The notes beneath the pieces are model-generated. The model was given only the letters and a program-made list of their open reading frames with translations. It did no database searches and was not told where the DNA came from. A DNA stretch of 63,904 nucleotides, from NCBI GenBank assembly GCA_964450945.1, contig CAYVHI010000001.1, positions 1 through 63,904 on the forward strand. Reading direction: 5' to 3'. Shown here piece by piece: positions 1 to 63,904 of this stretch. The DNA comes from an uncultured Rickettsiales bacterium (lineage in GTDB: Bacteria > Pseudomonadota > Alphaproteobacteria > Rickettsiales > JABDBP01). The position numbers were made by a program, and so were the translations under genes. The number at the start of each line of letters is the position of its first letter. Position 1 is the first letter of the stretch.

Positions 1-1173
1 GGTTACGGATTTTATCTCGCCATTCCTCACGACCGCCCTCTCCTCACCGGCGCCAACAGCAAGGATGGCACCCTGCGGTGGGTTTACAATTGCACTGAAT
101 TGTTTGATGCCATACATGCCAAGGTTGGAGATTGAAAATCCACCACCCTGGAATTCTTCCGGCTTTAGTCCTACGCTTCTTGCCCTGCCGGCAAGGTCTT
201 TCATTTCATTGGAAATCTGCATTACTGTTTTTTGATCAGCATTTCTGATTATCGGGGTTATAAGCCCGCCATCTAGCGCAACAGCTACAGAAATATCTAC
301 ATTATTATATCTTATTATCGCTTCCTCGGTCCATGATGCGTTGGCGGAAGGAACAGACCTTAGCGCCAGCGCCACTGCCTTGATTATAAAATCATTCACT
401 GAAAGTTTATATGCAGATTTTCCTTCTTTACCGGCTTTTTTCACCGCTTCATCATTCAGATCTTTTCTTACTTCCATCAACTTATCAAGTTCTGCATCAA
501 TGGTAAGATAGAAATGTGGAACGGTGAGTTTTGATTCCACTAAACGTTTTGCAATTACTTTCCTAATATTGCTGTTTGGAATTGGTGTATATTCAACAGG
601 GTTCCTAATTACGCGGCCACTTCCACCGCCAGCCCTTGCAGCAATAACATCCGCCTTAATTATCCTTCCGTGCGGGCCAGTGCCGATAATCCCGGCAAGT
701 GAGACTCCTTCTGACTGTGCCACACGCCTGGCAAGAGGCGATGCTTTTAGCCTTCCATCAGATGAGGCAGAGAATGTTGGTGGTGGCGGAACAAAAACAG
801 GTATAGCAGGCGGTGAAAACGATGGGGAGGTTGTCGCCACAGCCGGAGCTTTTGTTTCTTTCTTTTCTTCTTTTGGTGCAGATGCTGGTGCCGTTTTTGG
901 TTTATAATTATCAAGTGCTTTCTTATCCTCTCCATCTTCAAGCAGAAGTGCAATAAGTTCATTAACTTTTACATTCTGTGCACCTTCTTTCACGATTATT
1001 TTCGCGATTGTCCCTGCATCCACCGCCTCCACTTCCATAGTGGCTTTATCTGTTTCGATTTCTGCAATGACTTCGCCGGGCTTTACTTTATCCCCTTCCT
1101 TTTTAACCCACTTGGAAAGGTTGCCTTCCGTCATGGTGGGCGATAGCGCTGGCATCAGGATTTCAATTGGCAT
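1..1173 (-). CDS. pdhC: Pyruvate dehydrogenase E2, dihydrolipoamide acetyltransferase (3' end runs off the window)
   Basis: Manual translation from ATG at 1173: [22 protein letters not shown]...[13 protein letters not shown] (lipoyl domain); near position 1 reads [16 protein letters not shown]. Absent from the ORF track because no stop lies in the window. Confidence 0.96.
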
Positions 1174-1236
1174 CAGTTCCTCTTGTTTTCATCACCATAA
1201 ATATCACATTTCATACCGCTTACAAATTCAAACTGT

Positions 1237-1734
1237 CTAATAATCGTAATTCTGATAATCATCACCCTCATTGCATGCATGTGGGTTTGTATAGCTGTTT
1301 AGATTAACATTAAACTGTATTTTGTTGGCAGCAAGAATCTCTGAAATTTTTTCAATGGCTTCTGGCGGTTCGATTTTATATGAGGTGCTGCCACTTACCT
1401 GATATGTTATGTTGCTTTCGCCATCTTCATATGAACCCTGCTGGCTGTAGATATTGAAATTCTGGTTTGTTGATTCAAAAGTTTTTACATCAAGCTTTTT
1501 CACTATATCTTCTATTTCATGCATTTTATTTAAAAATTTATCCTTGGCGCCGCTAACTGTTTTTTCCTTGGCATTATAATTTATTGTAAGTGATGCATTT
1601 TCTCTTACACATTTTTCTATATTGCCTTTTTTTATTTGAACTCCTACCCGCGCTGCCGGAGAAGGAGCAGCAAATATAAGCGTAGGGCTAGCCAATATAC
1701 AAGTAAGAACAAAAATTTTAACATGATTCTTCAT
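1237..1734 (-). CDS. Secreted protein, SIMPL/DUF541-like (paralog 1)
   Basis: Signal-peptide-like N-terminus; shares Cys/ASLTINY/SY-x-I pattern with 2182..2601 and 2606..3082. Family assignment is by eye. Confidence 0.6.
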   Translation of the reverse strand: MKNHVKIFVLTCILASPTLIFAAPSPAARVGVQIKKGNIEKCVRENASLTINYNAKEKTVSGAKDKFLNKMHEIEDIVKKLDVKTFESTNQNFNIYSQQGSYEDGESNITYQVSGSTSYKIEPPEAIEKISEILAANKIQFNVNLNSYTNPHACNEGDDYQNYDY

Positions 1735-1747
1735 ATAATGTACTCCA

Positions 1748-2185
1748 TTATTTCTTTGGTGTTTTTATTCTTTCCAGAGTAGCACCTTTCTCCCTGTAAG
1801 GATCTAAGGCCTCCGATATTTCTCCTGCTGCTGCAAAACCTATATGCGTTATCAGAAAACCAGAAACATTTTTAACCTGCTCCAACTCCAGAGAGCCTAT
1901 TACCGCCATAGGAATATCCATCTTGCAGGCAGGTTGGAACAATCCTGCTTCACTAGCGTTTCCGAGCCTTTGTATCTTAAGATCGGGATGTTTTCTGCTA
2001 ATTGCACTTACAACCTCATCTCTTGCCTTATAGTGTCTAAAACCTATATCCATTTCAAACCCATCAGTAATTCTTGCAACCGCAAGCCTTTTTATTTTCG
2101 GTTCAAAACTTTTGTTTCCTTCAAAAGTATGTTCATAGATTATTATAGGTTCTGTTGTATCAGGCATAGGTTTCCTATTTATCAA
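1748..2185 (-). CDS. Hypothetical protein
   Basis: 145 aa ORF on the operon strand; its start overlaps the upstream stop (ATGA). Confidence 0.65.
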   Translation of the reverse strand: MINRKPMPDTTEPIIIYEHTFEGNKSFEPKIKRLAVARITDGFEMDIGFRHYKARDEVVSAISRKHPDLKIQRLGNASEAGLFQPACKMDIPMAVIGSLELEQVKNVSGFLITHIGFAAAGEISEALDPYREKGATLERIKTPKK

Positions 2186-2601
2186 TTACATGTTTCCTGA
2201 TAACTGCGAATATTAAGATTAACCATGAATCCCTTTTCATTAAGCATTTCAGAAAATTTTTGTGCGGCCTCTGTCGGATCAATACTATAAGAAGAATTTC
2301 CGTTTACATTAATAATAGTCTCACCAGATTGGCCGGTTGCATTATTTATGCTGATGCTTTCATTCTGCACTTCAATTTTTTTAACACCAGCCTGCTTGGC
2401 TATCTCCCGTATTTCAAGCAATCTGCTATCAGCTTTCTGTTTTGCAGCAGATATAGTGTCGCTCTTATTGATGAAAGAGATTGAAACTGTAGCTTTCTGT
2501 TTCAGGCATTTTTTATTTTCACCTGCAGCCTGAGCAGAAGAAGAATTGGCTGATAAAAATAATACAGATAATAAAAATAAAAAAACTGAATTGATTTTCA
2601 T
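2182..2601 (-). CDS. Secreted protein, SIMPL/DUF541-like (paralog 2)
   Basis: Likely start MKINSVFLFLLSVLFLSANSSSAQA (signal peptide); ATVSISF...AAKQKADSRLLEIREIAKQAGV resembles the SIMPL N-terminal half. Confidence 0.65.
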   Translation of the reverse strand: MKINSVFLFLLSVLFLSANSSSAQAAGENKKCLKQKATVSISFINKSDTISAAKQKADSRLLEIREIAKQAGVKKIEVQNESISINNATGQSGETIINVNGNSSYSIDPTEAAQKFSEMLNEKGFMVNLNIRSYQETCN

Positions 2602-2605
2602 AAAC

Positions 2606-3082
2606 TTATTGCTCCCTAGGTTCCCAATCACTGTCTATTAAAGTTTTTCGGCAAGGTATTTCATTATTTTTATTTTTATAGACCTCAATACTAAAATTGA
2701 TGCCATTGGAGTTTAGTAATTCTGCAAGTTTATACATTTCCGTCTCGCCTATTCTATCAAGGCTGTAGGTGGCGCTTGCCGAAATACTAAAATCTTTTGA
2801 ATCTCCTTCATCCTCGCTATCACGATTATAATTGATGGTTGTATATTCAGATAAAAGTTTTGAAGAAGTGCCAAATTGTTTTGTCAGTTCTTCAATTTTC
2901 TTTTTCTTATTATAAAAAATATCTATTCCGGATTTTGCATTTTTTGCCGTGAAATCATTATTTATTGAAAGGCTTGCTGTGGTTATAAAGCAGTCATTAG
3001 ATTCACGATTCTCCTGTGTCGCCAGTGAATATCCTGGCATGATTGAATATAAAAAAATTAACAAGAATAATATTTTTTTCAT
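2606..3082 (-). CDS. Secreted protein, SIMPL/DUF541-like (paralog 3)
   Basis: [21 protein letters not shown] signal peptide; same Cys pair and strand pattern; start overlaps the pdhB stop. Confidence 0.6.
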
Positions 3083-4062
3083 AAACGGTTACATAAAGTT
3101 TTTGCCGCAGCAATTATTTCACTGGTTTGCGGCAGGGCCAGCTTTTCAAGGTTTACTGCATAAGGCAGCGGCACATCTTTTCCGGTAACGCGGGCAACTG
3201 GTGCATCCAAATAATCAAACGCTTCTTCCATAATTACCGCCGCAATTTCAGAGCCAATCCCAGCATAGGGCCAACCCTCTTCCACACTGATGATGCGGCT
3301 GGTTTTCTTCACTGATTCGACAATGGTTTCCTTATCAAGCGGCCGGAGCGTCCTAAGGTCAATCACTTCAGCACTTATACCTTCTTTTTCTAGTTCATCC
3401 GCCGCTTCAAGCGCTGCTTTCATGGTTATTGAGAATGCGGTTATTGTAATATCATTTCCTTCACGCACAACTGCTGCCTTGCCTATATCAACCAGTAAAT
3501 CTTTTTCTTCGGGAACCTCAAAACTATGCCCGTAGAGTATTTCATTCTCTAAAAATATTATCGGGTTTGGGTCACGTATTGCGGATTTTAATAATCCTTT
3601 TGCGCTGGCGGCATCATAGGGTGCAATAACTTTTAAACCGGGAATATGCGCATACCAACTTGCATAATCCTGGCTGTGTTGAGCGGCAACTCTTGCTGCC
3701 GCGCCGTTTGGTCCTCTAAAAACAATCGGGCATTTAACCTGCCCGCCACTCATATAATTTGTTTTTGCGGCGGAGTTTATCAACTGGTCCATCGCCTGCA
3801 TGGCAAAATTCCATGTCATGAATTCCACAACCGGTTTCAAGCCAGCCATTGCGGCACCTATTCCGAGTCCTGTAAATCCATGTTCGGTTATTGGTGTATC
3901 AATAACCCTATTTGCACCAAACTCCTGCAATAATCCTTCGGTAATTTTATATGCCCCCTGATATTCAGCAACTTCTTCACCCATAACAAATACATCTTTA
4001 TCACGGCGCATCTCTTCGGCCATCGCATCCCTTAAAGCTACTCTCACTGTTTGCTGCGGCAT
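3079..4062 (-). CDS. pdhB: Pyruvate dehydrogenase E1 beta subunit
   Basis: [42 protein letters not shown] motifs. Confidence 0.98.
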
Positions 4063-4544
4063 TATCTTTTCCTCCCACCCTCTTTATCTAGTACAATTTT
4101 AAATCTTGGGGGCATATCAAGTCCTTTTGCATCATCAAGAATCTGGTCATTAGACTGCCTAGGTCTTTCTCCTAGAATTGCCATAGTAAGTTCATTTATA
4201 ACTTGCTTGGCCACAGTTAAATCTGGAATATTATCAAAAGCTTTATAATATCTTCCAGCAACTTCCTGCCAACCTTCAAGCGCTAAATCTTGCAATCTTC
4301 TAAGTTCAAGCAAAGCTTCCTGTTCTGGAAATTCAGCGCCCTTTTTTTTAACCCCTCTCATTACAATCGCCACAATATTGGCCCCACCTATGAAATTAAA
4401 ATTATCTTGGTCTGTTTCCTGCCTCGGTCCATCTCCACACCTAGTAGCAAATTTTTCCATTTCGTCAATTTTTGCAGCAAAAGCATCTCTATTTTTGCTA
4501 AGCATTAAAATTATTTCTCGTGCACTTTCAAAAACTGTGGCCAT
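4062..4544 (-). CDS. Hypothetical protein between pdhA and pdhB
   Basis: 160 aa ORF starting 3 nt after the pdhA stop; its stop overlaps the pdhB ATG (TAATG). Confidence 0.7.
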
Positions 4545-4547
4545 ATT

Positions 4548-5861
4548 TCATCCAGTCACATCCGTCCAGAGTTCACTTTCATCAGGCAGCGGAGAATTTT
4601 CTGAGAAATCTACCGCTTCCTGCACTTTATCCTTCACGCGTTTTTCGATTTCCGCGAATTGTTTTTCTTCAGCGATTTTATTTTCGGTAAGGAATTTTTT
4701 CAGGTTATCTATAGGGTCGCGTGATTCACGGAAACTCTGCACTTCCTCTTTACTTCTGTATTTTGCCGGGTCAGACATGGAGTGGCCACGGTAGCGGTAA
4801 GTTTTCATCTCGAGAATCATCGGTCCATTACCTTCCTTCACATATTTCACTGCGGCATCACCGGCCTGTTTAACATCGAATATATCCATGCCGTCAACCT
4901 GCTTCCCCGGGATGCCGAAACCTTCGCCACGGCGAAAAAGATCGGTTGTGGCAGAAGAGCGCTTTACTGAAGTTCCCATCGCATATTCATTATTTTCGAT
5001 GATATAGATAACCGGCAATTTCCATAACGATGCCATGTTAAAAGATTCATAAACCTGGCCTTGGTTCACTGCGCCATCGCCAAGGTATGTCAGGCACAAA
5101 TTCTTTTTATTTTTATATTTCTGGGCAAATGCAATTCCGGTTCCGATTGGCACCTGTGCGCCAACTATTCCATGGCCGCCATAGAAATTTTTTGGCAAAT
5201 CAAACATGTGCATCGAACCGCCTTTGCCTTTTGAGCAGCCGCCAATCTTTCCCATCAGTTCAGCCATTATGGTTTTCGGGTCACTCCCCGTTGCTAGCAT
5301 CAAACCGTGGTCACGGTAGCTTGTTACTACCGCATCATCCTTTGTTATTGCATGTTGCATGCCTATCGCCACCGCTTCCTGCCCTATATATAAATGGCAG
5401 AAGCCGCCGATCTTTCCCATGCCATAAAGCTGCCCGGCCTTTTCCTCAAACCTTCTGATAAGCAACATTTCCTCATAGGCAATAAGCATTTCTTTTATGG
5501 AGAGAACTTTCGCGGCATCATTTTTTGCCCACTGCTTATGCAAGCTGCATAGCGTGGAGGATATTACTTTTTCGCCACCACTATTCTTTATGCTGACCAC
5601 TGATGGTGCATCTTTAGCGCCGAATAATTCTTCCACTGTGCAACCAAGCACTTTTGCGATGCTTGTGAGTGTTATGTATGTGGGGCTTTGTATCCTGCCA
5701 ACGATAATATCTCTCACCGCCGTTTCATTCAGCCCGGCGGCAAGCGAAACTTCTTTCATGTTGGTATTTTTTTGTTTTATCCTGCGTTCAAGTTCTTTCC
5801 TTAAAACGCTGCTGGGGTTTTTCCCAGCGTTAGGTTGTTCTTTTCCTGTTTCTGCTCTCAT
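4548..5861 (-). CDS. pdhA: Pyruvate dehydrogenase E1 alpha with an N-terminal XRE-type helix-turn-helix extension
   Basis: C-terminal ~320 aa: MLLIRRFEEKAGQLYGMG, GFCHLYIGQEA, GDGAVNQGQ..E..N, TYRYRGHSMSDP. N-terminal ~80 aa: SLAAGLNETAVRDII..GRIQSPTYITLTSIAKVLGCTVEEL (HTH). Confidence 0.95.
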   Translation of the reverse strand: MRAETGKEQPNAGKNPSSVLRKELERRIKQKNTNMKEVSLAAGLNETAVRDIIVGRIQSPTYITLTSIAKVLGCTVEELFGAKDAPSVVSIKNSGGEKVISSTLCSLHKQWAKNDAAKVLSIKEMLIAYEEMLLIRRFEEKAGQLYGMGKIGGFCHLYIGQEAVAIGMQHAITKDDAVVTSYRDHGLMLATGSDPKTIMAELMGKIGGCSKGKGGSMHMFDLPKNFYGGHGIVGAQVPIGTGIAFAQKYKNKKNLCLTYLGDGAVNQGQVYESFNMASLWKLPVIYIIENNEYAMGTSVKRSSATTDLFRRGEGFGIPGKQVDGMDIFDVKQAGDAAVKYVKEGNGPMILEMKTYRYRGHSMSDPAKYRSKEEVQSFRESRDPIDNLKKFLTENKIAEEKQFAEIEKRVKDKVQEAVDFSENSPLPDESELWTDVTG

Positions 5862-5949
5862 CCCTGTTGCCCCTTTGAATACGGATATTAATCGATAACT
5901 AAAAGGAATGAAATAAATAATTTTTTATTAAATATCAATATCTTGTCTC

Positions 5950-5966
5950 GTTAATCATTTTTTAAC
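5950..5966. promoter_or_regulatory. CtrA-type box GTTAA-N7-TTAAC
   Basis: gttaatcattttttaac between the divergent HTH-pdhA and the small 6010 ORF; matches the alphaproteobacterial CtrA consensus in both orientations. Confidence 0.6.
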
Positions 5967-6009
5967 TCTTTTGGTGCAGAATAAGTCCTGTAAAAACAAA
6001 GAGATATTT

Positions 6010-6192
6010 ATGATGGAAAAAACACCGGTAATATTACCATTCAAATTTACTTCGTTTGCCCCTACTAAGCCGGCGGCGGAAGAAAAAAAAGATAATATAG
6101 TCCAGCTGCGCAGGAAAATTGTTTATCTGAATCAGGTAAAATTAAAAACTGATAACAACGGCGCAAAAGAAAAACTAGATATAATCACCTGA
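6010..6192 (+). CDS. Small hypothetical protein
   Basis: 60 aa ORF (MMEKTPVILPF...), divergent from pdhA. Confidence 0.4.
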   Translation: MMEKTPVILPFKFTSFAPTKPAAEEKKDNIVQLRRKIVYLNQVKLKTDNNGAKEKLDIIT

Positions 6193-6194
6193 AA

Positions 6195-7160
6195 TTATTT
6201 TCTTCTGCCTATTTCTCTCTGATAGAGCGGAAATTCGAAACCTGTTTCCCTTTCAATGCTTTCTTTAGCATAACGCAGGTTATCCTTTGCCATTCTGATT
6301 ACTGCGGCAGATCCTGACATTACATCTTCTGTATTCTTTAACGGCTTCAATTTTCCGGCTACGAGCAAAGCGTATATTTCTGCAAATTTCTTATCAAATA
6401 TATTAAGCAGGTCTTCTCCCTCCGGTAATGGCGGTGAGTTAAGCGCCTCGGCCGGGTCAAGCCGTTCTATTATAAAATCAAGCAACCCGCCGCCCGAAGC
6501 TTCTTTTAACTGAAGTACCTTAGTTCTCAGCTGCTCTGTAATTTTGTGGTTAGGGTGTGACATATTCTTTTTCGTCTCATGCCAGGCACAGGCATAATCA
6601 ACACCTATAAACATTTGTGAAAGTCGCCTGTCCGCAATGTTTTCAATAGGCGGGGCCGCAAGAAGGGCTTTTCTTACACGCTCTGCTATAAGTGGTTTTT
6701 CTAAAAACTCTTGCAGAGGCTCAATATCAACATCAAAAAAGGCAAGTTCATCCATTGTTCCTATTGCCGCCTCCAGCCCACTTACTGTGCGTGCTATGAT
6801 GGGAAATTCTATGGAAAGGTTATAATTCTTTTCCTTTTTGCCATGAACTGCAACCTCTTCATATTCACCATTCTTGTCAGAAAGAACTATTGGATAAAGG
6901 CGTGGCTTCATGCTGATAACGCCTGAATAGAGAAGAATAAGGTCTTTAAGACCATCAATGGTAAAATCCGCCGCCTGGTCAAGCTTTCCGCTCCTTACTG
7001 CACCAAGAGCTTTTTGTAGCGGGTGATCTCTTACCGCCCTTAAGACTTCATAAATCGGTTTATTACGCTCATCTGCTGTTATGCCAAGGGTCATAACATT
7101 CACAAGGGGTTGCATTATGCTTATACTTGCTGCCAGCTCTTCCTTGTGATCATAAAGCAT
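6195..7160 (-). CDS. Hypothetical protein
   Basis: 321 aa ORF directly downstream of the LOG gene; no motif recognised. Confidence 0.7.
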   Translation of the reverse strand: MLYDHKEELAASISIMQPLVNVMTLGITADERNKPIYEVLRAVRDHPLQKALGAVRSGKLDQAADFTIDGLKDLILLYSGVISMKPRLYPIVLSDKNGEYEEVAVHGKKEKNYNLSIEFPIIARTVSGLEAAIGTMDELAFFDVDIEPLQEFLEKPLIAERVRKALLAAPPIENIADRRLSQMFIGVDYACAWHETKKNMSHPNHKITEQLRTKVLQLKEASGGGLLDFIIERLDPAEALNSPPLPEGEDLLNIFDKKFAEIYALLVAGKLKPLKNTEDVMSGSAAVIRMAKDNLRYAKESIERETGFEFPLYQREIGRRK

Positions 7161-7169
7161 AAAATCATC

Positions 7170-7736
7170 TTATGGAGCTACTTCGTTCTTCAGGTCCTCC
7201 GCAAGAAGAGGCAGGATTTTTTCCATATCCTTGGTAACGTGGTAATATTCTTCTGTTGCCTTTTTAGCAAAGCCGTTCTTTATAATATTCTTGGTCAATT
7301 TCACCCATGAATCCCAGTAGCCATCCTGATTGTAGAAAACTATAGGTTTATGGTGCACCTGCAGGATTTTCCAGGTGATGATTTCGAAAGCCTCATCCAT
7401 GGTGCCGAAGCCGCCTGGAAAAATCACGAAACCGTCAGATTCCTGGAACATGCGCCATTTTCTGGTGTGCATGTCATCCACCATGATCATTTCAGTAAGC
7501 CCCTTATGTTCGGATTCATATCTAGAAAGGAAGGAAGGAAAAACACCAGTAACGCGGCCGTTATTCTTCATAACTGAGTTGGCAACCGCACCCATAACGC
7601 CGCAGTCACCACCACCGTAAACAAGCTTTATATTTTGCTCAGCTAGCATTTTTCCGAATTTTTGCCCAGCAGTTACATATTTTTTCGCAATATTATTACT
7701 AGCGCCACAGAAGACGCATACAGATTTAATCGTCAT
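7170..7736 (-). CDS. LOG family nucleotide phosphoribohydrolase (TIGR00730-like)
   Basis: VCVFCGAS, LVYGGG..GVMGAVA, MH.RK..M, PGGFGTMDE motifs. Confidence 0.92.
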   Translation of the reverse strand: MTIKSVCVFCGASNNIAKKYVTAGQKFGKMLAEQNIKLVYGGGDCGVMGAVANSVMKNNGRVTGVFPSFLSRYESEHKGLTEMIMVDDMHTRKWRMFQESDGFVIFPGGFGTMDEAFEIITWKILQVHHKPIVFYNQDGYWDSWVKLTKNIIKNGFAKKATEEYYHVTKDMEKILPLLAEDLKNEVAP

Positions 7737-7850
7737 TCAATTCCTCAATTTTTTCGCTTTATAATTGGTGATATTTGGTTTATTCATTATCACCCATTAT
7801 ATAGGAACTTAGTTAATAATTCATTAAAGGCGGGTTTTATAAAGGAAATT

Positions 7851-8543
7851 ATGGATTTATTAAAGAACATTTTGCACCCAATACATAAGGAAGGCATTCC
7901 TTTCATTTTTATATTTGCGCTGGTTACATTGATAATGTGGGCCATCTATACCCCTCTTGGCTGGGTATGTTTTGTTGCGACATTATGGTGTATATATTTC
8001 TTCCGTGATCCTTACCGCACCACTCCCGTTCGCGCAGGTCTTATAGTCAGCCCCGCAGATGGCATAGTCCAGAAAATCGAGCGTGCAACACTGCCACCTG
8101 AAATGAGTATTGATGGAAAAATGCGTAAACGGGTGAGCGTATTCCTGAATGTATTCAACGTGCATGTAAACCGAATACCTGTTGGTGGCAAGGTTACATC
8201 ACTGCATTACTATCCGGGAAAATTCTTCAATGCATCTCTTGATAAGGCCAGTGAATTTAATGAGCGCCAATCTGTCCGCGTTACTACAAACGATGGTGAA
8301 GATATCGTTTTCGTGCAGATTGCCGGTCTCGTTGCCCGCCGCATCGTTTGCAACCTTTCTGAAGGGCAAAGCGTTTCAACCGGTGAAAAATATGGTATAA
8401 TACGTTTCGGCAGCCGTATGGATATTTATCTGCCTGAAGGTGTTGAGCCTTTAGTGATAGAAGGCCAAACCATGATCGGCGGTGAAACCATAATCGCCGA
8501 TCTTGAAAACAAGGAAAAACAGCGCTCCGGCCACCGGCACTGA
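7851..8543 (+). CDS. psd: Phosphatidylserine decarboxylase proenzyme
   Basis: PIHKEG, YFFRDP.R, SPADG, VHVNR.P, QIAGLVARRI, GIIRFGSRMD; start placed at the ATG after aaaggaaatt. Confidence 0.95.
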   Translation: MDLLKNILHPIHKEGIPFIFIFALVTLIMWAIYTPLGWVCFVATLWCIYFFRDPYRTTPVRAGLIVSPADGIVQKIERATLPPEMSIDGKMRKRVSVFLNVFNVHVNRIPVGGKVTSLHYYPGKFFNASLDKASEFNERQSVRVTTNDGEDIVFVQIAGLVARRIVCNLSEGQSVSTGEKYGIIRFGSRMDIYLPEGVEPLVIEGQTMIGGETIIADLENKEKQRSGHRH

Positions 8544-8545
8544 AT

Positions 8546-9340
8546 ATGAAAAGAAATAAAAAAAACAGGAAATTTCTTAATAAACATTCATTCCATTTCG
8601 GCAAGCTATTTCCCAATATAATCACTATTCTTGGCCTTTGCCTTGGGCTTTCAGCAATTCGTTTTGCCTTGCTCGAAAAATGGGAAATAGCCGTAGCCTT
8701 TATTGTAATAGCCGCTTTTGTAGATGGCATGGATGGCCGCATCGCCCGCATGCTTAACTCCACCAGTAGTTTTGGTGCGCAGCTTGATTCACTTTGTGAT
8801 CTAATCAATTTCGGTATTTCTCCAGCCTTGGTGGTTTATCTATGGAAAACCCATGAGATGCGCGGCATCGGCTGGGCAATAGTATTATTCTTCGTCGTTT
8901 GCGCGGCAATACGGCTTGCCAGATTCAATACAGATCTTGATGAAAGCCACAACACAGAATGGTCAAAGCATTTTTTTGTTGGCATTCCTTCCCCTGCAGC
9001 GGCCGGCCTTAGCCTGCTGCCACTTATTCTCACCTTCTTTTTTAATGAGAGGAATGAAGGTGAAACAATGGAGTTTTTCTTCACCACACCTCAGTTTGTC
9101 GGTATCTATGTATCAATAATCGCTATCCTTATGATAAGCCGCATCCCTACTTTCTCAGTTAAGAAACTTGCCATAAGAAAAAAAGAATTGGTGGTGCCAA
9201 CACTGCTTCTGGCTGCATTATTTACCATTGCATTTATTGTCGAGCCATGGCTTACTTTGCCTATAATGGGATTTTTGTATATTATATCCATTCCCTTGAG
9301 CATTTTAATGTTTTACAAGGAAAAATTTTTTAAAAAATAA
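8546..9340 (+). CDS. pssA: CDP-diacylglycerol--serine O-phosphatidyltransferase
   Basis: DGMDGRIAR...FGAQLDSLCD CDP-alcohol phosphotransferase motif, RLARFN; follows psd. Confidence 0.95.
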   Translation: MKRNKKNRKFLNKHSFHFGKLFPNIITILGLCLGLSAIRFALLEKWEIAVAFIVIAAFVDGMDGRIARMLNSTSSFGAQLDSLCDLINFGISPALVVYLWKTHEMRGIGWAIVLFFVVCAAIRLARFNTDLDESHNTEWSKHFFVGIPSPAAAGLSLLPLILTFFFNERNEGETMEFFFTTPQFVGIYVSIIAILMISRIPTFSVKKLAIRKKELVVPTLLLAALFTIAFIVEPWLTLPIMGFLYIISIPLSILMFYKEKFFKK

Positions 9341-9350
9341 GGTAAATATA

Positions 9351-10103
9351 ATGATAAATAACAGAACAAACAAAAACTCTCATCGTGGTTTTACTTTTAC
9401 AGAGTTGGCCATCTCCATGATTATCATCGGCCTCCTGATTGTTTCCGTTCTGGCCGGACAGAATCTTATAAAGGCAGCCAAGGTAAGGTCGATTGCAAAT
9501 GAAGTTGGTAATTTCCAGTCCGCTTACAATACTTTTATCCAGACATATGGCAGCATACCTGGAGATATAATCAACATAACTTCACAGGTCACCAGCACCG
9601 GTGCGTGGTATAACGGCACCGGAGAGGGCGATATCATATGGGCTGAAGGCAGCAACAACTGCACAGATTCTGCTGCCGTTGCTACAGATTGCTCCGAAGG
9701 TGCGCAAGCCTGGCGGCATCTGTTCATTACCGGCCTTGTTTCCGGCCCATTTTCAGGAACGGTAGCTGCTGATTTTGCTGATATTGGCGTTAATATCCCC
9801 GCTTCAAAATACGGCATCGGCGGGTATGGGTTTAACTATGCAACTACTTTAGATGTAAACGGCAACATATATGGAAATCATATGACTCTTGGCGTGGAAA
9901 CAGCTGGCGCCATAAATACCGGAGCTATCTTCTCACCTTCAACGGCAAGGGAAGTTGATTCAAAAATAGATGATGGCCTTCCCAATACTGGCAGGGTTCT
10001 CTCTTCCGGCCTTGCCAACTGTGCTGCCGGCGCTTTAGAAGCAGATAACTATAAGTTGAATGAGGGCGATACTATACGCTGCGCCCTTCTGATCAGGATG
10101 TAG
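9351..10103 (+). CDS. Prepilin-type N-terminal cleavage/methylation protein (pseudopilin-like)
   Basis: RGFTFTELAISMIIIGLLIVSVLAG class III signal; PGD and D.KIDDG.P.TG motifs; several Cys. Confidence 0.85.
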   Translation: MINNRTNKNSHRGFTFTELAISMIIIGLLIVSVLAGQNLIKAAKVRSIANEVGNFQSAYNTFIQTYGSIPGDIINITSQVTSTGAWYNGTGEGDIIWAEGSNNCTDSAAVATDCSEGAQAWRHLFITGLVSGPFSGTVAADFADIGVNIPASKYGIGGYGFNYATTLDVNGNIYGNHMTLGVETAGAINTGAIFSPSTAREVDSKIDDGLPNTGRVLSSGLANCAAGALEADNYKLNEGDTIRCALLIRM

Positions 10104-10144
10104 TCTGGTGATTGGTAATCTGGTATATAAATTCGCTAGGGTGA

Positions 10145-10233
10145 GTTAGAAAACGAAGAATTTTCAAAAGCCGAAGCGCAGCGTATTCAAAAATACGTGA
10201 GCATCGGAAGTTTGAAAGTTCAAGTTTTATAAC
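10145..10233. repeat. RPE-like palindromic element, family 1
   Basis: Imperfect arms gttagaaaac..ttttcaaa / tttgaaa..gttttataac around the core gcagcgtattcaaaaatacgtgagc. Confidence 0.7.
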
Positions 10234-10247
10234 CAGCCTAGTAGAAT

Positions 10248-10841
10248 TTATTTAGGCCCTAAGACCATCATGAGGATCTTACCTTCCATCTTCGGCGCAC
10301 TTTCCACCTTGGCCACTTCTGCCGTATCGTTTTCCATGCGCTTTAAGAGATTAAACCCTATTTCCTGGTGGGCGATTTCCCTTCCCTTATATTTTAATGT
10401 TACTTTTACTTTATCACCATCAGCGATGAATTCTTTTATGTGGCGGATTTTCACATTGTAATCATGTATATCTATTGTCGGACGTACTTTAATTTCCTTT
10501 ATCACCACCACTTTCTGTTTTTTCTTCGCTTCTTTAGCCTTCTTCTGCATTTCGTATTTTAATTTGCCTACATCGATTATCTTGCATACCGGAGGGGCAA
10601 CATTCGGCGAAACCTCTACAAGATCAAGCCCTGCAGCTTCGGCCATCTCAAGAGCCTGTATGATAGGGACAACACCTACCATGTTGCCATTTTCATCAAT
10701 CAACCTTACTTCTTTTACTGTTATTTCCCTGTTAGAACGTGGACCGTCTGCTGTAGATTTTGCTTGCTGTCTATTACGGTCAAATTTATTGCCCGGCCTG
10801 TTTCCCTGGAATGGCGGGCGGCTGTTAAAATTAGTATTGAT
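10248..10841 (-). CDS. infC: Translation initiation factor IF-3, non-AUG start
   Basis: [39 protein letters not shown]; the frame stays open to an ATC at 10841 preceded by AGGAGG at a 5 nt spacing. Confidence 0.93.
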
Positions 10842-10890
10842 ACAATCCTCCTGGGTTTATATTAAAATATAAATAAATTCATTGTGCTTT

Positions 10891-10978
10891 GCAGAAAGCG
10901 CCACATTTTTAAGAACCGGAGCCGGAGCGTACAAAGAGGTACGTGAGCACCGGAAGATTAAAAGTGTAAGCTTTATGC
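10891..10978. repeat. RPE-like palindromic element, family 1
   Basis: Arms gcagaaagc..cacatttttaa / ttaaaagtgtaagctttatgc; core ggagcgtacaaagaggtacgtgagcac. Confidence 0.7.
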
Positions 10979-10991
10979 AAAGCACAGGGAT

Positions 10992-12902
10992 TTATTCCGG
11001 CGCCTTCGCTTCGGCTGCTAATCTATCAATTGCTTCCGAAAGTGCAAGCACTTCTTGCTTTTCCGACCCCAGACGGCGAATGGAAACTTTCTTTTCTTCC
11101 ATTTCCTTTTTACCAACAACGAGCATTACTGGGATCTTTTTAAGCGAATTATCACGCACCTTGGCATTTATTTTTTCGGCACGTATATCAATTTCTGTAC
11201 GTATTCCGGCCTTCTCCAGCTCAGCTTTTACTTCTTTCGCATATGGATCAGCATCATTGGTGATAGTTGCAACAACCGCCTGTACCGGTGTTAGCCAGAG
11301 CGGAAACTTCCCTTCATAATTTTCAATCAGTATTCCTATGAACCTTTCAAAAGAGCCAAGGATTGCACGGTGCAGCATAACCGGCCTATGCTTTGCTCCA
11401 TCTTTTCCTATATATGATGCATTAAGCCTTTCAGGAAGCACAAAATCCACCTGCAAAGTCCCGCATTGCCAGTCACGCCCTATGGCATCACGCAAAACAA
11501 ATTCTAACTTAGGGCCATAGAATGCACCCTCGCCAGGATTTAGGGTATACTCCAATCCTGCTGCATGAACCGCCTGTTTCAGAGCTCCTTCTGCTCTATC
11601 CCATGTTGAATCATTGCCCGCTCTTTTTGCTGGCCTGTCAGAGAATTTTACTTTTATCTCATTAAAGCCAAGCTGCTTATATGTCTCTATCAACAATTTG
11701 CAGAAGGCCACTGTTTCAGCAGTAATCTGTTCTTCTTCACAAAATATATGCGCATCATCCTGGGTGAAACCACGAATTCTCATTATTCCATGCATTGAGC
11801 CGGAAGATTCATTCCGGTGGCAGCTACCGAATTCCGCCATACGGAGTGGCAAATCCTTATAACTTTTCAGGCCCTGATTGAAAATCTGCACATGGCAGGG
11901 GCAGTTCATTGGTTTTACTGCCAGTGTTTTATCTTCATCTGCCTGGCTTACGAACATATTCTCACGGAATTTTTCCCAGTGGCCTGATGCTTCCCATAAT
12001 GATTTATCAACCAGAACCGGGGTCTTCACTTCGATATAACCATTCCTCCTGATTTTTCTACGGATGAAATTTTCGAGTGTGCGGTAAATCGTCCAGCCCT
12101 TGTCGTGCCAGAAAATCATGCCTGGCGAATGTTCTTCGATATGAAAAAGTTCCATCTCCTTGCCGATTTTACGGTGATCACGCTTGTCAGCTTCCTCCAG
12201 CATGGTTAGGTATTGTTTTAGCTGTTTTTCATCTGCCCAGGCAGTGCCGTATATTCTTTGCAGCATTTCATTTTTCGAATCACCACGCCAGTATGCGCCT
12301 GCCACCTTCATCAGCTTGAAAAATTTTATCTTGCCGGTGGATGGCGCGTGCGGACCGGTGCAAAGATCAATGAAATTACCTTGCCGGTATAGCGATATTT
12401 CTTCATTCGCAGGAATGCCCTGAATGATTTCCGCTTTATATTTTTCACCCTGGGAAGAAAAGAATTTTACTGCTTCATCACGGTTCCATACTTCTCTTGT
12501 CAGTTTTTCATCACGCTTAACTATTTCATGCATCCTGGCTTCAATCTTTGCCAGGTCTTCGGTGGTGAATGGCTCTTTCCTCGAAAAATCATAATAGAAA
12601 CCATTCTCTATTGCGGGGCCAATGGTAACCTGTGTTTCAGGCCATAATTCTTTTACTGCTTCTGCCATTATATGGGCTGCATCATGGCGGATAAGTTCCA
12701 GGCCATCCGCATCTTTTCCGGTGATTATGGCAATAGCCGCATCTCCTTCGATAACCCTTGCAAGGTCACGCAACTCTCCATTCACACGAATAGCGAGCGC
12801 GGCTTTGGCAAGGCCAGCACCTATGCTTTCAGCAATCTGCATACCTGTCGTACCGGCTGGGTACTGGCGCGTGCTTTTATCTGGTAATGTAATAGTAATC
12901 AT
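10992..12902 (-). CDS. thrS: Threonyl-tRNA synthetase
   Basis: [49 protein letters not shown]. Confidence 0.98.
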
Positions 12903-12971
12903 AACGGCAGAATGTAATGGTAGAGCGGTCATAATGCAATATCTTCTAGTTATGTGAAGTTAGTAAACTTC

Positions 12972-13037
12972 GCCAGCCATGAGCGTGCGAAGCACCGTTT
13001 CATTGAAAATTTAGCAAAATTTTCTAAGAAACTACCG
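12972..13037 (+). repeat. Short repeat, family 2 (intergenic copy)
   Basis: gccagccatgagcgtgcgaagcac followed by hairpin gaaaattt-agca-aaattttc; same layout as the inserts in ubiD and thiC. Confidence 0.55.
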
Positions 13038-13052
13038 AATGGGTATAAAAAT

Positions 13053-13433
13053 TTAATCTTCTTCACTGTCGAGAAGTTCCTTCAGTGTCTCCTGCCATCC
13101 CATGGGGGTAAGAGTAACGTATACAACGCCTTTTGAAAGTTCGTTGTATAGCTTCTTTATATCTTCTGCGCTCTCCTCTTTATATTCGAGCAGATCTTTT
13201 TCAGTGAATTTCTTTATGGCCTTTCCCTGAGTATTCTTTACAGCAATGTTTTTCATAACGCCGCCACGCCTTGCTGCCATGACAAGGAAGGCGGTTGGCA
13301 CATCAACCTGTAAGTCCTCAAAAGAAAGCATGCTGCCGCCAGCCAGAACTTTCTTCACCTGCTCCTTTATGAAGGCATTTGCCTTATCGTCTAACCCGGC
13401 AAGGTAGACGTTTATGATTTCATAATCTTCCAT
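13053..13433 (-). CDS. Hypothetical protein
   Basis: Likely start MEDYEIINVY, just after the glycosyltransferase stop. Confidence 0.6.
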   Translation of the reverse strand: MEDYEIINVYLAGLDDKANAFIKEQVKKVLAGGSMLSFEDLQVDVPTAFLVMAARRGGVMKNIAVKNTQGKAIKKFTEKDLLEYKEESAEDIKKLYNELSKGVVYVTLTPMGWQETLKELLDSEED

Positions 13434-13440
13434 GTTTACA

Positions 13441-14598
13441 TTATTGCAAAACTTCCATGTATACGGAAATAGTTTTTTCAAACATTTGCTTAAGGGAATA
13501 GTTCTGCCTTACAAACTGTTTGGCTTTTTCGGTAATTTTGCGCCGTTCTGATTCATTCATGTTAAGAACTTTATCCAATGTTTCCGCCAGTTGTTTTGGA
13601 TCATTAGGTTCTACGAGAAACCCTGTTTTTCCATCTTGTATTGTTTCTTTCGCGCCGCCGATATTGGTGGCAATGCAAATCCTTTCCATGCTTGCGGCCT
13701 CTATAGGTATGCGGCCAAAAGCCTCAGGCTCGGTTGAAGGTGAAACCACAACGCTTGCCAGCGCATAAACCGAGGGCATATCATTCACCCCCCCAACAAA
13801 CCAGCAGTTATTGGTAAGTCCCATTTGTTTTATTTTTTTCTGCAATTCTTTCATGTATTTTGTGTGCGAACCCTCCTTGCCAACAAAAAGACAGCAGAAA
13901 TTCTTATGCGGCATCATGTGTAGAGCGTCGATAACGAATTTATGTCCCTTCCAGCGGCTTATGCGGGCTGGCATCATTATTATCGGCACTTCTTCAGGCA
14001 GGTTCCAGGCACGGGTGAGTTTAATTATTCTTTCAGGGTTTATATTATCTGGGTTGAAGTAATCGAAATCCACTCCGCGCGGTATTGTCCTGATTCTTTT
14101 CTCAGATACATGGTAATTTTTCTTTATATGTTCCTCTATGAATTCAGAGATGGCTATCACAGGCTTTCCTTTAACCATTATGGAATTATACTTATGCTTC
14201 CATTTTCCGCCGTTTTTATAGACTCCGTGGAATGTCGTAATGAATTCTATTCCAGTGCGGATGGAAGCAAAATAAGCGCTCCAGGCTGGTGCACGTGAGC
14301 GTGCGTGGATAATATCAACCTTTTCATTCCTTATTATTTTCTCAAGCCTTCTTATGTTGCGCCAGATAGTGAAGGGATTTTTACTATCAAGTGGCAAAGT
14401 GAAATGTTCCGCTCCGGCACGTTTCAATTCTATCTGTAAATAGCCACCGGCAGATGCCACAAGCGAGCGGAAGCCTTCTTTTGCGGCCGCACGGGCAATA
14501 TCAACAGTGCCGCGCTCAACACCGCCGGATTCAAGGTTAGGAAGCACCTGCAATAAAACGGGTTGTTTACTTTCTGATTTTTTCTTACTATCGATCAC
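13441..14598 (-). CDS. Glycosyltransferase family 4
   Basis: LQVLP.LESGGVERGT, HARSRAPAW, PEAFGRIPIEA.S (EX7E region). Confidence 0.93.
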   Translation of the reverse strand: MIDSKKKSESKQPVLLQVLPNLESGGVERGTVDIARAAAKEGFRSLVASAGGYLQIELKRAGAEHFTLPLDSKNPFTIWRNIRRLEKIIRNEKVDIIHARSRAPAWSAYFASIRTGIEFITTFHGVYKNGGKWKHKYNSIMVKGKPVIAISEFIEEHIKKNYHVSEKRIRTIPRGVDFDYFNPDNINPERIIKLTRAWNLPEEVPIIMMPARISRWKGHKFVIDALHMMPHKNFCCLFVGKEGSHTKYMKELQKKIKQMGLTNNCWFVGGVNDMPSVYALASVVVSPSTEPEAFGRIPIEAASMERICIATNIGGAKETIQDGKTGFLVEPNDPKQLAETLDKVLNMNESERRKITEKAKQFVRQNYSLKQMFEKTISVYMEVLQ

Positions 14599-14637
14599 AA
14601 TGTTATTTTCGAAAAACTTAAGAGTAACTTAACCGAA

Positions 14638-15393
14638 GTGAAGAAAAAAATCCAACCTTCTTATTTGAAAACTTCTTATGGCGCAAAACTTGCCTATCAC
14701 CATTATGAAGGTAAGAAAAATTCGCCAGGCATAATTTTTCTGGGCGGTTTTCTTTCCGATATGAACGGCACAAAAGCGATAACGCTGGATAAGTTCTGCC
14801 GGAAAAACAAAATCACCTTCACCCGCTTTGATTATAGGGGGCACGGCGAAAGTTCAGGAAAATTCGAGGAAGGGTCAATAGGTGATTGGCTTAAGGATGC
14901 TACCGAAATTTTTGACAAAATAACAAAAGGAAAAACGATAATCGTCGGCTCTTCAATGGGCGGCTGGATAGGATTGCTGTTGGCATTAAAAAGAAAATCC
15001 CTCATAGCCGCATTTGTCGGTATTGCCGCCGCGCCTGATTTTACCGAATATCTTATATGGAATAATCTTGATAAAAAAACCAGAGATGAAATCAGGACAA
15101 AGGGCGTAAAAATGTTCCCGAGCGATTGGTGCGGGACTTACCCAATCACATATAAACTTATAACTGATGGCAGAAAAAACCTGCTTCTCCACAAAAAAAT
15201 CCCGCTCGCCTGCCCAGCGCGCCTTATCCAGGGAATGAAAGATGAAGAAGTTCCATGGCAGAATGCCCTGAGGCTTGCTGACCAGATAACCTCCAAAGAT
15301 ACACAAATAATCTTCCAGAAAAACGGTGACCACAGAATGAGTGAGAAGGAAGATTTAGAACTTTTATACAGTGTAATTGAAGGCCTAACTTGA
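14638..15393 (+). CDS. Alpha/beta hydrolase
   Basis: GSSMGG nucleophile elbow, RFDYRGHGES, IQG.KDEEVP, GDHRMS. Confidence 0.92.
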   Translation: MKKKIQPSYLKTSYGAKLAYHHYEGKKNSPGIIFLGGFLSDMNGTKAITLDKFCRKNKITFTRFDYRGHGESSGKFEEGSIGDWLKDATEIFDKITKGKTIIVGSSMGGWIGLLLALKRKSLIAAFVGIAAAPDFTEYLIWNNLDKKTRDEIRTKGVKMFPSDWCGTYPITYKLITDGRKNLLLHKKIPLACPARLIQGMKDEEVPWQNALRLADQITSKDTQIIFQKNGDHRMSEKEDLELLYSVIEGLT

Positions 15394-15468
15394 CTACAAT
15401 AAGTTAGAAATGTATTTATGTGCGAAAATTCATAGAAATCGACCGCATAAATACATTTTAGAGATATT

Positions 15469-16629
15469 ATGAAACCAACAGCAAAACCAAAGAACCCATG
15501 TTTCTCATCCGGCCCATGTGCAAAGCGCCCGGGCTGGAGCATTGATGCATTAAAATCAGCGGCCACCGGTCTTTCCCACCGTGGCAAAACCGGCAAGGCA
15601 AAACTTGCCGAAGTTATAGATTTATCTAAAAAAATATTAGGAATTCCTTCGGATTACCATTTAGGAATCGTACCTGCATCTGATACCGGAGCGGTTGAAA
15701 TGGCTATGTGGAACCTGCTTGGTGAACGCGGCGTTGATATTGTTGCGTTTGAATCTTTTGGTTCTGGCTGGGCTGGCGATGCAGAGAAACAATTAAAAAT
15801 AAAAGATTTAAAAGTTCATAAAGCGGATTACGGAAAACTGCCTGATTTATCAAAAGTTGATACAAACCGTGATGTGGTTTTCACATGGAACGGCACCACA
15901 TCAGGCGTTCGTATACCAAATGCTGATTGGATAAAAGATGACAGGCAGGGTTTAACCATATGCGATGCGACATCCGCGGTTTTCGCCATGGAACTTCCAT
16001 GGAAAAAACTGGATGTGGTTACCTATTCATGGCAGAAGGCGATGGGCGGTGAAGCCGCTCACGGCATTTTAATTTTATCTCCGCGCGCAGTACAACGCTT
16101 GGAAACATACAAGCCGGCATGGCCACTACCAAAGATTTTCCAGCTTACCAAAGGCGGAAAATTAATTGATGGAATTTTTAAAGGTGAAACCATAAACACT
16201 CCTTCAATGCTTTGCGTTGAAGATGCTATTGATGGCCTGAAATGGGCTGAAAAAATCGGTGGCCAGAAAGAGCTCATCCGCCGCAGCGAAGCAAACCTTA
16301 AAGTACTTTCTGACTGGGTGGCAAAATCCTCATGGATAAAATTTTTGGCAGAGGACCCGAAAACAATTTCATGCACATCAGTATGCTTCAAGATTGTTGA
16401 TGGGTGGTATACATCTTTAGGTGTTGAAGATCAGGCTGCCAAGGCAAAAGAGCTTACATCAATCCTAGAGAAAGAAGGTGTGGCTTATGATATCGGCGCT
16501 TACCGTGATGCGCCTCCCGGAATCCGCATCTGGGCCGGTTCAACTGTTGAAACTTCTGATGTTCAGGTACTCACTAGCTGGCTCGACTGGGCATTCACTC
16601 AGGTGAAAGATAAAGCGAAAGCGGCTTAA
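15469..16629 (+). CDS. serC: Phosphoserine aminotransferase
   Basis: [48 protein letters not shown]. Confidence 0.96.
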
Positions 16630-16732
16630 AACTTAAGAATATCCTTATAAATCAATATATTATATTTAGTATACTGTAATAAACCTGTAATCTTAGTGGG
16701 TTATAATGATAAGTACATCATACCCCAAAGGT

Positions 16733-16837
16733 TATAGAACAATACAGTTCTGAAAAAAAACACTGCAACAAGTTATGCCGAAAGGCTAAAAGGCTTTAAG
16801 AGCCTCTTGTAAAGCAGATGAACTGTAATGTTCTATA
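16733..16837 (+). ncRNA. Structured 5' leader of cassette 1
   Basis: Arms tatagaacaatacagttc / gaactgtaatgttctata enclose nested stems ctgc/gcag and acaag/cttgt plus hairpins gcc-gaaa-ggc and aggct-ttaag-agcct. Confidence 0.55.
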
Positions 16838-16865
16838 TACCCTCCGGAAAAAAAGGAGGTGTATG

Positions 16866-17315
16866 ATGGCCCGCAAGAAGAAGGAAAAACCTGACCGGAA
16901 GCCAGACCCAAAGCCAGAGGCGCTGCCGCCACCCGAAGAAATCAAGGTGAAAATCAAATCGAAGATGACAGGCAACATCTTCGGTGAGACGCCGGTCTAC
17001 AAATGGCCGGAGAAGCCTGAGAACTGGCGGATGGATTGGCCGCCAGAGCGCCAAAAGGTCGACATGGCAACAGAGTTCCTTACCTTTGAACTCGTCGGCC
17101 TGCCAGAAGGTGTTCGCGGTGAAGGGGCAGCCAACTGGTTCAAACTGAAGGGAAAGGTTAATAAACCCTTCACGCTGGTGGTGATTAGGCTCGGTCAGTC
17201 ACCAAACTGCGGAGAGGTGCTGTTAGAGAAAAAGTTCGAGGTCGGTAACATCGAATTCAAGCACTCTTTCTCCTACGCCATGCAACTGCTAGAGATCACC
17301 TATACCTTCGCCTAA
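16866..17315 (+). CDS. Cassette ORF, hypothetical (149 aa)
   Basis: Preceded by aggaggtgtatgATG and followed by a hairpin at 17337..17372. Confidence 0.7.
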   Translation: MARKKKEKPDRKPDPKPEALPPPEEIKVKIKSKMTGNIFGETPVYKWPEKPENWRMDWPPERQKVDMATEFLTFELVGLPEGVRGEGAANWFKLKGKVNKPFTLVVIRLGQSPNCGEVLLEKKFEVGNIEFKHSFSYAMQLLEITYTFA

Positions 17316-17413
17316 GGTGTAAGTGAAAAACCAACCGACCTCCCACACTAAAGCCAATAGTGTGGGAAGGCCGGGCGGTAAATTCAGAAAATCTCCCATA
17401 AAACCCCCTACAT

Positions 17414-17429
17414 TTAACAAAACCTTAAC
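17414..17429 (+). promoter_or_regulatory. CtrA-type box of cassette 2
   Basis: ttaacaaaaccttaac, with a -10-like tattat 22 nt downstream. Confidence 0.6.
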
Positions 17430-17482
17430 ACTATATCTCCCTAATTTTTGGTATTATTCAGGCTCGCCCTACCATTTCAACT

Positions 17483-17627
17483 GGTTACAGAACTTTAAAT
17501 TTTGTTCTTTTCATCTCAAACATAGCTGGCCATCGGCCATAGCAACAAACCACGGCTTAAACATTGCCCTAGGTTTTGCGTCGCTATGATTTTTGAGTAA
17601 AAGAACAAAATTTAAAGTTCTGTGACC
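17483..17627 (+). ncRNA. Structured 5' leader of cassette 2
   Basis: 29-bp closing stem ggttacagaactttaaattttgttctttt / aaaagaacaaaatttaaagttctgtgacc (one G-U pair); inner catagc/gctatg multibranch. Confidence 0.65.
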
Positions 17628-17646
17628 CAAGCTGGGAGTCAGTTCG

Positions 17647-17949
17647 ATGACCGAGATCAAGGACATCTTCGTGGGCTGGGTCGGCGGGTCTGTGGCCTTC
17701 AGCCACCACGGCAAGAGCGGTACCTACACCGCGACCGCGACGTACTACGACGGCGGCGAGATGAAGCACACGTGGGTGGGCAAGGACGAGAAGTCCCCCC
17801 ACCAGCAGCACTGCTTCCCGATGTACCGTCCGCTCGGCAACGAGAAGCCGGGCGAGCCGAACCTCGGCGGCGGCATCGTCAGCGTCAAGGTGACGGACGA
17901 GGCCGGGGTGGTGGTCCTCGAGTTCGACGCGACGAAGAGCGGCATCTGA
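17647..17949 (+). CDS. Cassette ORF, hypothetical beta-rich protein (100 aa)
   Basis: Codons almost all end in G/C; nested terminator at 17963..18013. Confidence 0.75.
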   Translation: MTEIKDIFVGWVGGSVAFSHHGKSGTYTATATYYDGGEMKHTWVGKDEKSPHQQHCFPMYRPLGNEKPGEPNLGGGIVSVKVTDEAGVVVLEFDATKSGI

Positions 17950-18042
17950 TCTGAATGAACGATAACCCCGTCTGTACAAGCTTCCATAGTAAGGAAGAAG
18001 TACAGCGGGGTTAGGCGTTTTAAAGCCCTGCATCTCCTACAT

Positions 18043-18087
18043 TTCATAAAACCTTAACTTTATTAAAACCCCTAGATTTGCTATAAT
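18043..18087 (+). promoter_or_regulatory. CtrA-like box plus -10 of cassette 3
   Basis: ttcataaaaccttaac followed 23 nt later by tataat (gctataat). Confidence 0.55.
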
Positions 18088-18203
18088 TTCCGCTTCAATC
18101 ACATTGCAGGATGCAAGTGTAAGCCTGGCGGGAAAATAGGCACCCACCAGTTCCCTATAGTTTTGTGTAACTTTGAGTTCGCCCTGAAAGAGAAGGTGTT
18201 TCA

Positions 18204-18431
18204 GTGAAGGTCGAAAGGAAGTTCAGTGTCACCGTCACGTACGATGACACCAGCGAAACGGCCCACGTCACGGGCTACCACACCAAGCCGTTCTGTGTCG
18301 CCATCATGAAGGGCCGCGCTAACCTGGCCACCAAGCGCTACCCCGCCAACCAGAACCACGATGACTACTTCAAGGTCGAGACGGCCCCGAAGGAGTCGGA
18401 GATCACCATCGTGATCTACGAATCCAGGTAG
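18204..18431 (+). CDS. Cassette ORF, hypothetical (75 aa)
   Basis: GTG start after agaaggtg; GC-rich codons; strong hairpin at 18436..18483. Confidence 0.7.
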   Translation: MKVERKFSVTVTYDDTSETAHVTGYHTKPFCVAIMKGRANLATKRYPANQNHDDYFKVETAPKESEITIVIYESR

Positions 18432-18484
18432 TCAATCTACCGGCTTCCTGCTGCCAAGCCTTAAGGCAGCAGGGGCCGGTGGAT

Positions 18485-18559
18485 TTAACAAAACCTTAAC
18501 ACTAAAAAACCCTAAAATACTATATAATCTGCGGTTCATCGTACCCTCGGGTTATAGAA
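18485..18559 (+). promoter_or_regulatory. CtrA box, -10 and leader start of cassette 4 (repeat copy 1)
   Basis: ttaacaaaaccttaac...tataat; 18496..18559 is identical to 19100..19163 (64 bp). Confidence 0.7.
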
Positions 18560-18670
18560 GTCTTTCTTCTTTCAAAATCACATCATGAGCAAGCCTAGCA
18601 AAGGTTGCCTGGAATGTGTTGAAGAACAGATTATCTATAAGCCCGCGAAGAGAAAGTCAGGAGGTGTATG

Positions 18671-19006
18671 ATGGAACTGTTCAACGGGCACGGCATCATG
18701 GTGACCGACAATGGCAAGAACATCGTCATCAAGGTCACCGGCAGCACCGCCAAGGTGGCGATCACCCCGCAGTTCATCGGCTACTACGTCGATGAGCCGC
18801 CACGGGCGATCATGATGCCCAAGTGCCAGCCCGTCACCGTTACCGGGAACGACATCGGAACGCTCACCGTCATCCTGCCCAAGGTCAGGGTGGAGACGGT
18901 CATCGGCACGGACGATGGCAAGAAGTCGGTCCGCCCGGTGATGACGGCCCTGATGCTGGAGATGCCGCAGGAAACCAAGTACTTGAGCATCGAGGAAGAC
19001 AACTAA
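18671..19006 (+). CDS. Cassette ORF, hypothetical beta-rich protein
   Basis: aggaggtgtatgATG; GC-rich codons; terminator at 19019..19064. Confidence 0.75.
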   Translation: MELFNGHGIMVTDNGKNIVIKVTGSTAKVAITPQFIGYYVDEPPRAIMMPKCQPVTVTGNDIGTLTVILPKVRVETVIGTDDGKKSVRPVMTALMLEMPQETKYLSIEEDN

Positions 19007-19088
19007 GCAGTAAATGATAACCCCCTTTCATACCTTCGTAGGTATGTCGCCTCAGGGGGTTTTTCATTTTAAAAAACTCCCTGCCCTT

Positions 19089-19163
19089 TTAACAAAACTT
19101 TAACACTAAAAAACCCTAAAATACTATATAATCTGCGGTTCATCGTACCCTCGGGTTATAGAA
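19089..19163 (+). promoter_or_regulatory. CtrA box, -10 and leader start of cassette 5 (repeat copy 2)
   Basis: ttaacaaaactttaac plus the 64-bp block identical to cassette 4. Confidence 0.7.
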
Positions 19164-19275
19164 CCACCGTTCTCCAAAACATACCACACTGTGCTACATA
19201 ACTTCGTGAGTTATGGCTGAAGTGTCGGTTGGAGGCGACCTCTATACCTGTGAAAAGAGAGTTAGGAGGTGTATG

Positions 19276-19605
19276 ATGAAGCTGCGCTACGAGATGCCCG
19301 TCGAGCACCTGAGCTACAGCGTCGAGATCGAGGCGAAGAGGGTGAGCGACTGGGTGGACGAGATCATCGTCACCATCGACTGCAGCAAGAGCGCGCAGGA
19401 CGTGTGGGTGCGGATCAGGATCCTCGGCGACGGCGTGGCCACGGTCTACTGCCGGGGTCACCAGAGCACCCGCAAGGTCCTGACCCTGGACAGCTTCAAC
19501 GACAACAGCAGCACGCCGCTCATCATCGGCGGCACGATCATCATCAAGGAGATGGAGATCGAGGAGACGAGCGGTGAGATCTTCAGGATGGAGTACAAGT
19601 ACTAG
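19276..19605 (+). CDS. Cassette ORF, hypothetical beta-rich protein (109 aa)
   Basis: aggaggtgtatgATG; GC-rich codons; terminator at 19617..19665. Confidence 0.75.
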   Translation: MKLRYEMPVEHLSYSVEIEAKRVSDWVDEIIVTIDCSKSAQDVWVRIRILGDGVATVYCRGHQSTRKVLTLDSFNDNSSTPLIIGGTIIIKEMEIEETSGEIFRMEYKY

Positions 19606-19616
19606 TAGAAAATAAG

Positions 19617-19665
19617 AACCCCCCTATTACACCGCGCAAGGTGTATCGCCCAAGGGGGGTTTTTT
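19617..19665 (+). terminator. Intrinsic terminator with bulged inner hairpin
   Basis: aacccccc..tacacc-loop-ggtgta-tcgcc..ggggggtttttt; homologous to 19019..19064. Confidence 0.7.
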
Positions 19666-19701
19666 AACGCTTTGTTTTTTCTATTAATTTTCTTAAAAAA
19701 A

Positions 19702-19745
19702 CTGTCATAAAACGTACTTAAAAAGGTCATAATTCCGTCATAAAA
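19702..19745 (+). promoter_or_regulatory. Pho-box-like direct repeats
   Basis: GTCAT at 19704, 19726 and 19737 (11-bp phasing); the first reads CTGTCATAAAA. Confidence 0.45.
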
Positions 19746-19795
19746 TAATGCTACATTTTAGTATCATATACTAAGATTAAGGGAGTAATGAAGTT

Positions 19796-20257
19796 ATGTG
19801 GAGACCAGATACATTAGGATTAATAAATCGTTTTACCAGCGGAAAAATCATTGAGGATTTTAAGGAAGCATTCGAAGGACTTTCAGTAATGTTTTCGAAT
19901 TTATTTGGCGGTGGCCAGGATAAGCAAGCTCAAGGCCATGGAGATGTCAGCCCTTCCACAGCACCTAACCGTTCTGGTGGAAGAGGTCAGCAGGTTGATA
20001 GCGAGGGTTATGCTTTGAATAAGGATGGTACTCACGTAGTAGAAATAGTTGGTGATAATAGCTACACTGTAAGCAGTTATAAGGATGGAAAAGGCAACTC
20101 TATAAGCAAGGGTCAATTTGATAGGATTATAGAAGAAGCCAGGGAAAGAGCGGGTCCAATCCAAGGAACATATAGGGGTGGTGATGAGAAAGGTACCACA
20201 GTAAAAGCCGCCGCTTCTCCCGGTGAAGCAAAATCAGGCCATCGTCAAGTTTCTTAA
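19796..20257 (+). CDS. Hypothetical protein
   Basis: 153 aa ORF with host-like composition, RBS gggag upstream. Confidence 0.6.
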   Translation: MWRPDTLGLINRFTSGKIIEDFKEAFEGLSVMFSNLFGGGQDKQAQGHGDVSPSTAPNRSGGRGQQVDSEGYALNKDGTHVVEIVGDNSYTVSSYKDGKGNSISKGQFDRIIEEARERAGPIQGTYRGGDEKGTTVKAAASPGEAKSGHRQVS

Positions 20258-20385
20258 AAAAACTACTGTCTATAAGGAAGTTTTTCATTTTAAATGCCAA
20301 AATCAAACATTTCTTGATTTTTTTCCCCCAAGGCCTATAACTACGCTTCTCACATAAAATCAGACAGAAAGAAGATAGTATTTTT

Positions 20386-21963
20386 ATGCCTAAAGTATTG
20401 ATTTCAGATAAGCTAAGCCAGCAGGCTGTAGATATATTTAAAAAGAACAAGGTCGATGTTGATGTAAAAACCGGCCTCTCTGAAGATGAGCTGATTAAAA
20501 TCATCGGCGAATATGATGGCCTTGCCATCCGCTCTGCAACAAAGGTTACCAAAAAGGTACTTGAAGCTGCCAAAAAATTAAAAGTTGTCGGCCGCGCCGG
20601 TATTGGTGTTGATAACGTGGATATCCCTGCTGCAACAGCGGCGGGCATAATCGTAATGAACACACCTTTTGGCAACTCCATAACTACTGCTGAACATTCA
20701 ATCGCGCTTATGATGTCACTCGCGCGTGAGATTCCTGCTGCTAATACTTCTACTCAGGCTGGCAAGTGGGAGAAAAATAAATTCATGGGTGTTGAGCTTT
20801 ATTCAAAAACCCTTGGTCTCATTGGTTGCGGCAATATAGGCTCTATAGTTGCTGACCGCGCTCAGGGGCTAAAAATGAAAGTCGTTGTGTATGATCCGTT
20901 CTTAACGCCGGAGCGCGCAAAAGACATAAACGTTGAAAAAGTTGAGCTTGATGATCTGTTAAAACGCGCGGATTTCATATCTCTCCACACACCACTCAAT
21001 GAACAGACAAAAAATATTTTGAATAAACAATCGCTGGCAAAATGCAAGAAAGGTGTTCGCATTGTTAACTGCGCACGCGGCGGCCTGGTTGATGAAAATG
21101 CCCTCAAGGAAGCAATTGATTCCGGCCATGTTGCGGGTGCGGCGTTTGACGTATTCACCGAAGAACCGGCAAAAACAAATCCGCTTTTCGGTTCGGAAAA
21201 AACCGTGTGCACACCGCATCTTGGCGCTTCAACATCTGAAGCTCAGGAGAATGTGGCGCTCCAGGTTGCTGAACAGATTTCAGAATACTTAACAACTGGC
21301 ACAGTAACCAACGCAATCAATATGCCTTCGGTCTCCGCTGAGGATGCAGCGAAGTTAAAACCATACCTGCAGCTTGCGGATCAGCTTGGCAGCTTCGCCG
21401 GCCAGCTCACAGAGAGCGCAATAAAAGCAATCAAGATTGAATATGAAGGTTCGGTTGCGGAACTTAACACAAGGCCGATCACCGCGGTTCTTGTTAAAGG
21501 GCTTCTCACTCCGCTGGTTGAAGGTGTGAATATGGTGAACGCTCCTGTTGTTGCCAAGGAGCGCAATATAAAGATCAGTGAAGTTAAAAATGAAGAGTGT
21601 GATGATTATCAAACAATCATCCGCTTAACAGTCACAACAGAAAAGCGTGACCGTACAATCACCGGAACACTTTTCGGCGGCACAAAACCACGTATCGTGG
21701 AAGTCGGCGGCATCAAGCTTGAAGCTGGTTTAGGGCCACGCATGCTTTATGTTAATAATGAAGATAAACCGGGTTTAATCGGCAATCTTGGAAAACTTCT
21801 TGGTGATGCTGGTGTTAATATCGCGAACTTCAATCTGGGGCGTAACGATGCCAAGAATGATGCGATAGCGTTACTTGAAATCGATCAGGAAATTTCCAAG
21901 GATGTCTGTGAAAAGATCGGCAAGCTGCCAAGCGTTAAACAAGTTAAGGTGATGAAGTTTTAA
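20386..21963 (+). CDS. serA: D-3-phosphoglycerate dehydrogenase
   Basis: GRAGIGVDNVD, NTPFGNSITTAEH, GCGNIG, TPHLGAST.EAQ, C-terminal ACT domain (D.PGLIG). Confidence 0.97.
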   Translation: MPKVLISDKLSQQAVDIFKKNKVDVDVKTGLSEDELIKIIGEYDGLAIRSATKVTKKVLEAAKKLKVVGRAGIGVDNVDIPAATAAGIIVMNTPFGNSITTAEHSIALMMSLAREIPAANTSTQAGKWEKNKFMGVELYSKTLGLIGCGNIGSIVADRAQGLKMKVVVYDPFLTPERAKDINVEKVELDDLLKRADFISLHTPLNEQTKNILNKQSLAKCKKGVRIVNCARGGLVDENALKEAIDSGHVAGAAFDVFTEEPAKTNPLFGSEKTVCTPHLGASTSEAQENVALQVAEQISEYLTTGTVTNAINMPSVSAEDAAKLKPYLQLADQLGSFAGQLTESAIKAIKIEYEGSVAELNTRPITAVLVKGLLTPLVEGVNMVNAPVVAKERNIKISEVKNEECDDYQTIIRLTVTTEKRDRTITGTLFGGTKPRIVEVGGIKLEAGLGPRMLYVNNEDKPGLIGNLGKLLGDAGVNIANFNLGRNDAKNDAIALLEIDQEISKDVCEKIGKLPSVKQVKVMKF

Positions 21964-21969
21964 AACAAA

Positions 21970-22020
21970 AGAGGGAGGGGTGTTTCCCCACATGCTTTCG
22001 CATGTGGCACCCCTCCCTCT
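21970..22020. terminator. Bidirectional terminator between serA and the pilin cassette
   Basis: agagggaggggtg...cacccctccctct with inner ccacatgc-tttc-gcatgtgg. Confidence 0.7.
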
Positions 22021-22023
22021 AGC

Positions 22024-22260
22024 TTACACCGGAGGATCCGGTTTCGGCTCAGACGGTTTCAGCGCATCATTTGACCCAAGGGTCGTGACCGCCGCGATAC
22101 AAACCACTATGATCAGTGCCAGCATCACCGCGTACTCGACTTGCGTCGGGCCATCCTCGCGCTTCAAGAAATCAGTCAAGCTACGAACCAGCGGAGACTT
22201 CGGCTGTTTGCCCGACTCCTCCGGAGGACCCGTAGTTGTGACGTCTTTCTCGCCCGCCAT
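22024..22260 (-). CDS. flp: Flp/Fap-type (type IVb) pilin, cassette-like
   Basis: FLKREDGPTQVEYAVMLALIIVVCIAAVTTLG pilin motif; RBS gaaagggggtgataaacATG. Confidence 0.8.
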   Translation of the reverse strand: MAGEKDVTTTGPPEESGKQPKSPLVRSLTDFLKREDGPTQVEYAVMLALIIVVCIAAVTTLGSNDALKPSEPKPDPPV

Positions 22261-22441
22261 GTTTATCACCCCCTTTCGTTGGCGTGTATGGCGTTACCGC
22301 ACCAATCCATTGGGTACACCCCAACAGCCGTGCAGACATCAAGGGAGCATTATACCAGCCAAATATTACTGTTTTATTAATAAAATTACTTTTCTTTTAT
22401 AAAAAATACTTATTAATCAATATATTATTCAAGACGGGTCT

Positions 22442-22457
22442 TTAAACCTTTCTTAAC
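22442..22457 (+). promoter_or_regulatory. CtrA-type box
   Basis: ttaaacctttcttaac, 22 nt before the 22480 ATG. Confidence 0.55.
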
Positions 22458-22479
22458 CATAGTCAGTTACCCTATAGCT

Positions 22480-23850
22480 ATGGTTAATAATACTTTACTC
22501 GAAGATACGCTTAACAGGCTGCAGGTTGAAACGGCTAGGGTGAATTTCATCACCAAACCCGGATACATGGGTATTAAGGTGAAATTGGACCATCCTTTTG
22601 ACCACATTCTGAAAGGTTATAAAGGCGATAAGGCAACCCTTCTCAGGGCGGCGGAAATGTTATATCGGCTGGTTCCGGTTTTTCCGCGCGATGAAAAACA
22701 TTTTTTTGATGGTCTTGGTGAACTTAGAAAAATCATTGATGCAAAAAATTCTGTCAGCCTCACCAGTACCCAACTTAAAGATTTCCATACAAAATACTTA
22801 GATGGCCTTAAGGTTTTATACGAGGATATTTGTTTTAAATTCCCCCAAACCCTGCATGATGATCAATCCAAGCTGGATAAAGATTATAAATCAAGGCCAG
22901 CAATCATCATGCGCGCTCCTGATGATTCCAATCAGAGCCTAAGAACTATTAATATAAATCTGGAAAGAAGGTTCCGGTGGGAGGCATTACGCCGCGTGCT
23001 GGAGGAAGAAGGCGCACGCGTCATTGTTGTTGAACCTTCAAGATCATATATTACCGGCAGGAATGAGGTTTTCCCGCGGGATCCATTATTTATTGATGGG
23101 AGCGGAAATATCTATCTTCCTTCCGTCGGGACAAGATCAAACTTCCAAGTACTTGCCCATGAGCAGCCGGGTATTGTTGCAAAAATCATCGAGGAAGGTT
23201 TGGTGCGCTCGGAAAAACCTTATCACAAAAAAATGACAGATATGGAGATAAGAAGGAATTTAGAAACCTTCACTTCACGCTTTGTAGAAATGCAGCACTG
23301 CAGTATCGAGTGGGGCAATGTTGTCTATGATAAAACCCGCAACATTATCTTTCTGGGTGTTCATCAGGTTGAAGGGAAGATACACCCTTACTCAGCATTA
23401 AATGCCCTTGAAATAGCCAGGGTAACAGGTATCAAAGTAGTTCCTGTCCCCTTAACACAACCAAAATATTATCACCTTGATACCTTCATGCGCATCCTTG
23501 AAGATGGAGTAATTGAAATTTACCCACATGCAACCAATGAAGAAGGTATAAGAAATATTCTTGATGCAACCGGCCTGAAATATGAAAATCTTAAAATCTT
23601 AAAAGAGGGTCAGGCAAGTAAACTGGGTGCCAACTCCGTTTCTCTTCCAGATAAAAAAGTTATTCTAACCAGTGATGATGAGGAAATGGAAAGAGATCTT
23701 ATAGAAAGAGGTTTTATGCCGGTTAGTCCAAAAACATATAATCTGCCGTTTGATACTTTTGCTTACGGAGATGGCGGCGTGCATTGCCTTACACTTGAGG
23801 CTTATGCCCTACAGGAAGCATTGCAAAGAAGGAATGAAAAGGGAAAATAA
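22480..23850 (+). CDS. Amidinotransferase/arginine-deiminase-superfamily (pentein) protein with N-terminal extension
   Basis: VFPRDP, EWGNV (EGGD-like), YHLDT and C-terminal GGVHCLT with the catalytic Cys. Confidence 0.75.
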   Translation: MVNNTLLEDTLNRLQVETARVNFITKPGYMGIKVKLDHPFDHILKGYKGDKATLLRAAEMLYRLVPVFPRDEKHFFDGLGELRKIIDAKNSVSLTSTQLKDFHTKYLDGLKVLYEDICFKFPQTLHDDQSKLDKDYKSRPAIIMRAPDDSNQSLRTININLERRFRWEALRRVLEEEGARVIVVEPSRSYITGRNEVFPRDPLFIDGSGNIYLPSVGTRSNFQVLAHEQPGIVAKIIEEGLVRSEKPYHKKMTDMEIRRNLETFTSRFVEMQHCSIEWGNVVYDKTRNIIFLGVHQVEGKIHPYSALNALEIARVTGIKVVPVPLTQPKYYHLDTFMRILEDGVIEIYPHATNEEGIRNILDATGLKYENLKILKEGQASKLGANSVSLPDKKVILTSDDEEMERDLIERGFMPVSPKTYNLPFDTFAYGDGGVHCLTLEAYALQEALQRRNEKGK

Positions 23851-23851
23851 T

Positions 23852-25105
23852 TTATCCGCCTATCTTTTTAAGCCGTGCCAGATTTTTTTCTGACATTGAA
23901 AACTCAAGAATAGTTTTATCTTTTTCATCTTTCCGTTTTACATCTTCACCGTGTTCATAAATCCAGGCTATGAGTTTGCCGTTGCTGGCATCAACTTTTA
24001 TTGATTTTCTTGGTTTATCACTGGCAAGTTTCTTATCAATAACTTTAATTAGGTACTCGCATCCCGTGCCTTTTAGTGCAGAGATTGCCACATAATCCTT
24101 ATGTTCGGAATTTAAGATAAGATTTTCGGCCGCATCCTTCCCAAGTTTATCGATTTTGTTATAAACTTCGATAAATGATGAAACCATTTTTGGCTTGAGT
24201 CCCAGATCACGCAGAACTTCCCTCACATCTTCATTTTCAGCTTCGGTCATCTCACTTGAGATATCTCGCACATGGATTATAAGGTCAGCCTCAATCACTT
24301 CTTCAAGCGTGGCGCGGAAAGCGGCAACAAGCTGGGTGGGAAGATCAGATATGAAACCCACCGTATCAGATAAAATTATTTTCCGGTTTGAAGGTAGATC
24401 TATTAGTCGCATGGTCGGGTCAAGCGTTGCAAAGAGTTTATCCTCAGCCACCACTTCCGCATGGGTAAGGCGGTTGAACAGGGTTGATTTTCCGGCGTTG
24501 GTATAACCAACAAGCGCAACAATCGGATAAGGAACGCTTTTCCTTGATTTCCTGTGCAGCGCCCGCATTTTTTTTACTTTCTCAAGTTCTTTTTTGATTT
24601 TCGCGATGCGGTCGGAAATCAGTCTTCGGTCAATTTCCAGCTGTGTTTCGCCAGGGCCGGCCATCACGCCGAAACCACCGCGCTGCCTTTCCAAGTGAGT
24701 CCATGTCCTGACCAGCCGGCTTTTCTGGTAATCGAGCGATGCAAGCTCCACCTGTAGCTGGCCTTCTGATGTTCTTGCGCGGCTGGCAAAAATCTCGATT
24801 ATCATAGCAGTGCGGTCAATCACCTTGCAGTTCCAGGCTTTCTCAAGGTTCCTCTGCTGCACTGGGGTCAGCAGGCAATCTACCACCACCAGTTTTACAA
24901 AACGGTTTAGAACAAGGTTCCTTATCTCTTCAACCTTGCCTTTGCCAAGATATGTTGGCGGGTTTATTTCCCGCAAATGCACCAGCTCGCCACCAACAAC
25001 TTTCAGGTTCAGAGCTTCAGCCAAACCTTTGGCTTCCTCCAAACTATCTTCAGGTGTACGGAGTGAAACTTTATCCCTCTCCCTCATATAGGGGTGGATT
25101 ACCAA
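23852..25105 (-). CDS. hflX: GTPase HflX
   Basis: EIFASRART.EG.LQVELA, GPGETQLEIDRR, VGYTNAGKSTL, DTVGFI; exact start uncertain. Confidence 0.96.
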   Translation of the reverse strand: MVIHPYMRERDKVSLRTPEDSLEEAKGLAEALNLKVVGGELVHLREINPPTYLGKGKVEEIRNLVLNRFVKLVVVDCLLTPVQQRNLEKAWNCKVIDRTAMIIEIFASRARTSEGQLQVELASLDYQKSRLVRTWTHLERQRGGFGVMAGPGETQLEIDRRLISDRIAKIKKELEKVKKMRALHRKSRKSVPYPIVALVGYTNAGKSTLFNRLTHAEVVAEDKLFATLDPTMRLIDLPSNRKIILSDTVGFISDLPTQLVAAFRATLEEVIEADLIIHVRDISSEMTEAENEDVREVLRDLGLKPKMVSSFIEVYNKIDKLGKDAAENLILNSEHKDYVAISALKGTGCEYLIKVIDKKLASDKPRKSIKVDASNGKLIAWIYEHGEDVKRKDEKDKTILEFSMSEKNLARLKKIGG

Positions 25106-25310
25106 ACAGTTAATTACCTGATCTTTATAATCTTTTTCTTTCAGAAGCGGCTCTTATGATAAAATATCTACAGCTAAGGACATCAGGGGATTATAATTCA
25201 TTTCCATTAAATTTATCAATATTTTACATAGACCTTTTAGCAATTGCATATTATGATGCACCGCTTTTTGTTTAGCTGGTGTTATTCCTAATAATTCGCT
25301 GTGGTGCACC

Positions 25311-25390
25311 GAAAACTATGATTTTCGAGAACCGTAGCGGAGTGTATGGAATAATACATGAGCAACGGAAGCGGAGAAAATCATAATTTG
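25311..25390. repeat. RPE-like palindromic element, family 1
   Basis: Arms aactatgattttc / gaaaatcataattt; core ggagtgtatggaataatacatgagc. Confidence 0.7.
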
Positions 25391-25413
25391 CAGGTCAGCA
25401 CAGTAGAATTAGA

Positions 25414-26706
25414 ATGAGTAATGTAGCGGTAATAGGCTCGCAGTGGGGCGATGAAGGAAAAGGAAAGATTGTTGATTTCCTTTCTGAGAAAGCCGATGTT
25501 GTGGTGCGTTTCCAGGGCGGGCATAATGCTGGCCACACCCTTGTCATAGATGGGGTTACCTATAAACTCAGCCTGCTTCCTTCAGGAATTGTAAGGAAAG
25601 GCAAGGTTTCTGTTATTGGTAACGGCGTTGTTATAGATCCTGTTGCATTGCTTAATGAAATAAAATCCCTTGAAAAGATGGGCGTGTCCATTACTCCAGA
25701 CAATCTTATTGTTGCTGAGAATGCTTCACTTATCCTGCCTCTGCACAAGCATCTGGATAATTCAGCAGAAGAAATGCGTGGTGGCAGTAAGTTAGGAACA
25801 ACCGGCCGCGGCATCGGCCCGGCATATGAGGATAAGGTTGGCAGAAGGAATATTCGCGTCTGCGATCTTGAAGATATGCCAACTCTAAAAAAACGCCTGA
25901 AAGACCTGGTTGAATATCACAATGCTCTGCGCCGCGGCATCAATGCTCCTGAGTTTGATTTTGAAGAAATATTTAATGAGTTGAAAGAAATCGCGCCAAA
26001 AATCCTTCAGTTCGCAAAACCGGCGTGGCTGGTACTTGATAACATGCGCCAACGCGGCAAACGTATACTTTTTGAAGGCGCGCAAGGCATAATGCTTGAT
26101 ACCGATCACGGCACTTATCCTTATGTAACTTCTTCCAATACGGTTGCAGGAACCGCATTCTCAGGAACAGGTATAGGCGTTGGCAGCGTTGGTTATATCC
26201 TTGGCATTACCAAAGCATATTCCACCCGCGTTGGCAGTGGCCCCTTCCCTACCGAACAAATGAACGGTATTGGTGAAAAACTCGGTGAAAGAGGTAATGA
26301 ATTCGGCACAGTAACAGGCAGGAAAAGGAGATGCGGCTGGTTTGATTCAGTGCTTGTCCGCCAGGCGGTAAAGATTGCTGGCATAAGCGGCATCGCGCTT
26401 ACAAAACTAGATGTGCTTGATGGCATAAACCCGATACAGATATGCGTAGGTTATGATTATAAGGGAAAATTTTATGATTATCTTCCTGCTTCTGCAAAAA
26501 TCCAGAGTGAGATAAAACCTATATATGAAGAGATGGAAGGCTGGGATATAACCACCCGTGGTGCCCGCAGCTTCAAGGATATTCCAGCAAACGCGGTAAA
26601 ATACATCCGCCGTATAGAAGAATTGATAGAAGCGCCTGTAGCGCTGCTTTCCACCTCACCCGCACGTGAAGATACCATAGTAGTAAAAGACCCATTTGTT
26701 ACTTAG
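25414..26706 (+). CDS. purA: Adenylosuccinate synthetase
   Basis: [46 protein letters not shown]. Confidence 0.98.
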
Positions 26707-26730
26707 GTCTTCTTGAAGTAAAATCATTTC

Positions 26731-28338
26731 GTGCAGATATCAAATTTGATTAATTTCATTTACCGCCATGCTGGGATAATCGCCACAGCAACATTTATCT
26801 TTTTTATATCTTATGTAATATATCTAGCATGGGTAGTTGAAGATGCTTACATAACTTTCCGCGTTGTTGATAATTTTGTAAATGGCTACGGCCTTACCTG
26901 GAATAGTGATGAGCGTGTCCAGGCATATACCAGCCCTTTGTGGATGCTTCTGCACATACCATTCCATTTTTTCTATCAGGGTATACATAATGTAACCATC
27001 GCCATCTCGGTTATAATTACAATTGCCACCTGTTACATAATATTTCTTGCATTCAGGAAAAATTATCTGTTGCTGGCAGCAATTTTTATAGCACTTTCAG
27101 GCTCGCGCGGCTTTGTTGAATATTCAACTTCCGGCCTTGAAAATCCACTCACCCATTTCTGGCTGGCACTGTTTTACTATAATCTCTTCATAAGAAGAAC
27201 AGGATGGTACAATCTCATTCTCATCGCATCATTAGCTCTTGTCACGCGCATGGATACAATAATATTTTACCTTCCTGCCATAATTTTAACGGCACCTGAT
27301 TTTAGAAAAATAAATTTTAAAAAAATAATACTCTGCCTTTCTCCATTTCTGGCATGGAGTTTGTTCAGCCTGTTTTATTATGGGTTCATATTTCCTAATA
27401 CTAAATATGCAAAACTTGGTAGCGATGCTGATTTATGGCTTATCATACTAAGCGGCCTGCGTTATATTTTTTATGATTTTTTTGTAAATCATCTGCCGGG
27501 GTTTATTTTAACATTTATAACTTTTTTTATTTCACTTTCTTACTTCTGGTACAGAGAAAATAATCCGCAAAAGAATTATTTTATCTCTATGTCAGCCGGA
27601 ACATTCTTTTACATCATATATCTTATATGGATAGGTGGAGATTTCATGTCTGGCCGCATGTTTACAGGAATAATCCTTGTAAGCATAATTTTATCCGCCA
27701 TGTTTGTAGATTCACAAAAAAATACCAGGAAATGGACGGGCTGTTTTTTTATTTTTATCATTCTCCTCTCCATTGCAGGTGAATTTTTTGCAGAGCGCCT
27801 GCCTGCTACAACCAGAACCATAAACCGCAATACAAAACCATATGAAGTCGGTCAGGAATGGCCGGTATATGCAAAAGCAACCGGATTGTTCAATAAAGAC
27901 AACCTTAAGCCCTGGGATTTTGAATTTTACCAGCATGGCCTCTATGAAAGAGATGTGGCAAGAAATATGCCGCCAGGCGAGAAAAAAACCCGTATAGTCA
28001 TGGCAAGCGGTATGTGCGGCTATGCTGCCGGTCCAAATGTTGTCATAATTGATCTTTATGGGTTGGGCGACCCACTACTTGCAAGATTACCAGTAATGAG
28101 CAAGACAGATTGGTGGCGGGTTGGGCATTTTAACCGCAAGGTACCAGAAGGGTACCTGGAGTTTCGCAGAACCGGTGATATAAAATTAATGGATATGAAT
28201 CTCAGGCTATATTATGAACCATTGAAATTTATTATTAGCGGGCCTTTATGGAGCATGGAACGCATTATTACCATAGTGGAATTTAATCTTGGTTTATATG
28301 ACCCATACCGGGATATATATTTAAAAAAAATGGAGTAA
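26731..28338 (+). CDS. Polytopic membrane glycosyltransferase (GT-C, AftB-like)
   Basis: EDAYITFRVVDN...G.GL.WN..ERVQAYTSPLW, SGLENPL, GGDFMSGR, GH..R.VP.GY; many TM helices. Confidence 0.7.
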   Translation: MQISNLINFIYRHAGIIATATFIFFISYVIYLAWVVEDAYITFRVVDNFVNGYGLTWNSDERVQAYTSPLWMLLHIPFHFFYQGIHNVTIAISVIITIATCYIIFLAFRKNYLLLAAIFIALSGSRGFVEYSTSGLENPLTHFWLALFYYNLFIRRTGWYNLILIASLALVTRMDTIIFYLPAIILTAPDFRKINFKKIILCLSPFLAWSLFSLFYYGFIFPNTKYAKLGSDADLWLIILSGLRYIFYDFFVNHLPGFILTFITFFISLSYFWYRENNPQKNYFISMSAGTFFYIIYLIWIGGDFMSGRMFTGIILVSIILSAMFVDSQKNTRKWTGCFFIFIILLSIAGEFFAERLPATTRTINRNTKPYEVGQEWPVYAKATGLFNKDNLKPWDFEFYQHGLYERDVARNMPPGEKKTRIVMASGMCGYAAGPNVVIIDLYGLGDPLLARLPVMSKTDWWRVGHFNRKVPEGYLEFRRTGDIKLMDMNLRLYYEPLKFIISGPLWSMERIITIVEFNLGLYDPYRDIYLKKME

Positions 28339-28402
28339 TAATTCTTTTTTATATTTTTCATTCAAGTATATTAATATATCCTCTATAACAGGGTAAAAAT
28401 AT

Positions 28403-30523
28403 ATGGTTACTGAAGGAACCCAGGAAGAAAATACTCAGGAAGAATCTGCCCGGCCAGAAGCAGAAAAGGCAGCCTCGGAGCCTATTAATGAGAAGCAAGC
28501 CCATTCCGTCGGTAAAGAAAATCCATTAGCAAAGAATTTCTCCATTAATTTTGATCTTCCTATTTCTTCCCTCAGCAGCGAGTTTGCAAAAGCATACGAA
28601 GTAAAACATAAAGGAATTTTCAATAAGCCCGAACAGGAAGAAGTGGAATTATATGCCCTTGTCTTTGATAAAGGCTTCCCGGTCCGTACAAATATAATAA
28701 AGATGCTTGAAGAAAGGTTGTTTGAAGATAACGGGGTGCTGCCAAAGGTTCATGACTCAGGGCTTGTGCAGATACCCAAGATTGATTCAGAAAATTTCGG
28801 AATCATACTTGAAAAACCCAGAGGGAAAAGCCTGCGTCAGGTGTTTAAGGATACCCCGCCTGGAGAAAAAATTCTCACACAGAATATAATGATGCCTTTG
28901 CATGGCGCTCTTGGAATTTTAAGTGATGCCAACCTTATTCATGGCTCTATCAATATAGATAATATCTATTATGACAGCGGAAAAGAAAAACTTTATCTCG
29001 GCGAATGTTTCTCCGGCCCTTGTGGCTATAATCAGCCTATTGTATATGAATCAATATTACGTGCTACCTGCCATGAGTATGCAAAAGGTGTCTGCGATCC
29101 GCTTGCTGATTATTTTGCGTTAGGGGCCGTTGTCATATTCCTTGTTACCGGAAAATTACCTATGGAAGGTAAAAAGGATAAAGAAATCCTTGAAACACGT
29201 TTATTTAAAAATTCCTTCATTTCTTACAGCAGCAACATAAAACTCAGCGGGCCGATGGGTGAGCTTTTGCGCGGACTTCTTGCAGATAAGACTGATAGAA
29301 GGTGGAGTAAAGTCCAACTGGATAACTGGCTAAGGCACAAAACAAATCAAACTTCTTCCACGCCTGCAAAGGAAGCCATGCGCGGGTTCATATTCGGTGA
29401 TAAGGAATTTTTCAATTGCCGTTCCCTCGTATATGCCATGGATCATGACCATGACAGGATGAGAAACAATCTCAAAGTTGCCGATCTTGACAGATGGATA
29501 AAGCATAGCCTTCTAAACACAGAGATGGCAGCAAGGTTTGAAGATCTTCCTTTTAACAATAAGCTTTCTGAGACAGTACAACTGGATGATTTTGAGATAT
29601 CAAGGGTAATGATAGTGCTGGATCCGTATGGACCTATCCGCTTCAACGGTTATAGTATGAGTATTCATGGTATAGGGCCGTTGCTTGCATATGCCGTAAA
29701 AAATGATAAGCGTGAAATAATTACGGCAGTTGGGAATGTTTTTGCCCTTGGCCTTGTAAATTTCTGGGCAGATACAAGTGATGTACCAAAGGAAGAAGAA
29801 GACCCACGTTATCAATTCCTCCCATGGGACCCCAAGAAAGTAACAAAACTGGTTCGCAATTTCGGTATGGGTTTTGGTATTGAAAGGGCTTTATATGAAA
29901 CAAACCCAACACTCCCCTGCCTCAGCCCCATGCTTAATAAATTTTACATTACCGACCTTAAAGAGTTATTAGAAGCACTCGATAAAATTGCCGCCGAAAA
30001 TATGAACAAGGACCCGATAGACCGGCATATAGCTGCATTCATTGCATCGCGTATTGATATGCGTGATGATGTGAACATACGCACCATCGCAGAATTTGAG
30101 ATATCAAAGAGCCCTCAGGTAGTAATGCTTGCGCTCATGGTTGCTGCTCAAACCCAAAGCCGCGCAAAGAATTTAAAGCACCTTACCGAATGGGTGGCAG
30201 GCAGGCTAACCACAACCTTAAAAAAACTACACGGCAACACTATAAAGAAAGAAATGGAAAAAACCTTGAAGCGCCTCGCCAAGGAAGGCGACCTTTCGCT
30301 TCTTTTTAAACAAATTTCTAATCCTGATTATTTAAAGAAAGATAATTTTTCTTTTAAAGAGGCAAGCCGTTACTACCGCGAACTTACTGATAGGATAAAC
30401 CTGCTTTCACACCAGGAAAATACAGAGAAGCTTGCTTATCATTATGGTTTGCGGGTAGCAGTACTGATCGGCTATTTTGTCTGCACCACCGCACTTCTCT
30501 ACTTCATGGGAAAAATGTTCTAG
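28403..30523 (+). CDS. Protein-kinase-like domain protein, probable pseudokinase, with C-terminal TM
   Basis: HGSINIDNIYY, LGECFS, ADYFALG...LVTGKLP, P..RW-like region; catalytic residues degenerate. Confidence 0.7.
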   Translation: MVTEGTQEENTQEESARPEAEKAASEPINEKQAHSVGKENPLAKNFSINFDLPISSLSSEFAKAYEVKHKGIFNKPEQEEVELYALVFDKGFPVRTNIIKMLEERLFEDNGVLPKVHDSGLVQIPKIDSENFGIILEKPRGKSLRQVFKDTPPGEKILTQNIMMPLHGALGILSDANLIHGSINIDNIYYDSGKEKLYLGECFSGPCGYNQPIVYESILRATCHEYAKGVCDPLADYFALGAVVIFLVTGKLPMEGKKDKEILETRLFKNSFISYSSNIKLSGPMGELLRGLLADKTDRRWSKVQLDNWLRHKTNQTSSTPAKEAMRGFIFGDKEFFNCRSLVYAMDHDHDRMRNNLKVADLDRWIKHSLLNTEMAARFEDLPFNNKLSETVQLDDFEISRVMIVLDPYGPIRFNGYSMSIHGIGPLLAYAVKNDKREIITAVGNVFALGLVNFWADTSDVPKEEEDPRYQFLPWDPKKVTKLVRNFGMGFGIERALYETNPTLPCLSPMLNKFYITDLKELLEALDKIAAENMNKDPIDRHIAAFIASRIDMRDDVNIRTIAEFEISKSPQVVMLALMVAAQTQSRAKNLKHLTEWVAGRLTTTLKKLHGNTIKKEMEKTLKRLAKEGDLSLLFKQISNPDYLKKDNFSFKEASRYYRELTDRINLLSHQENTEKLAYHYGLRVAVLIGYFVCTTALLYFMGKMF

Positions 30524-30877
30524 TTAAATTTTTAATTGTATGGATTGTGCCGGCGGAACTGCAAACTCAGGATATTTGCTGAGTTTCTCTATTAACCTTT
30601 TGCTTATTACGATATAAGGCTCGCCAGTCTCCTTATCTTTTCCTATTTTAAAGCCGCTTGCACCAACCTTATCTTCTTTATTATTAGATCTCTGCCCGCC
30701 CTTTGCAACAAGAGTGTCTTCCAAACCTTTCATAAAATCTTTTGCATCTGGGTACATTCCAAATTTCATTGTATTTGGTCCAAGCTGTTCTGCGCTGGTG
30801 AAATGCGGATCTTTATTTCCCCTTATCATACTCATCACTAAAATATTTACATCTTCTTTAGCCATAATCTTCCCCAA
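30524..30877 (-). CDS. Hypothetical protein
   Basis: 117 aa ORF abutting the kinase stop. Confidence 0.55.
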   Translation of the reverse strand: MGKIMAKEDVNILVMSMIRGNKDPHFTSAEQLGPNTMKFGMYPDAKDFMKGLEDTLVAKGGQRSNNKEDKVGASGFKIGKDKETGEPYIVISKRLIEKLSKYPEFAVPPAQSIQLKI

Positions 30878-30968
30878 AAATTTACTATGAAGTTCTATAA
30901 TATAATATAAAAGTTAAAAAATTATTACTGAAAACACTTTTACATAACATACTGTAATATAAAAAGAT

Positions 30969-31547
30969 TTATCCAGGAGAATTCACGCCCTCCCCATCAC
31001 TGTCCCGCCCTTTGGAAAGCGAAATGACCGCAGTCCTTACTTCTTTCAGGTCTTTAACAAACATCGTAAATGAAGTGTAAGGTTCGCCAAAGGAGACAAT
31101 AGCGCCAAACTCCCCCATCTGCCTGTCATATTCTCTTCTGTTATTTTGCTGCATTACTGCTGCTGCATGATCAGTTATCGACTTTACCCCGGTTTCAACT
31201 ACACCTATATTTTCTAATGTAAAATATGCCTGGAGTTCTGTTGGATGATTCTGGTTATAAAGCAGGTTGCGCCAGCGATAGCCGCTCTCTGCCTCATGCC
31301 TGATTTTGAATCCGGCATCTAATGTGCCGGTTATGATTCTAACAAATCCTTCTAATATTCTTTCCAGTTCTTCCGGCCTTATCATTTCGGGGTGAGTAGA
31401 AAGAGGCCTATATGCATCAAGTAATCTTCCTGGCCCTTCATCGGCAATAAACATCGCCAGTTGATTGAAGGCATTGGTGCCATAAACATCAACATCCCTT
31501 ATCTGGCTGGCCTGGTTTCTTATTAATCTTTTTAATCTGTCATCCAT
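30969..31547 (-). CDS. Hypothetical protein
   Basis: 192 aa ORF downstream of dusB. Confidence 0.65.
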   Translation of the reverse strand: MDDRLKRLIRNQASQIRDVDVYGTNAFNQLAMFIADEGPGRLLDAYRPLSTHPEMIRPEELERILEGFVRIITGTLDAGFKIRHEAESGYRWRNLLYNQNHPTELQAYFTLENIGVVETGVKSITDHAAAVMQQNNRREYDRQMGEFGAIVSFGEPYTSFTMFVKDLKEVRTAVISLSKGRDSDGEGVNSPG

Positions 31548-31577
31548 AAGTCTATTCTAAACTTACTAGATTAAAAA

Positions 31578-32555
31578 TCAGTTAATGAATGATGAGAAAA
31601 ACACCCTTATCGATTCCCTTATCTGTTCTGCATCCGTCTTCTTATTTATATTATGCCTGAATTCAGCAGAACTCTTAAGGCCAGCAGAATACCAGCCGAT
31701 ATGTTTCCTGAAAATCCTAACCCCTGCATCGTTGCCATAAAGGTTTAAGGTTTCCTCAAAATGCTCAAGTATTATGGCAAGCTGCTCATTCATATCAGGA
31801 GCTATTGTTTTTTCACCGGTCTTCAAGTAATTCACCACTTCACGCAGGAACCATGGCTTTCCGTAAGCACCCCTTCCTATCATCACGCCATCCGCGCCAG
31901 ATTGCTCGAGTGCTGCTTTTGCTTTTTCTGAAGTTGTTATATCGCCGTTTACTACAACAGGAATCCCTACCGCATCCTTAACATTCCTAATAAAGCTCCA
32001 GTCTGCTGTTCCGTTATACATCTGGCATCTTGTGCGGCCGTGCACGGTTATCATTTTTATGCCCACATCTTCTGCTATTTTTGCAAGTTTCGGCGCATTT
32101 AAGTTTTTTTCATCCCAGCCTTTTCTCATCTTGAGCGTAACTGGGATTTTTACTGCCTTCACGGTTGCCTCAAGTATCTTGGCTGCCTTTTCTTCATCAC
32201 GCATCAATGCACTTCCAGCATGGCCATTTACGGCAACTTTTTTTACCGGGCAGCCGAAATTTATATCAATTATCTGCGCCCCCAAATCTTCATTGAGCTT
32301 TGCAGCTTCTGCCATTTCGGCAGGTTCACAGCCGGCAAGCTGCACAGACATTGGGAACTGTTCAACTTCAGCCCTTGCCTTCTGCATTGATTCACGGGTT
32401 TTCATTATCATTGCACGTGATGCAATCATTTCAGAAACCACGAGTCCTGCCCCATAGCGTTTTACTATCCGCCTGTAAGGCAGGTCGGTGACTCCCGACA
32501 TAGGTGCCAGGATAACATTATTTTCGAGCGCAATATTTCCAATTGTTATGGACAT
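31578..32555 (-). CDS. dusB: tRNA-dihydrouridine synthase B
   Basis: [37 protein letters not shown]. Confidence 0.96.
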
Positions 32556-32605
32556 TAAAAAATCTTCTACTATTTAGGAAATTCGGGGTATATAAACCAT
32601 AAACT

Positions 32606-33808
32606 ATGAGAAAAAGCAATAAAACTATAGCTCTGATAGTGGCTGCCGGCAAAGGGGAACGCACCGGTTTTGCCATCCCTAAGCAATATATAAAGATTGG
32701 CGGCAGTACATTGCTGCGCCGCTCTATCCTTGCTTTTGCCGAACATCCAGGGGTGGATCATGTAAGGGTTGTAATAAGAAAAGGTGATGAGGCTTTCTAT
32801 CAGGAATCGAAGGAAGGCATTAAGGTTCTAACACCCGTTTATGGAGGAAAAACCCGGCAGGAATCGGTTCGTCTTGGTCTGGAAAGCCTAAAAAACATGA
32901 ACCCGGTAAAAGTCCTTATACATGATGCCGCCAGGCCTTTCGTATCCGCAGAAATAATTGAAAACACTATTAGGGCGCTTGACAGTAACTCCGCCGTTAT
33001 CCCGGTAATTCCATTTAGTGATACCGTTAAAAAAATAGCTAAGGATGATGTTGCCGGCACCATAGAGAAATCATCACTTGCAGCCGCACAGACACCTCAA
33101 GGGTTTGATTATAAAACAATACTTGCAGCCCATAAAAAAGCGGAAAAGTTAAAATTAACTGATGATGCAGCAGTGGCGGAACATTCTGGCATAAAGGTTA
33201 AAACAGTCCGTGGCGCCAGTGATAATTTCAAGATTACAACGGAGGAGGATTTGGAAAGAGTAAGAAAAATTCATGATTCTGAAAAGATTATATGCACAGG
33301 GTTAGGCTTTGATGTACATGCCTTCAAGACGGCAAAATCAAAAAACCAAAGGATAAAACTGGGGGGCGTGGCTATCCCCTACCCGCGCGGTCTTGAGGGT
33401 CATTCGGATGCCGATGTCGTATTGCATGCAATAGTTGATGGCATACTTGGAGCGGTGGGTGAAGGTGATATAGGCGAACATTTTCCCCCAACAGACCCTA
33501 AATGGAGAAATGCCGATTCACTCATTTTCCTGCGCCATGCTCATAAGATAGCCAAAGATAAAAATGCTAAAATTCAGCATATTGATGTTGTAGTAATATG
33601 TGAAGAGCCGAAAATCACCCCGCATAAACAGGCTATGGCAAAAAATATCAGCAAGGTACTGGAAATTTCTGCAGGAATGGTTAATATCAAGGCAACTACA
33701 ACAGAAGGTTTAGGCTTTACCGGCAGAAAAGAAGGTATAGCTGCAAAAGCAATCGTTACGGTTGCAAGAGAGAGGTGTTATGTCAGAAACAGGCGCACAA
33801 AATTTTAG
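32606..33808 (+). CDS. ispDF: Bifunctional IspD/IspF
   Basis: AAGKGER....PKQY, IHDAARPF, QTPQGF, GLGFDVHAF, GHSDADV.LHA.VD, KATTTEGLGFTGR.EG. Confidence 0.97.
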   Translation: MRKSNKTIALIVAAGKGERTGFAIPKQYIKIGGSTLLRRSILAFAEHPGVDHVRVVIRKGDEAFYQESKEGIKVLTPVYGGKTRQESVRLGLESLKNMNPVKVLIHDAARPFVSAEIIENTIRALDSNSAVIPVIPFSDTVKKIAKDDVAGTIEKSSLAAAQTPQGFDYKTILAAHKKAEKLKLTDDAAVAEHSGIKVKTVRGASDNFKITTEEDLERVRKIHDSEKIICTGLGFDVHAFKTAKSKNQRIKLGGVAIPYPRGLEGHSDADVVLHAIVDGILGAVGEGDIGEHFPPTDPKWRNADSLIFLRHAHKIAKDKNAKIQHIDVVVICEEPKITPHKQAMAKNISKVLEISAGMVNIKATTTEGLGFTGRKEGIAAKAIVTVARERCYVRNRRTKF

Positions 33809-34385
33809 TTCCAAATCAGGCGATGGCCGCATAGCCACAACACTTGATAAGCTGATATGCACATTTTTTGGCATAGGTTCCATACCTTTTGCGCCAGGCA
33901 CATGGGGAACGGCCGCAGGCCTCGTACTCACCATAGTTCTGGTAGTAATTTCATATGCCATACTTGGCTCCGGCTTTGTTTTCTGGCCCATATTCATAGC
34001 ATTGCAGATAGCTCTCTTCATCGTTGCCAATAAATCCATCGAAAGATATATCGTAACCAATGGCAAGCATGACCCTAAGGAAATAGTAATAGATGAAGTG
34101 CTTGGAATTGCCGTTACCTTTACGGTCAGCAATCTAATCCTTCTTATCCTTACCAAGTTCAGCCTGTTTACCAACCAAGGTTATGGATCCCTTGCCACTT
34201 CACTGCATTATTATGTTGTGATGTTCCTGCTGTTCCGCCTTTTTGATATCTGGAAGCCTGGCATAATTGGCAAGTTGGATAAACATAATACCGGCTTTGG
34301 TATTCTGATGGATGATGTGGTTGCAGGCGTTTTTGCCGGCGTGGCTTCCCACATATTATACATAATCATCTATCTAGTTTTCTAA
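33780..34385 (+). CDS. pgpA: Phosphatidylglycerophosphatase A
   Basis: PFAPGTWGT, HDPKEIVIDEV.G, FRLFDIWKP, GILMDDVVAG. Confidence 0.94.
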   Translation: MSETGAQNFSSKSGDGRIATTLDKLICTFFGIGSIPFAPGTWGTAAGLVLTIVLVVISYAILGSGFVFWPIFIALQIALFIVANKSIERYIVTNGKHDPKEIVIDEVLGIAVTFTVSNLILLILTKFSLFTNQGYGSLATSLHYYVVMFLLFRLFDIWKPGIIGKLDKHNTGFGILMDDVVAGVFAGVASHILYIIIYLVF

Positions 34386-34862
34386 ATGAAAAGAGACCTC
34401 ATTACACTGGCTGGAAGGCTGGTTGTAAAATGCCGCAAAGGTGGCATCAAGGTTGTCGTTGCCGAATCATGCACGGGCGGCATGGTGGCAGCAGCAATAA
34501 CTTCTATTCCCGGCTCCTCAGATATTTTTGACCGCGCATTCATCACCTATTCAAATGAAGCTAAAACCGAGATGCTTGGCGTTCCGGCATCATTGATAAA
34601 AAAGCATGGGGCAGTAAGTGCCGAGGTAGCAAAAGCAATGGCCTCGGGTGCACTTAAAAATTCACATGCTGATAGAGCTGTCTCGATAACCGGGATAGCA
34701 GGGCCCGGCGGCGGTACAAAAATAAAACCCGTGGGTCTTGTTTATATAGGGATCGCAAAAAAGAAAGGAGCCGCAAAAGTCTATGAATATAACTTCTCCG
34801 GCTCCCGTGATATGGTTAGGTCTCAAGCAGTAAAATCTGCTTTTGAAATGTTATTTAGATAA
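34386..34862 (+). CDS. cinA: CinA-family (PncC-like) protein
   Basis: AESCTGG, PGSS..F....TYSN.AK, HGAVS.EVA.AMA, SITGIAGPGG. Confidence 0.93.
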   Translation: MKRDLITLAGRLVVKCRKGGIKVVVAESCTGGMVAAAITSIPGSSDIFDRAFITYSNEAKTEMLGVPASLIKKHGAVSAEVAKAMASGALKNSHADRAVSITGIAGPGGGTKIKPVGLVYIGIAKKKGAAKVYEYNFSGSRDMVRSQAVKSAFEMLFR

Positions 34863-35621
34863 TCCTTTTACTAACCCTCGAATAAGTTCTGGACTGGTTA
34901 CCTCAATAGTCAGGTGATTGCCAAAATGCACATCATACCTTCTTAATTCATAAGAATCGGCTGGAATTTTAAGTCTTTTAAAAGTCTCGGCAACTCTACC
35001 TCTTAACTCATCTTCCGGCGTCCCATTAATTGGAATAGTATTTGGATAATCACCGCTCCTTCTTGTTTGCGGGCCATTGGCTTCAATGCCATCAGCACGT
35101 AATTCTCTCACCATAAAATCTATTATGCCAGGCAGTAATTCTTCATTTCTTTTTCTGGTGTTCTCTGCATCTGCTAGCCTTACCTCCTCTATGGTTCTAA
35201 GAGCATCACCTTTTACAATCAATGTTGCGGTTACATCATCACCGTTTACTTCAAAAGAGAGACTCTTCGCATCCCTTGATCTTGGTAGCCCAGGATACCT
35301 GCTGTATTCATCAGCAAGAACCGTCTCTCCCAATATATTTTCTACCATATGCAATGTGCCTATGGTTCCTGAATCAATCGCGTTTCTTGGATAACCAACT
35401 CTTCTTGTTCTAAATATTTCTTCAAGTTCAGCGTTATCATATTGCTTCTGATTATCATTTTTCTGCATATTATCTTTAAATCTTTCTTTTGCAGCAGTAT
35501 CAATCTTAAGGCCTTTTATTTCACACATAAGGTCGCCATTGTCTGTCGTAGAGAAAATTACCTCCTTTCTTGATAACTGACCGTTTAATAATTCAGCTAC
35601 TGCTTTTGCATTCATTGTCAT
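34851..35621 (-). CDS. Hypothetical protein
   Basis: 256 aa ORF with RBS aagggag upstream. Confidence 0.7.
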   Translation of the reverse strand: MTMNAKAVAELLNGQLSRKEVIFSTTDNGDLMCEIKGLKIDTAAKERFKDNMQKNDNQKQYDNAELEEIFRTRRVGYPRNAIDSGTIGTLHMVENILGETVLADEYSRYPGLPRSRDAKSLSFEVNGDDVTATLIVKGDALRTIEEVRLADAENTRKRNEELLPGIIDFMVRELRADGIEANGPQTRRSGDYPNTIPINGTPEDELRGRVAETFKRLKIPADSYELRRYDVHFGNHLTIEVTSPELIRGLVKGLSK

Positions 35622-35885
35622 AAAAACTCCCTTTCCGAATATAAAAAATTTATGGAAGGGTTATAACAAATGAATGTTAAAGTTATATGAAACCGGTATT
35701 AAAGTTTTGTTAAACGTAAGGGTTTTAGTGTTGTTGCACCCTGGTGGTGGTGTATAAGAAATCTACATATAGAAAAAACTTTGTAAAACTATCAATATAT
35801 AGTATTATATCTATCCGGTTGATATCTTTAGAATTTATTAACCTTTGGGTTGTAGAATATCAGCTGAAAAGGGAGAGTATTACTT

Positions 35886-37139
35886 ATGATCAGCCATTAT
35901 TTAGATAGCAGCCATTTATATAACCTGATGGAGATGCAGAGGGCTGCAATTTCTCCTTTCAATGTCTTTGCCGATGTTGCAAAACATTTCCATTCAAACC
36001 CCCTAAATCCGTTTTCAAATACAGATGCTGGCCGTTCTGCTGCGGCTGCTTTTGAATTGTTCGAGCGCGTCACCCGCCATTACGGAGAACCTGATTGGGG
36101 AATTAATCATACGAAAATTGAGGGTAAGAACGTTAAGGTAAAAATCAAGAAAGTTCGTTCAAAAACATTCTGCCACCTTATGCATTTCCAGAAAGAATCG
36201 CATAAAAGGATGCCAAAACTTCTGATAGTCGCACCGATGTCAGGCCATTATGCCACACTGCTCCGCGGCACTGTTGAAGCAACCCTGCCGTTCTATGACG
36301 TATATATTACCGACTGGCAGAACCCGCGTGATATCCCTTTATCAAAGGGTCCTTTCGATCTTGATGATTATATAGATTACGTTATTGATTTCCTCGAATT
36401 CTTAGGTCCGAAAGTGCATGTCATGGCGGTATGCCAACCCTCTGTTCCAGTTATGGCCGCAGTTTCAATAATGTCTGCCGAAAATAATCCTAAGGTTCCG
36501 CTTTCAATGACGCTTATCGGCGGTCCTATTGATACTCGCATCAATCCAACTCAGCTAAATGATGCTGCTGTTCACAAGCCATTCTCATGGTTCAAAAAGC
36601 ATGTGATAACCCGCGTGCCATTCAATTACCAGGGCTTCATGCGTGAAGTGTATCCCGGTTTCATCCAGCTAACCAGTTTTATGTCTATGAATATGGATAA
36701 ACACGTGGAAGAACATACAAAATTCTTCAATCATCTGATCGAAGGTGACGGAGACAGCGCTGCTGCACACCGCAAATTCTACAATGAATATCTTTCAGTT
36801 ATGGATCTTCCTGCGGAATTCTATCTGCAGACATTGCAGGTTGTATTCAAGGAACACGCCCTGCCAAAAGGCACGTGGGTGTCTAGAGGCAGAAAAATTG
36901 ACCCGACAAAAATCAAGAAGACAGCACTTATGTGCGTTGAGGGCGAGCTTGATGACATCTCCGGCACCGGTCAGACTAAGGCTGCCATTAAACTTTGCAA
37001 GGGCCTGCCTGATAAGAAGAAAAAATATCATTTCCAGAAAGCTGTCGGCCACTATGGTTCTTTCAACGGCCGTAAGTTCCGCGAAAAAATCCTGCCTGAG
37101 ATAGTGGCATTCACCTCAAAACAGGATAAGGCAAAATAA
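35886..37139 (+). CDS. phaZ: Intracellular polyhydroxyalkanoate depolymerase
   Basis: LIVAPMSGHYATLLRGTV, DVYITDW, MAVCQPSVP, GGPIDTR, VGHYG.FNG. Confidence 0.95.
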   Translation: MISHYLDSSHLYNLMEMQRAAISPFNVFADVAKHFHSNPLNPFSNTDAGRSAAAAFELFERVTRHYGEPDWGINHTKIEGKNVKVKIKKVRSKTFCHLMHFQKESHKRMPKLLIVAPMSGHYATLLRGTVEATLPFYDVYITDWQNPRDIPLSKGPFDLDDYIDYVIDFLEFLGPKVHVMAVCQPSVPVMAAVSIMSAENNPKVPLSMTLIGGPIDTRINPTQLNDAAVHKPFSWFKKHVITRVPFNYQGFMREVYPGFIQLTSFMSMNMDKHVEEHTKFFNHLIEGDGDSAAAHRKFYNEYLSVMDLPAEFYLQTLQVVFKEHALPKGTWVSRGRKIDPTKIKKTALMCVEGELDDISGTGQTKAAIKLCKGLPDKKKKYHFQKAVGHYGSFNGRKFREKILPEIVAFTSKQDKAK

Positions 37140-37154
37140 CATTCTCCTTATAAA

Positions 37155-37958
37155 ATGTTAACATTCATAGACTCAAATCCCGTTCCAATAGAGAAGGTTT
37201 ATGAGCAGTGGAAGAAGTTTGGCCCCGATATACCGGCAGATAAATTTGTAAAACAGTTCGGCAGGGGAATTACAGGGCTTAAAAGGGAAGTTGATATATT
37301 TTCCTTTATAACAAAAGATAGAAATTTTCCCATCATGCTTGCTTTCAGAAAAATGGCTATTGATGGAACTGTTGAAGAAACATGTTCCCTTGAAATTACT
37401 GCATCTAAAGAAAAATTTTTTTTCCGGATTGACCTAGATGAGGGTAGACAGAACCGTGGCTTCGGAAAGGTTGTTCTCGCCAACATGGTGGGTTTTAACA
37501 AAATTTCCACAACCATAAAGAGGATTGAAATATATGCAGGTGGATTGATTGGTGGCGCCGTGTGGCCGATGATGGGTGCAATGCTGGAGCCAGAATCAGC
37601 CCCTATGCTCCAGAATACAATTAAAAATAGATTACAAAAATCCAAATCAGAAATAAAAAAGGTTCGGGGAGGAGAAGGCGCAATAAAGATTATTGAATCC
37701 TTTATAGCCGAACCTACAACAGAAGGTTTGTGGGCTATTATTGATTCACCCTTAAAGATAAAGCCAAAAGAAATACCCAAAGGTGTCACACCTGATGAGA
37801 ATGGCGAAATATCACTAGGGATGTTAATGTTTGCCGGCACGCTATATAGCGCCTATTTTGACCTTGATCCAAAATCTCAATCTATGACAAGGTTTAATGA
37901 ACATGTTTTGCCTAAACTTAGGGAGCTTGCTGCGAAAGAAACTTTCTGGAGAAAATAA
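37155..37958 (+). CDS. Hypothetical protein, possible GNAT-like fold
   Basis: FRIDLDEGRQNRGFGK resembles GNAT motif A (Q-x-R-G-x-G). Confidence 0.55.
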   Translation: MLTFIDSNPVPIEKVYEQWKKFGPDIPADKFVKQFGRGITGLKREVDIFSFITKDRNFPIMLAFRKMAIDGTVEETCSLEITASKEKFFFRIDLDEGRQNRGFGKVVLANMVGFNKISTTIKRIEIYAGGLIGGAVWPMMGAMLEPESAPMLQNTIKNRLQKSKSEIKKVRGGEGAIKIIESFIAEPTTEGLWAIIDSPLKIKPKEIPKGVTPDENGEISLGMLMFAGTLYSAYFDLDPKSQSMTRFNEHVLPKLRELAAKETFWRK

Positions 37959-37959
37959 T

Positions 37960-38139
37960 ATGCAAAATAAAGATATGAACTCACTGGAAGAATACTTCTT
38001 AAAAGAATTCGAGGAAAAAGAATCAAAAGGTAAGAATGCTTATTATAATTCCAAGATGATATCTGTCGCCTATGCAAGAAAACTTGGCATACCGGATGAT
38101 GAAATAGAGATAATTTATAATATAAAATTAAAACCTTAA
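37960..38139 (+). CDS. Small hypothetical protein (59 aa)
   Basis: ATG 1 nt after the upstream stop, suggesting coupling. Confidence 0.5.
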   Translation: MQNKDMNSLEEYFLKEFEEKESKGKNAYYNSKMISVAYARKLGIPDDEIEIIYNIKLKP

Positions 38140-38213
38140 AGACCGTATAAATTAAATAGGTTTTCGCGCTATTATTCCGTTGTAAAAACGAAGTTAGGCT
38201 ATATTGTTCTCCT

Positions 38214-40439
38214 ATGATAGAAATAATGGAAAAACCTGCGCGTAAAGATGCCATCTTTTCATTCCTGAATCCTGAGCAGTCTGAAGCCGTGGAGATTATG
38301 GAAGGACCGTTACTCGTGCTGGCCGGCGCTGGCACGGGGAAAACTCGCGTCCTTACCACCCGCATTGCAAATATTCTACTTTCTGGGCGCGCATTCCCAA
38401 GCCAGATTCTTGCGGTAACATTCACTAACAAAGCCGCGCGTGAAATGTCAGAGCGCATAACGAAAATTCTTTCCGAACAGGGAATCCCGCTTAACGGCAA
38501 TTTATGGCTCGGCACGTTCCACTCCATATTTCTTCGCATCCTGCGCCGCCATGCCGAGATTATAGGCTACAAAGAAAACTTCAACATCCTTGATACTGAT
38601 GATCAGCTACGTCTGTTAAAAACTCTTATCGAAGAACATAACATTGATGAGAAACGCTGGCCGGCAAAGCTACTTGCTGCCGCGATTGATAGATTAAAGG
38701 ATCAGGGGTTAACTCCTGAGAAGGCGGCATCTGGCCAGAATATGGATTTCGCCGGTGGAAAACTTATAAAACTTTATGAATCATATCAGCTTCGCCTGCG
38801 CGTTCTAAACGCGATGGATTTTGGTGATATACTTCTTAACACCATAGAACTTTTCCGGAAAAATCCTGATGTACTTTCCGAATATCAGCGCAAATTTAAA
38901 TATGTTCTTGTTGATGAATATCAGGATACCAACATTGCACAATACCTGCTGCTACGGCTGCTTGCGCAAGAGCATAAAAACATATGCTGCGTGGGTGATG
39001 ATGATCAATCCATCTACAGCTGGCGCGGGGCAGAAGTAGGAAATATTTTAAAATTTGAGGCGGATTTTCCGGGCGCGAAAATAATTCGTCTTGAGCGCAA
39101 TTACCGTTCCACACAGGCTATTCTTGCCACTGCATCTCGCGTTATTGCAAATAATAAGGGAAGGCTCGGCAAAACCTTATGGACAGAAGATAAAGGTGGC
39201 AGCAAAGTTAAAGTGGTTTCGCTGTGGGATGATAAGGCGGAAGCCAGCTACATAGCTGCTGAGATTGAGGCGCAACAGCAGCTTCACAAACATCAACTTA
39301 AGGAAATGGCAATACTTGTGCGCGCTGGTTTTCAGACTCGTTCTTTTGAAGAATGCTTCCTCTCCATGTCAATTCCTTACAAGGTGATTGGGGGTTTACG
39401 TTTCTATGAGCGCATGGAAATAAGAGATGCTATTGCATACTTGCGTGTTACCGTACAGCCAGATGATGATCTTGCTTTCGAGCGTATAATAAACACACCA
39501 AAACGCGGAATTGGCAATTCATCTATTGACCAGATAAGGGTTGTCGCGCGTGACCAGAATATTTCTCTCACCAAAGCAATTGAACTCATGCTTGAGCAGA
39601 ATCTTTTCAAACCACGTGTGCGTGAACCACTTGCCAAACTGATGGAGCAATTCGGAAGGTGGCGGCAGATGGTAATGGAAGAAAAACCGCAGCGTGAAAT
39701 CGCTGAGGCGATATTAAAAGAATCCGGCTACATACAGATGTGGAAAACGGAAAATTCTATAGAAGCACAAGGCCGTTTAGAAAACATCAGTGAATTTTTT
39801 AACGCTATAGAAGAGTTTGAAAACCTCTCAACATTCCTTGAGCATGTGAGTTTAGTTAGCGATACAGATAACATCACAGATAACAACATGGTCAATATTA
39901 TGACTCTACACTCCGCTAAGGGCCTGGAGTTTGATACGGTGTTCCTTTCCGGCTGGGAGGAAGGTTTGTTCCCTCACCAGAAATCTCTCGATGAAAAAGG
40001 CACTGCTGGTTTAGAGGAAGAAAGGCGGCTTGCCTATGTCGGCATTACCCGCGCAAGGAAAAATCTATATATCACTTTTGCTGCCAGCCGCCGCATTTTT
40101 AACCAGTGGCAAAATTCAATCCCATCCCGCTTCGTTGATGAGCTTCCGCATGAACATATTGAGATGATAAATTCAGGTGTTAATTACCGCCCGCCGGCCA
40201 CGGGGCAGAAAGTTTTTTTTCCATCCAAAAATCAGGGGCAGATGCCGGTATTTAAGGAAAAGAATAAAGAAACCTATATTCAGGCTCCAAACGCACCCTC
40301 TTTCTATTCCGGCACCCGCATATTCCACGATAAATTTGGTTATGGAACGGTGATTTCCTCGAATAGTCAACAACTTACCATACGCTTTGATAAAGCAGGA
40401 GTTAAAACCCTGATAGAGAGTTTTGTTAAGAAAGTTTAA
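38214..40439 (+). CDS. uvrD: ATP-dependent DNA helicase UvrD/PcrA
   Basis: LAGAGTGKT, LVDEYQDTN, VGDDDQSIY.WRGA, NYRST, TLHSAKGLEF, EEERRLAYVGITRA. Confidence 0.97.
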   Translation: MIEIMEKPARKDAIFSFLNPEQSEAVEIMEGPLLVLAGAGTGKTRVLTTRIANILLSGRAFPSQILAVTFTNKAAREMSERITKILSEQGIPLNGNLWLGTFHSIFLRILRRHAEIIGYKENFNILDTDDQLRLLKTLIEEHNIDEKRWPAKLLAAAIDRLKDQGLTPEKAASGQNMDFAGGKLIKLYESYQLRLRVLNAMDFGDILLNTIELFRKNPDVLSEYQRKFKYVLVDEYQDTNIAQYLLLRLLAQEHKNICCVGDDDQSIYSWRGAEVGNILKFEADFPGAKIIRLERNYRSTQAILATASRVIANNKGRLGKTLWTEDKGGSKVKVVSLWDDKAEASYIAAEIEAQQQLHKHQLKEMAILVRAGFQTRSFEECFLSMSIPYKVIGGLRFYERMEIRDAIAYLRVTVQPDDDLAFERIINTPKRGIGNSSIDQIRVVARDQNISLTKAIELMLEQNLFKPRVREPLAKLMEQFGRWRQMVMEEKPQREIAEAILKESGYIQMWKTENSIEAQGRLENISEFFNAIEEFENLSTFLEHVSLVSDTDNITDNNMVNIMTLHSAKGLEFDTVFLSGWEEGLFPHQKSLDEKGTAGLEEERRLAYVGITRARKNLYITFAASRRIFNQWQNSIPSRFVDELPHEHIEMINSGVNYRPPATGQKVFFPSKNQGQMPVFKEKNKETYIQAPNAPSFYSGTRIFHDKFGYGTVISSNSQQLTIRFDKAGVKTLIESFVKKV

Positions 40440-40467
40440 ACCTTTTTGCTTTATTATACCCATTAAT

Positions 40468-41517
40468 ATGGCAGACAGAAAAAAAATAAGCATAGATAAA
40501 TCTCGTGAACTAGTCAGGGCAGGCTCAGGTGATTATGAGGTAACAGGAATTAGCAATAATTCACATCTTCATATAATGGGAGAATCAGATGTATTGATCT
40601 CTGGCCCAATGTTTCCTGGTTCCGAATTAAAGATTGCAAGAGGCTTGATCACAATAGACAAAAATTCCGAATGCGTAGGAAAGGTAACATGCAAGAGCGG
40701 AAAAATTATCCTTGATGTCGGCTGCCATATACTTGAGGATGCACACCTCACCGCACCAAGGATTGTGGTGGCGCCACATGTTGTAATTGAAACACCGAAT
40801 CTTACCTGCCATGAGCTTGTGTTCTTACGTGAAGGAAAAATAAATAGAGGATTCTATACCGAAGGAACCACACCATTTACCGTAATCCTCGAAGGCTGGA
40901 ATACTATAGAACCCGGTGAAAAAACCGGCAACCCCACAGTGCTTGAGGCCGGGCGTGATTTCAGGATTGGGCCTGAGGTAAAATTTGGTAAACCTGGCTC
41001 TGATAGTGAAAAAATAATAGTTATGAGTAGGGCAAATATCTTTGCTGACGAAGTCGATTTTACAGATGTTAGTGTGCTGGCCGGTTTCTATGTCTCTGCA
41101 AGGAGCTTTACTGATTGTTTTGTTGAGATAACCGATAGAACCGATCTTAATCATTTTGTCCACGCAAGAACGGCAGAGAAAAGTAAAATTATCAATGTGA
41201 ATGGCCTTGTAATCATTGATGATATCGGCAAGGAGTCAGAAGTAACGGCAGAAGAAGTGCGGGCAAAAACAATTGGCGGCGGCACATTCATCAGAACAAT
41301 AAATCTTACTGCAGAAGCTATCGGCACAGCAGAAATCGTTGCAGAGGGAGAGCTCATTATTGATAATATTGGGGCGTACGCAAAAATTAAGGCGGATGTA
41401 GTAAGAGTGGAAAAAATCCATAAAGATGCAGAAGTAGAGGCAAGAAAAATATATATAGGCAAAAAACTTGTTGAAGGAAATTCATGGCCTGTAGACCAGA
41501 AACAAAGATTAGACTAA
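40468..41517 (+). CDS. Hypothetical protein with beta-solenoid-like repeats
   Basis: Periodic V/I-x-A-x-x-I pattern over the C-terminal half. Confidence 0.6.
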   Translation: MADRKKISIDKSRELVRAGSGDYEVTGISNNSHLHIMGESDVLISGPMFPGSELKIARGLITIDKNSECVGKVTCKSGKIILDVGCHILEDAHLTAPRIVVAPHVVIETPNLTCHELVFLREGKINRGFYTEGTTPFTVILEGWNTIEPGEKTGNPTVLEAGRDFRIGPEVKFGKPGSDSEKIIVMSRANIFADEVDFTDVSVLAGFYVSARSFTDCFVEITDRTDLNHFVHARTAEKSKIINVNGLVIIDDIGKESEVTAEEVRAKTIGGGTFIRTINLTAEAIGTAEIVAEGELIIDNIGAYAKIKADVVRVEKIHKDAEVEARKIYIGKKLVEGNSWPVDQKQRLD

Positions 41518-41544
41518 GATAAACAAAACACTTAGGAGTAATCT

Positions 41545-42048
41545 ATGCGGTTTTTGTTTTTATTTCTTTTCTTCATACTTGCTTACCCATCCTGCTTTGC
41601 TGCTGCTACTCCGTCGACGCAGAAAATAATAATAAGTGATTGGAGCACACTCCTTAAAGCGCTTGATGCTGAGGGTATTGATACATACTCACTTGACTGG
41701 ACAGAGGTTGATAGCGGTTGCAGCTTTTACCGCGAAAAAGGCGATGAGGCATATAATGATTGCCGGCTTAAAAAAGCGCGCGACCAGGATGATTACGCAA
41801 ATAACAATAAAACATGCTCTATACGCGCCAACAATACATATCCTGATTCACTGCTGAAGCCCGAAACCGAAAAAAGGATAATTAAGGAAAAGGACGGAGA
41901 AAAAAAAGAAACAAAGTTAATCCGTGAAGCGATAAGTCAGGAAAAACTTAATTCCCTGCGCAGAAAAGATTTCTATCAGTGTATGATTGATTTTGGCTGG
42001 TCAAACCCTGATAACTGGAAAAGCGGCAGAAGACTAACCACCGAGTAA
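41545..42048 (+). CDS. Secreted hypothetical protein
   Basis: MRFLFLFLFFILAYPSCFA signal peptide; RBS aggag. Confidence 0.65.
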   Translation: MRFLFLFLFFILAYPSCFAAATPSTQKIIISDWSTLLKALDAEGIDTYSLDWTEVDSGCSFYREKGDEAYNDCRLKKARDQDDYANNNKTCSIRANNTYPDSLLKPETEKRIIKEKDGEKKETKLIREAISQEKLNSLRRKDFYQCMIDFGWSNPDNWKSGRRLTTE

Positions 42049-42052
42049 AACA

Positions 42053-43405
42053 TCATTGTTTCGGCAGCATATCCATAAGGCCGGAACGCATAAGCTGTTT
42101 CTGATCCATCCGCCCTACTTTCTTCATCATATCTGCCATCTGGCGCTGCTGTTTTAATATACGATTCACTTCCTGAATGGTTGTGCCTGAACCGGCAACT
42201 ATCCTTTTCTTGCGGGAGCTGTTTATTATTTTTGGGTTATGCCGTTCTTTTTTCGTCATTGAGTAAATAATGGCAAGCTGGCGGTCAAACTGCTTTTCAT
42301 CAATATTAGCACCGGCAAGCTGTTGTTTTATTTTTCCGATACCGGGAAGCATATTCATTATCGATCCAATGCCACCCATCTTCTTGATGTTTTTTATCTG
42401 GTCTGCCAGATCATCAAAATCAAATTCACCTTTTTTTATTTTCTTTGCGAGTTTTTCCGCATCTTCAATTTTTACAGTCTCAACCGCTTTTTCCACCATC
42501 CCCACTATATCGCCCATACCTAGTATGCGTGAGGCAATGCGATCAGGGTAGAACTCCTCAAACTCTTCCAGTTTTTCGCCAGTACCGATAAATTTTATCG
42601 GGCAGCCAGTCGTCATCTTCATGGAAAGTGCAGCACCACCCCTTCCATCACCATCAATACGGGTAAGCACAATAGATGTCATTCCTACCTGCTCGTGAAA
42701 AGCTTTTGCCATGGTAACCGCATCTTGACCAAGCAGACTGTCTGCAACAAGAAGTGTTTCAATAGGATTGGTTTTCTGTTTGATGATTTTTAATTCTTCA
42801 ATCAGCTCCTGGTCAATATGCAGGCGGCCGGCTGTATCTAAAATCAGTATATCATAACCACCAAGCCGTGCTTCTTTCAGTGCACGCTCTGCTATGCTTG
42901 AAGGCTTCTGGCCTTCTATTATTGGAAGCGTATCAATCCCCGTTCTCTTACCCAGCACTGCAAGTTGTTCTTGCGCAGCCGGGCGGTAAATATCCAGTGA
43001 TGCCAGTAGGATTTTTTTGTTCTGTTTTGTCTTAAGGCGAAGAGCAAGTTTTCCTGATGTCGTTGTTTTTCCGGAACCTTGCAGCCCGGCCATCAATATC
43101 ACAGCCGGCGGCGTTGTATTTAAATTTAGTGGAGCGAACCCGCCACCCAGAATTTCTTTCAGCTCATCGCTTACGATTTTTATTACTGCTTGCGCCGGCG
43201 AAATACTTTTCACCACTTCAGCCCCAAGTGCTTTTGCTTTCACTCTCTCTATGAATTCCTTGGCAACGGGGAGCGCAACATCTGCCTCAAGAAGGGCAAT
43301 TCGCACTTCACGCATTGCTTCATTGATATCTTCTTCACGGATGACACCGCGGCCTTTCAGTTTATCTAAAACTTTTCCTAAATTATTACTTAGACTTTCG
43401 AACAT
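42053..43405 (-). CDS. ffh: Signal recognition particle protein
   Basis: MFESLS, GLQGSGKTTT, DTAGR, DGDGRGGAALS, RILGMGD. Confidence 0.98.
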   Translation of the reverse strand: MFESLSNNLGKVLDKLKGRGVIREEDINEAMREVRIALLEADVALPVAKEFIERVKAKALGAEVVKSISPAQAVIKIVSDELKEILGGGFAPLNLNTTPPAVILMAGLQGSGKTTTSGKLALRLKTKQNKKILLASLDIYRPAAQEQLAVLGKRTGIDTLPIIEGQKPSSIAERALKEARLGGYDILILDTAGRLHIDQELIEELKIIKQKTNPIETLLVADSLLGQDAVTMAKAFHEQVGMTSIVLTRIDGDGRGGAALSMKMTTGCPIKFIGTGEKLEEFEEFYPDRIASRILGMGDIVGMVEKAVETVKIEDAEKLAKKIKKGEFDFDDLADQIKNIKKMGGIGSIMNMLPGIGKIKQQLAGANIDEKQFDRQLAIIYSMTKKERHNPKIINSSRKKRIVAGSGTTIQEVNRILKQQRQMADMMKKVGRMDQKQLMRSGLMDMLPKQ

Positions 43406-44312
43406 AATTTTCTGCAGGATCTTGGTGTATCATCACCTCAGCATGAGGAAATTCCTTTGCAATCTGCTGCTCAAGTCCATCTGCAATTTCATGAGCTTTG
43501 TTAAGCGTTATCTTGCCATCAAGTTCCAGATGCATCTGGATGAAAGAACGAAGACCAGCAGCCCTTGTCCTTAAGTCGTGAACACCTTTCACATCAGGGT
43601 GAGCAAGCACAATATTTTTTATTCGCTCACGGTCTTTTTCATCAAATTCCCGGTCCATCAGATTCTGGAACGCACGTACGCTGATTTTCCACGCACCTGC
43701 AAAAATATAACCAGCAACAATTAACGCCAGCAGAGGGTCAATCCACATGAACCCATATTTCTGCGAAGCAAACAGAGAGATGATTATAAGTAGGTTGGCA
43801 AGTATGTCTGTTATGTAGTGATATGAGTCTGCGGTGATAACACCTGATTTGGTTTTATGGACAACATATTTCTGGAATATGACGAGTCCAAGCGTCATCA
43901 CCATGGAAATCACCATGATGATGATTCCTGTCTCTTCCTGCTGGATAGGGTGCAGGTTGAAAAACCTGCTCACTGCTTCCACCACAATAAAAAGGCCGGA
44001 ACCAACAATAAAAATTGTCTGTGCCAGCGCGGCAATATCCTCTGCTTTTCCATGGCCGAACCGGTGCTCTTTGTCTGGCGGCTGCAGCGCATAGCGCACC
44101 GCCACAAAATTAATTGTGGAAGTTGCCACATCAAGCATCGAATCAATCAGTGAGGAAAGTATAACCAGTGAATCAGTCTTCACCCATGCAAAAAATTTTA
44201 TAAGCACAATAATCGATGCAACGGTTATCGATGCAATAGTTGCAATTTTCATCAGCCGGCCTTTGTGGCCTAGATGAATTTCATTATGTGAATGGTTATG
44301 CATGTGTGCCAT
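43386..44312 (-). CDS. fieF: Cation diffusion facilitator FieF
   Basis: SLIDSMLD, HRFGHGKAE, ADSYHYITD, VHDLRTR, IQMHLELD, IHQDP. Confidence 0.92.
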   Translation of the reverse strand: MAHMHNHSHNEIHLGHKGRLMKIATIASITVASIIVLIKFFAWVKTDSLVILSSLIDSMLDVATSTINFVAVRYALQPPDKEHRFGHGKAEDIAALAQTIFIVGSGLFIVVEAVSRFFNLHPIQQEETGIIIMVISMVMTLGLVIFQKYVVHKTKSGVITADSYHYITDILANLLIIISLFASQKYGFMWIDPLLALIVAGYIFAGAWKISVRAFQNLMDREFDEKDRERIKNIVLAHPDVKGVHDLRTRAAGLRSFIQMHLELDGKITLNKAHEIADGLEQQIAKEFPHAEVMIHQDPAENYVRKSK

Positions 44313-44458
44313 ATCAAAAAAGCAATCTAGCAAACATGGGTTCGAATATAAAGCCTTAATCTTTCCTATTTTCAGGCAACAAAAAATCCCCTCTCTTTTT
44401 ATCAAAGGAGGTGATTTTTGTTTCTTTAGCAGTTACGGATTCTACTGCATTAATGGTT

Positions 44459-44492
44459 GCTATTTTTCCGGGGACGATCCCGGAAAAATAGC
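44459..44492. terminator. Perfect 14-bp hairpin, cassette terminator
   Basis: gctatttttccggg-gacgat-cccggaaaaatagc. Confidence 0.7.
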
Positions 44493-44500
44493 GCTGGACG

Positions 44501-44749
44501 TCACTTATCAAGCCTCTTATGCAGCACCTCCTCATCGTCGATCAGGTGCAGCATCACCGGAAGACCCAGCTGTTCGCGCGCTTCCGGCTCGAGAATGCGG
44601 ATACGACCGGTACGTCCGGCCGGTTCGCCGATCCGCCACTGCCTCTCCCCGAGATTACGAACGTAGTAGCGGGTGGGTTGGCGGCCTTCTCCTGGTTCCG
44701 TCTCCAGGATAAGGTCGTCACCCAGGTCAACACACGACACCGTGACCAT
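44501..44749 (-). CDS. Cassette ORF, hypothetical (82 aa)
   Basis: GC-rich; ATG after ggagg; upstream hairpin ccaaactcttg..caagagttgg. Confidence 0.65.
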   Translation of the reverse strand: MVTVSCVDLGDDLILETEPGEGRQPTRYYVRNLGERQWRIGEPAGRTGRIRILEPEAREQLGLPVMLHLIDDEEVLHKRLDK

Positions 44750-44987
44750 GATGGCAGTCCTCCAACTTGAGGTACCAACTCTTGTCAATCCTTGACCCAA
44801 GAGTTTGGACGGTATGTAGGGGCGGTCATACCCCGAGCATGCATCCATGCAGTTATTATCTATATTCTATGCCTATATCTTCAAACTCTCAATGATATTT
44901 ACACCAATTTAGTGCATTTAAGATGTTGATATAAAAGGATAAAAACTACTATTTTAATCTAAATTAGATGATAATTTTAGAGCTATT

Positions 44988-45443
44988 TTAATCTCTATGA
45001 TAGGGATGATTATTTTTTATTGACCAGACACGGTAAAGCTGTTCGGCAAGCATACAGCGCACCAGCAGGTGCGGCCATGTCATGTTGCCAAGGGAGATAA
45101 TATAATCGGCACGTTTTTTTATGGCTTCGCTGTGCCCATCCGCACCACCGATAAGAAAAGCGATGCCATCACTTGTCTGCTCACCAACCTTTTCTATGAG
45201 CCCGGCAAATTCCCTTGTGCTGTAGTGTTTGCCTTTTTCATCAAGCAGGATTATTTTACTGTTCCCGGCCGCTTTAAGTAGAAGTTCCGTTTCAGCTTCT
45301 TTAAGTTTTTCTGCTGGAAGTTTCCGCTTTTCTTCAACTTCCTTAAGCTCCACATTCCAGCGGATGCGGCCCATATAATCATTGAAAATCTCCCGCTCAG
45401 TGGCAGATTTCCATTTCCCAACAGCAATTATTCTTATTTTCAT
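44988..45443 (-). CDS. rlmH: 23S rRNA (pseudouridine1915-N3)-methyltransferase
   Basis: LDEKGK, FLIGGADG, SLG.MTWPH.LVR.ML.EQLYR, HPYHR. Confidence 0.96.
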   Translation of the reverse strand: MKIRIIAVGKWKSATEREIFNDYMGRIRWNVELKEVEEKRKLPAEKLKEAETELLLKAAGNSKIILLDEKGKHYSTREFAGLIEKVGEQTSDGIAFLIGGADGHSEAIKKRADYIISLGNMTWPHLLVRCMLAEQLYRVWSIKNNHPYHRD

Positions 45444-45530
45444 GAGAAGATTTATAATATAGAAGCAGGCAAAGGGGCAATCCTCTTCGTAAGAAGAAGG
45501 CCTTTTATAAAGACCCTATTTAATAGCTCT

Positions 45531-45899
45531 CTAGTGAGCCATTTCGGCAATCGGCATAGAAGCATCCCACATCTTCTCAAGATTATAAGTCTTGCGAAGG
45601 TCTGGCCGGAAGAGGTGGACAACCACGAATGGGTTATCAACCAATACCCAGTCACATGTAGGGAAACCTTCAGTGCCAAAGCAAGAGTACCCAGCTTTCC
45701 TCAGGCGCTCTACCAATTTTTCAGCCATAGAGCCAACATGCCTTGAGGATGTGCCTGAAGCAACAATCATAAAGTCTGCCATGTCGGATTTGCCGGAAAG
45801 ATCAATAGTCACTATGTCTTGCGCTTTATCGTTCGCTAAGGTGTCTTGGATAAAATCTCTTACTTCTTGCGCTTTGTAACCGTTTTCCTTGTTTTTCAC
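45531..45899 (-). CDS. rsfS: Ribosome silencing factor
   Basis: L..DKAQDIV.IDL, AD.MIVASGTS.RHV, DWVLVD, VHLFRP..R..YNLEKMW. Confidence 0.95.
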   Translation of the reverse strand: MKNKENGYKAQEVRDFIQDTLANDKAQDIVTIDLSGKSDMADFMIVASGTSSRHVGSMAEKLVERLRKAGYSCFGTEGFPTCDWVLVDNPFVVVHLFRPDLRKTYNLEKMWDASMPIAEMAH

Positions 45900-46027
45900 T
45901 CGTTTCCTTTTTTACTACCTGTAAAAATTCGTACAAAAAGCTTATTTCTAAACCCTTTTAGTACTTATCCTTATTATACAACAACCTGTGGATAAGTCAA
46001 TATATCTATTTGCATCATATTGATATA

Positions 46028-46594
46028 TCAGTATTTTTTATTTCTTATCTCGGTTGAGGAAATTGCCAGCTTCCTTATCTTCATGAAGCACCACGCTGGC
46101 GGTTTTCTTGAAATTAATGATTTTTCCGCATTTTCGGTGATGACCATTTTATTGAAGGTCGCAGCAACCCTGCTGTTTAACACATTAAATGAATATCCTG
46201 GCCTGTCAAAAACTGCTATTGGCACTGCCTTGAATATCTCCCTCCAGCGCTTCCATTTATGGAATGTTGCAAGTCCGTCTGCCCCCATCAGCCATATGAA
46301 CTTATGTTCGGGATGCTCTTTTTTCAATTCATGCAATATATCTATAGTGTAGGCGGAACCTATCTTTTTCTCGATATCGCTTACCAATATCCTTGGATGC
46401 CCAGAGGCTATGTTTCTTGCGCTTTTTAAGCGTTCCTCAAAATTATCCCTATCTTTTGCTGATTTTAGCGGGTTACCGATTGTCACTAACCACCAAACTT
46501 GGTCAAGACCAAGGCGCTTCATCGCCTCTATGCTGATATGCAAATGCCCCTTATGTGCGGGGTTGAACGTGCCACCTAATAATCCGATACGCAA
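46028..46594 (-). CDS. nadD: Nicotinate-nucleotide adenylyltransferase
   Basis: IGLLGGTFNPAHKGH, WLMGAD.L..FH.W, ISSTEIR. Confidence 0.95.
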   Translation of the reverse strand: MRIGLLGGTFNPAHKGHLHISIEAMKRLGLDQVWWLVTIGNPLKSAKDRDNFEERLKSARNIASGHPRILVSDIEKKIGSAYTIDILHELKKEHPEHKFIWLMGADGLATFHKWKRWREIFKAVPIAVFDRPGYSFNVLNSRVAATFNKMVITENAEKSLISRKPPAWCFMKIRKLAISSTEIRNKKY

Positions 46595-46634
46595 TTTATA
46601 TAACCCATTTTTATATTATCAATTTTTATCATCA

Positions 46635-47300
46635 TTATTCTTGAGGCTTATATGAACTTTTAATATATGCCGGCGGCACTGCAGCTTTTTTCCATGTTGC
46701 TTCGAACTGCTTGCGGAAACTATCTGTAATTGCCCTGTTCTCGATCACAAGTATCCTTTGTATCGGTTTCCACAATATTATTGCATATTTATTTTCATAT
46801 ATGAAGTGCGGCACCTGGCTGAATCTTTCTGCCGGCACCCAGCGGTAATGCTCCCGGTAATCAACAAAAAAATTATCTCCATGTAGGGAAAGCACCCGGC
46901 TGCCTATGTTATTTTCTTTCCATATTTTTAAATATTCTTTGAACTTTGTTTCACCCGCTGCGATGAAGTAACGTTCATCCACACCATTACAAAACATGAC
47001 TTGCCCTGGCTTAAGAGTTTTGTTTATATCATCAAATAATCTAAAAACCGCATCTTTTCCTTCAAATACCCTAACCTGCAATGTATCTGCCCTGAGACGC
47101 ACTCCCGGCCCCTCAATAAACTCAACCCCTCCTCCCTCCATGGCTTTCCCTATCTTTTGCAGGGATTCTGCTCGTGGCATTACTATCCGCCTTTCTATCT
47201 TATTTATGGCGTCCTTGGAAACTCCAGAATATTTTGCCAGCTCGTTCTGGTTCCACTCCAGCAATGCTCTTCCAGCCTTAATTTGCTCAACAGTTATCAC
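46635..47300 (-). CDS. XRE-family HTH transcriptional regulator with C-terminal domain
   Basis: ITVEQIKAGRALLEWNQNELA..SGVS...I..IER...GGVEFI N-terminus. Confidence 0.8.
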   Translation of the reverse strand: MITVEQIKAGRALLEWNQNELAKYSGVSKDAINKIERRIVMPRAESLQKIGKAMEGGGVEFIEGPGVRLRADTLQVRVFEGKDAVFRLFDDINKTLKPGQVMFCNGVDERYFIAAGETKFKEYLKIWKENNIGSRVLSLHGDNFFVDYREHYRWVPAERFSQVPHFIYENKYAIILWKPIQRILVIENRAITDSFRKQFEATWKKAAVPPAYIKSSYKPQE

Positions 47301-47370
47301 TTTTTTTGTCCCTCATAATACCTGCATATATTGATGTAATATAAGCCTTTTTCATTCCCCACCAATCATA

Positions 47371-47402
47371 AATACGTATTTTACGTACTATTATACGTAT
47401 AA
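47371..47402. promoter_or_regulatory. Candidate operator palindromes (TACGTA x3)
   Basis: aatacgtatt, tacgta and ttatacgtataa between the regulator and the divergent genes. Confidence 0.5.
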
Positions 47403-47469
47403 GACGCTCCATAAGCAAGGGTTTTCCTGTTATTATTAGAACATCAGAAAAACAAAAGGAGTAAACAAA

Positions 47470-47769
47470 ATGGGTTTAGGAATAGCATCAGCAAATCAAA
47501 AAGGCGTAGGGATGAAGTATCAGCCAGACCAGTTAAGTCTGGCGATGAAACCATCTCTTCCCACTCCTCCGGCACCAAAGCCGAAGAAGAAGATAAGCTC
47601 TGCTGTGAAATGGGCCCTGATACGCGCGGAAAGGGAAAAGAAAATCCGCCTGCAAATTGCCATATTGATGGCGAAAGTTGCAGGATCTGCCAGCAAATCC
47701 GAAAAGAAAAGCTGGGTTGAGCATGTGAAATCAAACTTCAATGCCAACTCATTTGCTTTAACTGCTTAA
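47470..47769 (+). CDS. Small basic hypothetical protein
   Basis: RBS aaaggag; 99 aa. Confidence 0.6.
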   Translation: MGLGIASANQKGVGMKYQPDQLSLAMKPSLPTPPAPKPKKKISSAVKWALIRAEREKKIRLQIAILMAKVAGSASKSEKKSWVEHVKSNFNANSFALTA

Positions 47770-47798
47770 TAACTATTTTTTAACTAAGGGAGGAAATT

Positions 47799-48482
47799 AT
47801 GATAAATGAGAATAACTACATAACAGCCGGGAAAGGTTACAGGAACGATCCCGTAAGCGATCTTAAGACACTAGTAGAATTTAGGAACTCAACCCCAGGC
47901 TTTGAAGAATGGTGTAATCCAGCGTTGGATAATTTACTTAATGTAATCACCAGCAGTATGACAGAAGAGACCAGGAAAGGTAAGCGTGGTCCGGAAAAAG
48001 TTAAATTCATAGCCATTGAAAAATCAAATACCGATGCATTAAGTATTGTTCTTGATGCGGTCCCGAAGGTTCTGCACTTGATATCAGGAAAGAATGGCCA
48101 TTCTTTATATGCTATAGGTAATGTAATTCAAGAAGCTTATTCTACTACTTTTACAACTGGATATAAAATGAGTTCACGGCCTAGCGATTTTGGCAGACAG
48201 GAGCTCATAGATGCTGGCCGCCAAATTGGTGGATATGACGATAATTCTGTATCCGGAAAACTGGGTAAGGCGGGCAGAGATATTTTAGATGTGCGCTCGG
48301 CTTATAATGGCCTTATGCCAACACTTATACACCTCCACTCTCAAGCTGTAGAAGTTATCTTGGAGAAGGCTTTGGGAAAAAAGGTCGATCAGCTTGAAAA
48401 AGCTCCGGCTATCGATCCTAAGGAAGGAGAGGTACGCACAGCAGGCACACCGGAAGTCACCCGTGAAGCAAAGAGGCAGTAA
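47799..48482 (+). CDS. Hypothetical protein
   Basis: RBS agggagg; 227 aa. Confidence 0.7.
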   Translation: MINENNYITAGKGYRNDPVSDLKTLVEFRNSTPGFEEWCNPALDNLLNVITSSMTEETRKGKRGPEKVKFIAIEKSNTDALSIVLDAVPKVLHLISGKNGHSLYAIGNVIQEAYSTTFTTGYKMSSRPSDFGRQELIDAGRQIGGYDDNSVSGKLGKAGRDILDVRSAYNGLMPTLIHLHSQAVEVILEKALGKKVDQLEKAPAIDPKEGEVRTAGTPEVTREAKRQ

Positions 48483-48485
48483 CCA

Positions 48486-48764
48486 ATGCCAGTAAAAAAG
48501 AAAAAAAATTTTGTGGCGCAGGTAATGGCCGGAAAAGAGCGGGTTTATTATCTGCGCTGGGAGCGCAAGACCGGCGAGCCGGTATGGTATTTCATTCAGG
48601 CAGAGCCACCCAAGGAGAAGGCTTTATTAAAAGCTCTGGAGGGAAGTGCTGCTTTCCACCCTGAACAATTCGGCAAGATACTGAGTTGGGGTTATGGCGA
48701 ACCTTCCGTTGCCTTAAAAAAAGAAATGCAGGAAAAATATAAAATCCGCTATCAGGATGAATAG
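48486..48764 (+). CDS. Hypothetical protein
   Basis: 92 aa ORF starting 3 nt after the previous stop. Confidence 0.65.
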   Translation: MPVKKKKNFVAQVMAGKERVYYLRWERKTGEPVWYFIQAEPPKEKALLKALEGSAAFHPEQFGKILSWGYGEPSVALKKEMQEKYKIRYQDE

Positions 48765-48767
48765 TTT

Positions 48768-49109
48768 TTAACTTATCAACCCTTTTTCCTTGAACAGGTT
48801 CTGCAGGTCACCGGTCTGGAACATTTCGCGGCAGATATCAGCGCCGCCAACGAACTCACCTTTCACGAATAGCTGCGGGATGGTTGGCCAGTTGTTATAT
48901 TGCTTTATGCCTTCGCGCACATTTTCGTCAGCCAGAACATCCACATCCTTATATGGAACTTTCAGGTGGTTTAGAATCTGCACAACAGTCATGGAAAACC
49001 CGCAGCGCGGCGCTTCTCTTGTCCCTTTCAGGTAAACAATCACATCATTGTTTTTTATATCCTGTTCGATCTGGGCAATAACACTGTTATCAATTGCTGG
49101 CATGTTCAT
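48768..49109 (-). CDS. grxD: Monothiol glutaredoxin Grx4
   Basis: KGT...PRCGFS, WPTIPQLFVKGEFVGG. Confidence 0.96.
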   Translation of the reverse strand: MNMPAIDNSVIAQIEQDIKNNDVIVYLKGTREAPRCGFSMTVVQILNHLKVPYKDVDVLADENVREGIKQYNNWPTIPQLFVKGEFVGGADICREMFQTGDLQNLFKEKGLIS

Positions 49110-49207
49110 AAATATCTCCTTTAATTTAAGGAAAAAGGCAGTCTAGAGCACATTTTTCCATCAAACAAGAGCTTTTTATCATTATAATGGGGTATAACCC
49201 ATTAGAT

Positions 49208-49251
49208 TTCATAAAACTTTAACACAAAAAGCCTGTTTTTTTTGCTATAAT
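49208..49251 (+). promoter_or_regulatory. CtrA-like box plus -10 of the bolA/grxD array
   Basis: ttcataaaactttaac ... gctataat (22 nt gap to tataat). Confidence 0.6.
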
Positions 49252-49256
49252 CCACT

Positions 49257-49400
49257 CATTCAAATTGCTTATATTCAGGCTTAAGGATTACCCAGAAAGG
49301 GTATTTCTTGAATATAAGCGGTTCAAAAAGTATCAGCCCCACCTGTGGGGAAGATATTCCGGTAAGATAAACTGGCGAAAGCTGTAGACTTACTTTTTCA
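49257..49400 (+). ncRNA. Conserved structured leader, motif B copy 1
   Basis: Near-identical to the reverse complement of 58330..58472 and related to 56238..56376 and 57741..57875. Confidence 0.7.
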
Positions 49401-49427
49401 TATACAACCCAATCACACAACTGTAGT

Positions 49428-49462
49428 GCCTTATCCACTTCGTGAAACGTTTTCACGAGTGG
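49428..49462 (+). repeat. Motif D hairpin (gccttatccact...agtgg) before a cassette ORF
   Basis: Copies at 49428, 49765, 50204 and (minus strand) 58260..58302. Confidence 0.75.
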
Positions 49463-49489
49463 TTTTCTGTTCGTTCGGAGCAATTTCTC

Positions 49490-49714
49490 ATGCGTCGGGC
49501 TCAGATTATGGTGGAGGATGGCGGTAAAAAACTTACCGTAACTCCCCCCGCCGGAATCAAGGTACACCTGTGGGTGTACTTTGAAGGCAAGGACCGGAAA
49601 GCCAAAAAGTTCGGGAACATCAGGGCAAAAAAGGTCCTGACGTTCGACAAGGAAGTCACCGAAGTTGAGGCTTTCCACGGCCAGCATCTCGTCGGCCAGT
49701 GGGTGAAGCAGTAG
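49490..49714 (+). CDS. Cassette ORF, small beta-rich family 1
   Basis: ATG after ggag; GGKKLTVTPPAG.KV.LWV similar to 49825; hairpin at 49720..49754. Confidence 0.7.
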   Translation: MRRAQIMVEDGGKKLTVTPPAGIKVHLWVYFEGKDRKAKKFGNIRAKKVLTFDKEVTEVEAFHGQHLVGQWVKQ

Positions 49715-49824
49715 AAACAAAGGAGTCCCGCACGTTTGTGCGGGGCTCCGCCTTCTGTTGATGCGCCTTATCCACTTCGTGAAACGTTTTCACGAGTGGC
49801 TTCTATACATTCGGAGCTTTTTCT

Positions 49825-50160
49825 ATGTCAGAGTCTTCTGTTGAAAAAGTTACCATAACGGTAACTAATGGAGGTAAGCACCTGAAGGTGCTAATCCCTC
49901 CCGGAGAGGAAATTGATCTGTGGATCTGCCTGAACGCCTTCGTGGAAGATGGTTACGGGTTCAAGGATGAAACTGCTTTCAATTTCACTGGCAGCTGCTT
50001 CGAATCTACCTACCTCTATAAAATAAGAGAGGTGGTGGTTGCCCGAAGTCGCAGGCAAGGAAAACCTCTGGGCATCTCCACTATAAGGGACACGCCAGAG
50101 AAGTGCCCAAAAGATGCAAGAATTGTCCTCGCCAAATGGACGTGGAGGAAGAAGAAGTAA
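49825..50160 (+). CDS. Cassette ORF, small beta-rich family 1
   Basis: GGKHLKVLIPPGEEIDLWI; hairpin at 50164..50198 homologous to the previous one. Confidence 0.7.
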   Translation: MSESSVEKVTITVTNGGKHLKVLIPPGEEIDLWICLNAFVEDGYGFKDETAFNFTGSCFESTYLYKIREVVVARSRRQGKPLGISTIRDTPEKCPKDARIVLAKWTWRKKK

Positions 50161-50263
50161 ACCAAGGGGCCCTGCACTAACGTGCGGGGCTCCGCCTTCG
50201 AGAGCCTTATCCACTTTTAGGGAACGTTTCCCTAAGTGGCTTCTATACTTCTCAGGAGCAAAA

Positions 50264-50506
50264 ATGCACTTTGACGATGTCCTGCTCATCGTGAGTGGGA
50301 ACACTTTCACGCTGGAAGCCGAAAAGAGCCACATTCTTGACGTAAGAGTGTGGCTTGAAGGAGCCACATACTGGGAGACGAACACCCGCTGGTGGTGCTC
50401 TCAGGGTAAGATGCAAACCGCCTTTAAAGCCGATATCAAGGCGGTCGAGGTGTGGGAAATCGTGACAGTCACTTGCATTCGCAAGTGGCCGCCCGAAAAG
50501 AAATAA
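50264..50506 (+). CDS. Cassette ORF, small beta-rich family 1
   Basis: aggagcaaaaATG; ends IKAVEVW...IRKWPPE; terminator gaaaaccc..gggttttc. Confidence 0.7.
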   Translation: MHFDDVLLIVSGNTFTLEAEKSHILDVRVWLEGATYWETNTRWWCSQGKMQTAFKADIKAVEVWEIVTVTCIRKWPPEKK

Positions 50507-50546
50507 ACCAAAGAAAACCCTCAACTATGTTGGGGGTTTTCGCATT

Positions 50547-50765
50547 TTAAACTGCTGTTTTTATTGAGATGGCGTGGATGTTTTTTCCTTTTACGGCATC
50601 CTGCACCATGCGGTGCTGCTGGATTAGCGGCTTGCCCTTAAAACCCTCCCACACTACTTTCACATCGAAATGGTCCTGGTCTCCTGCGGTATCTATCACC
50701 TCTACTGTTGCTCCCGAAAAATTATTTTCCAGAATTGACTTAAGCTCTGCTGGCGCTATTGGCAT
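50547..50765 (-). CDS. bolA: BolA family protein
   Basis: GDQDHF.V.VV...F.GK.LIQQHRMV, IHAISIKT. Confidence 0.93.
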   Translation of the reverse strand: MPIAPAELKSILENNFSGATVEVIDTAGDQDHFDVKVVWEGFKGKPLIQQHRMVQDAVKGKNIHAISIKTAV

Positions 50766-51729
50766 TTTTATTCTCCAGTTTTTTCATACGCTCATATAAT
50801 TCTTTTATGGTCGGCACATCAACTTTCAACAGGTTGGCGATTTCAATCACCGTGCCGATTATACCGTCCAGTTCCATCCTTTTTCCCTTCTCGAAATCCT
50901 GCAGCATGGAAGTTTTATGGCTGCCGGATTTATGTCCCTCCTCCAATCTTTGTTCTACTGTCATGCCGAGATCGATGCCAAGGGAATCGCTAACTTTTTT
51001 CATCTCCGTCATTATATCGGCCGCCCATTGCTTGGTTTTTTCATCCTCAACGATTTCCTTCATGCCGAGTGATGTCAAAACACTTATAGGGTTGAAAGAT
51101 ATGTTGCCCCATAGTTTCAGCCATGTCTCATTTCTTATCTTTGCGGTGATTATCGGCCGCATGCCAGCCTTCTCAAGAATGCTGATAAGTGTTTTAAGGC
51201 GCAGCGTCTCTGTTCCTTCTAGCTCCCCAAACATCAGCCGCCTGCCGCCCATATAAGTTATAACGCCTGGCGCGGTGATGCCAGTGGAAATATAGATTAT
51301 CCCACCGATTATTCGCGCTGGCTCAATCAGCTTATTCAAATTATTTTCAGGATCAGAGATTTTTAAATGCGCACCCTTAAGAGGCCCATCATAACGCTCG
51401 AAATACCACCACGGAATGCCATTCATCACAGTGACAACAGCCGTGTTTTTCCCCAGTAGCGGTTTTATGCTTTTTGCGACTGATGGAACATCATGCCCCT
51501 TAACACTCACTATCACAAAATCCTGCTCACCCAGTGTTTCAGGCTTATCTGTAGCTTTTATTTTGCAGATTGTTTCTTTTTTTTCGGAATCGATTATTTT
51601 TAGGCCGTTTTTCTGAATGGCCTTTAAATGTTCACCGCGCGCGACGATGGAAATCTCTTCACCTGTTGTGAATAATTTGCTGGCGATAACACCGCCAACA
51701 CCACCCGCCCCGTAGACACATATTTTCAT
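50740..51729 (-). CDS. panE: Ketopantoate reductase family protein
   Basis: ICVYGAGGVG, RGEHL.AI...GL, W.KLWGN..FNPIS.LT, KTSMLQD.E.G...E.D.I.G. Confidence 0.85.
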   Translation of the reverse strand: MKICVYGAGGVGGVIASKLFTTGEEISIVARGEHLKAIQKNGLKIIDSEKKETICKIKATDKPETLGEQDFVIVSVKGHDVPSVAKSIKPLLGKNTAVVTVMNGIPWWYFERYDGPLKGAHLKISDPENNLNKLIEPARIIGGIIYISTGITAPGVITYMGGRRLMFGELEGTETLRLKTLISILEKAGMRPIITAKIRNETWLKLWGNISFNPISVLTSLGMKEIVEDEKTKQWAADIMTEMKKVSDSLGIDLGMTVEQRLEEGHKSGSHKTSMLQDFEKGKRMELDGIIGTVIEIANLLKVDVPTIKELYERMKKLENKNANSASRA

Positions 51730-51768
51730 GGAAGTATCTTATACAGAAATTTTTATAAAAACAAAATC

Positions 51769-52179
51769 CTATCTATCCCAGGATTCGCCCTGGTAGCCAC
51801 CATCTCTTGGCCGGTCTTCCAAGCCGTCATCAGGGTTGTGGGGCTTTTGTTCAATCCTAAGAAATTCCCTTATTACTCTGTTGCGTGCTTCCTGTGTAAT
51901 ATTTATTACTAGTAGATTCGGACCGCCTTCAATTATGCATTCGCCGGTACTTAAAGGGTGGGATAGAATAGTCCTAAGTGCTGTTTCAACCTCCGGCTTA
52001 GCACTAACCGTGGCTCTGTAGGATTTTTCTTCTTCACCTTCTACCTCTGGCGGCGCGCCTCTTGGACGGCGGTAAACAAATGTCCTTTCCCATATTGAAG
52101 GATCTTTAAGCAATTTTATCGCTTCTTTAATACTTGGATCTTTATCATCAAATAAAGTCATATCAGGCAGCCATTTCAA
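51769..52179 (-). CDS. Hypothetical protein
   Basis: 136 aa ORF. Confidence 0.55.
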   Translation of the reverse strand: MKWLPDMTLFDDKDPSIKEAIKLLKDPSIWERTFVYRRPRGAPPEVEGEEEKSYRATVSAKPEVETALRTILSHPLSTGECIIEGGPNLLVINITQEARNRVIREFLRIEQKPHNPDDGLEDRPRDGGYQGESWDR

Positions 52180-52705
52180 GATTAGGTTCTAGAATGGCAG
52201 TAGAAGTAATTGCCTGCTGGTAAACCATGTTTGCGTTGCCGCTACCGGTATTCGAATTATCATTGGCAAATTTTAACTCGTGGGTTTTTGGCTTTCTTGC
52301 CGAAGGTGTATCTTTTAAACCCATTGTCTCATAAGTTATGCCGCCATAGCTGGGTGCGAAATTGATAACCCTGACTTTTGAAAAGAATGTGTCTGTGGCT
52401 GTTGGCTGCTGGGCAATAACTTGCGCCAGGAACAAGCTTGAGAATGTTGAAACGATTTTTTCACTGAGCGTGCCAAGAATCTCTATCTGTTCGGCTGTTT
52501 CCGTATAATCTTCATCAAAATATATCGATACTTCTGGCTGTTTCTCCTTTTTCTTCACTGAATTTTTCAGTTTTGTGCCACTGTTCGAATTAACGGCAAC
52601 CGAAGCATATGGTTCTTTTGTGACAAGCTCTTCTACCACCCTGATATCAGGATTTATGATTGGTGCGGTGGCACTTATGCCTACAAGAGGAATTTGCTGA
52701 ATCAT
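52163..52705 (-). CDS. Hypothetical protein
   Basis: 180 aa ORF with RBS-like aggtaggtaag. Confidence 0.6.
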   Translation of the reverse strand: MIQQIPLVGISATAPIINPDIRVVEELVTKEPYASVAVNSNSGTKLKNSVKKKEKQPEVSIYFDEDYTETAEQIEILGTLSEKIVSTFSSLFLAQVIAQQPTATDTFFSKVRVINFAPSYGGITYETMGLKDTPSARKPKTHELKFANDNSNTGSGNANMVYQQAITSTAILEPNLEMAA

Positions 52706-52927
52706 CTTACCTACCTAGTGTTTGAAGTTACTACCTGCTACATGCAGGGTCAAATCTATTTTTTTGAAATTTTTATTTCAGATTGAGGGAGGTATAGATA
52801 AAGGATTTTTATTCCCATGCAATTAAATTATTTTAAAATTTTTTAAACGATTGAAGAGCAAGGATTAAGATAAAAAGGGCGGAACTTGTAATTAGAAAAT
52901 ATGGAGCTATTGTAGCCACACATAATT

Positions 52928-54517
52928 ATGTTCGAATCACTAAGAGATTTTATTGACCATCTTGAGAAGGAAGGTGAGCTGAGGCGTGTGAAAACGCAGG
53001 TTTCGCCGGTTCTTGAGATGACCGAGATCGGCACCCGCCTGATAGCGGAAGCCGGCCCCGCTATGCTGTTTGAAAATGTTGTTATGAACGAGGACAGAAC
53101 GTCCGAGCGAGCCTTCAGCCAGCGAAGCGACGCCTCATTGAATTTGCAGGAGGCAAATTCAGGAGGCATACCGCAGGGTATTAAAAATAAATCCATCCCT
53201 ACCCTGATAAACCTCTTCGGCACGGTAAACCGCGTTGCAATGGGTATGGGAACCACGCCGGAAGGTCTAAGGGAGGTGGGCAAGACCCTTGCTTTCCTGC
53301 GTCAGCCGGAGCCCCCTGGTGGCTGGAAGGAAGCAGCCGGTATGCTGCCGCTCCTCAAGAAGGTTATGGCCATGAAGCCAAAAACCGTCTCAAAGGCGCC
53401 CTGCCAGGAAGTGGTTTTGACCGGAAATGAGATAGATTTAGGGATACTTCCGATTCAGACATGCTGGCCGAACGAGCCATCCCCACTTATAACCTGGCCA
53501 TTGGTGGTAACTGAGGGGCCAAATAGGAATAATCCAAATAAAGACCCTACAGATAACTATAATCTTGGCATCTACCGTATGCAGGTTTTATCTAGCAATC
53601 AAACACTTATGCGATGGCTGAAGCATCGGGGCGGCGCCCAGCATTATGGAAAATGGAAAAAGGAAAAATCCGAACCATTTCCAGTTGCAGCAGTAATAGG
53701 GGCAGACCCAGGTACTATTTTAGCAGCAGTAACGCCGGTGCCGGAAACCATGTCAGAATACCAGTTTGCCGGGTTTCTAAGGGGTAAAGGAGTGGAGCTG
53801 GTGGATTGCAAGACAATACCGCTTAAAGTGCCAGCGCAAGCGGAAATCGTTTTGGAAGGCCATGTTTCGTTCGATGACTATCGTGATGAGGGACCATATG
53901 GTGACCATACCGGCTATTATAACTCGGTAGAAAAGTTCCCGGTATTCACTCTTTCTGCCATCACCATGCGGAAAAATCCGATTTACCTTTCCACCTATAC
54001 CGGAAAGCCGCCGGATGAACCTTCCGTGCTAGGTGAGGCGCTTAATGAAGTATTCATCCCGCTCCTCCAGCAGCAGTTCCCCGAAATAGTGGATTTCTAC
54101 CTGCCACCGGAAGGTTGCTCATATAGGATTGCTGTAGTCTCTATTAAAAAGGCTTATCCCGGCCACGCCAAGCGCATAATGATGGGCATTTGGAGCCACC
54201 TTCGCCAGTTCATGTATACGAAATGGGTTGTTATTGTTGATGACGATATCAATATCCGTGACTGGAAGGAAGTTATGTGGGCAATCTCCACCCGCATGGA
54301 TTTCGGCCGCGATATGACTGTTATTGAGAATACTCCGATCGATTACCTTGATTTTGCCTCACCCGTCTCCGGGCTAGGCAGCAAGCTTGGGTTCGATGCC
54401 ACCAACAAAATTGGCGCTGAAACTGCCCGCGAATGGGGCAGAAAAATCGAGATGGAAGGAAAAGTAAAAGAAAAGATTGATAAAATCTGGGCAGAACTAA
54501 AACCTTCTAAAAACTAA
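52928..54517 (+). CDS. ubiD: UbiD-family decarboxylase with an in-frame insertion
   Basis: [63 protein letters not shown]. Confidence 0.97.
53104..53172 (+). repeat. Short repeat, family 2, in frame inside ubiD
   Basis: cgagcgagccttcagccagcgaagcgac plus hairpin gaatttgc-aggag-gcaaattc. Confidence 0.65.
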
Positions 54518-54569
54518 TTTAAAATGAAAAACCCTACAGAATCCTTTTAGGACGCTGTAGGGTTTTTCT

Positions 54570-54869
54570 TTAGACAACCCAAAGAGACTTTATTGACTCG
54601 TGTGGGTCATCGAGAAATTCCGCTTTACCAGGCTGGATGGTTTTCCAGTGGTGGAACTCTATTTGGCAAGGTTCAGGATTAGTTATCTGAACCTTACCAT
54701 GTCCTGTAATGTAGAAAATTTGCCCTGAAGAAACTTTCAGGGTTATTTCCTTTTCTACAGGAATTTTTATCCCGCCAAAAACCCAGGGGCATAAGAGACC
54801 TTCTATGTCACAGACAGTTAGGTCTTCATCTCCCAGATTCTTGATCAAGATATTTGGCATCTTCCTCAC
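54570..54869 (-). CDS. Cassette ORF, family 2
   Basis: gaaaggaggtgaggaagATG (likely start MPNILIKNLG at 54860); nested terminator at 54526..54568. Confidence 0.7.
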   Translation of the reverse strand: MRKMPNILIKNLGDEDLTVCDIEGLLCPWVFGGIKIPVEKEITLKVSSGQIFYITGHGKVQITNPEPCQIEFHHWKTIQPGKAEFLDDPHESIKSLWVV

Positions 54870-54932
54870 CTCCTTTCGGTGCCGTTAAATGCCTTAAGAA
54901 ATCCATAACAACGGGGTGGCCAATCACCTTGT

Positions 54933-55280
54933 TCATGATTCACCCTTCTTTCTGCGGTTAACAGTATCGCTTCGCCTCGAAATTGCGATGATGCGACACC
55001 GCCCCTTCCACACCTGGCCTTTCTTCAGCCACTTCTTTTCAGTAAAGAAGAGTTCGACTGAGGCCATGAAACCAAGATTCTCGACTTTTATGGGTATCTT
55101 GGCTTCTTTACACGAAACAATTACTGAGCAGGCACGGTCGAAAATGTAAAACTTTCTTGGTTCTACAATTTCCTGCCTCTGGTGCAGTAACTTCCCGCGT
55201 TTTATTACAAACCACCTAACCAGAAGTCTGTACTTCGAGCTTAGGTTTGTAATTTTGACGTTTAGGTTGCGCCTTTTCAT
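54933..55280 (-). CDS. Cassette ORF, family 2
   Basis: VKITNLS...LLVRW...KRG resembles 56506 (VLIKNVG...IHVEW..LKRKRG). Confidence 0.6.
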   Translation of the reverse strand: MKRRNLNVKITNLSSKYRLLVRWFVIKRGKLLHQRQEIVEPRKFYIFDRACSVIVSCKEAKIPIKVENLGFMASVELFFTEKKWLKKGQVWKGRCRIIAISRRSDTVNRRKKGES

Positions 55281-55320
55281 GAGGCTTTCTCCAAAAAAAG
55301 ACAAGGTTCTGAAAAAACCT

Positions 55321-55396
55321 CTTCTCTGTTCCAAGAGTGAAGGGGAGTGCCTTTTTTATACGGCCATTTCTGACCTAAGGCGAAACCCCTTCATCC
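55321..55396 (-). repeat. Motif C intergenic structured repeat, copy 1
   Basis: gaaggggtttcgccttaggtcagaaatggcc...aggcactccccttc; also at 55778..55845 and 57215..57290. Confidence 0.75.
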
Positions 55397-55401
55397 TTTT
55401 T

Positions 55402-55734
55402 TCAACCAGTCGGATTCTCTTTTGTCTGAGCGGTTGGATCCTTTAGGTGCAAGGATCCTTGCCCGTTCTCAACAACGAGACGGGCCCAGAGGGTTCCATC
55501 TGGGTGAAAGAGTTCAATCTTTCCATCCATGTGAATTTCAGTTGCTCCCGTTTTATGCGGGCGAATTTCAACAACTTGTTCCTCACAATCTGCTATGGTC
55601 ACCAATAGGACAGTAGCGCCTTTACAGTGGCCATTGTAAGCTACAACCCTGTGCGCAGTGTTGCCGCAGTGGCTACAGTGCGCACTATGGTTGTCAAACT
55701 CACCAGCCGTACCGTATTTATAACGGTACTCCAT
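55402..55734 (-). CDS. Cassette ORF, hypothetical (Cys/His-rich N-terminus)
   Basis: aaaaggagaaaaagttATG; HCSHC motif. Confidence 0.65.
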   Translation of the reverse strand: MEYRYKYGTAGEFDNHSAHCSHCGNTAHRVVAYNGHCKGATVLLVTIADCEEQVVEIRPHKTGATEIHMDGKIELFHPDGTLWARLVVENGQGSLHLKDPTAQTKENPTG

Positions 55735-55777
55735 AACTTTTCTCCTTTTGGGCGAAAGTTGTGGGATCAGAAAACCT

Positions 55778-55845
55778 CTTCTCTGTTCCGAAAGTGAAGG
55801 GGAGTGCCTTTTTATGCGGCCATTTCTGGCCTAAGGCAAACACCT
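55778..55845 (-). repeat. Motif C copy 2
   Basis: gccttaggccagaaatggccgcataaaaaggcactccccttcactttcggaacagagaag. Confidence 0.75.
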
Positions 55846-55857
55846 CCACCCCAAAAA

Positions 55858-56118
55858 TTATTTGTCCCTTGTTGACGGCCACTCCGCTAAGGGAGTGACA
55901 TCATCAACAAAGGCCCAAACTTTGACGTACACAACCTTCCGGTTATAGTATGTCTGGGTCCAGATTTCTTCTCCTTCCGGGGGAGAAACGCTGTAATACC
56001 AGCTTGGAATGGTTGCCCCTTCCAAGCCGACTTCAACATCAACCGGTTCCTTCCGGTTGATACCGTTGATCAAGACACAATTTTTTTCCTGATCAACGTA
56101 GGCCCGGATTTTTGCCAT
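55858..56118 (-). CDS. Cassette ORF, small beta-rich family 1
   Basis: gaaaggaggtgagaaagATGGC; PVDVEVG...VYVKVW...PLAEWP. Confidence 0.75.
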   Translation of the reverse strand: MAKIRAYVDQEKNCVLINGINRKEPVDVEVGLEGATIPSWYYSVSPPEGEEIWTQTYYNRKVVYVKVWAFVDDVTPLAEWPSTRDK

Positions 56119-56237
56119 CTTTCTCACCTCCTTTCTTTGGCGGTTAGATGACAAATGATCGAAGCTATCGGAAGCACGCAAGGAAACGATCCATGCATGA
56201 TTGTTTATGGTTTTTTATGTTTTTGGATTTCTATTTA

Positions 56238-56376
56238 GGAAGGCAAGGCGAACACCACGAAGGCCGTTTGTCTTGTCTGGAATGCCATGCCCACAGGTGG
56301 GTTTGGCACTTAATGAACCGCCATCTTTCCAAGAATGTTTTGCATTCCTTAACCTTAAAAAGAGGCAATTTAAGAA
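56238..56376 (-). ncRNA. Motif B copy 2
   Basis: aaattgc..ttaagga..gcggttca..acccacctgtggg; promoter box at 56409..56424. Confidence 0.65.
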
Positions 56377-56505
56377 CTTACATTATAGCAAATATGTAAA
56401 AGGTTAGTGTTACAGTTTTGTGAAATATGAAGGATATTTAAAATAAAAAACCCTCCTGGTCATCCCTTTGTCTTTTTAAGACTTAGGGTGCCGGAGGGTT
56501 CCTTT

Positions 56506-56856
56506 TTACTCTTCTTCCTCTTCGAATGGGCCGTTTTCTTTTTCCCACTCTTTTAAGGAAGTAAGTGTTAAATGTGGACAAATTGTTGTTTCCCCTGGCC
56601 TTAAAAGGTGGGGATACATACTGAATGTCCACTCCTCAACAAAAACAACCTCACCTTGGTTGGAGATTTTTGCGTTTCCACTGCCACTCTTAAAAGAGAA
56701 GCTGTGGGAAACACTTATCTCCACTGCATCCTCAACCAGTACTTTATCTTTTGGTTTGAGGTTGCAGTAACCGCCCCTTTTTCTTTTAAGGCAGCTCCAC
56801 TCAACATGGATGTTATTTCCACCCACGTTTTTTATGAGAACTTTGTTTTCTGGCAT
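56506..56856 (-). CDS. Cassette ORF, family 2
   Basis: gaaaggaggtaaaATG; nested terminator at 56452..56503. Confidence 0.7.
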   Translation of the reverse strand: MPENKVLIKNVGGNNIHVEWSCLKRKRGGYCNLKPKDKVLVEDAVEISVSHSFSFKSGSGNAKISNQGEVVFVEEWTFSMYPHLLRPGETTICPHLTLTSLKEWEKENGPFEEEEE

Positions 56857-56886
56857 TTTACCTCCTTTCAGGTTAGTGCCAAAAAA

Positions 56887-57123
56887 TCAAAATCTCTCCC
56901 AAACCGCTAACTCTTGGTAATGGGGAGAACCCATAACTTTCACCTCACAAATACGTGAGAGGAATCGCTTCCTCCACACATTTGGCTTTCTCATGTCCTC
57001 TTCATCGAGGACATAAGAAACTTCAGCTCCATCTTTTAACAGGATCTCAATCTGGACTGGCAGGTATGCTGCCAGCCCCGTAACGACTATATTTTTGCCG
57101 TTACGGGAGACTTTGATTTCCAT
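56887..57123 (-). CDS. Cassette ORF, small beta-rich family 1
   Basis: agggaggtaatATG; EIKV...V.TGL....PV, ICEVKVM...LAVW. Confidence 0.7.
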   Translation of the reverse strand: MEIKVSRNGKNIVVTGLAAYLPVQIEILLKDGAEVSYVLDEEDMRKPNVWRKRFLSRICEVKVMGSPHYQELAVWERF

Positions 57124-57214
57124 ATTACCTCCCTTAAGGTATTGTTGCAGCAACACCATAAAAAAAGAAAGAACATCACCCAGTAAAAACAACGGGGCGG
57201 CCGGATGGCCAGAA

Positions 57215-57290
57215 CTTCCCTGTTCCGAAGATGAAGGGGAGTGCCTTTTTATGATACCATTTCTGGCCTAAGGCGAAACCCCTTCATCCT
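57215..57290 (-). repeat. Motif C copy 3
   Basis: ggatgaaggggtttcgccttaggccagaaatgg...aggcactccccttcatcttcggaacagggaag. Confidence 0.75.
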
Positions 57291-57302
57291 TTTCCAAAAG
57301 TC

Positions 57303-57623
57303 TTAGCCAGTCAATTCCGGCGGCGGAATTGTTGGACTTTGAGGTGGGGGTGGCGGCGGAACATCGCTTTCCGACTTCCACTGAGCAAGAGGAGGAGGAT
57401 TCTCCTCCTCGCTGAACCCGTATCCCCAGACTGCGACGTAATTGATTGGTCGCAGCCGGGAAACACAGCCCCAGCTTTTCTCGCCGCGCTCGGGTACGCT
57501 ATGGTACCAATCGCAATGATTGGTTCCATAATACCCGATCTGGACATCTACGGGATCGATGTGATCCAGCCCCGTAATGATGACGCCGCGGTGAGTTTCT
57601 GCCACCTTGATCTCGACTGCCAT
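57303..57623 (-). CDS. Cassette ORF, small beta-rich family 1 with Pro-rich tail
   Basis: Same RBS context as 56118; PVDVQIG...INYVAVW...PLAQWK. Confidence 0.75.
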   Translation of the reverse strand: MAVEIKVAETHRGVIITGLDHIDPVDVQIGYYGTNHCDWYHSVPERGEKSWGCVSRLRPINYVAVWGYGFSEEENPPPLAQWKSESDVPPPPPPQSPTIPPPELTG

Positions 57624-57740
57624 CTTTCTCACCTCCTTTCTTTGGTGGTTAGATGACAATGGATAGAGGCTATCGGAAGCACGCATGGAAACGATCCATG
57701 CATGATGCTTGGTTTTTTGTTTTTGGATTTCTATGTGATG

Positions 57741-57875
57741 AAGCAGGCTGCGGCACTAAAGCCAGTTTATCCTGCTTAGAATATCATCCCCACAGGTGGG
57801 TCTGATACTTTTTGAACCGCCATCTTTCCAAGAATGTTTTACATTCCTTAACCTTAAAAAGAGGCAATTTAAGAA
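57741..57875 (-). ncRNA. Motif B copy 3
   Basis: Part of an ~310-bp duplication (57624..57935 vs 56119..56435); promoter box at 57908..57923. Confidence 0.65.
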
Positions 57876-58000
57876 TTTACATTATACCAAATAAGTAAAA
57901 GGCTAGTGTTACAGTTTTATGAAATATGAAGGGGTTTTTCTTTGGCCTTTAAAATGCGAAAACCCCCGTGCCTTTTAAGCTATTCGGGGGTTTTCTTCGG

Positions 58001-58210
58001 TTAGAACTGAAGGAAGATGAGCTGTTCTCCACGACAGACTGCTTCCTCCATGGAAGCGTAGATTGCGATCGTGTCGAGGAGCTTGGCCTTATAAGTCTCG
58101 TTCTTCTTCAGCTGGACGATGTTCCCGTTCACGAAGAGAACAATATCCTTCGCCGCTCCCACCTCGTAGTCCGAGATGGTGAAGTGAGGCGTCATCAGAA
58201 ACCCGAGCAT
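58001..58210 (-). CDS. Cassette ORF, hypothetical (69 aa)
   Basis: agaggatttaccATG; GC-rich codons; terminator gaaaaccccc..gggggttttc. Confidence 0.6.
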   Translation of the reverse strand: MLGFLMTPHFTISDYEVGAAKDIVLFVNGNIVQLKKNETYKAKLLDTIAIYASMEEAVCRGEQLIFLQF

Positions 58211-58329
58211 GGTAAATCCTCTACAGTTGGTAACAGTAAGCCCAACTGTTATTGGAAAGCCACTTGCTTGCGGAACAATTCCGCTGCATTAGTGGATAAG
58301 GCACGAACTTTGGTGTTGGGATTTATATT

Positions 58330-58472
58330 TGAAAAAGTAAGGCTACAGCTTTCGCCAGTTTATCTTACCTGAATATCATGCCCACAGGTGGGTTGATATT
58401 TAATGAACCGCTTTATATTCAAGAAATATCCGTGTGGATAATCCTTAAGCCTGAACATAAGCAATTTGAATG
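58330..58472 (-). ncRNA. Motif B copy 4
   Basis: Near-identical to 49257..49400; promoter box at 58505..58520; motif D at 58260..58302. Confidence 0.7.
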
Positions 58473-58533
58473 AACCAATTATAGCAAAAGAACAATACTT
58501 TTGTGTTACAGTTTTATGAAATATGTGGGGTTA

Positions 58534-59019
58534 CTATTCCTGTATAATCTCTATACAGTTAGATCCTGGGGCATCACAGTTTATATCATCTTGAACTGCC
58601 GGAGCAGAAGGCACAGCGGCCGGAGCGCTTGCTGTTGTATTGACCTCCGCAGCACTAGGGGCCGGAGCGGTATTTCTGGTGTTAACCACAGCCTGACCTT
58701 TGAATGTAGGTACATTTTGTTGGTTTGAAGAGCCGTTTTGCAGTAAAGATGGGTTACCGGCAACCCCTCTACCAAGCAATCCTTCTGCCTTGCTGTTAAC
58801 GTAGACAGCTTTTGTATTTTTTGATTGTGAGTTTAGCCTATTAAAGAATTCCGGGTCTTTATAACCTGTGATTACGCCGCCACTTGCATATGGGTTCTGA
58901 ACAGGAACATCAACACCTGCATCTGGTGTGGGCCCAGAAGGGATTGAAAGCTCCGCTCTGGCTCCGCCAGATATCAAGAAGCAGGTAATACCCAAAATAT
59001 AGCAAATTTTCTTAATCAT
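58534..59019 (-). CDS. Secreted hypothetical protein
   Basis: MIKKICYILGITCFLISGGARA signal peptide; low-complexity APA tract; C-terminal Cys pair. Confidence 0.7.
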   Translation of the reverse strand: MIKKICYILGITCFLISGGARAELSIPSGPTPDAGVDVPVQNPYASGGVITGYKDPEFFNRLNSQSKNTKAVYVNSKAEGLLGRGVAGNPSLLQNGSSNQQNVPTFKGQAVVNTRNTAPAPSAAEVNTTASAPAAVPSAPAVQDDINCDAPGSNCIEIIQE

Positions 59020-59257
59020 TTTTCCTCACTCTTATATCATTCTAACACATATTTATTAATGTAAGATTAATTTTTTGTTTCATTTTATTTCGCCCAACAT
59101 ATTGATATTGTTATATAATTCTCTTCGATAACTAGCGTTAACAATGGTTAAACTAGTTCAAATTTTAGCTATCTGATAAAAAATAGTATGGATTATGTAA
59201 TCAAAAATTCACACTTTCTGGGATATAAATCTTTATAATTAGCCCTGTTCTACTGTC

Positions 59258-59375
59258 TTTTCAGGAAGATTAGTTATGGTGCCAGAAATGGTACTGAAAA
59301 AATACTCAAAAGCACTTTAGTGCTTGAAGCCGGCCCCTTTGCCGTCTTTATGAGTTAACTAATCTTCCTAAAAAG
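59258..59375 (+). ncRNA. Structured 5' leader of the thiC-proximal cassette
   Basis: Perfect 14-bp stem aggaagattagtta / taactaatcttcct; inner gtgcca-gaaa-tggtac, actca/tgagt and aagcac/gtgctt stems. Confidence 0.6.
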
Positions 59376-59399
59376 CTAGTAGGATGGAGGATTCCAGCC

Positions 59400-59540
59400 A
59401 TGTTCGACCCGCTCGGTTTCGCCAAAAAGTCGTGGACGGAGATCGGCATCACGCTCGGCGCGGTTATCATCGGCGTGACGGTGGCCGTCTACATCGCGTT
59501 CCCGGTGATCAAGATGTTCATCGAAAACATGAAGCCGTAA
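59400..59540 (+). CDS. Cassette ORF, 46 aa single-TM peptide
   Basis: ggaggattccagccATG; MFDPLGFAKKSWTEIGITLGAVIIGVTVAVYIAFPVIKMFIENMKP; GC-rich codons; terminator cagacccc..ggggtctg. Not in the ORF track (under 60 aa). Confidence 0.65.
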   Translation: MFDPLGFAKKSWTEIGITLGAVIIGVTVAVYIAFPVIKMFIENMKP

Positions 59541-59684
59541 CGCCAAACCGGCGTTACACGGAGCAGACCCCCCGAGTGGGGTCTGTTTCATTTTAAACGC
59601 CTTGTAGTCGACATATTAATAAGAAGAAAAGAAACCTGTGGTTTACTAATTTATCTAATCTGCTAAAACAATTCCATTCCCTAA

Positions 59685-61622
<1,938 letters not shown>

Positions 61623-61625
61623 ATA

Positions 61626-62246
61626 ATGAATCTATTGCTTATTAAAGAAATAGCTATACCTGTTTTTTGTACGGCACTTGGTGCGCTTTTAAACAGATAC
61701 TTAGAGCTTAAACCAAAACTAATTGTCTACTATAGCCATATATCACATTTCAATATGGATATAAAATCAACCAAACAAATTGTTAATACTCATACAATTG
61801 TTGTAAAAAATATAGGAAAGAAAACTGCTAATAATGTTCGTATTGCTCACAACATTCTTCCTCCTGATTTTAGTGTATCTCCAGCAAATTATAGTGTTAT
61901 AGATTTGCCAAATGGGGGTAAGGAAATTTTAATTCCTAAAATCGTACCTTATGAAGAATATACTATTTCATATTTATACCTCCCTCCATTAATGTTTAAT
62001 CAAATTAACGGAGTTGTAAAATCTGACGAAGGTTTGGCAAAAGGGATTTCTATTCTTCCTGTGCCGCAACCTCCAAAATGGAAATTAAATTTATTAAGAT
62101 TTTTAGTTTTAATGGGTTTTATTTTTACTCTCTATATTATTATAGAATTGGGAAAAATATTACCCATCCCTAATATTACAGAGCAGATGCGAGGAGTATA
62201 CGGAGCGGAGCGCACGAGTGTACTTGATGGGTACATGAGGGCGTGA
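61626..62246 (+). CDS. Hypothetical membrane protein
   Basis: N- and C-terminal TM segments around a beta-rich core; the last ~23 codons come from a repeat. Confidence 0.7.
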   Translation: MNLLLIKEIAIPVFCTALGALLNRYLELKPKLIVYYSHISHFNMDIKSTKQIVNTHTIVVKNIGKKTANNVRIAHNILPPDFSVSPANYSVIDLPNGGKEILIPKIVPYEEYTISYLYLPPLMFNQINGVVKSDEGLAKGISILPVPQPPKWKLNLLRFLVLMGFIFTLYIIIELGKILPIPNITEQMRGVYGAERTSVLDGYMRA

Positions 62247-62276
62247 GCACTGGAGCGACGATGCAGATTCCTGTAA
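62176..62276. repeat. RPE-like palindromic element, family 1 (degenerate)
   Basis: Core gagtgtacttgatgggtacatgag..gtgagcac; arms ttacag / ctgtaa. Confidence 0.55.
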
Positions 62277-62384
62277 GATTAAAACTCCCCCCCTCCTTTA
62301 AAAAAGAAAACCGCCGGACGGGGCGGCGGTTTCTTGTCGAGGTTAATTTTACCAGCTAGGCTCGCTGGTCCTTTTTCGGCTTAA

Positions 62385-62519
62385 TCAGCCGAAAAAACGG
62401 TAGATTTCTTCAGCTTTCGCAGGGAGTGGAACCGGGAACTTTGCCTTTCGCCGAAGTTTCGGCGGCGGGCAGTTTTCCGGTGACACCCACGGCGTTCTTA
62501 GGCCCATTTTCTTGGCCAT
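62385..62519 (-). CDS. Cassette ORF, 44 aa basic Pro-rich peptide
   Basis: gaaaggaggatagctacaATG; MAKKMGLRTPWVSPENCPPPKLRRKAKFPVPLPAKAEEIYRFFG; promoter box 62635..62650; terminator aaaccgccg..cggcggttt. Confidence 0.5.
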   Translation of the reverse strand: MAKKMGLRTPWVSPENCPPPKLRRKAKFPVPLPAKAEEIYRFFG

Positions 62520-62717
62520 TGTAGCTATCCTCCTTTCTTGGGCGATATGCTTAAGACTTTTTAGGGCCCGTCACCCTAAAAAGTCGAAAGTCCAAACTGA
62601 ACTTAACTGAACGTTTCAGTTATACACCTAAATTGTTAAAATTTTATGAATGGAGAATTTTTTTTGACTTTAAACGGTTCGGGGCCCCACTCCTTTAGAG
62701 AGGGGGCCCCGATGTTT

Positions 62718-62972
62718 TTATACTGGTTGTTTATCCTCTGGCCAGTATGCCAGGTAGCCTCGGCTTCGTTTGGTCATCACCATGACGCAGGTGATGATTT
62801 TCTCAGAATTCCCGCCTGTCGCTTCAATCACGTCGTCGAATCCCTCGCAGGTTCCGTCATCATATTGGATGATGACATCGATTCCTGTGATTGTCAGATC
62901 AAGCAACTTGACACTGGCTTCGTGCTTGTCACTGCTGACGTTGATTGCGACGCTCTTGGTAGCCTTCGTCAT
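62718..62972 (-). CDS. Cassette ORF, small beta-rich family 1
   Basis: aggaggtgtgtgATG; ends IITCVMVM...YLAYWPED; terminator cggggcccc..ggggccccg. Confidence 0.7.
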   Translation of the reverse strand: MTKATKSVAINVSSDKHEASVKLLDLTITGIDVIIQYDDGTCEGFDDVIEATGGNSEKIITCVMVMTKRSRGYLAYWPEDKQPV

Positions 62973-63136
62973 CACACACCTCCTTCTTGATCATGAGTTT
63001 CAGATCAGTGTGGTTCTAACTTGCTACGGGCACTTTGGCCTACTAAGCAAGTAATTTATGAAGAACCAAACTTCTGTTCTGTAACCCAGTGGGTAGTGTG
63101 AACCCAGAATTATATAGGAAATATACTGGTTTTAGT

Positions 63137-63152
63137 GTTAAAGATTTATTAA
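63137..63152. promoter_or_regulatory. CtrA-type box shared by divergent genes
   Basis: Minus strand ttaataaatctttaac, with tataat 22 nt downstream, then ctgggttcacactacccactgggttacagaac (motif A). Confidence 0.6.
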
Positions 63153-63162
63153 ACTATTCCTT

Positions 63163-63768
63163 ATGTTAAAGAAAATTACCTTTGTTTTTCTTGTTTTTTT
63201 TATAGCCACATCCTGTGCGCAGGAACATCCGTTTTCGGTCAAGTGGCCGGGCCAGAAAGATGCCAATATGGAATACTCAATGGTTTTCGGCCGGCTCAAT
63301 ATTAACCCGCCGGAAGATTGTGAGATCCACCTTTCATTATTCCCTGATGTAACAACCAACCAGCAGACTGCGGATGAGCATGGAAGAAAATCGGTGAACC
63401 TGGAGCGCGGCACCCCCAACTACCGCGATATAAAAAGCGGGCTGGCGCACCCGGGCAGGTATTATGTTTTCCTTTTCTGCGATGACAGGAAATTCTATGA
63501 ACCTATACGCCCGGTGACTGTTACACCTTTAAGGCTTTTCCTTGATATCCCGAGTACGGGGGTAGAAATCTATATGGGAGACATAGCCTTGAATATAGAT
63601 ACTCCTTATGAAAAGAAATGGTTCGGGCTGGTGAAAAATCCGGTGGGGCCATCCACCACTACAGTTACCGTATCTGATAATTTTCAGGTCACTTATAAGG
63701 ATTACCGCGATGTATATAGGGAACCCCCCGGCCAAATACCGGTAAAAAGTATAGTTAGGAGATATTAG
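63163..63768 (+). CDS. Putative lipoprotein
   Basis: MLKKITFVFLVFFIATSC lipobox-like signal. Confidence 0.7.
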   Translation: MLKKITFVFLVFFIATSCAQEHPFSVKWPGQKDANMEYSMVFGRLNINPPEDCEIHLSLFPDVTTNQQTADEHGRKSVNLERGTPNYRDIKSGLAHPGRYYVFLFCDDRKFYEPIRPVTVTPLRLFLDIPSTGVEIYMGDIALNIDTPYEKKWFGLVKNPVGPSTTTVTVSDNFQVTYKDYRDVYREPPGQIPVKSIVRRY

Positions 63769-63771
63769 TTA

Positions 63772-63904
63772 CGTGGGAGTGGTTGGGCGAAGCCCAGAGC
63801 GACCCGGAAAATTATAAAACTTCGTGGGAGTGGTTGGGCGAAGCCCAGAGCGACCCGGAAAATTATAAAACTTCGTGGGAGTGGTTGGGCGAAGCCCAGA
63901 GCGA
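63772..63904 (+). repeat. 51-bp tandem repeat (two full copies plus a partial third), truncated at the window end
   Basis: cgtgggagtggttgggcgaagcccagagcgacccggaaaattataaaactt at 63772, 63823 and 63874. Confidence 0.92.

What the first reader, a model, noticed from the sequence alone, without database searches (positions are those of the whole stretch)
16733..19250. Leaders with a conserved architecture but unrelated sequence: long closing stem, A-rich 5' bulge, inner multibranch
Seen: leaders at 16733-16837 (18-bp arms), 17483-17627 (29-bp arms), ~18550-18645, ~19154-19240, 59258-59375 (14-bp perfect) and ~62990-63085 (-). Each has a long outer duplex, then an ~8-10 nt A-rich single-strand stretch on the 5' side (gaaaaaaaaca, catctcaaa, tttcaaaat, aaacatac, gaaaaaat, tcataaatt), then an inner stem with hairpins. 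The RBS lies outside, ~20-30 nt downstream. Five begin with ggtta(t/c)agaa. Inference: processed or stabilised RNAs (long duplexes suit RNase III). The layout recalls retron a1/a2 arms, but there is no RT here, so the RNA itself may be the functional product.
Basis: partly seen in the sequence, partly recalled or inferred. Interest (0 to 1): 0.75.

Follow-up and report, generated by a model that had tools for sequence, protein, structure and literature searches.

The report
Start-codon-locking leader RNAs of orphan genes
Eleven small orphan genes in one uncultured Rickettsiales-like bacterium share a new, genome-private type of folded mRNA leader, in which the first bases of the transcript pair with the start codon across a long RNA rod, so the messages are probably made stable but locked against translation.

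Summary
The stems are real. Folding z-scores run from -2.5 to -13 against dinucleotide shuffles. The leaders are not unrelated in sequence.

All 11 share TACCC-N3-5-GGTTAYAGAAC about 21-25 nt after a TATAAT box. A 20-30 bp rod follows. Eight of 11 have a G-poor A/U-rich loop on the 5' side only, then a variable tip.

The first ~15 nt of the predicted transcript pair with the SD-AUG spacer and the start codon. This pairing co-varies with the start context, including one GTG start.

The leaders match no Rfam family. They were not found in 200 relatives, in the GTDB genome contigs or in the JGI metagenome contigs. The genome has no reverse transcriptase, Hfq, integron integrase or HUH transposase. 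It has RNase III and RNase E/G.

My best reading is a cis-acting "latch-and-rod" 5' UTR. It masks translation initiation and protects the 5' end, and it needs an active opener. In silico it does not melt up to 65 C. The retron and stand-alone-RNA readings are rejected. Transcription, the start site and the opener are untested.

The parts
16702..16707 (+). -10 box TATAAT of cassette 1. The predicted transcript starts about 7 nt downstream.
   Evidence: Read from the sequence. The distance from the -10 box to GGTTAYAGAAC is 21-25 nt in all 11 copies.
16716..16726 (+). Latch (P0) 5' strand of leader 1, CATCATACCCC.
   Evidence: Pairs with GG-U-GUAUGAUG at 16858-16868 in the minimum-energy fold. 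Duplex energy -14.0 kcal/mol.
16730..16841 (+). Rod of leader 1. P1 is GGTTATAGAAC/GTTCTATA, followed by P2, a 12-nt A-rich 5' loop (UGAAAAAAAACA) and a two-hairpin tip.
   Evidence: MFE -39.1 kcal/mol, z -7.3.
16855..16868 (+). SD GGAGG plus the latch 3' strand, including start codon ATG 16866.
   Evidence: Unpaired probability is 0.00 for the start codon and 0.02 for the SD.
17461..17482 (+). 5' segment of leader 2 (GGCTCGCCCTACCATTTCAACT). This is the weakest latch of the family.
   Evidence: duplex only -9.7 kcal/mol. Start codon unpaired probability is 0.55.
17483..17627 (+). Rod of leader 2, with 29-bp perfect arms and a branched interior.
   Evidence: MFE -66.6 kcal/mol, z -13.0.
18485..18549 (+). 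Promoter module of cassette 4. It holds a CtrA-type box TTAACAAAACCTTAAC, TATAAT at 18523-18528, and the latch 5' strand TTCATCGTACCCTCG.
   Evidence: 98% identical to the module at 19090-19153, while the leader interiors are only 64% alike.
18550..18643 (+). Rod of leader 3, with the 9-nt 5' loop UUUCAAAAU.
   Evidence: z -3.05. Model R1 E = 0.07.
18660..18673 (+). SD plus the latch 3' strand, with start ATG 18671.
   Evidence: Duplex -19.8 kcal/mol. Start codon unpaired probability 0.00.
19090..19153 (+). Promoter module and latch 5' strand of cassette 5.
19154..19248 (+). Rod of leader 4.
   Evidence: z -2.46. The fold containing P1 lies only 1.1 kcal/mol above the full-leader MFE.
19265..19278 (+). 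SD plus the latch 3' strand, with start ATG 19276.
   Evidence: Duplex -20.3 kcal/mol. Start codon unpaired probability 0.00.
62995..63086 (-). Rod of leader 5, a short-type family member.
   Evidence: z -3.2. Model R1 scores 90.6 bits.
63096..63114 (-). TATAAT (63114-63109) and the latch 5' strand TTCACAC (63102-63096) of leader 5.
   Evidence: TCACAC pairs with GUGUGA at the start codon.
62970..62985 (-). SD plus the latch 3' strand, with start ATG 62972-62970.
59247..59378 (+). Leader of a different family, not a member. The 5' end closes a ~28-bp rod with a 14-bp perfect core, and the rod ends just before the SD. The start codon is left free.
   Evidence: fold. It has no GGTTAYAGAA and no R1 match.
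16866..17315 (+). Downstream ORF of 149 aa, an orphan, GC3 0.67.
17647..17949 (+). Downstream ORF of 100 aa, an orphan, GC3 0.96.
18671..19006 (+). Downstream ORF of 111 aa, GC3 0.91.
19276..19605 (+). Downstream ORF of 109 aa, GC3 0.98.
62718..62972 (-). Downstream ORF of 84 aa, GC3 0.61.

Best explanation
These are 11 paralogous copies of a previously undescribed cis-acting 5' UTR element, which I call a 'latch-and-rod' leader. They belong to stand-alone small orphan-gene cassettes driven by CtrA-box-type promoters.

How it is built:
- The first ~15 nt of the transcript (consensus UUCAYC.UACCCAY) pair with the SD-AUG spacer and the start codon. This is the latch, P0.
- The 70-145 nt between the two latch strands fold on their own into a long, nearly continuous duplex, the rod. 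Its 5' strand GGUUAYAGAAC is invariant, and it continues through P1b and P2.
- The rod is interrupted by a G-poor A/U-rich loop on the 5' side only, and it ends in a variable hairpin tip.

What this implies:
- The latch hides the start codon and leaves no free 5' end. The mRNA should therefore be shielded from 5'-end-dependent decay and be translationally throttled or silent.
- The latch is too stable to melt with temperature, so expression needs an active opener. Candidates are RNase III cutting the rod, RNase E cutting the A/U loop, 30S/S1 standby binding at the loop or the SD linker, or a factor that recognises the invariant GGUUAYAGAAC strand.

Shown: the sequence family, the predicted folds, covariation, in-silico occlusion of the start region, and the enzyme inventory.
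Inferred: the transcription start site, folding in vivo, translational latency, and the identity of the opener.
For: - **Family.** There are 11 copies on contig C1. R1 finds the six training copies and 16721-16845 in the genome search; the filters-off scan of the window plus C1:63905-76000 adds 66823- and 18542.
- **Structure.** Z-scores are -2.5 to -13 against dinucleotide shuffles. Among the six short copies 90.8% of pair cells are paired, against 31-47% for slid controls.
- **Latch present.** All 11 minimum-energy folds pair the 5' end with the start region. In each leader 6-9 of the 9 nt at -6..+3 are clamped by the first 22 nt. Among 398 ordinary genes 12.6% have 5 or more of those 9 nt clamped.
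- **Start codon hidden.** Seven of 11 leaders have a start codon unpaired probability <=0.05 and a spacer value <=0.2. Only 2.7% of 297 ordinary SD-bearing genes do.
- **Latch co-evolution.** Cognate 5'-end/start-region duplexes average -15.3 kcal/mol against -12.3 for non-cognate pairs (permutation p = 5e-5). Variants include CAUC/GAUG, CACAC/GUGUG, CAUCACUU/AAGUGAUG, ACCCAC/GUGGGU against ACCCAU/AUGGGU, and UUCAC/GUGAA where the start codon is GTG.
- **Rod covariation.** P1 position 6 switches C-G (5 copies) or U-A (5 copies). This includes the closely related pair 64452 and 65970.
- **RNA sense strand.** There are 1-7 G-U pairs per fold. The sense strand is more stable than the antisense in 6 of 11 copies, by 44 kcal/mol in total.
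- **Position.** The latch begins 6-8 nt after the TATAAT box and ends at the start codon. Those boundaries make sense only for a transcript.
- **Enzymes.** RNase III and RNase E/G are present.
- **Add-on to the promoter.** The same promoter type in relatives drives ordinary genes: the five with a called SD-led ORF just downstream have 9-37 nt leaders with little predicted structure.
Against: - No RNA data exist. No RNA run from this organism's biofilter samples was found; one soil metatranscriptome shared a few words. Transcription, the start site and any processing are therefore unverified.
- All copies are paralogs in one genome. Counts are not independent, and covariation could partly reflect co-inherited modules.
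- Latches are weak in 17483 and partial in 63086, 66823 and 67396.
- End-to-end pairing is not rare by chance. The background rate is 12.6%.
- Simulated cutting in the A/U loop frees the start region in only some copies.
- No trans-acting opener was found.
- Why the 5' strand of P1 is invariant remains unexplained.
Confidence: 0.6

Rival explanations
1. The element is a passive stabiliser or insulator only. The closed 5' end and the self-contained rod make a long-lived mRNA with a standard ribosome-binding context that does not depend on which ORF follows. Ribosomes open the latch unaided through the strong SD, and there is no regulated opening.
For: - The SD is very strong (AAGGAGGUG) and partly single-stranded, with unpaired probability up to 0.57.
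- An A-rich linker precedes it.
- Promoter, leader and ORF modules recombine as a mosaic, which suits an insulator.
- RNase E cleaves substrates with a base-paired 5' monophosphate end much more slowly (PMC3997798).
Against: - Latch duplexes of -10 to -20 kcal/mol cover the start codon. By the de Smit and van Duin relation, recalled from memory, this should cut initiation by orders of magnitude.
- Selection specifically tracks the start codon, including the GTG case. That is not needed for stability alone.
Confidence: 0.15
2. The element is the operator of a post-transcriptional regulon. A protein or small RNA recognises the invariant 5' strand (UACCC...GGUUAYAGAAC) and opens or closes all 11 latches together.
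For: - The 5' strand of P1 is invariant in all 11 copies apart from the covarying Y and a terminal G in 18550. The 3' strand varies freely, with G-U pairs and mismatches.
- The rest of the promoter module is only 56-87% conserved in most pairs.
Against: - No complementary small-RNA candidate exists outside the leaders.
- Hfq is absent.
- No binding protein has been identified.
Confidence: 0.12
3. It is a DNA-level element. The inverted repeats would be recombination or insertion hairpins (attC-, MITE- or REP-like), or an operator, that moves or swaps cassettes.
For: - The termini are conserved and palindromic, GGTTAYAGAAC...GTTCTRTAACC, around variable interiors.
- Module identity breaks off sharply at GGTTATAGAA.
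- One metagenome contig joins 18495 to 19100.
Against: - There is no integron integrase, only two Xer-like recombinases, and no HUH Y1 transposase.
- The core sites do not fit RYYYAAC/GTTRRRY.
- The outermost helix runs from the predicted transcript start to the start codon and co-varies with the start codon.
- G-U pairs favour the sense strand.
- No copies exist outside leaders.
- The contig joint lies in an ~80-bp repeat and may be an assembly collapse.
Confidence: 0.05
4. It is an RNA thermometer of the ROSE or fourU type, in which the start region melts open on a rise in temperature.
For: The start codon and part of the SD sit in a helix. ROSE elements are multi-copy in other alphaproteobacteria (PMC3669281, PMC9016746).
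Against: - The predicted unpaired probability of the start region hardly changes from 10 to 65 C in the ten copies with a firm latch; the weak-latch copy 17483 rises from 0.56 to 0.83.
- No ROSE or other Rfam match appears even at E<=10.
- The downstream genes are orphans, not heat-shock genes.
- The habitat is biofilters.
Confidence: 0.03
5. It is a stand-alone functional RNA: a retron-like msr/msd, a small RNA, a ribozyme or a riboswitch.
For: The structures are long and stable, and they contain a1/a2-like arms.
Against: - The genome has no reverse transcriptase.
- There is no Rfam family match.
- The conserved bases lie in helix strands, not in junctions or loops.
- The interiors are unrelated.
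- The element is physically locked to the start codon of an SD-led ORF.
Confidence: 0.03

Closest known systems
5' UTR locks of type I toxin mRNAs (tisB, dinQ, zorO; PMC7708055, PMC5066626, PMC5397157, PMC11228461)
   Same: - The primary transcript is predicted to be translationally inert, because 5'-proximal sequence pairs with the translation start region.
- The leader is long and highly structured.
- A single-stranded region far upstream could serve as a standby or processing site.
- Activation is expected to need an active step.
   Different: - The ORFs are 60-149 aa, mostly soluble orphans, not short hydrophobic toxins.
- No antisense antitoxin promoter was found.
- There are 11 copies sharing one conserved leader frame.
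- Simulated 5' trimming does not reliably free the start region.
RNase III-controlled leaders (rpoS inhibitory stem, PMC2831331; adhE, lambda N and T7 R1.1 sites, from memory)
   Same: - A long intramolecular duplex in the 5' UTR involves or lies next to the ribosome-binding site.
- The helix length suits RNase III.
- RNase III is encoded in the genome.
   Different: - No cleavage data exist.
- After a cut in the rod, the 5' fragment would still be held by about 20 bp (latch plus P1), so activation by RNase III alone is not obvious.
- There is no Hfq or small-RNA partner.
ROSE-like RNA thermometers of alphaproteobacteria (PMC3669281, PMC9016746)
   Same: Both are multi-copy cis-acting 5' UTR elements that hide the SD or AUG in a helix.
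   Different: - These leaders are far more stable and show no predicted melting up to 65 C.
- They do not match the ROSE models.
- They do not precede heat-shock genes.
5'-terminal stem-loop stabilisers (ompA, papA; references 92-95 of PMC3997798)
   Same: The 5' end is base-paired within a few nucleotides of the predicted start.
   Different: Here the partner strand is the gene's own start codon region, 100-170 nt away, rather than a local hairpin.
Self-contained promoter-leader-ORF-terminator cassettes (phage morons; PeSL cassettes of T4-type phages, both from memory)
   Same: These are stand-alone small orphan genes wedged between core genes. They share control modules that recombine as a mosaic.
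   Different: They are chromosomal and no phage context is seen. The shared module includes a structured start-codon latch.

Membership tests
Any Rfam 15 family | Match to a curated covariance model | tested here: not met
   No hit at gathering score in the whole window. No leader hit even at E<=10 in 16600-19700.
Retron msr/msd ncRNA | Adjacent reverse transcriptase gene | tested here: not met
   PF00078 finds nothing in the genome, which is rated 100% complete.
Retron msr/msd ncRNA | a1/a2 inverted repeats flanking the msr-msd region | tested here: inconclusive
   Long terminal arms exist. They sit inside a further helix that reaches the start codon, which retrons lack.
Integron attC site | Core sites R'' RYYYAAC and R' GTTRRRY, with AAC/GTT on the inner side | tested here: not met
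   The termini read GGTTAYAG...CTRTAACC, with GTT/AAC at the outer ends.
Integron attC site | Integron integrase IntI in the genome | tested here: not met
   TIGR02249 gives only two Xer-like ORFs, each matched in two pieces of 57-76 bits, against a cut-off of 265.
REP/RAYT or IS200/IS605-type hairpin elements | HUH Y1 transposase in the genome | tested here: not met
   PF01797 finds nothing.
ROSE / fourU RNA thermometer | SD/AUG helix that melts in the physiological temperature range | tested here: not met
   In the ten copies with a firm latch the start region's unpaired probability barely changes from 10 to 65 C in silico; 17483 rises from 0.56 to 0.83. This is a prediction only.
ROSE / fourU RNA thermometer | Lies upstream of heat-shock or virulence genes | tested here: not met
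   The nine downstream ORFs scanned have no Pfam family; the two searched against 5.8 billion proteins are orphans.
Type I toxin mRNA | 5'-proximal sequence occludes the translation start region in the primary transcript | tested here: met
   All 11 minimum-energy folds show it, and occlusion exceeds background. This is in silico, with predicted start sites.
Type I toxin mRNA | Small hydrophobic toxin ORF, usually under 60 aa | tested here: not met
   The ORFs are 60-149 aa and not hydrophobic. Only the non-member cassette at 59400 encodes a 46-aa membrane-type peptide.
Type I toxin mRNA | Cis- or trans-encoded antisense antitoxin RNA | tested here: inconclusive
   No convincing antisense promoter lies within the cassettes. 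No complementary locus exists elsewhere. Without RNA-seq, absence cannot be proved.
RNase III-processed leader | Quasi-continuous duplex of about 20 bp or more | tested here: met
   17483 has 29 bp perfect. 65970 has 7+15 bp. 64452 has about 21 bp. 16730 has 12+8 bp.
RNase III-processed leader | RNase III present and cleaving in vivo | not testable with these tools
   The gene is present at C22:15957-16337. No RNA run from this organism's samples was found.
Riboswitch / ribozyme | Conserved nucleotides concentrated in junctions and loops of a conserved core | tested here: not met
   The conserved bases lie in the P0 and P1 5' strands and in P2. The interiors are 37-77% alike, which is near random for most pairs.
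5'-terminal stem-loop stabiliser | 5' end paired within a few nt of the true start site | tested here: inconclusive
   The latch starts 6-8 nt after TATAAT. The start site is predicted, not mapped.

The most novel reading that the evidence does not exclude
The leader is the shared operator of a plug-and-play expression chassis.
- The conserved half (promoter, latch 5' strand and GGUUAYAGAAC) and the conserved RBS-latch block act as recombination handles. These let leader interiors and GC3-rich orphan ORFs be swapped.
- They also act as one RNA address. A single factor could unlock all 11 stored, decay-resistant mRNAs at once, for example at a CtrA-timed life-stage switch.
- That would make this a post-transcriptional regulon for newly born or rapidly evolving proteins.
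Probability: 0.12. Interest if true: 0.8.

Novelty: new variant of a known kind. Interest (0 to 1): 0.55.

Why it matters
Leaders that hide the start codon are well known. This one is unusual for three reasons.
- It is a multi-copy, modular design in which the very 5' end of the message is the lock.
- The lock is spanned by an RNase III-sized rod.
- It is reused in front of 11 unrelated orphan genes whose codons end almost entirely in G or C, in a 41% GC genome.

If the lock works as predicted, it gives a concrete and testable mechanism for how these odd cassettes are kept silent or stored. Earlier notes of this scan report similar cassettes in many uncultured lineages. It would also offer a compact natural part (latch plus insulating rod) for controlling translation independently of the downstream ORF.

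The significance is limited because the family is so far private to one uncultured genome, and nothing has been tested at the RNA level.

Tried and rejected
**Known RNA families.** Rfam gave nothing at gathering score or at E<=10. There are no tRNA or tmRNA genes.

**Searches for relatives.**
- The strict pattern found nothing in 200 relatives, nor in the JGI metagenome contigs or the GTDB genome contigs.
- A looser pattern gave 7 + 2 hits. All were chance matches inside coding sequence.
- Model R1 found nothing in 200 relatives.
- Sequence look-ups in the scan's own notes found nothing.
- Other samples hold the identical strain only, so they give no comparative signal.

**RNA evidence.** No RNA run from this organism's biofilter samples was found. 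One soil metatranscriptome has a 177-nt contig about 94% identical to ORF2 coding sequence. It says nothing about the leader.

**Rejected readings.**
- Retron: no RT.
- Hfq binding of the A-rich loop: no Hfq.
- Integron or HUH mobility.
- Thermometer.
- Spacer-like origin of the interiors: no other genomic match.
- Trans small RNA complementary to GGUUAYAGAAC: none found.

**Processing-activation model.** Cutting in the A/U loop freed the start region in only some copies in silico, so I do not claim it.

**Generalising the latch.** About 8 of 28 leaders from other families in this genome also clamp the start codon, against a 12.6% background. This is only a weak enrichment with guessed start sites.

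**Protein clues.**
- No Pfam family for the nine family ORFs scanned.
- Two ORFs are orphans among 5.8 billion proteins.
- One ORF has a short HCBP_related-like stretch.
- One single-sequence AlphaFold model is all-beta with pLDDT 61 and only generic Ig-like matches.


Full report
**Setting**

The window is the first 63.9 kb of a 160-kb contig of a 1.74-Mb, 41% GC genome. Earlier notes of this scan call it an uncultured Rickettsiales-like alphaproteobacterium. The same strain occurs in several biofilter metagenomes.

The finding lies between ORFs at 15469-16629 and 20386-21963, which I read by eye, without a search, as serC-like and serA-like. This 3-kb stretch holds five tandem stand-alone cassettes. 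Each cassette has:
- a CtrA-box-type promoter, TT(A/C)A-N7-TTAAC plus TATAAT;
- a long leader;
- a strong SD;
- a small ORF;
- a hairpin terminator.

The ORFs have GC3 of 0.67-0.98, against a genome mean of 0.37 (SD 0.08). Four of the five leaders begin with GGTTAYAGAA.

Yes for the stems. GGTTAYAGAA occurs five times in the window against 0.26 expected. Folded alone, the five window rods give z-scores of -7.3, -13.0, -3.1, -2.5 and -3.2 against dinucleotide-preserving shuffles.

- The elements are not unrelated in sequence. A genome-wide search finds exactly 11 copies, all on this contig. Their positions are 16730+, 17483+, 18550+, 19154+ and 63086- in the window, and 64452-, 65050-, 65970-, 66823-, 67396- and 68682- just past its end.
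- They share a fixed position, 21-25 nt after the -10 box. They also share a TACCC block, an invariant GGTTAYAGAAC, and in the short type GGTTCT...TAGAACC.
- A covariance model built from six short copies recovers 16721, 18542 and 66823. In the whole-genome search it finds nothing beyond the leaders and their antisense images; the filters-off scan of the window and the 12 kb beyond it adds only marginal matches at E 0.5 or worse.
- The inner multibranch exists only in 16730 and 17483 among the family members, and in the non-member 59258. The other members are plain rods with one apical hairpin.
- The 'A-rich 5' bulge' is real in 8 of 11 copies. It is 6-12 nt on the 5' side against 0-2 nt on the 3' side, it is G-poor, and it is absent in 17483.

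The RBS is not simply outside the structure. I folded each leader from about 6 nt after the TATAAT box to just past the start codon. In all 11 the minimum-energy structure pairs the extreme 5' end with the SD-AUG spacer and the start codon. I call this helix the latch, P0. It encloses the rod.

The latch co-varies with the start context:

| Leader(s) | 5' strand | Partner at the start region |
|---|---|---|
| several | UUCAUC.ACCCAC | GUGGGU.GAUGAA |
| 64452 | ACCCAU | AUGGGU |
| 63086 | CACAC | GUGUG |
| 66823, 68682 | CAUCACUU | AAGUGAUG |
| 65050 (GTG start) | UUCAC | GUGAA |

Quantitative support:
- Cognate 5'-end/start-region duplexes average -15.3 kcal/mol, against -12.3 for the 110 non-cognate pairings (permutation p = 5e-5).
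- In the equilibrium ensemble, seven of 11 leaders have a start codon unpaired probability <=0.05 and a spacer value <=0.2. Only 2.7% of 297 ordinary SD-bearing genes of this genome do.
- All 11 have 6-9 of the 9 nt around the start codon clamped by the first 22 nt. Among 398 background genes 12.6% have 5 or more of those 9 nt clamped.
- Within the rod, position 6 of P1 is C-G in five copies and U-A in five. It differs between the close relatives 64452 and 65970.
- G-U pairs make the sense strand more stable than the antisense in six copies, by 44 kcal/mol in total.

These points, and the fact that the latch runs from the predicted transcript start to the start codon, argue for structure in the mRNA rather than in DNA.

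**What it is not**

- It matches no Rfam family, even at E<=10.
- It is not a retron. No reverse transcriptase was found in a genome rated 100% complete.
- It is unlikely to be a DNA recombination hairpin. There is no integron integrase, only two Xer-like recombinases, and no HUH transposase. The termini do not fit attC core sites, and no copies exist outside leaders.
- It is not a thermometer by prediction. The start region's unpaired probability barely changes from 10 to 65 C in the ten copies with a firm latch; only the weak-latch copy 17483 rises, from 0.56 to 0.83.
- The A-rich loop is not an Hfq site, because there is no Hfq.
- No trans-acting RNA complementary to the invariant strand was found.
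- It is not a general property of the promoter type. In other families of the order, the same TCATAAA..TAAC..TATAAT promoter precedes ordinary genes. The five with a called SD-led ORF just downstream have 9-37 nt leaders with little predicted structure and GC3 of 0.35-0.50.

**How it most likely works**

Shown:
- a conserved, co-varying latch that hides the start codon and pairs the 5' end;
- an autonomously folding 20-30 bp rod that brings the latch strands together;
- an accessible A/U-rich 5' loop;
- a partly accessible strong SD in the junction;
- RNase III and RNase E/G genes in the genome.

Inferred: the mRNAs are made as decay-resistant but translationally throttled or silent molecules. 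A base-paired 5' end slows RNase E (PMC3997798), and a paired start codon blocks initiation.

Because the latch does not melt, an active opener is needed. The known parallels are:
- type I toxin mRNAs, whose primary transcripts are inert until processed (dinQ PMC5066626, tisB PMC7708055, zorO PMC5397157, PMC11228461);
- the rpoS leader, which is opened by an anti-antisense RNA and cut by RNase III (PMC2831331).

I could not identify the opener. A simulated cut in the A/U loop frees the start region in some copies only. A cut in the rod by RNase III would leave the 5' fragment held by about 20 bp.

The strict invariance of the P1 5' strand, set against a free 3' strand, hints at a second partner, protein or RNA. 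It remains unexplained.

**Modularity**

The promoter plus latch-5' module is 98% identical between 18550 and 19154, while their interiors are 64% alike and I see no similarity between their ORFs by eye. For 66823 and 68682 the figures are 87% and 51%. 68682 shares its interior with 63086 and 65050 but not its promoter type.

So promoter, leader interior, RBS-latch and ORF recombine as separate modules. Identity breaks off at GGTTAYAGAA. This fits the wider picture in earlier notes of this scan, which describe GC3-saturated orphan cassettes with conserved control frames in many genomes. I treat those notes as leads only.

In this genome about 40 such high-GC3 ORFs exist, with several other leader families. 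About 8 of 28 of those also clamp the start codon with the 5' end. With guessed start sites this is only a weak enrichment.

**The genes**

- Nine of the 11 downstream ORFs were scanned and have no Pfam family.
- The two searched are orphans among 5.8 billion proteins.
- One has a 38-residue stretch resembling the HCBP_related repeat of an RTX giant protein.
- One folds, at low confidence, as a generic beta-sandwich.

None of this explains why they need a lock.

**Verdict**

This is a real, new, genome-private family of cis-acting 5' UTR structures. It is best described as a latch-and-rod translational lock and 5'-end shield. It mis-stated their relatedness and missed the start-codon latch. 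Its RNase III idea remains plausible, and its retron and free-RNA ideas do not hold.

Confidence that this is an mRNA-level start-codon lock is about 0.6. The opener and the biological purpose are unknown. All of it rests on predicted start sites and folds.

Noticed in passing
window 22024-22260 (-): A 78-aa ORF with a Flp/Fap pilin motif (G/xxxxEY; PF04964 E = 5e-6, below the cut-off). GC3 is 0.66. It sits behind a CtrA-like box and an 82-nt leader.
   Followed up: partly
window 59400-59540 (+): A 46-aa ORF that looks by eye like a single-pass membrane peptide (GC3 0.89), behind the non-member rod leader at 59247-59378. Of all the cassettes this one looks most like a type I toxin.
   Followed up: no
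window 63800-63904, continuing to about C1:64150: At least six tandem copies of a ~50-bp repeat (ttttataattttccgggtcgctctgggcttcgcccaaccactcccacgaag), interrupted by an N-run assembly gap. Related single copies lie upstream of other cassettes, at C1:68200-68300 and C3:~68250-68300 (just upstream of the ORF at C3:68479).
   Followed up: no
window 19021-19075 and 19618-19670; also C1:64560-64610, C1:65590-65650 and many other contigs: Cassette terminators share a nested design. A G/C outer stem encloses an inner hairpin and a 3'-side bulge (U)CGCCCA, followed by TTTTAAAG. The same UCGCCCA word recurs near the 5' end or the SD of other leader families.
   Followed up: no
window 18495-19100: One metagenome contig (run X6) joins 18495 to 19100 and so skips cassette 4. 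The joint lies inside the ~80-bp identical promoter modules. It is either a natural deletion variant or an assembly collapse.
   Followed up: no
window 18695-18808 (residues 9-46 of the 111-aa ORF): This stretch resembles the HCBP_related (PF06594) repeat of a 2021-aa RTX-type protein. Identity is 42% and it matches in eight repeats.
   Followed up: partly
window 17656-17828: A soil metatranscriptome (run X13) holds a 177-nt contig about 94% identical to the GC3-0.96 ORF2. A close relative of this orphan gene therefore exists in soil and may be expressed there.
   Followed up: no
window 62519-62630 (-) and C1:65404-65510 (-): A second conserved leader family (ttcagttaagttcagtttggactttcgac...gggtgacgggccctaa...atcgcccaagaaaggagg) precedes 44-aa and 67-aa ORFs.
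   Followed up: no
C1:65895-65905 and C1:67313-67323 (beyond the window): In leaders 65970 and 67396 a second copy of the anti-start-region word (AACCCAC / AACCCAU) directly follows the P1 3' strand. It could re-mask the start region if the 5' end were removed.
   Followed up: partly
C1:66493-66699 and the ORF starting at C1:67299 (both minus strand, beyond the window): Two family ORFs share a H(G/T)GGHDDPG..GEP motif although their leaders differ. Several others are acidic and proline-rich, and look disordered.
   Followed up: no
genome contigs C65 and C69: These short contigs are GC3-rich throughout (ORFs of 320-898 aa with GC3 0.84-0.93). They look like contamination of the bin, not cassettes.
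   Followed up: no
loci L056-L068 (relatives G103, G034, G085, G113, G030 and others): The TCATAAA-N3-5-TAA...TATAAT promoter type recurs in other families of the order. Where an SD-led ORF was called within 40 nt, it is an ordinary gene with a short, nearly unstructured leader.
   Followed up: partly

What the first reader, a model, noticed from the sequence alone, without database searches (positions are those of the whole stretch)
49200..50540. Three-gene tandem array punctuated by a repeated hairpin, inserted between bolA and grxD
Seen: one promoter and motif B leader, then three units of [gccttatccact-stem-agtgg + (c/t)tTCT..TTC.GAGC RBS + ORF + hairpin]. The first two hairpins share gtgcggggctccgcctt. 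The array is on the opposite strand to bolA and grxD, which are normally adjacent. A fourth motif D copy follows the motif B leader at 58260-58302. Inference: motif D marks cassette boundaries (a recombination or RNA processing site), giving an integron-like array without attC sites.
Basis: partly seen in the sequence, partly recalled or inferred. Interest (0 to 1): 0.7.

Follow-up and report, generated by a model that had tools for sequence, protein, structure and literature searches.

The report
Punctuated orphan three-gene operon
An uncultured alphaproteobacterium has a 1.4-kb insert splitting the normally adjacent bolA and grxD genes; it holds three fast-evolving orphan mini-genes, each preceded by the same short box-plus-hairpin signal, which looks like an RNA punctuation mark of an operon and not like an integron recombination site.

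Summary
Three small ORFs (74, 111 and 80 aa) lie on the + strand between grxD and bolA. One promoter and a structured leader precede them. Each ORF has GCCTTATCCACT, a bulged hairpin, a pyrimidine tract and GGAG upstream, and a hairpin downstream. The 12-mer occurs only four times in the 1.74-Mb genome, always in this setting. In 24 of 40 relatives bolA and grxD are 15-136 nt apart, so this is an insertion.

The three units are homologous from end to end, which makes them old tandem copies. The hairpin stems co-vary. The post-ORF hairpins hold G-U pairs only in the sense strand. The genome has no integron integrase, no attC and no Y1 transposase. I therefore read motif D as an RNA element next to the ribosome-binding site, reused between cistrons, probably a processing and stabilising mark. 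The integron reading fails.

Two results keep a recombination role open. D1 and D2 are 35/35 identical, although ORF1 and ORF2 are saturated at silent sites. One public contig lacks exactly the ORF1 unit. The function of the proteins is unknown.

The parts
48768..49109 (-). grxD (monothiol glutaredoxin, 113 aa), cut off from bolA by the insert
   Evidence: Pfam Glutaredoxin, E=1.9e-19. Orthologues lie next to bolA in relatives.
49208..49251 (+). Promoter of the array: box TTCA-N7-TTAAC (49208-49223), a 22-nt gap, then TATAAT (49246-49251)
   Evidence: One of 16 copies of this promoter type in the genome. The sigma-70 scan does not call it, because the spacing is too long. This fits dependence on an activator. 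The likeness to the CtrA box (TTAA-N7-TTAAC) rests on my own knowledge.
49257..49400 (+). Motif B leader, three hairpins
   Evidence: 7 of 38 consensus pairs show compensatory changes. Model R1 finds 7 copies in this genome and none in 200 genomes of the order. No Rfam match.
49428..49462 (+). Motif D copy 1: box GCCTTATCCACT plus bulged hairpin (stem 49435-49462)
49463..49489 (+). Pyrimidine tract and Shine-Dalgarno GGAG (49477-49480) of ORF1
   Evidence: Sequence. 88.5% identical to the unit 2 module over 61 nt.
49490..49714 (+). ORF1, 74-aa orphan
   Evidence: Only itself among 5.8 billion proteins. The N-terminus is 33% identical to ORF2, E=8e-6. GC3 is 0.69.
49722..49749 (+). Hairpin after ORF1, 12 bp, -24.4 kcal/mol, with no U tract
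   Evidence: One U-G pair makes it 4.5 kcal/mol weaker on the antisense strand.
49765..49799 (+). Motif D copy 2, 35/35 identical to copy 1
49825..50160 (+). ORF2, 111-aa orphan (GGAG at 49813-49816)
   Evidence: Only itself in the protein search. No Pfam, PHROG, PADLOC or NCBIfam hit. Gene callers call it on 4 independent Logan contigs.
50166..50193 (+). Hairpin after ORF2, 12 bp, -23.9 kcal/mol
   Evidence: Two G-U pairs make it 6.4 kcal/mol weaker on the antisense strand.
50204..50239 (+). Motif D copy 3: same box and closing stem, inner stem rewritten by compensatory changes
   Evidence: Four of the seven inner pairs changed on both sides.
50264..50506 (+). ORF3, 80-aa orphan (GGAG at 50255-50258)
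   Evidence: Only itself in 1.84 billion representatives, apart from one 24-residue chance-level hit. 33% identical over 64 aa to the ORF at 55858-56118, E=9e-5.
50513..50541 (.). Terminator-like hairpin with A and U tracts on both sides; ends the array (+) and probably bolA (-)
   Evidence: -20.4 kcal/mol, z=-4.8. Homologous to the two inner hairpins. Not flagged by the consensus scan.
50547..50765 (-). bolA (72 aa)
   Evidence: Pfam BolA, E=8.8e-12.
58255..58302 (-). Motif D copy 4, behind the sister leader (58330-58472) and in front of the 69-aa ORF 58001-58210
   Evidence: The leader modules are 84% identical, and the likeness stops at the 3' edge of the box.

Best explanation
Anatomy.
- About 1.44 kb (49110-50546) has been inserted into the bolA-grxD spacer.
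- It is one transcription unit: an activator-type promoter, a 145-nt structured leader (motif B), three cistrons and one terminator.
- The three cistrons are old tandem copies of a single unit.
- Each unit consists of an unpaired box GCCUUAU, a bulged stem-loop closed by CCACU/AGUGG, a pyrimidine tract, GGAG, an AUG 24-27 nt after the stem, a small beta-rich ORF ending in W-x-K-K/Q, and a G+C-rich hairpin 5-7 nt after the stop.

What motif D is.
- Motif D is the part of the 5' UTR next to the ribosome-binding site.
- It was copied with each gene and so also serves as an element between the cistrons.
- It acts in the RNA, not as a site-specific recombination site.

Most likely mechanism (inferred).
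- An endonuclease of the RNase E type cuts the polycistronic RNA in the unpaired box.
- 3' exonucleases trim the upstream piece back to its strong hairpin.
- The downstream piece begins with a stem-loop 1-4 nt from its new 5' end, and this stem-loop ends about 25 nt before the AUG, which should be just clear of the ribosome.
- Each cistron then becomes a separately stable, separately translated message, and the leader is released as a free RNA.

Side effect at the DNA level.
- The repeated modules recombine with each other.
- That explains the 35/35 identity of copies 1 and 2, and it makes loss of a unit possible.

Shown: the anatomy, the insertion, the homology of the units, the co-variation, the strand bias, the orphan status and the absence of integron or transposon enzymes.

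Inferred: the cleavage, the stabilisation and the gene conversion.
For: Copy number and setting:
- The box occurs only 4 times in the genome.
- Each copy is in the sense orientation in front of a GGAG-ATG of a small ORF.

Selection for pairing:
- The five closing pairs never vary.
- Four of the seven inner pairs show changes on both sides with no break among D1-D3. One position shows three pair types.
- A bulge sits on the 5' arm just after CCACU in every copy.

Strand bias:
- All three post-ORF hairpins hold G-U pairs in the + strand.
- They are 4-6 kcal/mol weaker as antisense.

Intercistronic hairpins:
- hp1 and hp2 fold at about -24 kcal/mol.
- They lack a proper U tract. Only the last hairpin has one.
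- The two intergenic regions fold far better than shuffles, z=-5.3 and -4.5.

Unit homology:
- The units align at both ends, over about 55 nt at the 5' end and about 50 nt at the 3' end, including the last codons and the third hairpin.
- The N-termini of ORF1 and ORF2 align at E=8e-6.

Other points:
- No internal promoter is found.
- An RNase E/G gene is present.
- Intergenic processing sites flanked by stem-loops set transcript ratios in the cip-cel operon, where the stem-loops have comparable energies of -14 to -24 kcal/mol (PMC4423207).
- All seven motif B leaders are followed by a linker and one SD-proximal hairpin. Motif D is therefore a local version of a general UTR design.
Against: - There are no RNA data of any kind.
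- The box holds only UUAU, so it is no more AU-rich than some sites inside ORF2.
- Only three distinct hairpin sequences exist, all in one genome, so the co-variation statistics are thin.
- The hairpins have no G-U pairs, so motif D itself shows no strand bias.
- In the fold of the whole transcript the box is not clearly unpaired (unpaired probability 0.16-0.56), and the D2 hairpin is not recovered in the minimum-energy structure.
- The 35/35 identity of D1 and D2 beside silent-site saturation (pS 0.69) is not explained by an RNA function alone.
- The ORF1-less contig fits a DNA-level role just as well.
Confidence: 0.5

Rival explanations
1. Translation operator or lock. The hairpin, the pyrimidine tract (CUUCU) after it and the GGAG form a switchable structure that hides the ribosome-binding site. 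The box, the bulge and the conserved apical GAA-YGU-UUC form the binding site of a protein, or the target of an RNA, that opens or closes it for all three cistrons and for the 58-kb gene together.
For: - Local folds pair the GGAG region with the pyrimidine tract: GCUUC/GGAGC in unit 2 and UGUUC/GAGCA in unit 1.
- The Shine-Dalgarno regions are mostly paired in the fold of the whole transcript, unpaired probability 0.02-0.26.
- The conserved asymmetric bulge and the YGUU loop are found in eight of the nine SD-proximal hairpins (D2 and D3 plus those behind the seven motif B leaders). This suggests that a factor reads them.
- Earlier notes on other cassettes of this genome describe leaders that hide the start region. 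These are a lead, not evidence.
Against: - The SD-pairing helices are only 5 bp long and differ between units.
- The hairpin itself ends 24-27 nt before the AUG, so it does not cover the SD.
- No candidate binding protein or antisense partner was found. The search for a complement of the box gave only chance 9-mers.
- This reading does not exclude processing.
Confidence: 0.2
2. DNA-level cassette junction. Motif D is a portable recombination handle at which units are gained, lost or exchanged. The enzyme could be RecA acting on the 35-bp repeat, or an unknown enzyme that reads the box and the bulged hairpin in single-stranded DNA. The result would be an integron-like array without an integrase.
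For: - All breakpoints of similarity fall at the edges of the box.
- D1 and D2 are 35/35 identical, while ORF1 and ORF2 are saturated at silent sites, with pS 0.69 and third-position identity 33%.
- Logan contig L256 (SRR12808459) equals the window minus exactly one 337-bp unit, joined inside the repeat.
- The closest paralogue of ORF3 lies in another cluster.
- Conserved bulges on one arm recall the extrahelical bases of attC sites (PMC2727003, PMC5027507).
Against: - There is no integron integrase. Only XerC- and XerD-like recombinases are present, scoring 132-147 bits against a cut-off of 265.
- There is no Y1 transposase.
- Sequence on both sides of the variable stem is conserved (AGTGGYTT), which a crossover in the box would not require.
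- The units are homologous from end to end.
- There are only 4 copies, at 2 loci.
- In the other four public samples the contigs on both sides of the array match the window exactly.
- L256 comes from a thinly covered sample whose contig also breaks at non-repeat positions. Tip clipping at k=31 could fake the deletion.
- Any direct repeat can cause such a deletion.
Confidence: 0.15
3. No function of its own. The repeats are leftovers of tandem duplication, kept alike only by recent gene conversion. The hairpins are ordinary weak terminators that lower expression stepwise along the operon.
For: - The consensus scan calls hp1 (tail GCCTTCTGTT) and the D1 hairpin (tail TGGTTTTCTG) terminator-like.
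- The tandem origin is supported.
Against: - Compensatory changes in D3 and D4, with the box and closing stem invariant across copies whose neighbouring ORFs have lost nearly all likeness, indicate selection on the structure.
- The tails have few U's.
Confidence: 0.1

Closest known systems
Selective RNA processing and stabilisation in operons (Clostridium cellulolyticum cip-cel, PMC4423207; Rhodobacter puf operon, as summarised in PMC6238624)
   Same: - A polycistronic unit with strong stem-loops directly after cistrons.
- Short unpaired segments between the structures.
- Stem-loop energies in the same range (about -24 kcal/mol).
- An RNase E-type enzyme is present in the genome.
   Different: - Here one and the same sequence module is repeated before every cistron, with a fixed 12-nt box and a 5' stem-loop.
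- The genes are orphan paralogues, not subunits of a known complex.
- No processing site has been mapped.
Integron cassette arrays (IntI, attI, attC; PMC5027507, PMC2727003)
   Same: - A row of short ORFs without promoters of their own, in one orientation behind a single promoter.
- Hairpin-forming repeats with unpaired bases at the unit borders.
- A possible presence/absence variant of one unit.
   Different: - No IntI.
- No attC: the hairpin is 28-36 nt against more than 57 nt, there is no GTTRRRY core, and the site is 5' of the ORF next to the SD, not 3' of it.
- The units are paralogues.
- Only two loci carry the site.
5' stem-loop mRNA stabilisers (E. coli ompA type) and the RNase III punctuation of the phage T7 early operon (own knowledge, not checked here)
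   Same: - A stem-loop that would lie within a few nucleotides of the processed 5' end and well upstream of the SD.
- Repeated hairpin signals between the genes of one transcript.
   Different: - The stems (12 bp, bulged) are too short for typical RNase III sites.
- The sequence family is new (no Rfam hit).
Phage 'morons' and other self-contained inserts between conserved genes (named by earlier notes on this genome)
   Same: A unit of promoter, ORFs and terminator dropped between two genes that are adjacent in relatives, with deviant composition (GC3 0.54-0.69 against 0.376).
   Different: - No phage context.
- No PHROG hit and no match in viral contigs.
- The promoter and leader belong to a family native to this genome (16 promoter copies and 7 leader copies).

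Membership tests
Integron | Integron integrase (IntI) gene in or beside the array | tested here: not met
   PF00589 gives two hits in the complete genome, both about 300 aa. Their best NCBIfam matches are XerC (312 bits) and XerD (336 bits). The integron integrase model scores 132-147 bits against a cut-off of 265. The nearer one lies 38 kb away.
Integron | attC site at the 3' end of each cassette (57-141 nt imperfect palindrome, GTTRRRY core) | tested here: not met
   The repeat is 5' of each ORF, its hairpin is 28-36 nt, and its core is GCCTTATCCACT. IntegronFinder was not available.
Integron | Promoterless cassettes read from one upstream promoter | tested here: met
   One promoter unit at 49208-49251 and none before ORF2 or ORF3.
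Integron | Cassettes differ in presence or order between strains | tested here: inconclusive
   One Logan contig lacks the ORF1 unit. Contigs of the other four samples match the window on both sides of the D1/D2 repeat but break at it, so ORF1 is not read directly in them.
REP/BIME or IS200/IS605-type hairpin elements | Many dispersed copies in the genome | tested here: not met
   4 copies at 2 loci.
REP/BIME or IS200/IS605-type hairpin elements | Y1 (HUH) transposase or RAYT gene | tested here: not met
   PF01797 has no hit in the genome, while the controls hit in 6 of 14 genomes.
Intercistronic processing/stabiliser modules (SRPS) | Stable stem-loop right after the upstream cistron that is not a full terminator | tested here: met
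   hp1 is -24.4 and hp2 -23.9 kcal/mol, 5-7 nt after the stop, with U-poor tails and a sense-strand bias.
Intercistronic processing/stabiliser modules (SRPS) | Mapped processed 5' and 3' ends between the cistrons | not testable with these tools
The organism is uncultured.
Intercistronic processing/stabiliser modules (SRPS) | Host endonuclease of the RNase E/G type | tested here: met
   PF10150 scores 333 bits in a 714-aa open frame on C39.
Any described RNA family (Rfam 15) | Match at the gathering score | tested here: not met
   No match in the window at gathering scores. Only chance-level hits with E of about 0.1 or more in 49150-50600.
Tandem paralogue array | Units homologous over their whole length | tested here: met
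   The 5' and 3' modules align in all three units. The N-termini of ORF1 and ORF2 align at E=8e-6. All three share a W-x-K-K/Q C-terminus. The middle parts cannot be aligned, and ORF3 against ORF1 or ORF2 is not significant.

The most novel reading that the evidence does not exclude
Motif D, together with the hairpin that precedes it, is the handle of an integrase-less cassette system. Units of the form [stem - SD - hypervariable small ORF - hairpin - box] are excised, re-inserted and homogenised by recombination at the box and hairpin. A reduced-genome alphaproteobacterium could in this way shuffle, gain and lose fast-evolving small proteins behind fixed expression signals, and seed such arrays into spacers between conserved gene pairs (bolA-grxD here; earlier notes name serC-serA and guaB-metE).
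Probability: 0.12. Interest if true: 0.8.

Novelty: new variant of a known kind. Interest (0 to 1): 0.45.

Why it matters
- If the punctuation reading holds, this is a compact natural 'insulator' module: 3' hairpin, cut site, 5' stem-loop and SD. Evolution has reused it before each gene of an operon, which is of interest for RNA biology and for operon design.
- The contrast between frozen non-coding modules and ORFs that have diverged past recognition shows how orphan gene families can evolve fast while keeping their expression signals.
- The insert also rewires a conserved redox and iron-sulfur gene pair. grxD is separated from bolA and now faces the same regulator box.
- The array belongs to a set of orphan mini-gene arrays private to this genome, whose function is unknown. 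In a host-associated lineage they could be stage-specific or secreted proteins.

Tried and rejected
Public DNA collections:
- I scanned genome contigs and metagenome contigs with GCCTTATCCACT-N(10-40)-AGTGG. The pattern was too loose for collections of that size.
- All listed hits were single and from unrelated taxa. None had the leader or the downstream module, and none had a comparable hairpin.
- Two scans of viral contigs gave two chance hits without hairpins for motif D and none for the leader core.

RNA and protein libraries:
- Rfam gave nothing at gathering scores or at E up to 10.
- Pfam, PHROGs, PADLOC and NCBIfam gave nothing for the three ORFs.

Paralogy and structure:
- jackhmmer of each ORF against all ORFs of the genome found only the query itself.
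- hhalign against a profile of the 57303, 55858 and 56887 ORFs was not significant, E=0.04-0.44.
- The paralogy therefore rests on pairwise BLAST and on the flanks.
- AlphaFold2 on the single sequences gave pLDDT 44 and 41 (all-beta, unreliable), so I ran no fold search.

Other checks:
- A full-text paper search for the SRA run numbers gave nothing.
- The search for a trans-acting complement of the box gave only chance 9-mers. The 3' end of the 16S rRNA is ordinary.
- I considered a dif/pdif-like Xer site, because D1 is 28 nt long. I rejected it because D3 is 29 nt and D4 36 nt, and I saw no likeness to dif as I know it.
- I considered internal promoters in motif D and rejected them. There are no usable hexamers, and copy 1 lacks the TATAC of copies 2 and 3.
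Full report
WHAT IS THERE.

Genes. The window holds grxD (48768-49109, -) and bolA (50547-50765, -). Both were identified by Pfam. Between them, on the + strand, lie three small ORFs:
- ORF1, 49490-49714, 74 aa.
- ORF2, 49825-50160, 111 aa.
- ORF3, 50264-50506, 80 aa.

Gene callers that worked on independent public assemblies call ORF2 and ORF3 in the same frames.

Motif D. The 12-mer GCCTTATCCACT starts at 49428, 49765 and 50204 (+) and at 58302 (-).
- These four are the only exact copies in the window and in the whole 1.74-Mb, 70-contig assembly.
- A relaxed search (3 or fewer mismatches plus a closed hairpin) adds no true copy.
Motif D is not a generic REP.

Anatomy of one copy.
- GCCUUAU is followed by CCACU, which pairs with AGUGG and closes a hairpin of 28-36 nt.
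- A bulge sits on the 5' arm just after the closing stem.
- (C/U)UU(C/U)(U/C), GGAG and AUG follow. The AUG lies 24-27 nt after the stem.

After the ORFs.
- ORF1 and ORF2 are each followed, 5-7 nt after the stop, by a 12-bp G+C-rich hairpin of -24.4 and -23.9 kcal/mol.
- These two hairpins share GUGCGGGGCUCCGCCUUC and have no proper U tract.
- ORF3 is followed by a hairpin flanked by A and U tracts.
- The two intergenic regions fold much better than shuffled controls, z=-5.3 and -4.5.

IT IS AN INSERTION.
- bolA lies directly upstream of grxD on the same strand, 15-136 nt apart, in 24 of 40 genomes of the same order.
- This includes the single genome of the same family (21 nt). One genome also keeps panE-bolA-grxD, as here.
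- Here the gap is 1437 nt, and it is filled by an opposite-strand unit.
- No relative holds DNA like the insert.
- The neighbours on both sides are ordinary housekeeping genes.

ONE PROMOTER AND ONE LEADER.
- The only promoter unit is TTCA-N7-TTAAC (49208-49223) followed by TATAAT (49246-49251).
- It is one of 16 copies of this promoter type in the genome.
- The spacing is too long for a plain sigma-70 promoter, and the consensus scan does not call it.
- The box resembles the CtrA box TTAA-N7-TTAAC (own knowledge).
- The 145-nt leader (motif B) has three hairpins, with compensatory changes in 7 pairs.
- A covariance model finds 7 copies in this genome and none in 200 other genomes of the order.
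- Rfam has nothing like it.
- In all seven copies the leader is followed by an A/C-rich linker and one hairpin in front of the SD. The stems differ, but the loops hold YGUU in six of the seven.
- Motif D is thus the local form of a general UTR design. It was carried along in front of ORF2 and ORF3 without the leader.

THE UNITS ARE OLD TANDEM COPIES.
- A three-way alignment of the units shows homology at both ends. About 55 nt align at the 5' end (box, stem, tract, SD). About 50 nt align at the 3' end (last codons, stop, AAC(C/A)AAG, hairpin). The terminator of unit 3 is included.
- The N-termini of ORF1 and ORF2 align at 33% over 33 aa, E=8e-6.
- All three ORFs end in W-x(1-3)-K-K/Q.
- ORF3 matches neither ORF1 nor ORF2. 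It does match the ORF at 55858 in the neighbouring cluster, at 33% over 64 aa, E=9e-5.
- The proteins are orphans. Each finds only itself among 5.8 billion clustered proteins or 1.84 billion representatives, and no profile library matches.
- AlphaFold2 models are all-beta but unreliable, pLDDT 41-44.
- GC3 is 0.54-0.69, against 0.376 +/- 0.08 for long genes of the genome.

RNA OR DNA?

Evidence for an RNA element:
- Orientation and distance to the SD are fixed.
- The five closing pairs never vary. Four of the seven inner pairs change on both sides without a break among D1-D3, and one position shows three pair types.
- Sequence is conserved on both sides of the variable stem. A crossover in the box would not require that.
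- The three post-ORF hairpins hold G-U pairs in the sense strand only, and they lose 4-6 kcal/mol as antisense.

Evidence against an integron or a transposon:
- The only tyrosine recombinases are XerC- and XerD-like.
- There is no Y1 transposase.
- There is no attC-like site.

The layout [stop - strong hairpin - short unpaired stretch - 5' stem-loop - SD] is what selective processing and stabilisation needs.
- In the cip-cel operon, intergenic processing sites with stem-loops of -14 to -24 kcal/mol set transcript ratios (PMC4423207).
- RNase E prefers unpaired AU-rich sites, also in alphaproteobacteria (PMC6238624).
- This genome has an RNase E/G gene.

I therefore favour punctuation of the tricistronic RNA by a cut in the box. 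This step is inferred, because no RNA data could be reached. Two weak points remain:
- The box holds only UUAU.
- The fold of the whole transcript does not keep the box clearly unpaired.

A translation lock is a compatible rival. In that reading the pyrimidine tract pairs with GGAG, and the bulge and loop are read by a factor.

WHAT KEEPS A DNA-LEVEL ROLE OPEN.
- In their best-aligned 33 codons, ORF1 and ORF2 are saturated at silent sites: pS 0.69 and third-position identity 33%.
- Yet D1 and D2 are 35/35 identical, and the 61-nt modules are 88.5% identical.
- The stems are free to co-vary, so selection alone does not explain the identity. Gene conversion between the copies does. So does entry of the ORF1 unit by recombination at motif D.
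- Logan contig L256 (SRR12808459) equals the window exactly, except that one 337-bp unit is missing and the joint lies inside the repeat.
- In four other samples the contigs stop precisely at the repeat (49457 on the left, 49770 on the right). That is what a k=31 graph does when both copies are present.
- L256 is short and also breaks at non-repeat positions. This points to thin coverage, where tip clipping can fake such a deletion.
- Without reads the variant is unproven.

VERDICT.
- 'Integron-like' is not supported.
- 'RNA processing site' is the best of the readings on offer, and it is untested.
- The element is a new sequence family inside a known kind of architecture.
- It is part of a wider set of orphan mini-gene arrays private to this genome.

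Noticed in passing
G000 contigs C2:89194(+), C9:1842(+), C20:27754(+), C36:7710(+): A separate four-copy repeat of about 100 nt. It consists of RCTTTTTCCACT, a long hairpin closed by CCACT/AGTGG, then CAAAGCTTTTTTGCACAACCCGAAGGGAAAGATGCTTTTT.
   Followed up: no
G000 C5:17812-17959, C1:143195-143342, C15:17692-17832: Three more copies of the motif B leader lie outside the window, each in front of a small ORF. There are none in 200 other genomes of the order.
   Followed up: partly
window 49401-49462, 58255-58329, 57650-57735, 56150-56235 and the three loci above: Every motif B leader is followed by an A/C-rich, G-poor linker and one SD-proximal hairpin. Counting D2 and D3 as well, eight of these nine hairpins have YGUU in the loop (CGUU six times, UGUU twice). 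The stems are unrelated.
   Followed up: partly
window 49181-49251: The CtrA-like box lies between two diverging TATAAT hexamers (49246-49251 on +, 49186-49181 on -). Each half-site sits near -35 of one of them. grxD, now cut off from bolA, may therefore be driven from the same box as the array.
   Followed up: partly
window 49490-50506 and 58001-58210: The cassette ORFs have GC3 of 0.54-0.74 (z=2-4.6 against long genes of the genome). They hold 1.7-3.1 A/U pentamers per 100 nt against 8.4. This also opens long antisense frames (49256-49720, 49891-50385) that are probably not genes.
   Followed up: partly
window 54870-57302 (- strand intergenic regions): The neighbouring cluster uses a different intercistronic module (motif C). 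Its core GCCUUAGGCCAGAAAUGG also starts with GCCUUA followed by a hairpin.
   Followed up: no
window 47799-48764: Two further ORFs without any Pfam match (227 and 92 aa, + strand) converge on grxD.
   Followed up: no

Follow-up and report, generated by a model that had tools for sequence, protein, structure and literature searches.

Motif B is a real family of structured RNA, about 135 nt long and without an earlier description, that is present in eight copies in the 1.74-Mb genome of one uncultured alphaproteobacterium. Its folds are kept by compensatory substitutions across the eight genomic copies, and it probably stabilizes or gates the messages of orphan small-protein genes. The use to which motif B is put is more interesting than its fold. 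The window, meaning the whole stretch of 63,904 nucleotides that was analyzed, holds four of the copies; the other four were located outside of it in the same genome with covariance models.

Copies of motif B

An earlier note on this DNA had placed four copies in the window and listed the strings that they hold fixed. All four were found at those places, and the strings aaattgc, ttaagga, gcggttca, cccacctgtggg and a(t/c)aaac are present in each. The refined coordinates are 49263-49394 on the plus strand (copy 1), and 56370-56242 (copy 2), 57869-57742 (copy 3) and 58466-58336 (copy 4) on the minus strand. Outside of the window, three copies are full-length and one is without the third stem, P3; they are located at C5:17807-17960, C1:143190-143345 and C15:17686-17835, all on the plus strand, and, as a diverged copy, at C36:16314-16445 on the minus strand. 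A weak extra model match at 62620-62723 proved to be a bidirectional terminator and not a copy of motif B.

The recurrence of motif B is far above chance expectation. The sequence CCCACCTGTGGG was observed four times against 0.13 expected, and a longer pattern three times against 0.00 expected, the fourth copy being missed by the longer pattern owing to a 1-nt deletion. Copy 4 is present in identical form on an independent Logan contig from a public run, and the stretch is found in eight biofilter metagenome runs as well as one freshwater run, which excludes an assembly artifact of a single metagenome-assembled genome. When contigs from the other runs were compared at 80% likeness, only identical sequence was returned and hence no diverged strains were found. 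The copies all represent a single species, with close paralogy among four of them. A coding explanation for motif B was rejected since the copies differ by 1-nt insertions and deletions and their short internal ORFs are not conserved.

Predicted fold and covariation

All of the copies were modeled as tandem hairpins P1, P2 and P3, with P3 missing from the eighth. P1, a long stem, is interrupted by an asymmetric UUAAGGA bulge that never varies and carries an inner hairpin, P1a, that does. The tip of P2 is an invariant CCUG loop, and P3 carries a GANAAAC internal loop. Together with a UC, these three elements make up the invariant unpaired nucleotides of motif B; the conserved unpaired nucleotides number about 20. 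Since the eighth copy lacks it, P3 may be dispensable for at least one function.

In copy 1 (plus strand), P1 spans 49263-49323 with its bulge at 49281-49287 and UACCC/GGGUA as P1a, P2 spans 49329-49358 with the CCUG loop at 49342-49345, and P3 spans 49361-49394 with GAUAAAC at 49366-49372. The remaining copies of the window are read on the minus strand. In copy 2, P1 is located at 56370-56316 (bulge 56352-56346), P2 at 56310-56281 as a GUGCC/GGCAU variant, and P3 at 56277-56242. The corresponding helices of copy 3 are found at 57869-57815 (bulge 57851-57845), 57809-57780 and 57776-57742, and those of copy 4 at 58466-58406 (bulge 58448-58442), 58400-58372 and 58369-58336. An imperfect direct repeat, TTCATT(C)AAAT, flanks P1 of copy 4 on either side.

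In the eight-copy alignment, standard pairs fill 95.5% of 292 pair cells, as opposed to 40-46% when the partners are slid by 1-3 columns, and compensatory double changes affecting both sides occur in 27 of 38 pairs, counts that overstate the independent events since the copies come from one species and include four close paralogues; the model, moreover, guided the fit of the alignment. None of 500 shuffles reached any of the covariation measures. The variable P1a illustrates the pattern, with UACCC/GGGUA, UAUCC/GGAUA, AUUGCC/GGCAAU, UUGC/GCAA and AAUG/CAUU among its versions. The compensatory examples that had been proposed from the window alone (tatca/tgata versus tgcca/tggca; gtaag/cttac versus gcagg/cctgc versus acaag/cttgc; two versions of the first stem) were all correct on checking the copies, and the covariation signal strengthened once the four diverged copies were added. 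The helices were also recovered on folding single sequences, the lowest z-score being -5.2. The helices are rich in G-U pairs and the sense fold is more stable than the antisense fold in five of seven copies, both of which indicate an RNA of the same strand as the ORFs.

Position within promoters and leaders

Each of the four copies in the window starts 10 nt after a TATAAT, as the earlier note had observed. More generally, an extended -10 element (TGnTAtaaT) is positioned upstream of all eight copies, 10-11 nt before P1 in seven cases and 17 nt in the eighth, which would put the start of motif B some 3-5 nt from the predicted transcript start; transcription itself, and where transcripts start and end, are predictions based on promoter consensus. 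No RNA run containing the stretch was found on searching.

In the window, the promoters may be considered in terms of a common module. For copy 1 (49208-49251, plus strand), a consensus reading gives a CtrA-box-like TTCATAAAACTTTAAC, a 22-nt spacer and TGC-TATAAT, the hexamer occupying 49246-49251. The minus-strand modules have 21-nt spacers: TTCATAAAACTGTAAC and TGC-TATAAT (hexamer 58483-58478) for copy 4 at 58478-58520, TTCATAAAACTGTAAC and TGG-TATAAT for copy 3 at 57881-57923, and TTCACAAAACTGTAAC and TGC-TATAAT for copy 2 at 56382-56424. The upstream CtrA-box-like module is common to only four of the eight copies while the other four have unrelated upstream promoter sequence. With the extended -10 element present in all, the conservation of motif B does not depend on the promoter, and its position is tied to the predicted 5' end.

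Motif B makes up the first 135 nt or so of leaders that are 232-303 nt in length, with one motif B per transcription unit, and the downstream ORFs begin 90-170 nt past it. A G-poor, A/C-rich, unstructured spacer follows each of the seven full copies with 0-3 G per 35 nt; after copy 1 it is found at 49397-49431 (plus strand), with 3 G in 35 nt. Beyond the spacer is a ribosome-binding region with local structure. Copy 1 is also followed by a terminator-like hairpin, termed motif D, at 49428-49465 (plus strand) that is composed of GCCUUAUCCACU, a stem and UUUUCUGUU. Motif D precedes each of the three ORFs of the copy 1 array, recurring at 49765-49802 and at 50204-50241, the last of which shows compensatory changes. 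It is also found behind copy 4, at about 58304-58260 on the minus strand, within a leader of 262 nt. Five GC-rich hairpins are present ahead of the last ORF of the copy 1 array, of which two, at 49439-49459 and 49722-49749, score as terminator-like, and the other motif B operons also contain inter-ORF stem-loops. The hairpins 3' of motif B are non-homologous between copies. With the exception of the paralogous copies 2 and 3, pairing of motif B with its own downstream leader was no better than in shuffles, and no motif-to-downstream pairing was common to all copies.

Genes downstream of motif B

The copy 1 array encodes three orphan small ORFs of 74, 111 and 80 aa (49490-50506, plus strand) and is inserted between bolA (50547-50765) and grxD (48771-49109), both on the minus strand. 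The cargo of the other copies is also on the minus strand: ORFs of 86, 110, 115 and 96 aa behind copy 2 (54570-56118), ORFs of 106, 78 and 116 aa behind copy 3 (56506-57623) with a strong terminator at the end, and a single 69-aa ORF behind copy 4 (58001-58210), all of them orphans. The first ORF of copy 2 is a paralogue of the first ORF of copy 3; apart from this pair, the first ORFs are mutually unrelated. None of the cargo proteins matched Pfam or NCBIfam, and two that were searched against 5.8 billion proteins had no relatives there. The GC3 of the first ORFs is 0.54-0.74 versus 0.32-0.43 for rpoB, rpsL, dnaK, groEL and atpD. The cargo ORFs are compositionally foreign, horizontally acquired orphan small proteins, and no metabolic or transport theme was found among the genes led by motif B. 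Unrelated cargo behind one conserved leader favors a generic, gene-independent role.

Searches for relatives

It had been suggested that motif B belongs to no known family, and this novelty survived an Rfam search. Rfam 15 (4227 models) gave no match at the gathering threshold over the whole window, and at E ≤ 10 over positions 48500-59500 the sole overlap with motif B was a chance antisense match to SCARNA1 (E = 3.1, with 23 bits where the threshold is 45). ARAGORN identified no tRNA or tmRNA. With the Rfam result and the strengthened covariation, the proposal of a novel structured RNA stands.

Covariance models R1 and R2 were run on 60 relatives, 400 genomes of the order and 400 of the class, and the six nearest relatives were additionally searched with lax filters. 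Across these related genomes, about 880 by covariance model, no motif B was found beyond one false positive, a match in G228 that is without P2 and inside an ORF. The two main patterns had no matches in GTDB genome contigs, nor did any of the three patterns tried in IMG/VR contigs. The single match from a scan of JGI metagenomes was attributed to chance since it was inside a high-GC transporter gene and was not recognized by the model. Searches of phage and plasmid collections with blastn produced no match. Within the genomes and contig collections searched, motif B is known from one species only.

Possible functions of motif B

The earlier note had left the function between a cis-regulatory RNA, a ribozyme and a protein-binding scaffold. 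A location at the extreme 5' end of long 5' untranslated regions, behind -10 boxes and in the same sense as the ORFs, favors the cis-acting leader or the protein-binding scaffold as a predicted role, while the ribozyme is without support. The explanation preferred here, in which about even confidence may be placed, is that motif B is a cis-acting 5'-terminal leader domain that stabilizes the message and docks a shared factor. Motif B would act in cis, after initiation, as an expression module common to the operons. The P1 stem at the 5' terminus would cap the message against 5'-end-dependent decay, and UUAAGGA, CCUG, UC and GANAAAC may together form a surface on which a single shared trans-acting partner docks, the candidates being RNA polymerase, the ribosome and an RNA-binding protein. 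This partner would then set the stability, elongation or translation of the downstream foreign gene. Stabilization alone seems insufficient since a plain 5' stabilizer has no need of three conserved helices and invariant loops. The 5' untranslated region of E. coli ompA is such a 5'-terminal stabilizer stem-loop, and stabilizers of this type need only the terminal hairpin. As in these, the stable stem of motif B starts only a few nucleotides into a long leader; motif B differs in that two further helices and some 20 unpaired nucleotides are conserved as well.

In a processive antitermination mechanism, the nascent leader would bind RNA polymerase and promote read-through of the hairpins before and between the cassette ORFs. 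The put RNA of phage HK022, in which some 70 nt form two stems and a triplex, suppresses termination in this manner without further factors and acts on the β' zinc-binding domain (PMC9378689). Like putL and putR, motif B is a structured RNA directly behind a promoter of foreign-element genes and upstream of hairpins or terminators, one per transcription unit; each of the eight copies has P1 beginning 10-17 nt past its -10 box and so only a few nucleotides from the predicted start, as in putL (PMC9378689). The five GC-rich hairpins of the copy 1 array, two of them terminator-like, and the stem-loops between ORFs of the remaining operons would provide the obstacles to be read through. However, most hairpins 3' of motif B have no U tract, so read-through may need no help. 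Motif B is also twice as long as put, with three tandem hairpins and an inner hairpin (three or four helices) instead of two stem-loops, and no Rfam antitermination RNA resembles it in sequence. A put-like role is unlikely. An alternative that resembles the Brt RNAs of Bartonella henselae is a stand-alone small RNA or attenuator: transcription would mostly stop after the motif to release an abundant trans-acting RNA of about 140-200 nt, with conditional read-through into the ORFs. Brt1-9 are nine copies of 194-203 nt with a conserved terminator 10-18 nt before the gene, which always encodes one family of XRE helix-turn-helix regulators, the trp genes (PMC5387305). Both families are alphaproteobacterial, multicopy (eight for motif B), lineage-restricted, strongly structured and clustered in plastic regions directly upstream of small genes, and read-through gating is proposed for both. 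In copies 1 and 4, P3 runs into UUUUU; 40 nt beyond copy 1 there is a hairpin that resembles a terminator and carries a U tract, and the eighth copy ends in a AAAAAGCC-CGCU-GGCUUUUU hairpin. Yet in five of the eight copies neither P3 nor the next hairpin is followed by a U tract, a conserved seed-like loop with complementarity to ribosome-binding sites is absent, and, since no promoter is evident between motif B and the ORFs, these depend on read-through. Compared by description, motif B also differs in its length and in the variable leader of 90-170 nt that separates it from unrelated orphans with no Pfam domain, helix-turn-helix included. This alternative is unlikely. Control by CsrA, in which a dimer on the bulged AAGGA and the Shine-Dalgarno GGA would repress cassette translation, is quite unlikely. 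The genome encodes CsrA (88.7 bits against the NCBIfam equivalog cut-off of 73), the csrA promoter is the same module as at four of the motif B copies, and the leader of csrA itself has 8 GGA in 127 nt against 1.6 expected. As in CsrA/RsmA leaders, motif B has a single-stranded A(N)GGA core in a structured leader, UUAAGGAWU, invariant in all eight copies, and the Shine-Dalgarno sequence contains GGA in six of seven. In contrast, only the bulged GGA is conserved, GGA is unenriched in the motif B leaders (3-8 observed versus about 3 expected), some 190-270 nt lie between the two candidate sites, and the extra helices P2 and P3 and the pinning to the 5' end are left unexplained.

The remaining explanations are less probable still. 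A riboswitch aptamer for a metabolite or ion would be consistent with invariant unpaired nucleotides in a covarying scaffold at mRNA 5' ends and with the lack of an Rfam match; it is very unlikely, since the downstream genes are unrelated, foreign orphan small proteins and not a coherent metabolic or transport set. Nor do the tandem hairpins have an enclosing junction, and motif B is followed by a 35-nt unstructured spacer and then by copy-specific hairpins, with no shared expression platform based on mutually exclusive pairing; the restriction to one species also argues against it. That motif B has no function as RNA, being either a duplicated block of promoter and leader DNA or a palindromic remnant of a mobile element, is highly improbable. 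Promoter and leader are shared as one block by four copies, leader modules are mosaic between cassettes, promoter reuse before unrelated genes is documented (PMC3575422), and the direct repeat around P1 of copy 4 could be read in the same way. Against this, the fold is kept in four copies despite unrelated upstream promoter sequence, substitutions are concentrated at paired positions and are compensatory in most pairs, the G-U pairs make the fold strand-specific, and the 1-nt indels exclude coding as its origin. A self-cleaving ribozyme that processes the 5' ends of cassette mRNAs is scarcely credible. A compact, conserved, multicopy structured RNA is its sole support, while no Rfam ribozyme family was matched even at E ≤ 10, there is no pseudoknotted or junction core, and the extreme 5' location leaves nothing to cleave off.

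Beyond the preferred reading of a leader domain that stabilizes and docks, it is conceivable, at low probability, that motif B is the RNA part of a new post-initiation "licensing" system deciding the expression of acquired orphan cassettes. Only tentatively may it be supposed that the leader fold would do so alone, acting on RNA polymerase as put does, or with a dedicated host factor. An equally speculative proposal is that motif B would be one module in a promoter-leader-hairpin toolkit that the lineage attaches to incoming genes.

Motif B in relation to known systems

Motif B is a well-supported new structured RNA family of three or four helices with compensatory changes in eight copies, and it is matched by nothing in Rfam. 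A single conserved leader before foreign orphan genes set among housekeeping genes suggests generic RNA-level control of acquired genes. The weight of this is limited by its source in a single uncultured species, in which transcription is predicted from sequence. Demonstration of a partner, or of an activity (antitermination or stabilization, for example), would make motif B a portable module for expression or regulation and offer a way into ORFan domestication by a reduced-genome alphaproteobacterium.

As an RNA family motif B is new, but its kind is familiar. Integron attC sites are single imperfect hairpins that contain RYYYAAC / GTTRRRY core sites and are placed 3' in cassettes that have no promoter. 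This identity was rejected for motif B since it has three tandem hairpins and no core-site match on reading the copies, and since every copy has a -10 box of its own in front of it and precedes ORFs in sense orientation. The reused, or "putatively mobile", promoters of prokaryotes are near-identical blocks of promoter and leader before non-homologous genes of one genome (PMC3575422). The promoter and leader blocks of motif B likewise precede non-homologous genes; the difference is that the conserved unit in motif B is not only a promoter but an RNA fold, which is kept even where the promoters are unrelated.

Copies of motif B in the genome

Motif B is a structured RNA element of about 135 nt with four copies in the window. 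Inspection of the sequence showed that the earlier note had placed all four correctly, and both the fixed strings and the compensatory substitutions it quoted were found in them as described. The limits were refined to 49263-49394 (+) for copy 1 and, on the minus strand, 56370-56242, 57869-57742 and 58466-58336 for copies 2, 3 and 4. A covariance model of these copies (R1), searched against the 1.74-Mb, 70-contig genome, identified three more outside the window, at C5:17807-17960 (+, 80 bits), C1:143190-143345 (+, 69 bits) and C15:17686-17835 (+, 52 bits), C denoting contigs of the same genome. A second model (R2) identified a more diverged eighth copy, again outside the window, at C36:16314-16445 (-, 33.6 bits).

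The repeat is far beyond chance, with CCCACCTGTGGG occurring four times in the window (0.13 expected) and a 32-nt degenerate pattern three times (0.00 expected). Nor is it an artefact of a single assembly. A Logan contig that was assembled independently is identical over copy 4 and the first part of copy 3, and the stretch is present in eight biofilter-metagenome runs from four studies and in one freshwater run. The source is a metagenome-assembled genome (41% GC) of an alphaproteobacterium from such biofilter and freshwater samples, and its closest relatives among the genomes compared are far removed (the family's only other genus has a GrxD of 57% identity).

Fold and covariation

The RNA folds into three hairpins in tandem, separated by short linkers. 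The first, P1, has a stem of 17 bp that reads AAAUUGC.../...GCGGUU in five copies; it is interrupted by an asymmetric internal loop with an invariant (U)UAAGGA on the 5' side and is capped by P1a, an inner hairpin of variable length. In P2, the lower stem covaries, and an internal loop separates it from the upper stem, which an invariant CCUG closes. P3 combines a 6-bp stem, a GANAAAC internal loop on the 5' side and a small inner stem that is less regular. The eighth copy retains P1, the UUAAGGA bulge, P1a and P2, the last with a new GCAC/GUGC lower stem and an unchanged CCCACCUGUGGG tip; its P3 is replaced by a simple AAAAAGCC-CGCU-GGCUUUUU hairpin.

When the eight copies were aligned, standard pairs made up 95.5% of 292 pair cells and dropped to 40-46% when the 3' partners were slid by 1-3 columns. 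Double-sided changes were present in 27 of 38 pairs, compared with 24 pairs in the seven-copy alignment (95.4% standard pairs), and none of 500 shuffles equalled the alignment on any of five measures. The alignment was fitted to the covariance model and all copies are paralogues of one genome; since copies 1 and 4 form one close pair and copies 2 and 3 another, the independent events are fewer than the cell counts imply. P1a is an insertion in the model and its covariation was judged by eye (UACCC/GGGUA, UAUCC/GGAUA, UUAUCC/GGAUAA, AUUGCC/GGCAAU, AUUGC/GCAAU, UUGC/GCAA and AAUG/CAUU). Single-sequence folding also arrived at these helices (z-scores -5.2, -3.2, -3.1, -1.7, -4.5, -2.7 and -0.7). 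Since G-U pairs are numerous and the sense strand folds more stably in five of seven copies, the fold is specific to the strand of the downstream ORF.

Distribution

A search of the whole window against Rfam 15 yielded nothing at gathering thresholds; at E<=10, over 48500-59500, the matches were all at chance level. ARAGORN detected no tRNA or tmRNA. The motif B models found no true match in 60 relatives, in 400 genomes each of the order and of the class or, with lax filters, in the six nearest relatives. Exact-pattern scans of GTDB genome contigs and IMG/VR were empty, blastn of phage and plasmid collections returned no motif B, and other sequencing runs contained the identical sequence and no diverged versions. 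Within a sensitivity bounded by strict filters for the large genome sets and by exact matching in the pattern scans, motif B is therefore known from one uncultured species only. Two candidates were rejected: a match in the same-order search (G228) lacked P2 and lay inside an ORF, and a single JGI metagenome pattern match was due to chance, inside a high-GC gene.

Promoters and cargo genes

An extended -10 box (TGnTAtaaT) precedes all eight copies, ending 10-11 nt before P1 in seven and 17 nt in the eighth; the predicted transcript therefore reaches P1 after about 3-5 nt. The window copies share a block, TT[C/A]A-N7-[T/G]TAAC, that lies 21-22 nt before the -10 box and resembles a CtrA box. The four outside copies lack this block and keep the -10 distance, thus the fold is conserved independently of the promoter module. 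A CtrA orthologue, which at 404.7 bits exceeds the NCBIfam equivalog cut-off, is present in the genome; GcrA was not found in it.

After motif B, a 35-nt spacer holds 0-3 G in seven copies (about 7 expected) and is followed by non-homologous hairpins, a strong Shine-Dalgarno sequence and the start codon, for leaders of 232-303 nt in total. The cargo consists of small ORFs (67-134 aa), mutually unrelated except for one paralogous pair and free of Pfam domains; two of the proteins had no relatives among 5.8 billion. GC3 of the first ORFs is 0.54-0.74 versus 0.32-0.43 for the highly expressed housekeeping genes rpoB, rpsL, dnaK, groEL and atpD, which marks the cassette ORFs as compositionally foreign and not codon-optimised. 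The cassette ORFs covered lie at 49490-50506 and 54570-58210 in the window, on C5 and C15, and at C1:143499-144654; one later ORF reaches a GC3 of 0.85.

The three-ORF array of copy 1 lies between bolA (PF01722) and grxD. Since a gap of 3 nt separates this pair in the sister genus, the copy-1 cassette, leader included, is an insertion. The array measures 1.4 kb (split pair at 48771-50765). At 49182-49191 the palindrome CATTATAATG might act as a -10 box in either direction, which would provide grxD with a new promoter.

Proposed function

Motif B, a conserved and strand-specific fold whose position is fixed where the long leaders of unrelated foreign genes are predicted to begin, may be a generic cis-acting expression module recognised by a common partner, a reading with about an even chance of being right. 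Classical mRNA stabilisers have a stem starting a few nucleotides from the 5' end, and P1 would act likewise. Conservation of about 20 unpaired nucleotides (UUAAGGA, CCUG, UC, GANAAAC) and two further helices implies that the partner would recognise these nucleotides and the helices.

The promoter-proximal position would also fit put-like antitermination (PMC9378689), as would terminator-like hairpins within the copy-1 array; most downstream hairpins, however, lack U tracts, and this reading is unlikely. U runs after P3 in copies 1 and 4 and a terminator-like hairpin ending copy 8 would suit a Brt-like sRNA or attenuator (PMC5387305), which is quite unlikely. That motif B is a CsrA target is very doubtful: the genome has csrA, driven by a promoter of the same type, and the bulged AAGGA never varies, but GGA is not enriched in motif B leaders. 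A riboswitch is highly improbable, given how varied the cargo is and that the copies share no expression platform. Functionless duplicated DNA is still more so, as both the compensatory changes and the presence of copies behind unrelated promoters contradict it. The observation in the earlier note thus stands, and its interpretation (a novel cis-regulatory RNA, ribozyme or protein-binding scaffold) is borne out only in part, a ribozyme having almost no chance. Motif B is a genuine and new family of structured RNA, and its kind, the multicopy, lineage-specific 5' leader, is familiar. Its fold is solid and its placement before foreign orphan genes is intriguing; its weight is limited by the narrow distribution and by the conjectural mechanism.

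Other leader elements

In copies 2 and 3, the P1 3' strand (UUGGAAAGAUGGCGG) and the start-codon region of the downstream ORF share a 10-mer, GAAAGAUGGC (57815-57830 and 57612-57630 (-) for copy 3), so the P1 5' strand could alternatively pair with the translation start; the other copies do not share it. Several cassette ORFs have Shine-Dalgarno sequences that match the 16S 3' end (GAAAGGAGGUAA) over as many as 12 nt. Motif D, GCCUUAUCCACU followed by a terminator-like hairpin, lies upstream of every copy-1 array ORF (49428-49465, 49765-49802 and 50204-50241 (+)) and of the copy-4 ORF (about 58304-58260 (-)). In the third copy of motif D, compensatory changes preserve the stem (UUCGUGAAA/UUUCACGAG versus UUUUAGGGAA/UUCCCUAAG). 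Another repeated hairpin follows ORF1 and ORF2 of the array (49715-49755, 50159-50199).

The promoter module, TT[ACT]A-N7-[TG]TAAC with TATAAT 21-23 nt later, occurs about 18 times in the genome: at 18043, 18485, 19089, 49208, 56424, 57923, 58520 and 63152 in the window, and at C1:64518-68160, C7:45039 and others beyond it. The module, which resembles a CtrA box that overlaps the -35 region, mostly precedes small-gene cassettes, including those with other leader types. A second leader family unrelated to motif B, GGTTCAYC..ACCC..GGGTTAYAGAAC ... GTTNTGTAACCC with the ribosome-binding site immediately after its closing stem, stands behind the same module at 63060-63152 (-) and 18485-19240 (+) in the window and at C1:64400-67460 (-), so that cassettes of this lineage carry structured leaders of at least two families. 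A motif B cassette with a 134-aa orphan (C15:17686-19035) lies directly upstream of an ORF that reads as rimP-like. One copy of the module drives csrA (C7:45039-45420 (+)), which has a GC3 of 0.73, like the cassette ORFs, and eight GGA in its 127-nt leader; csrA, too, may be a cassette gene that was acquired and is autoregulated.
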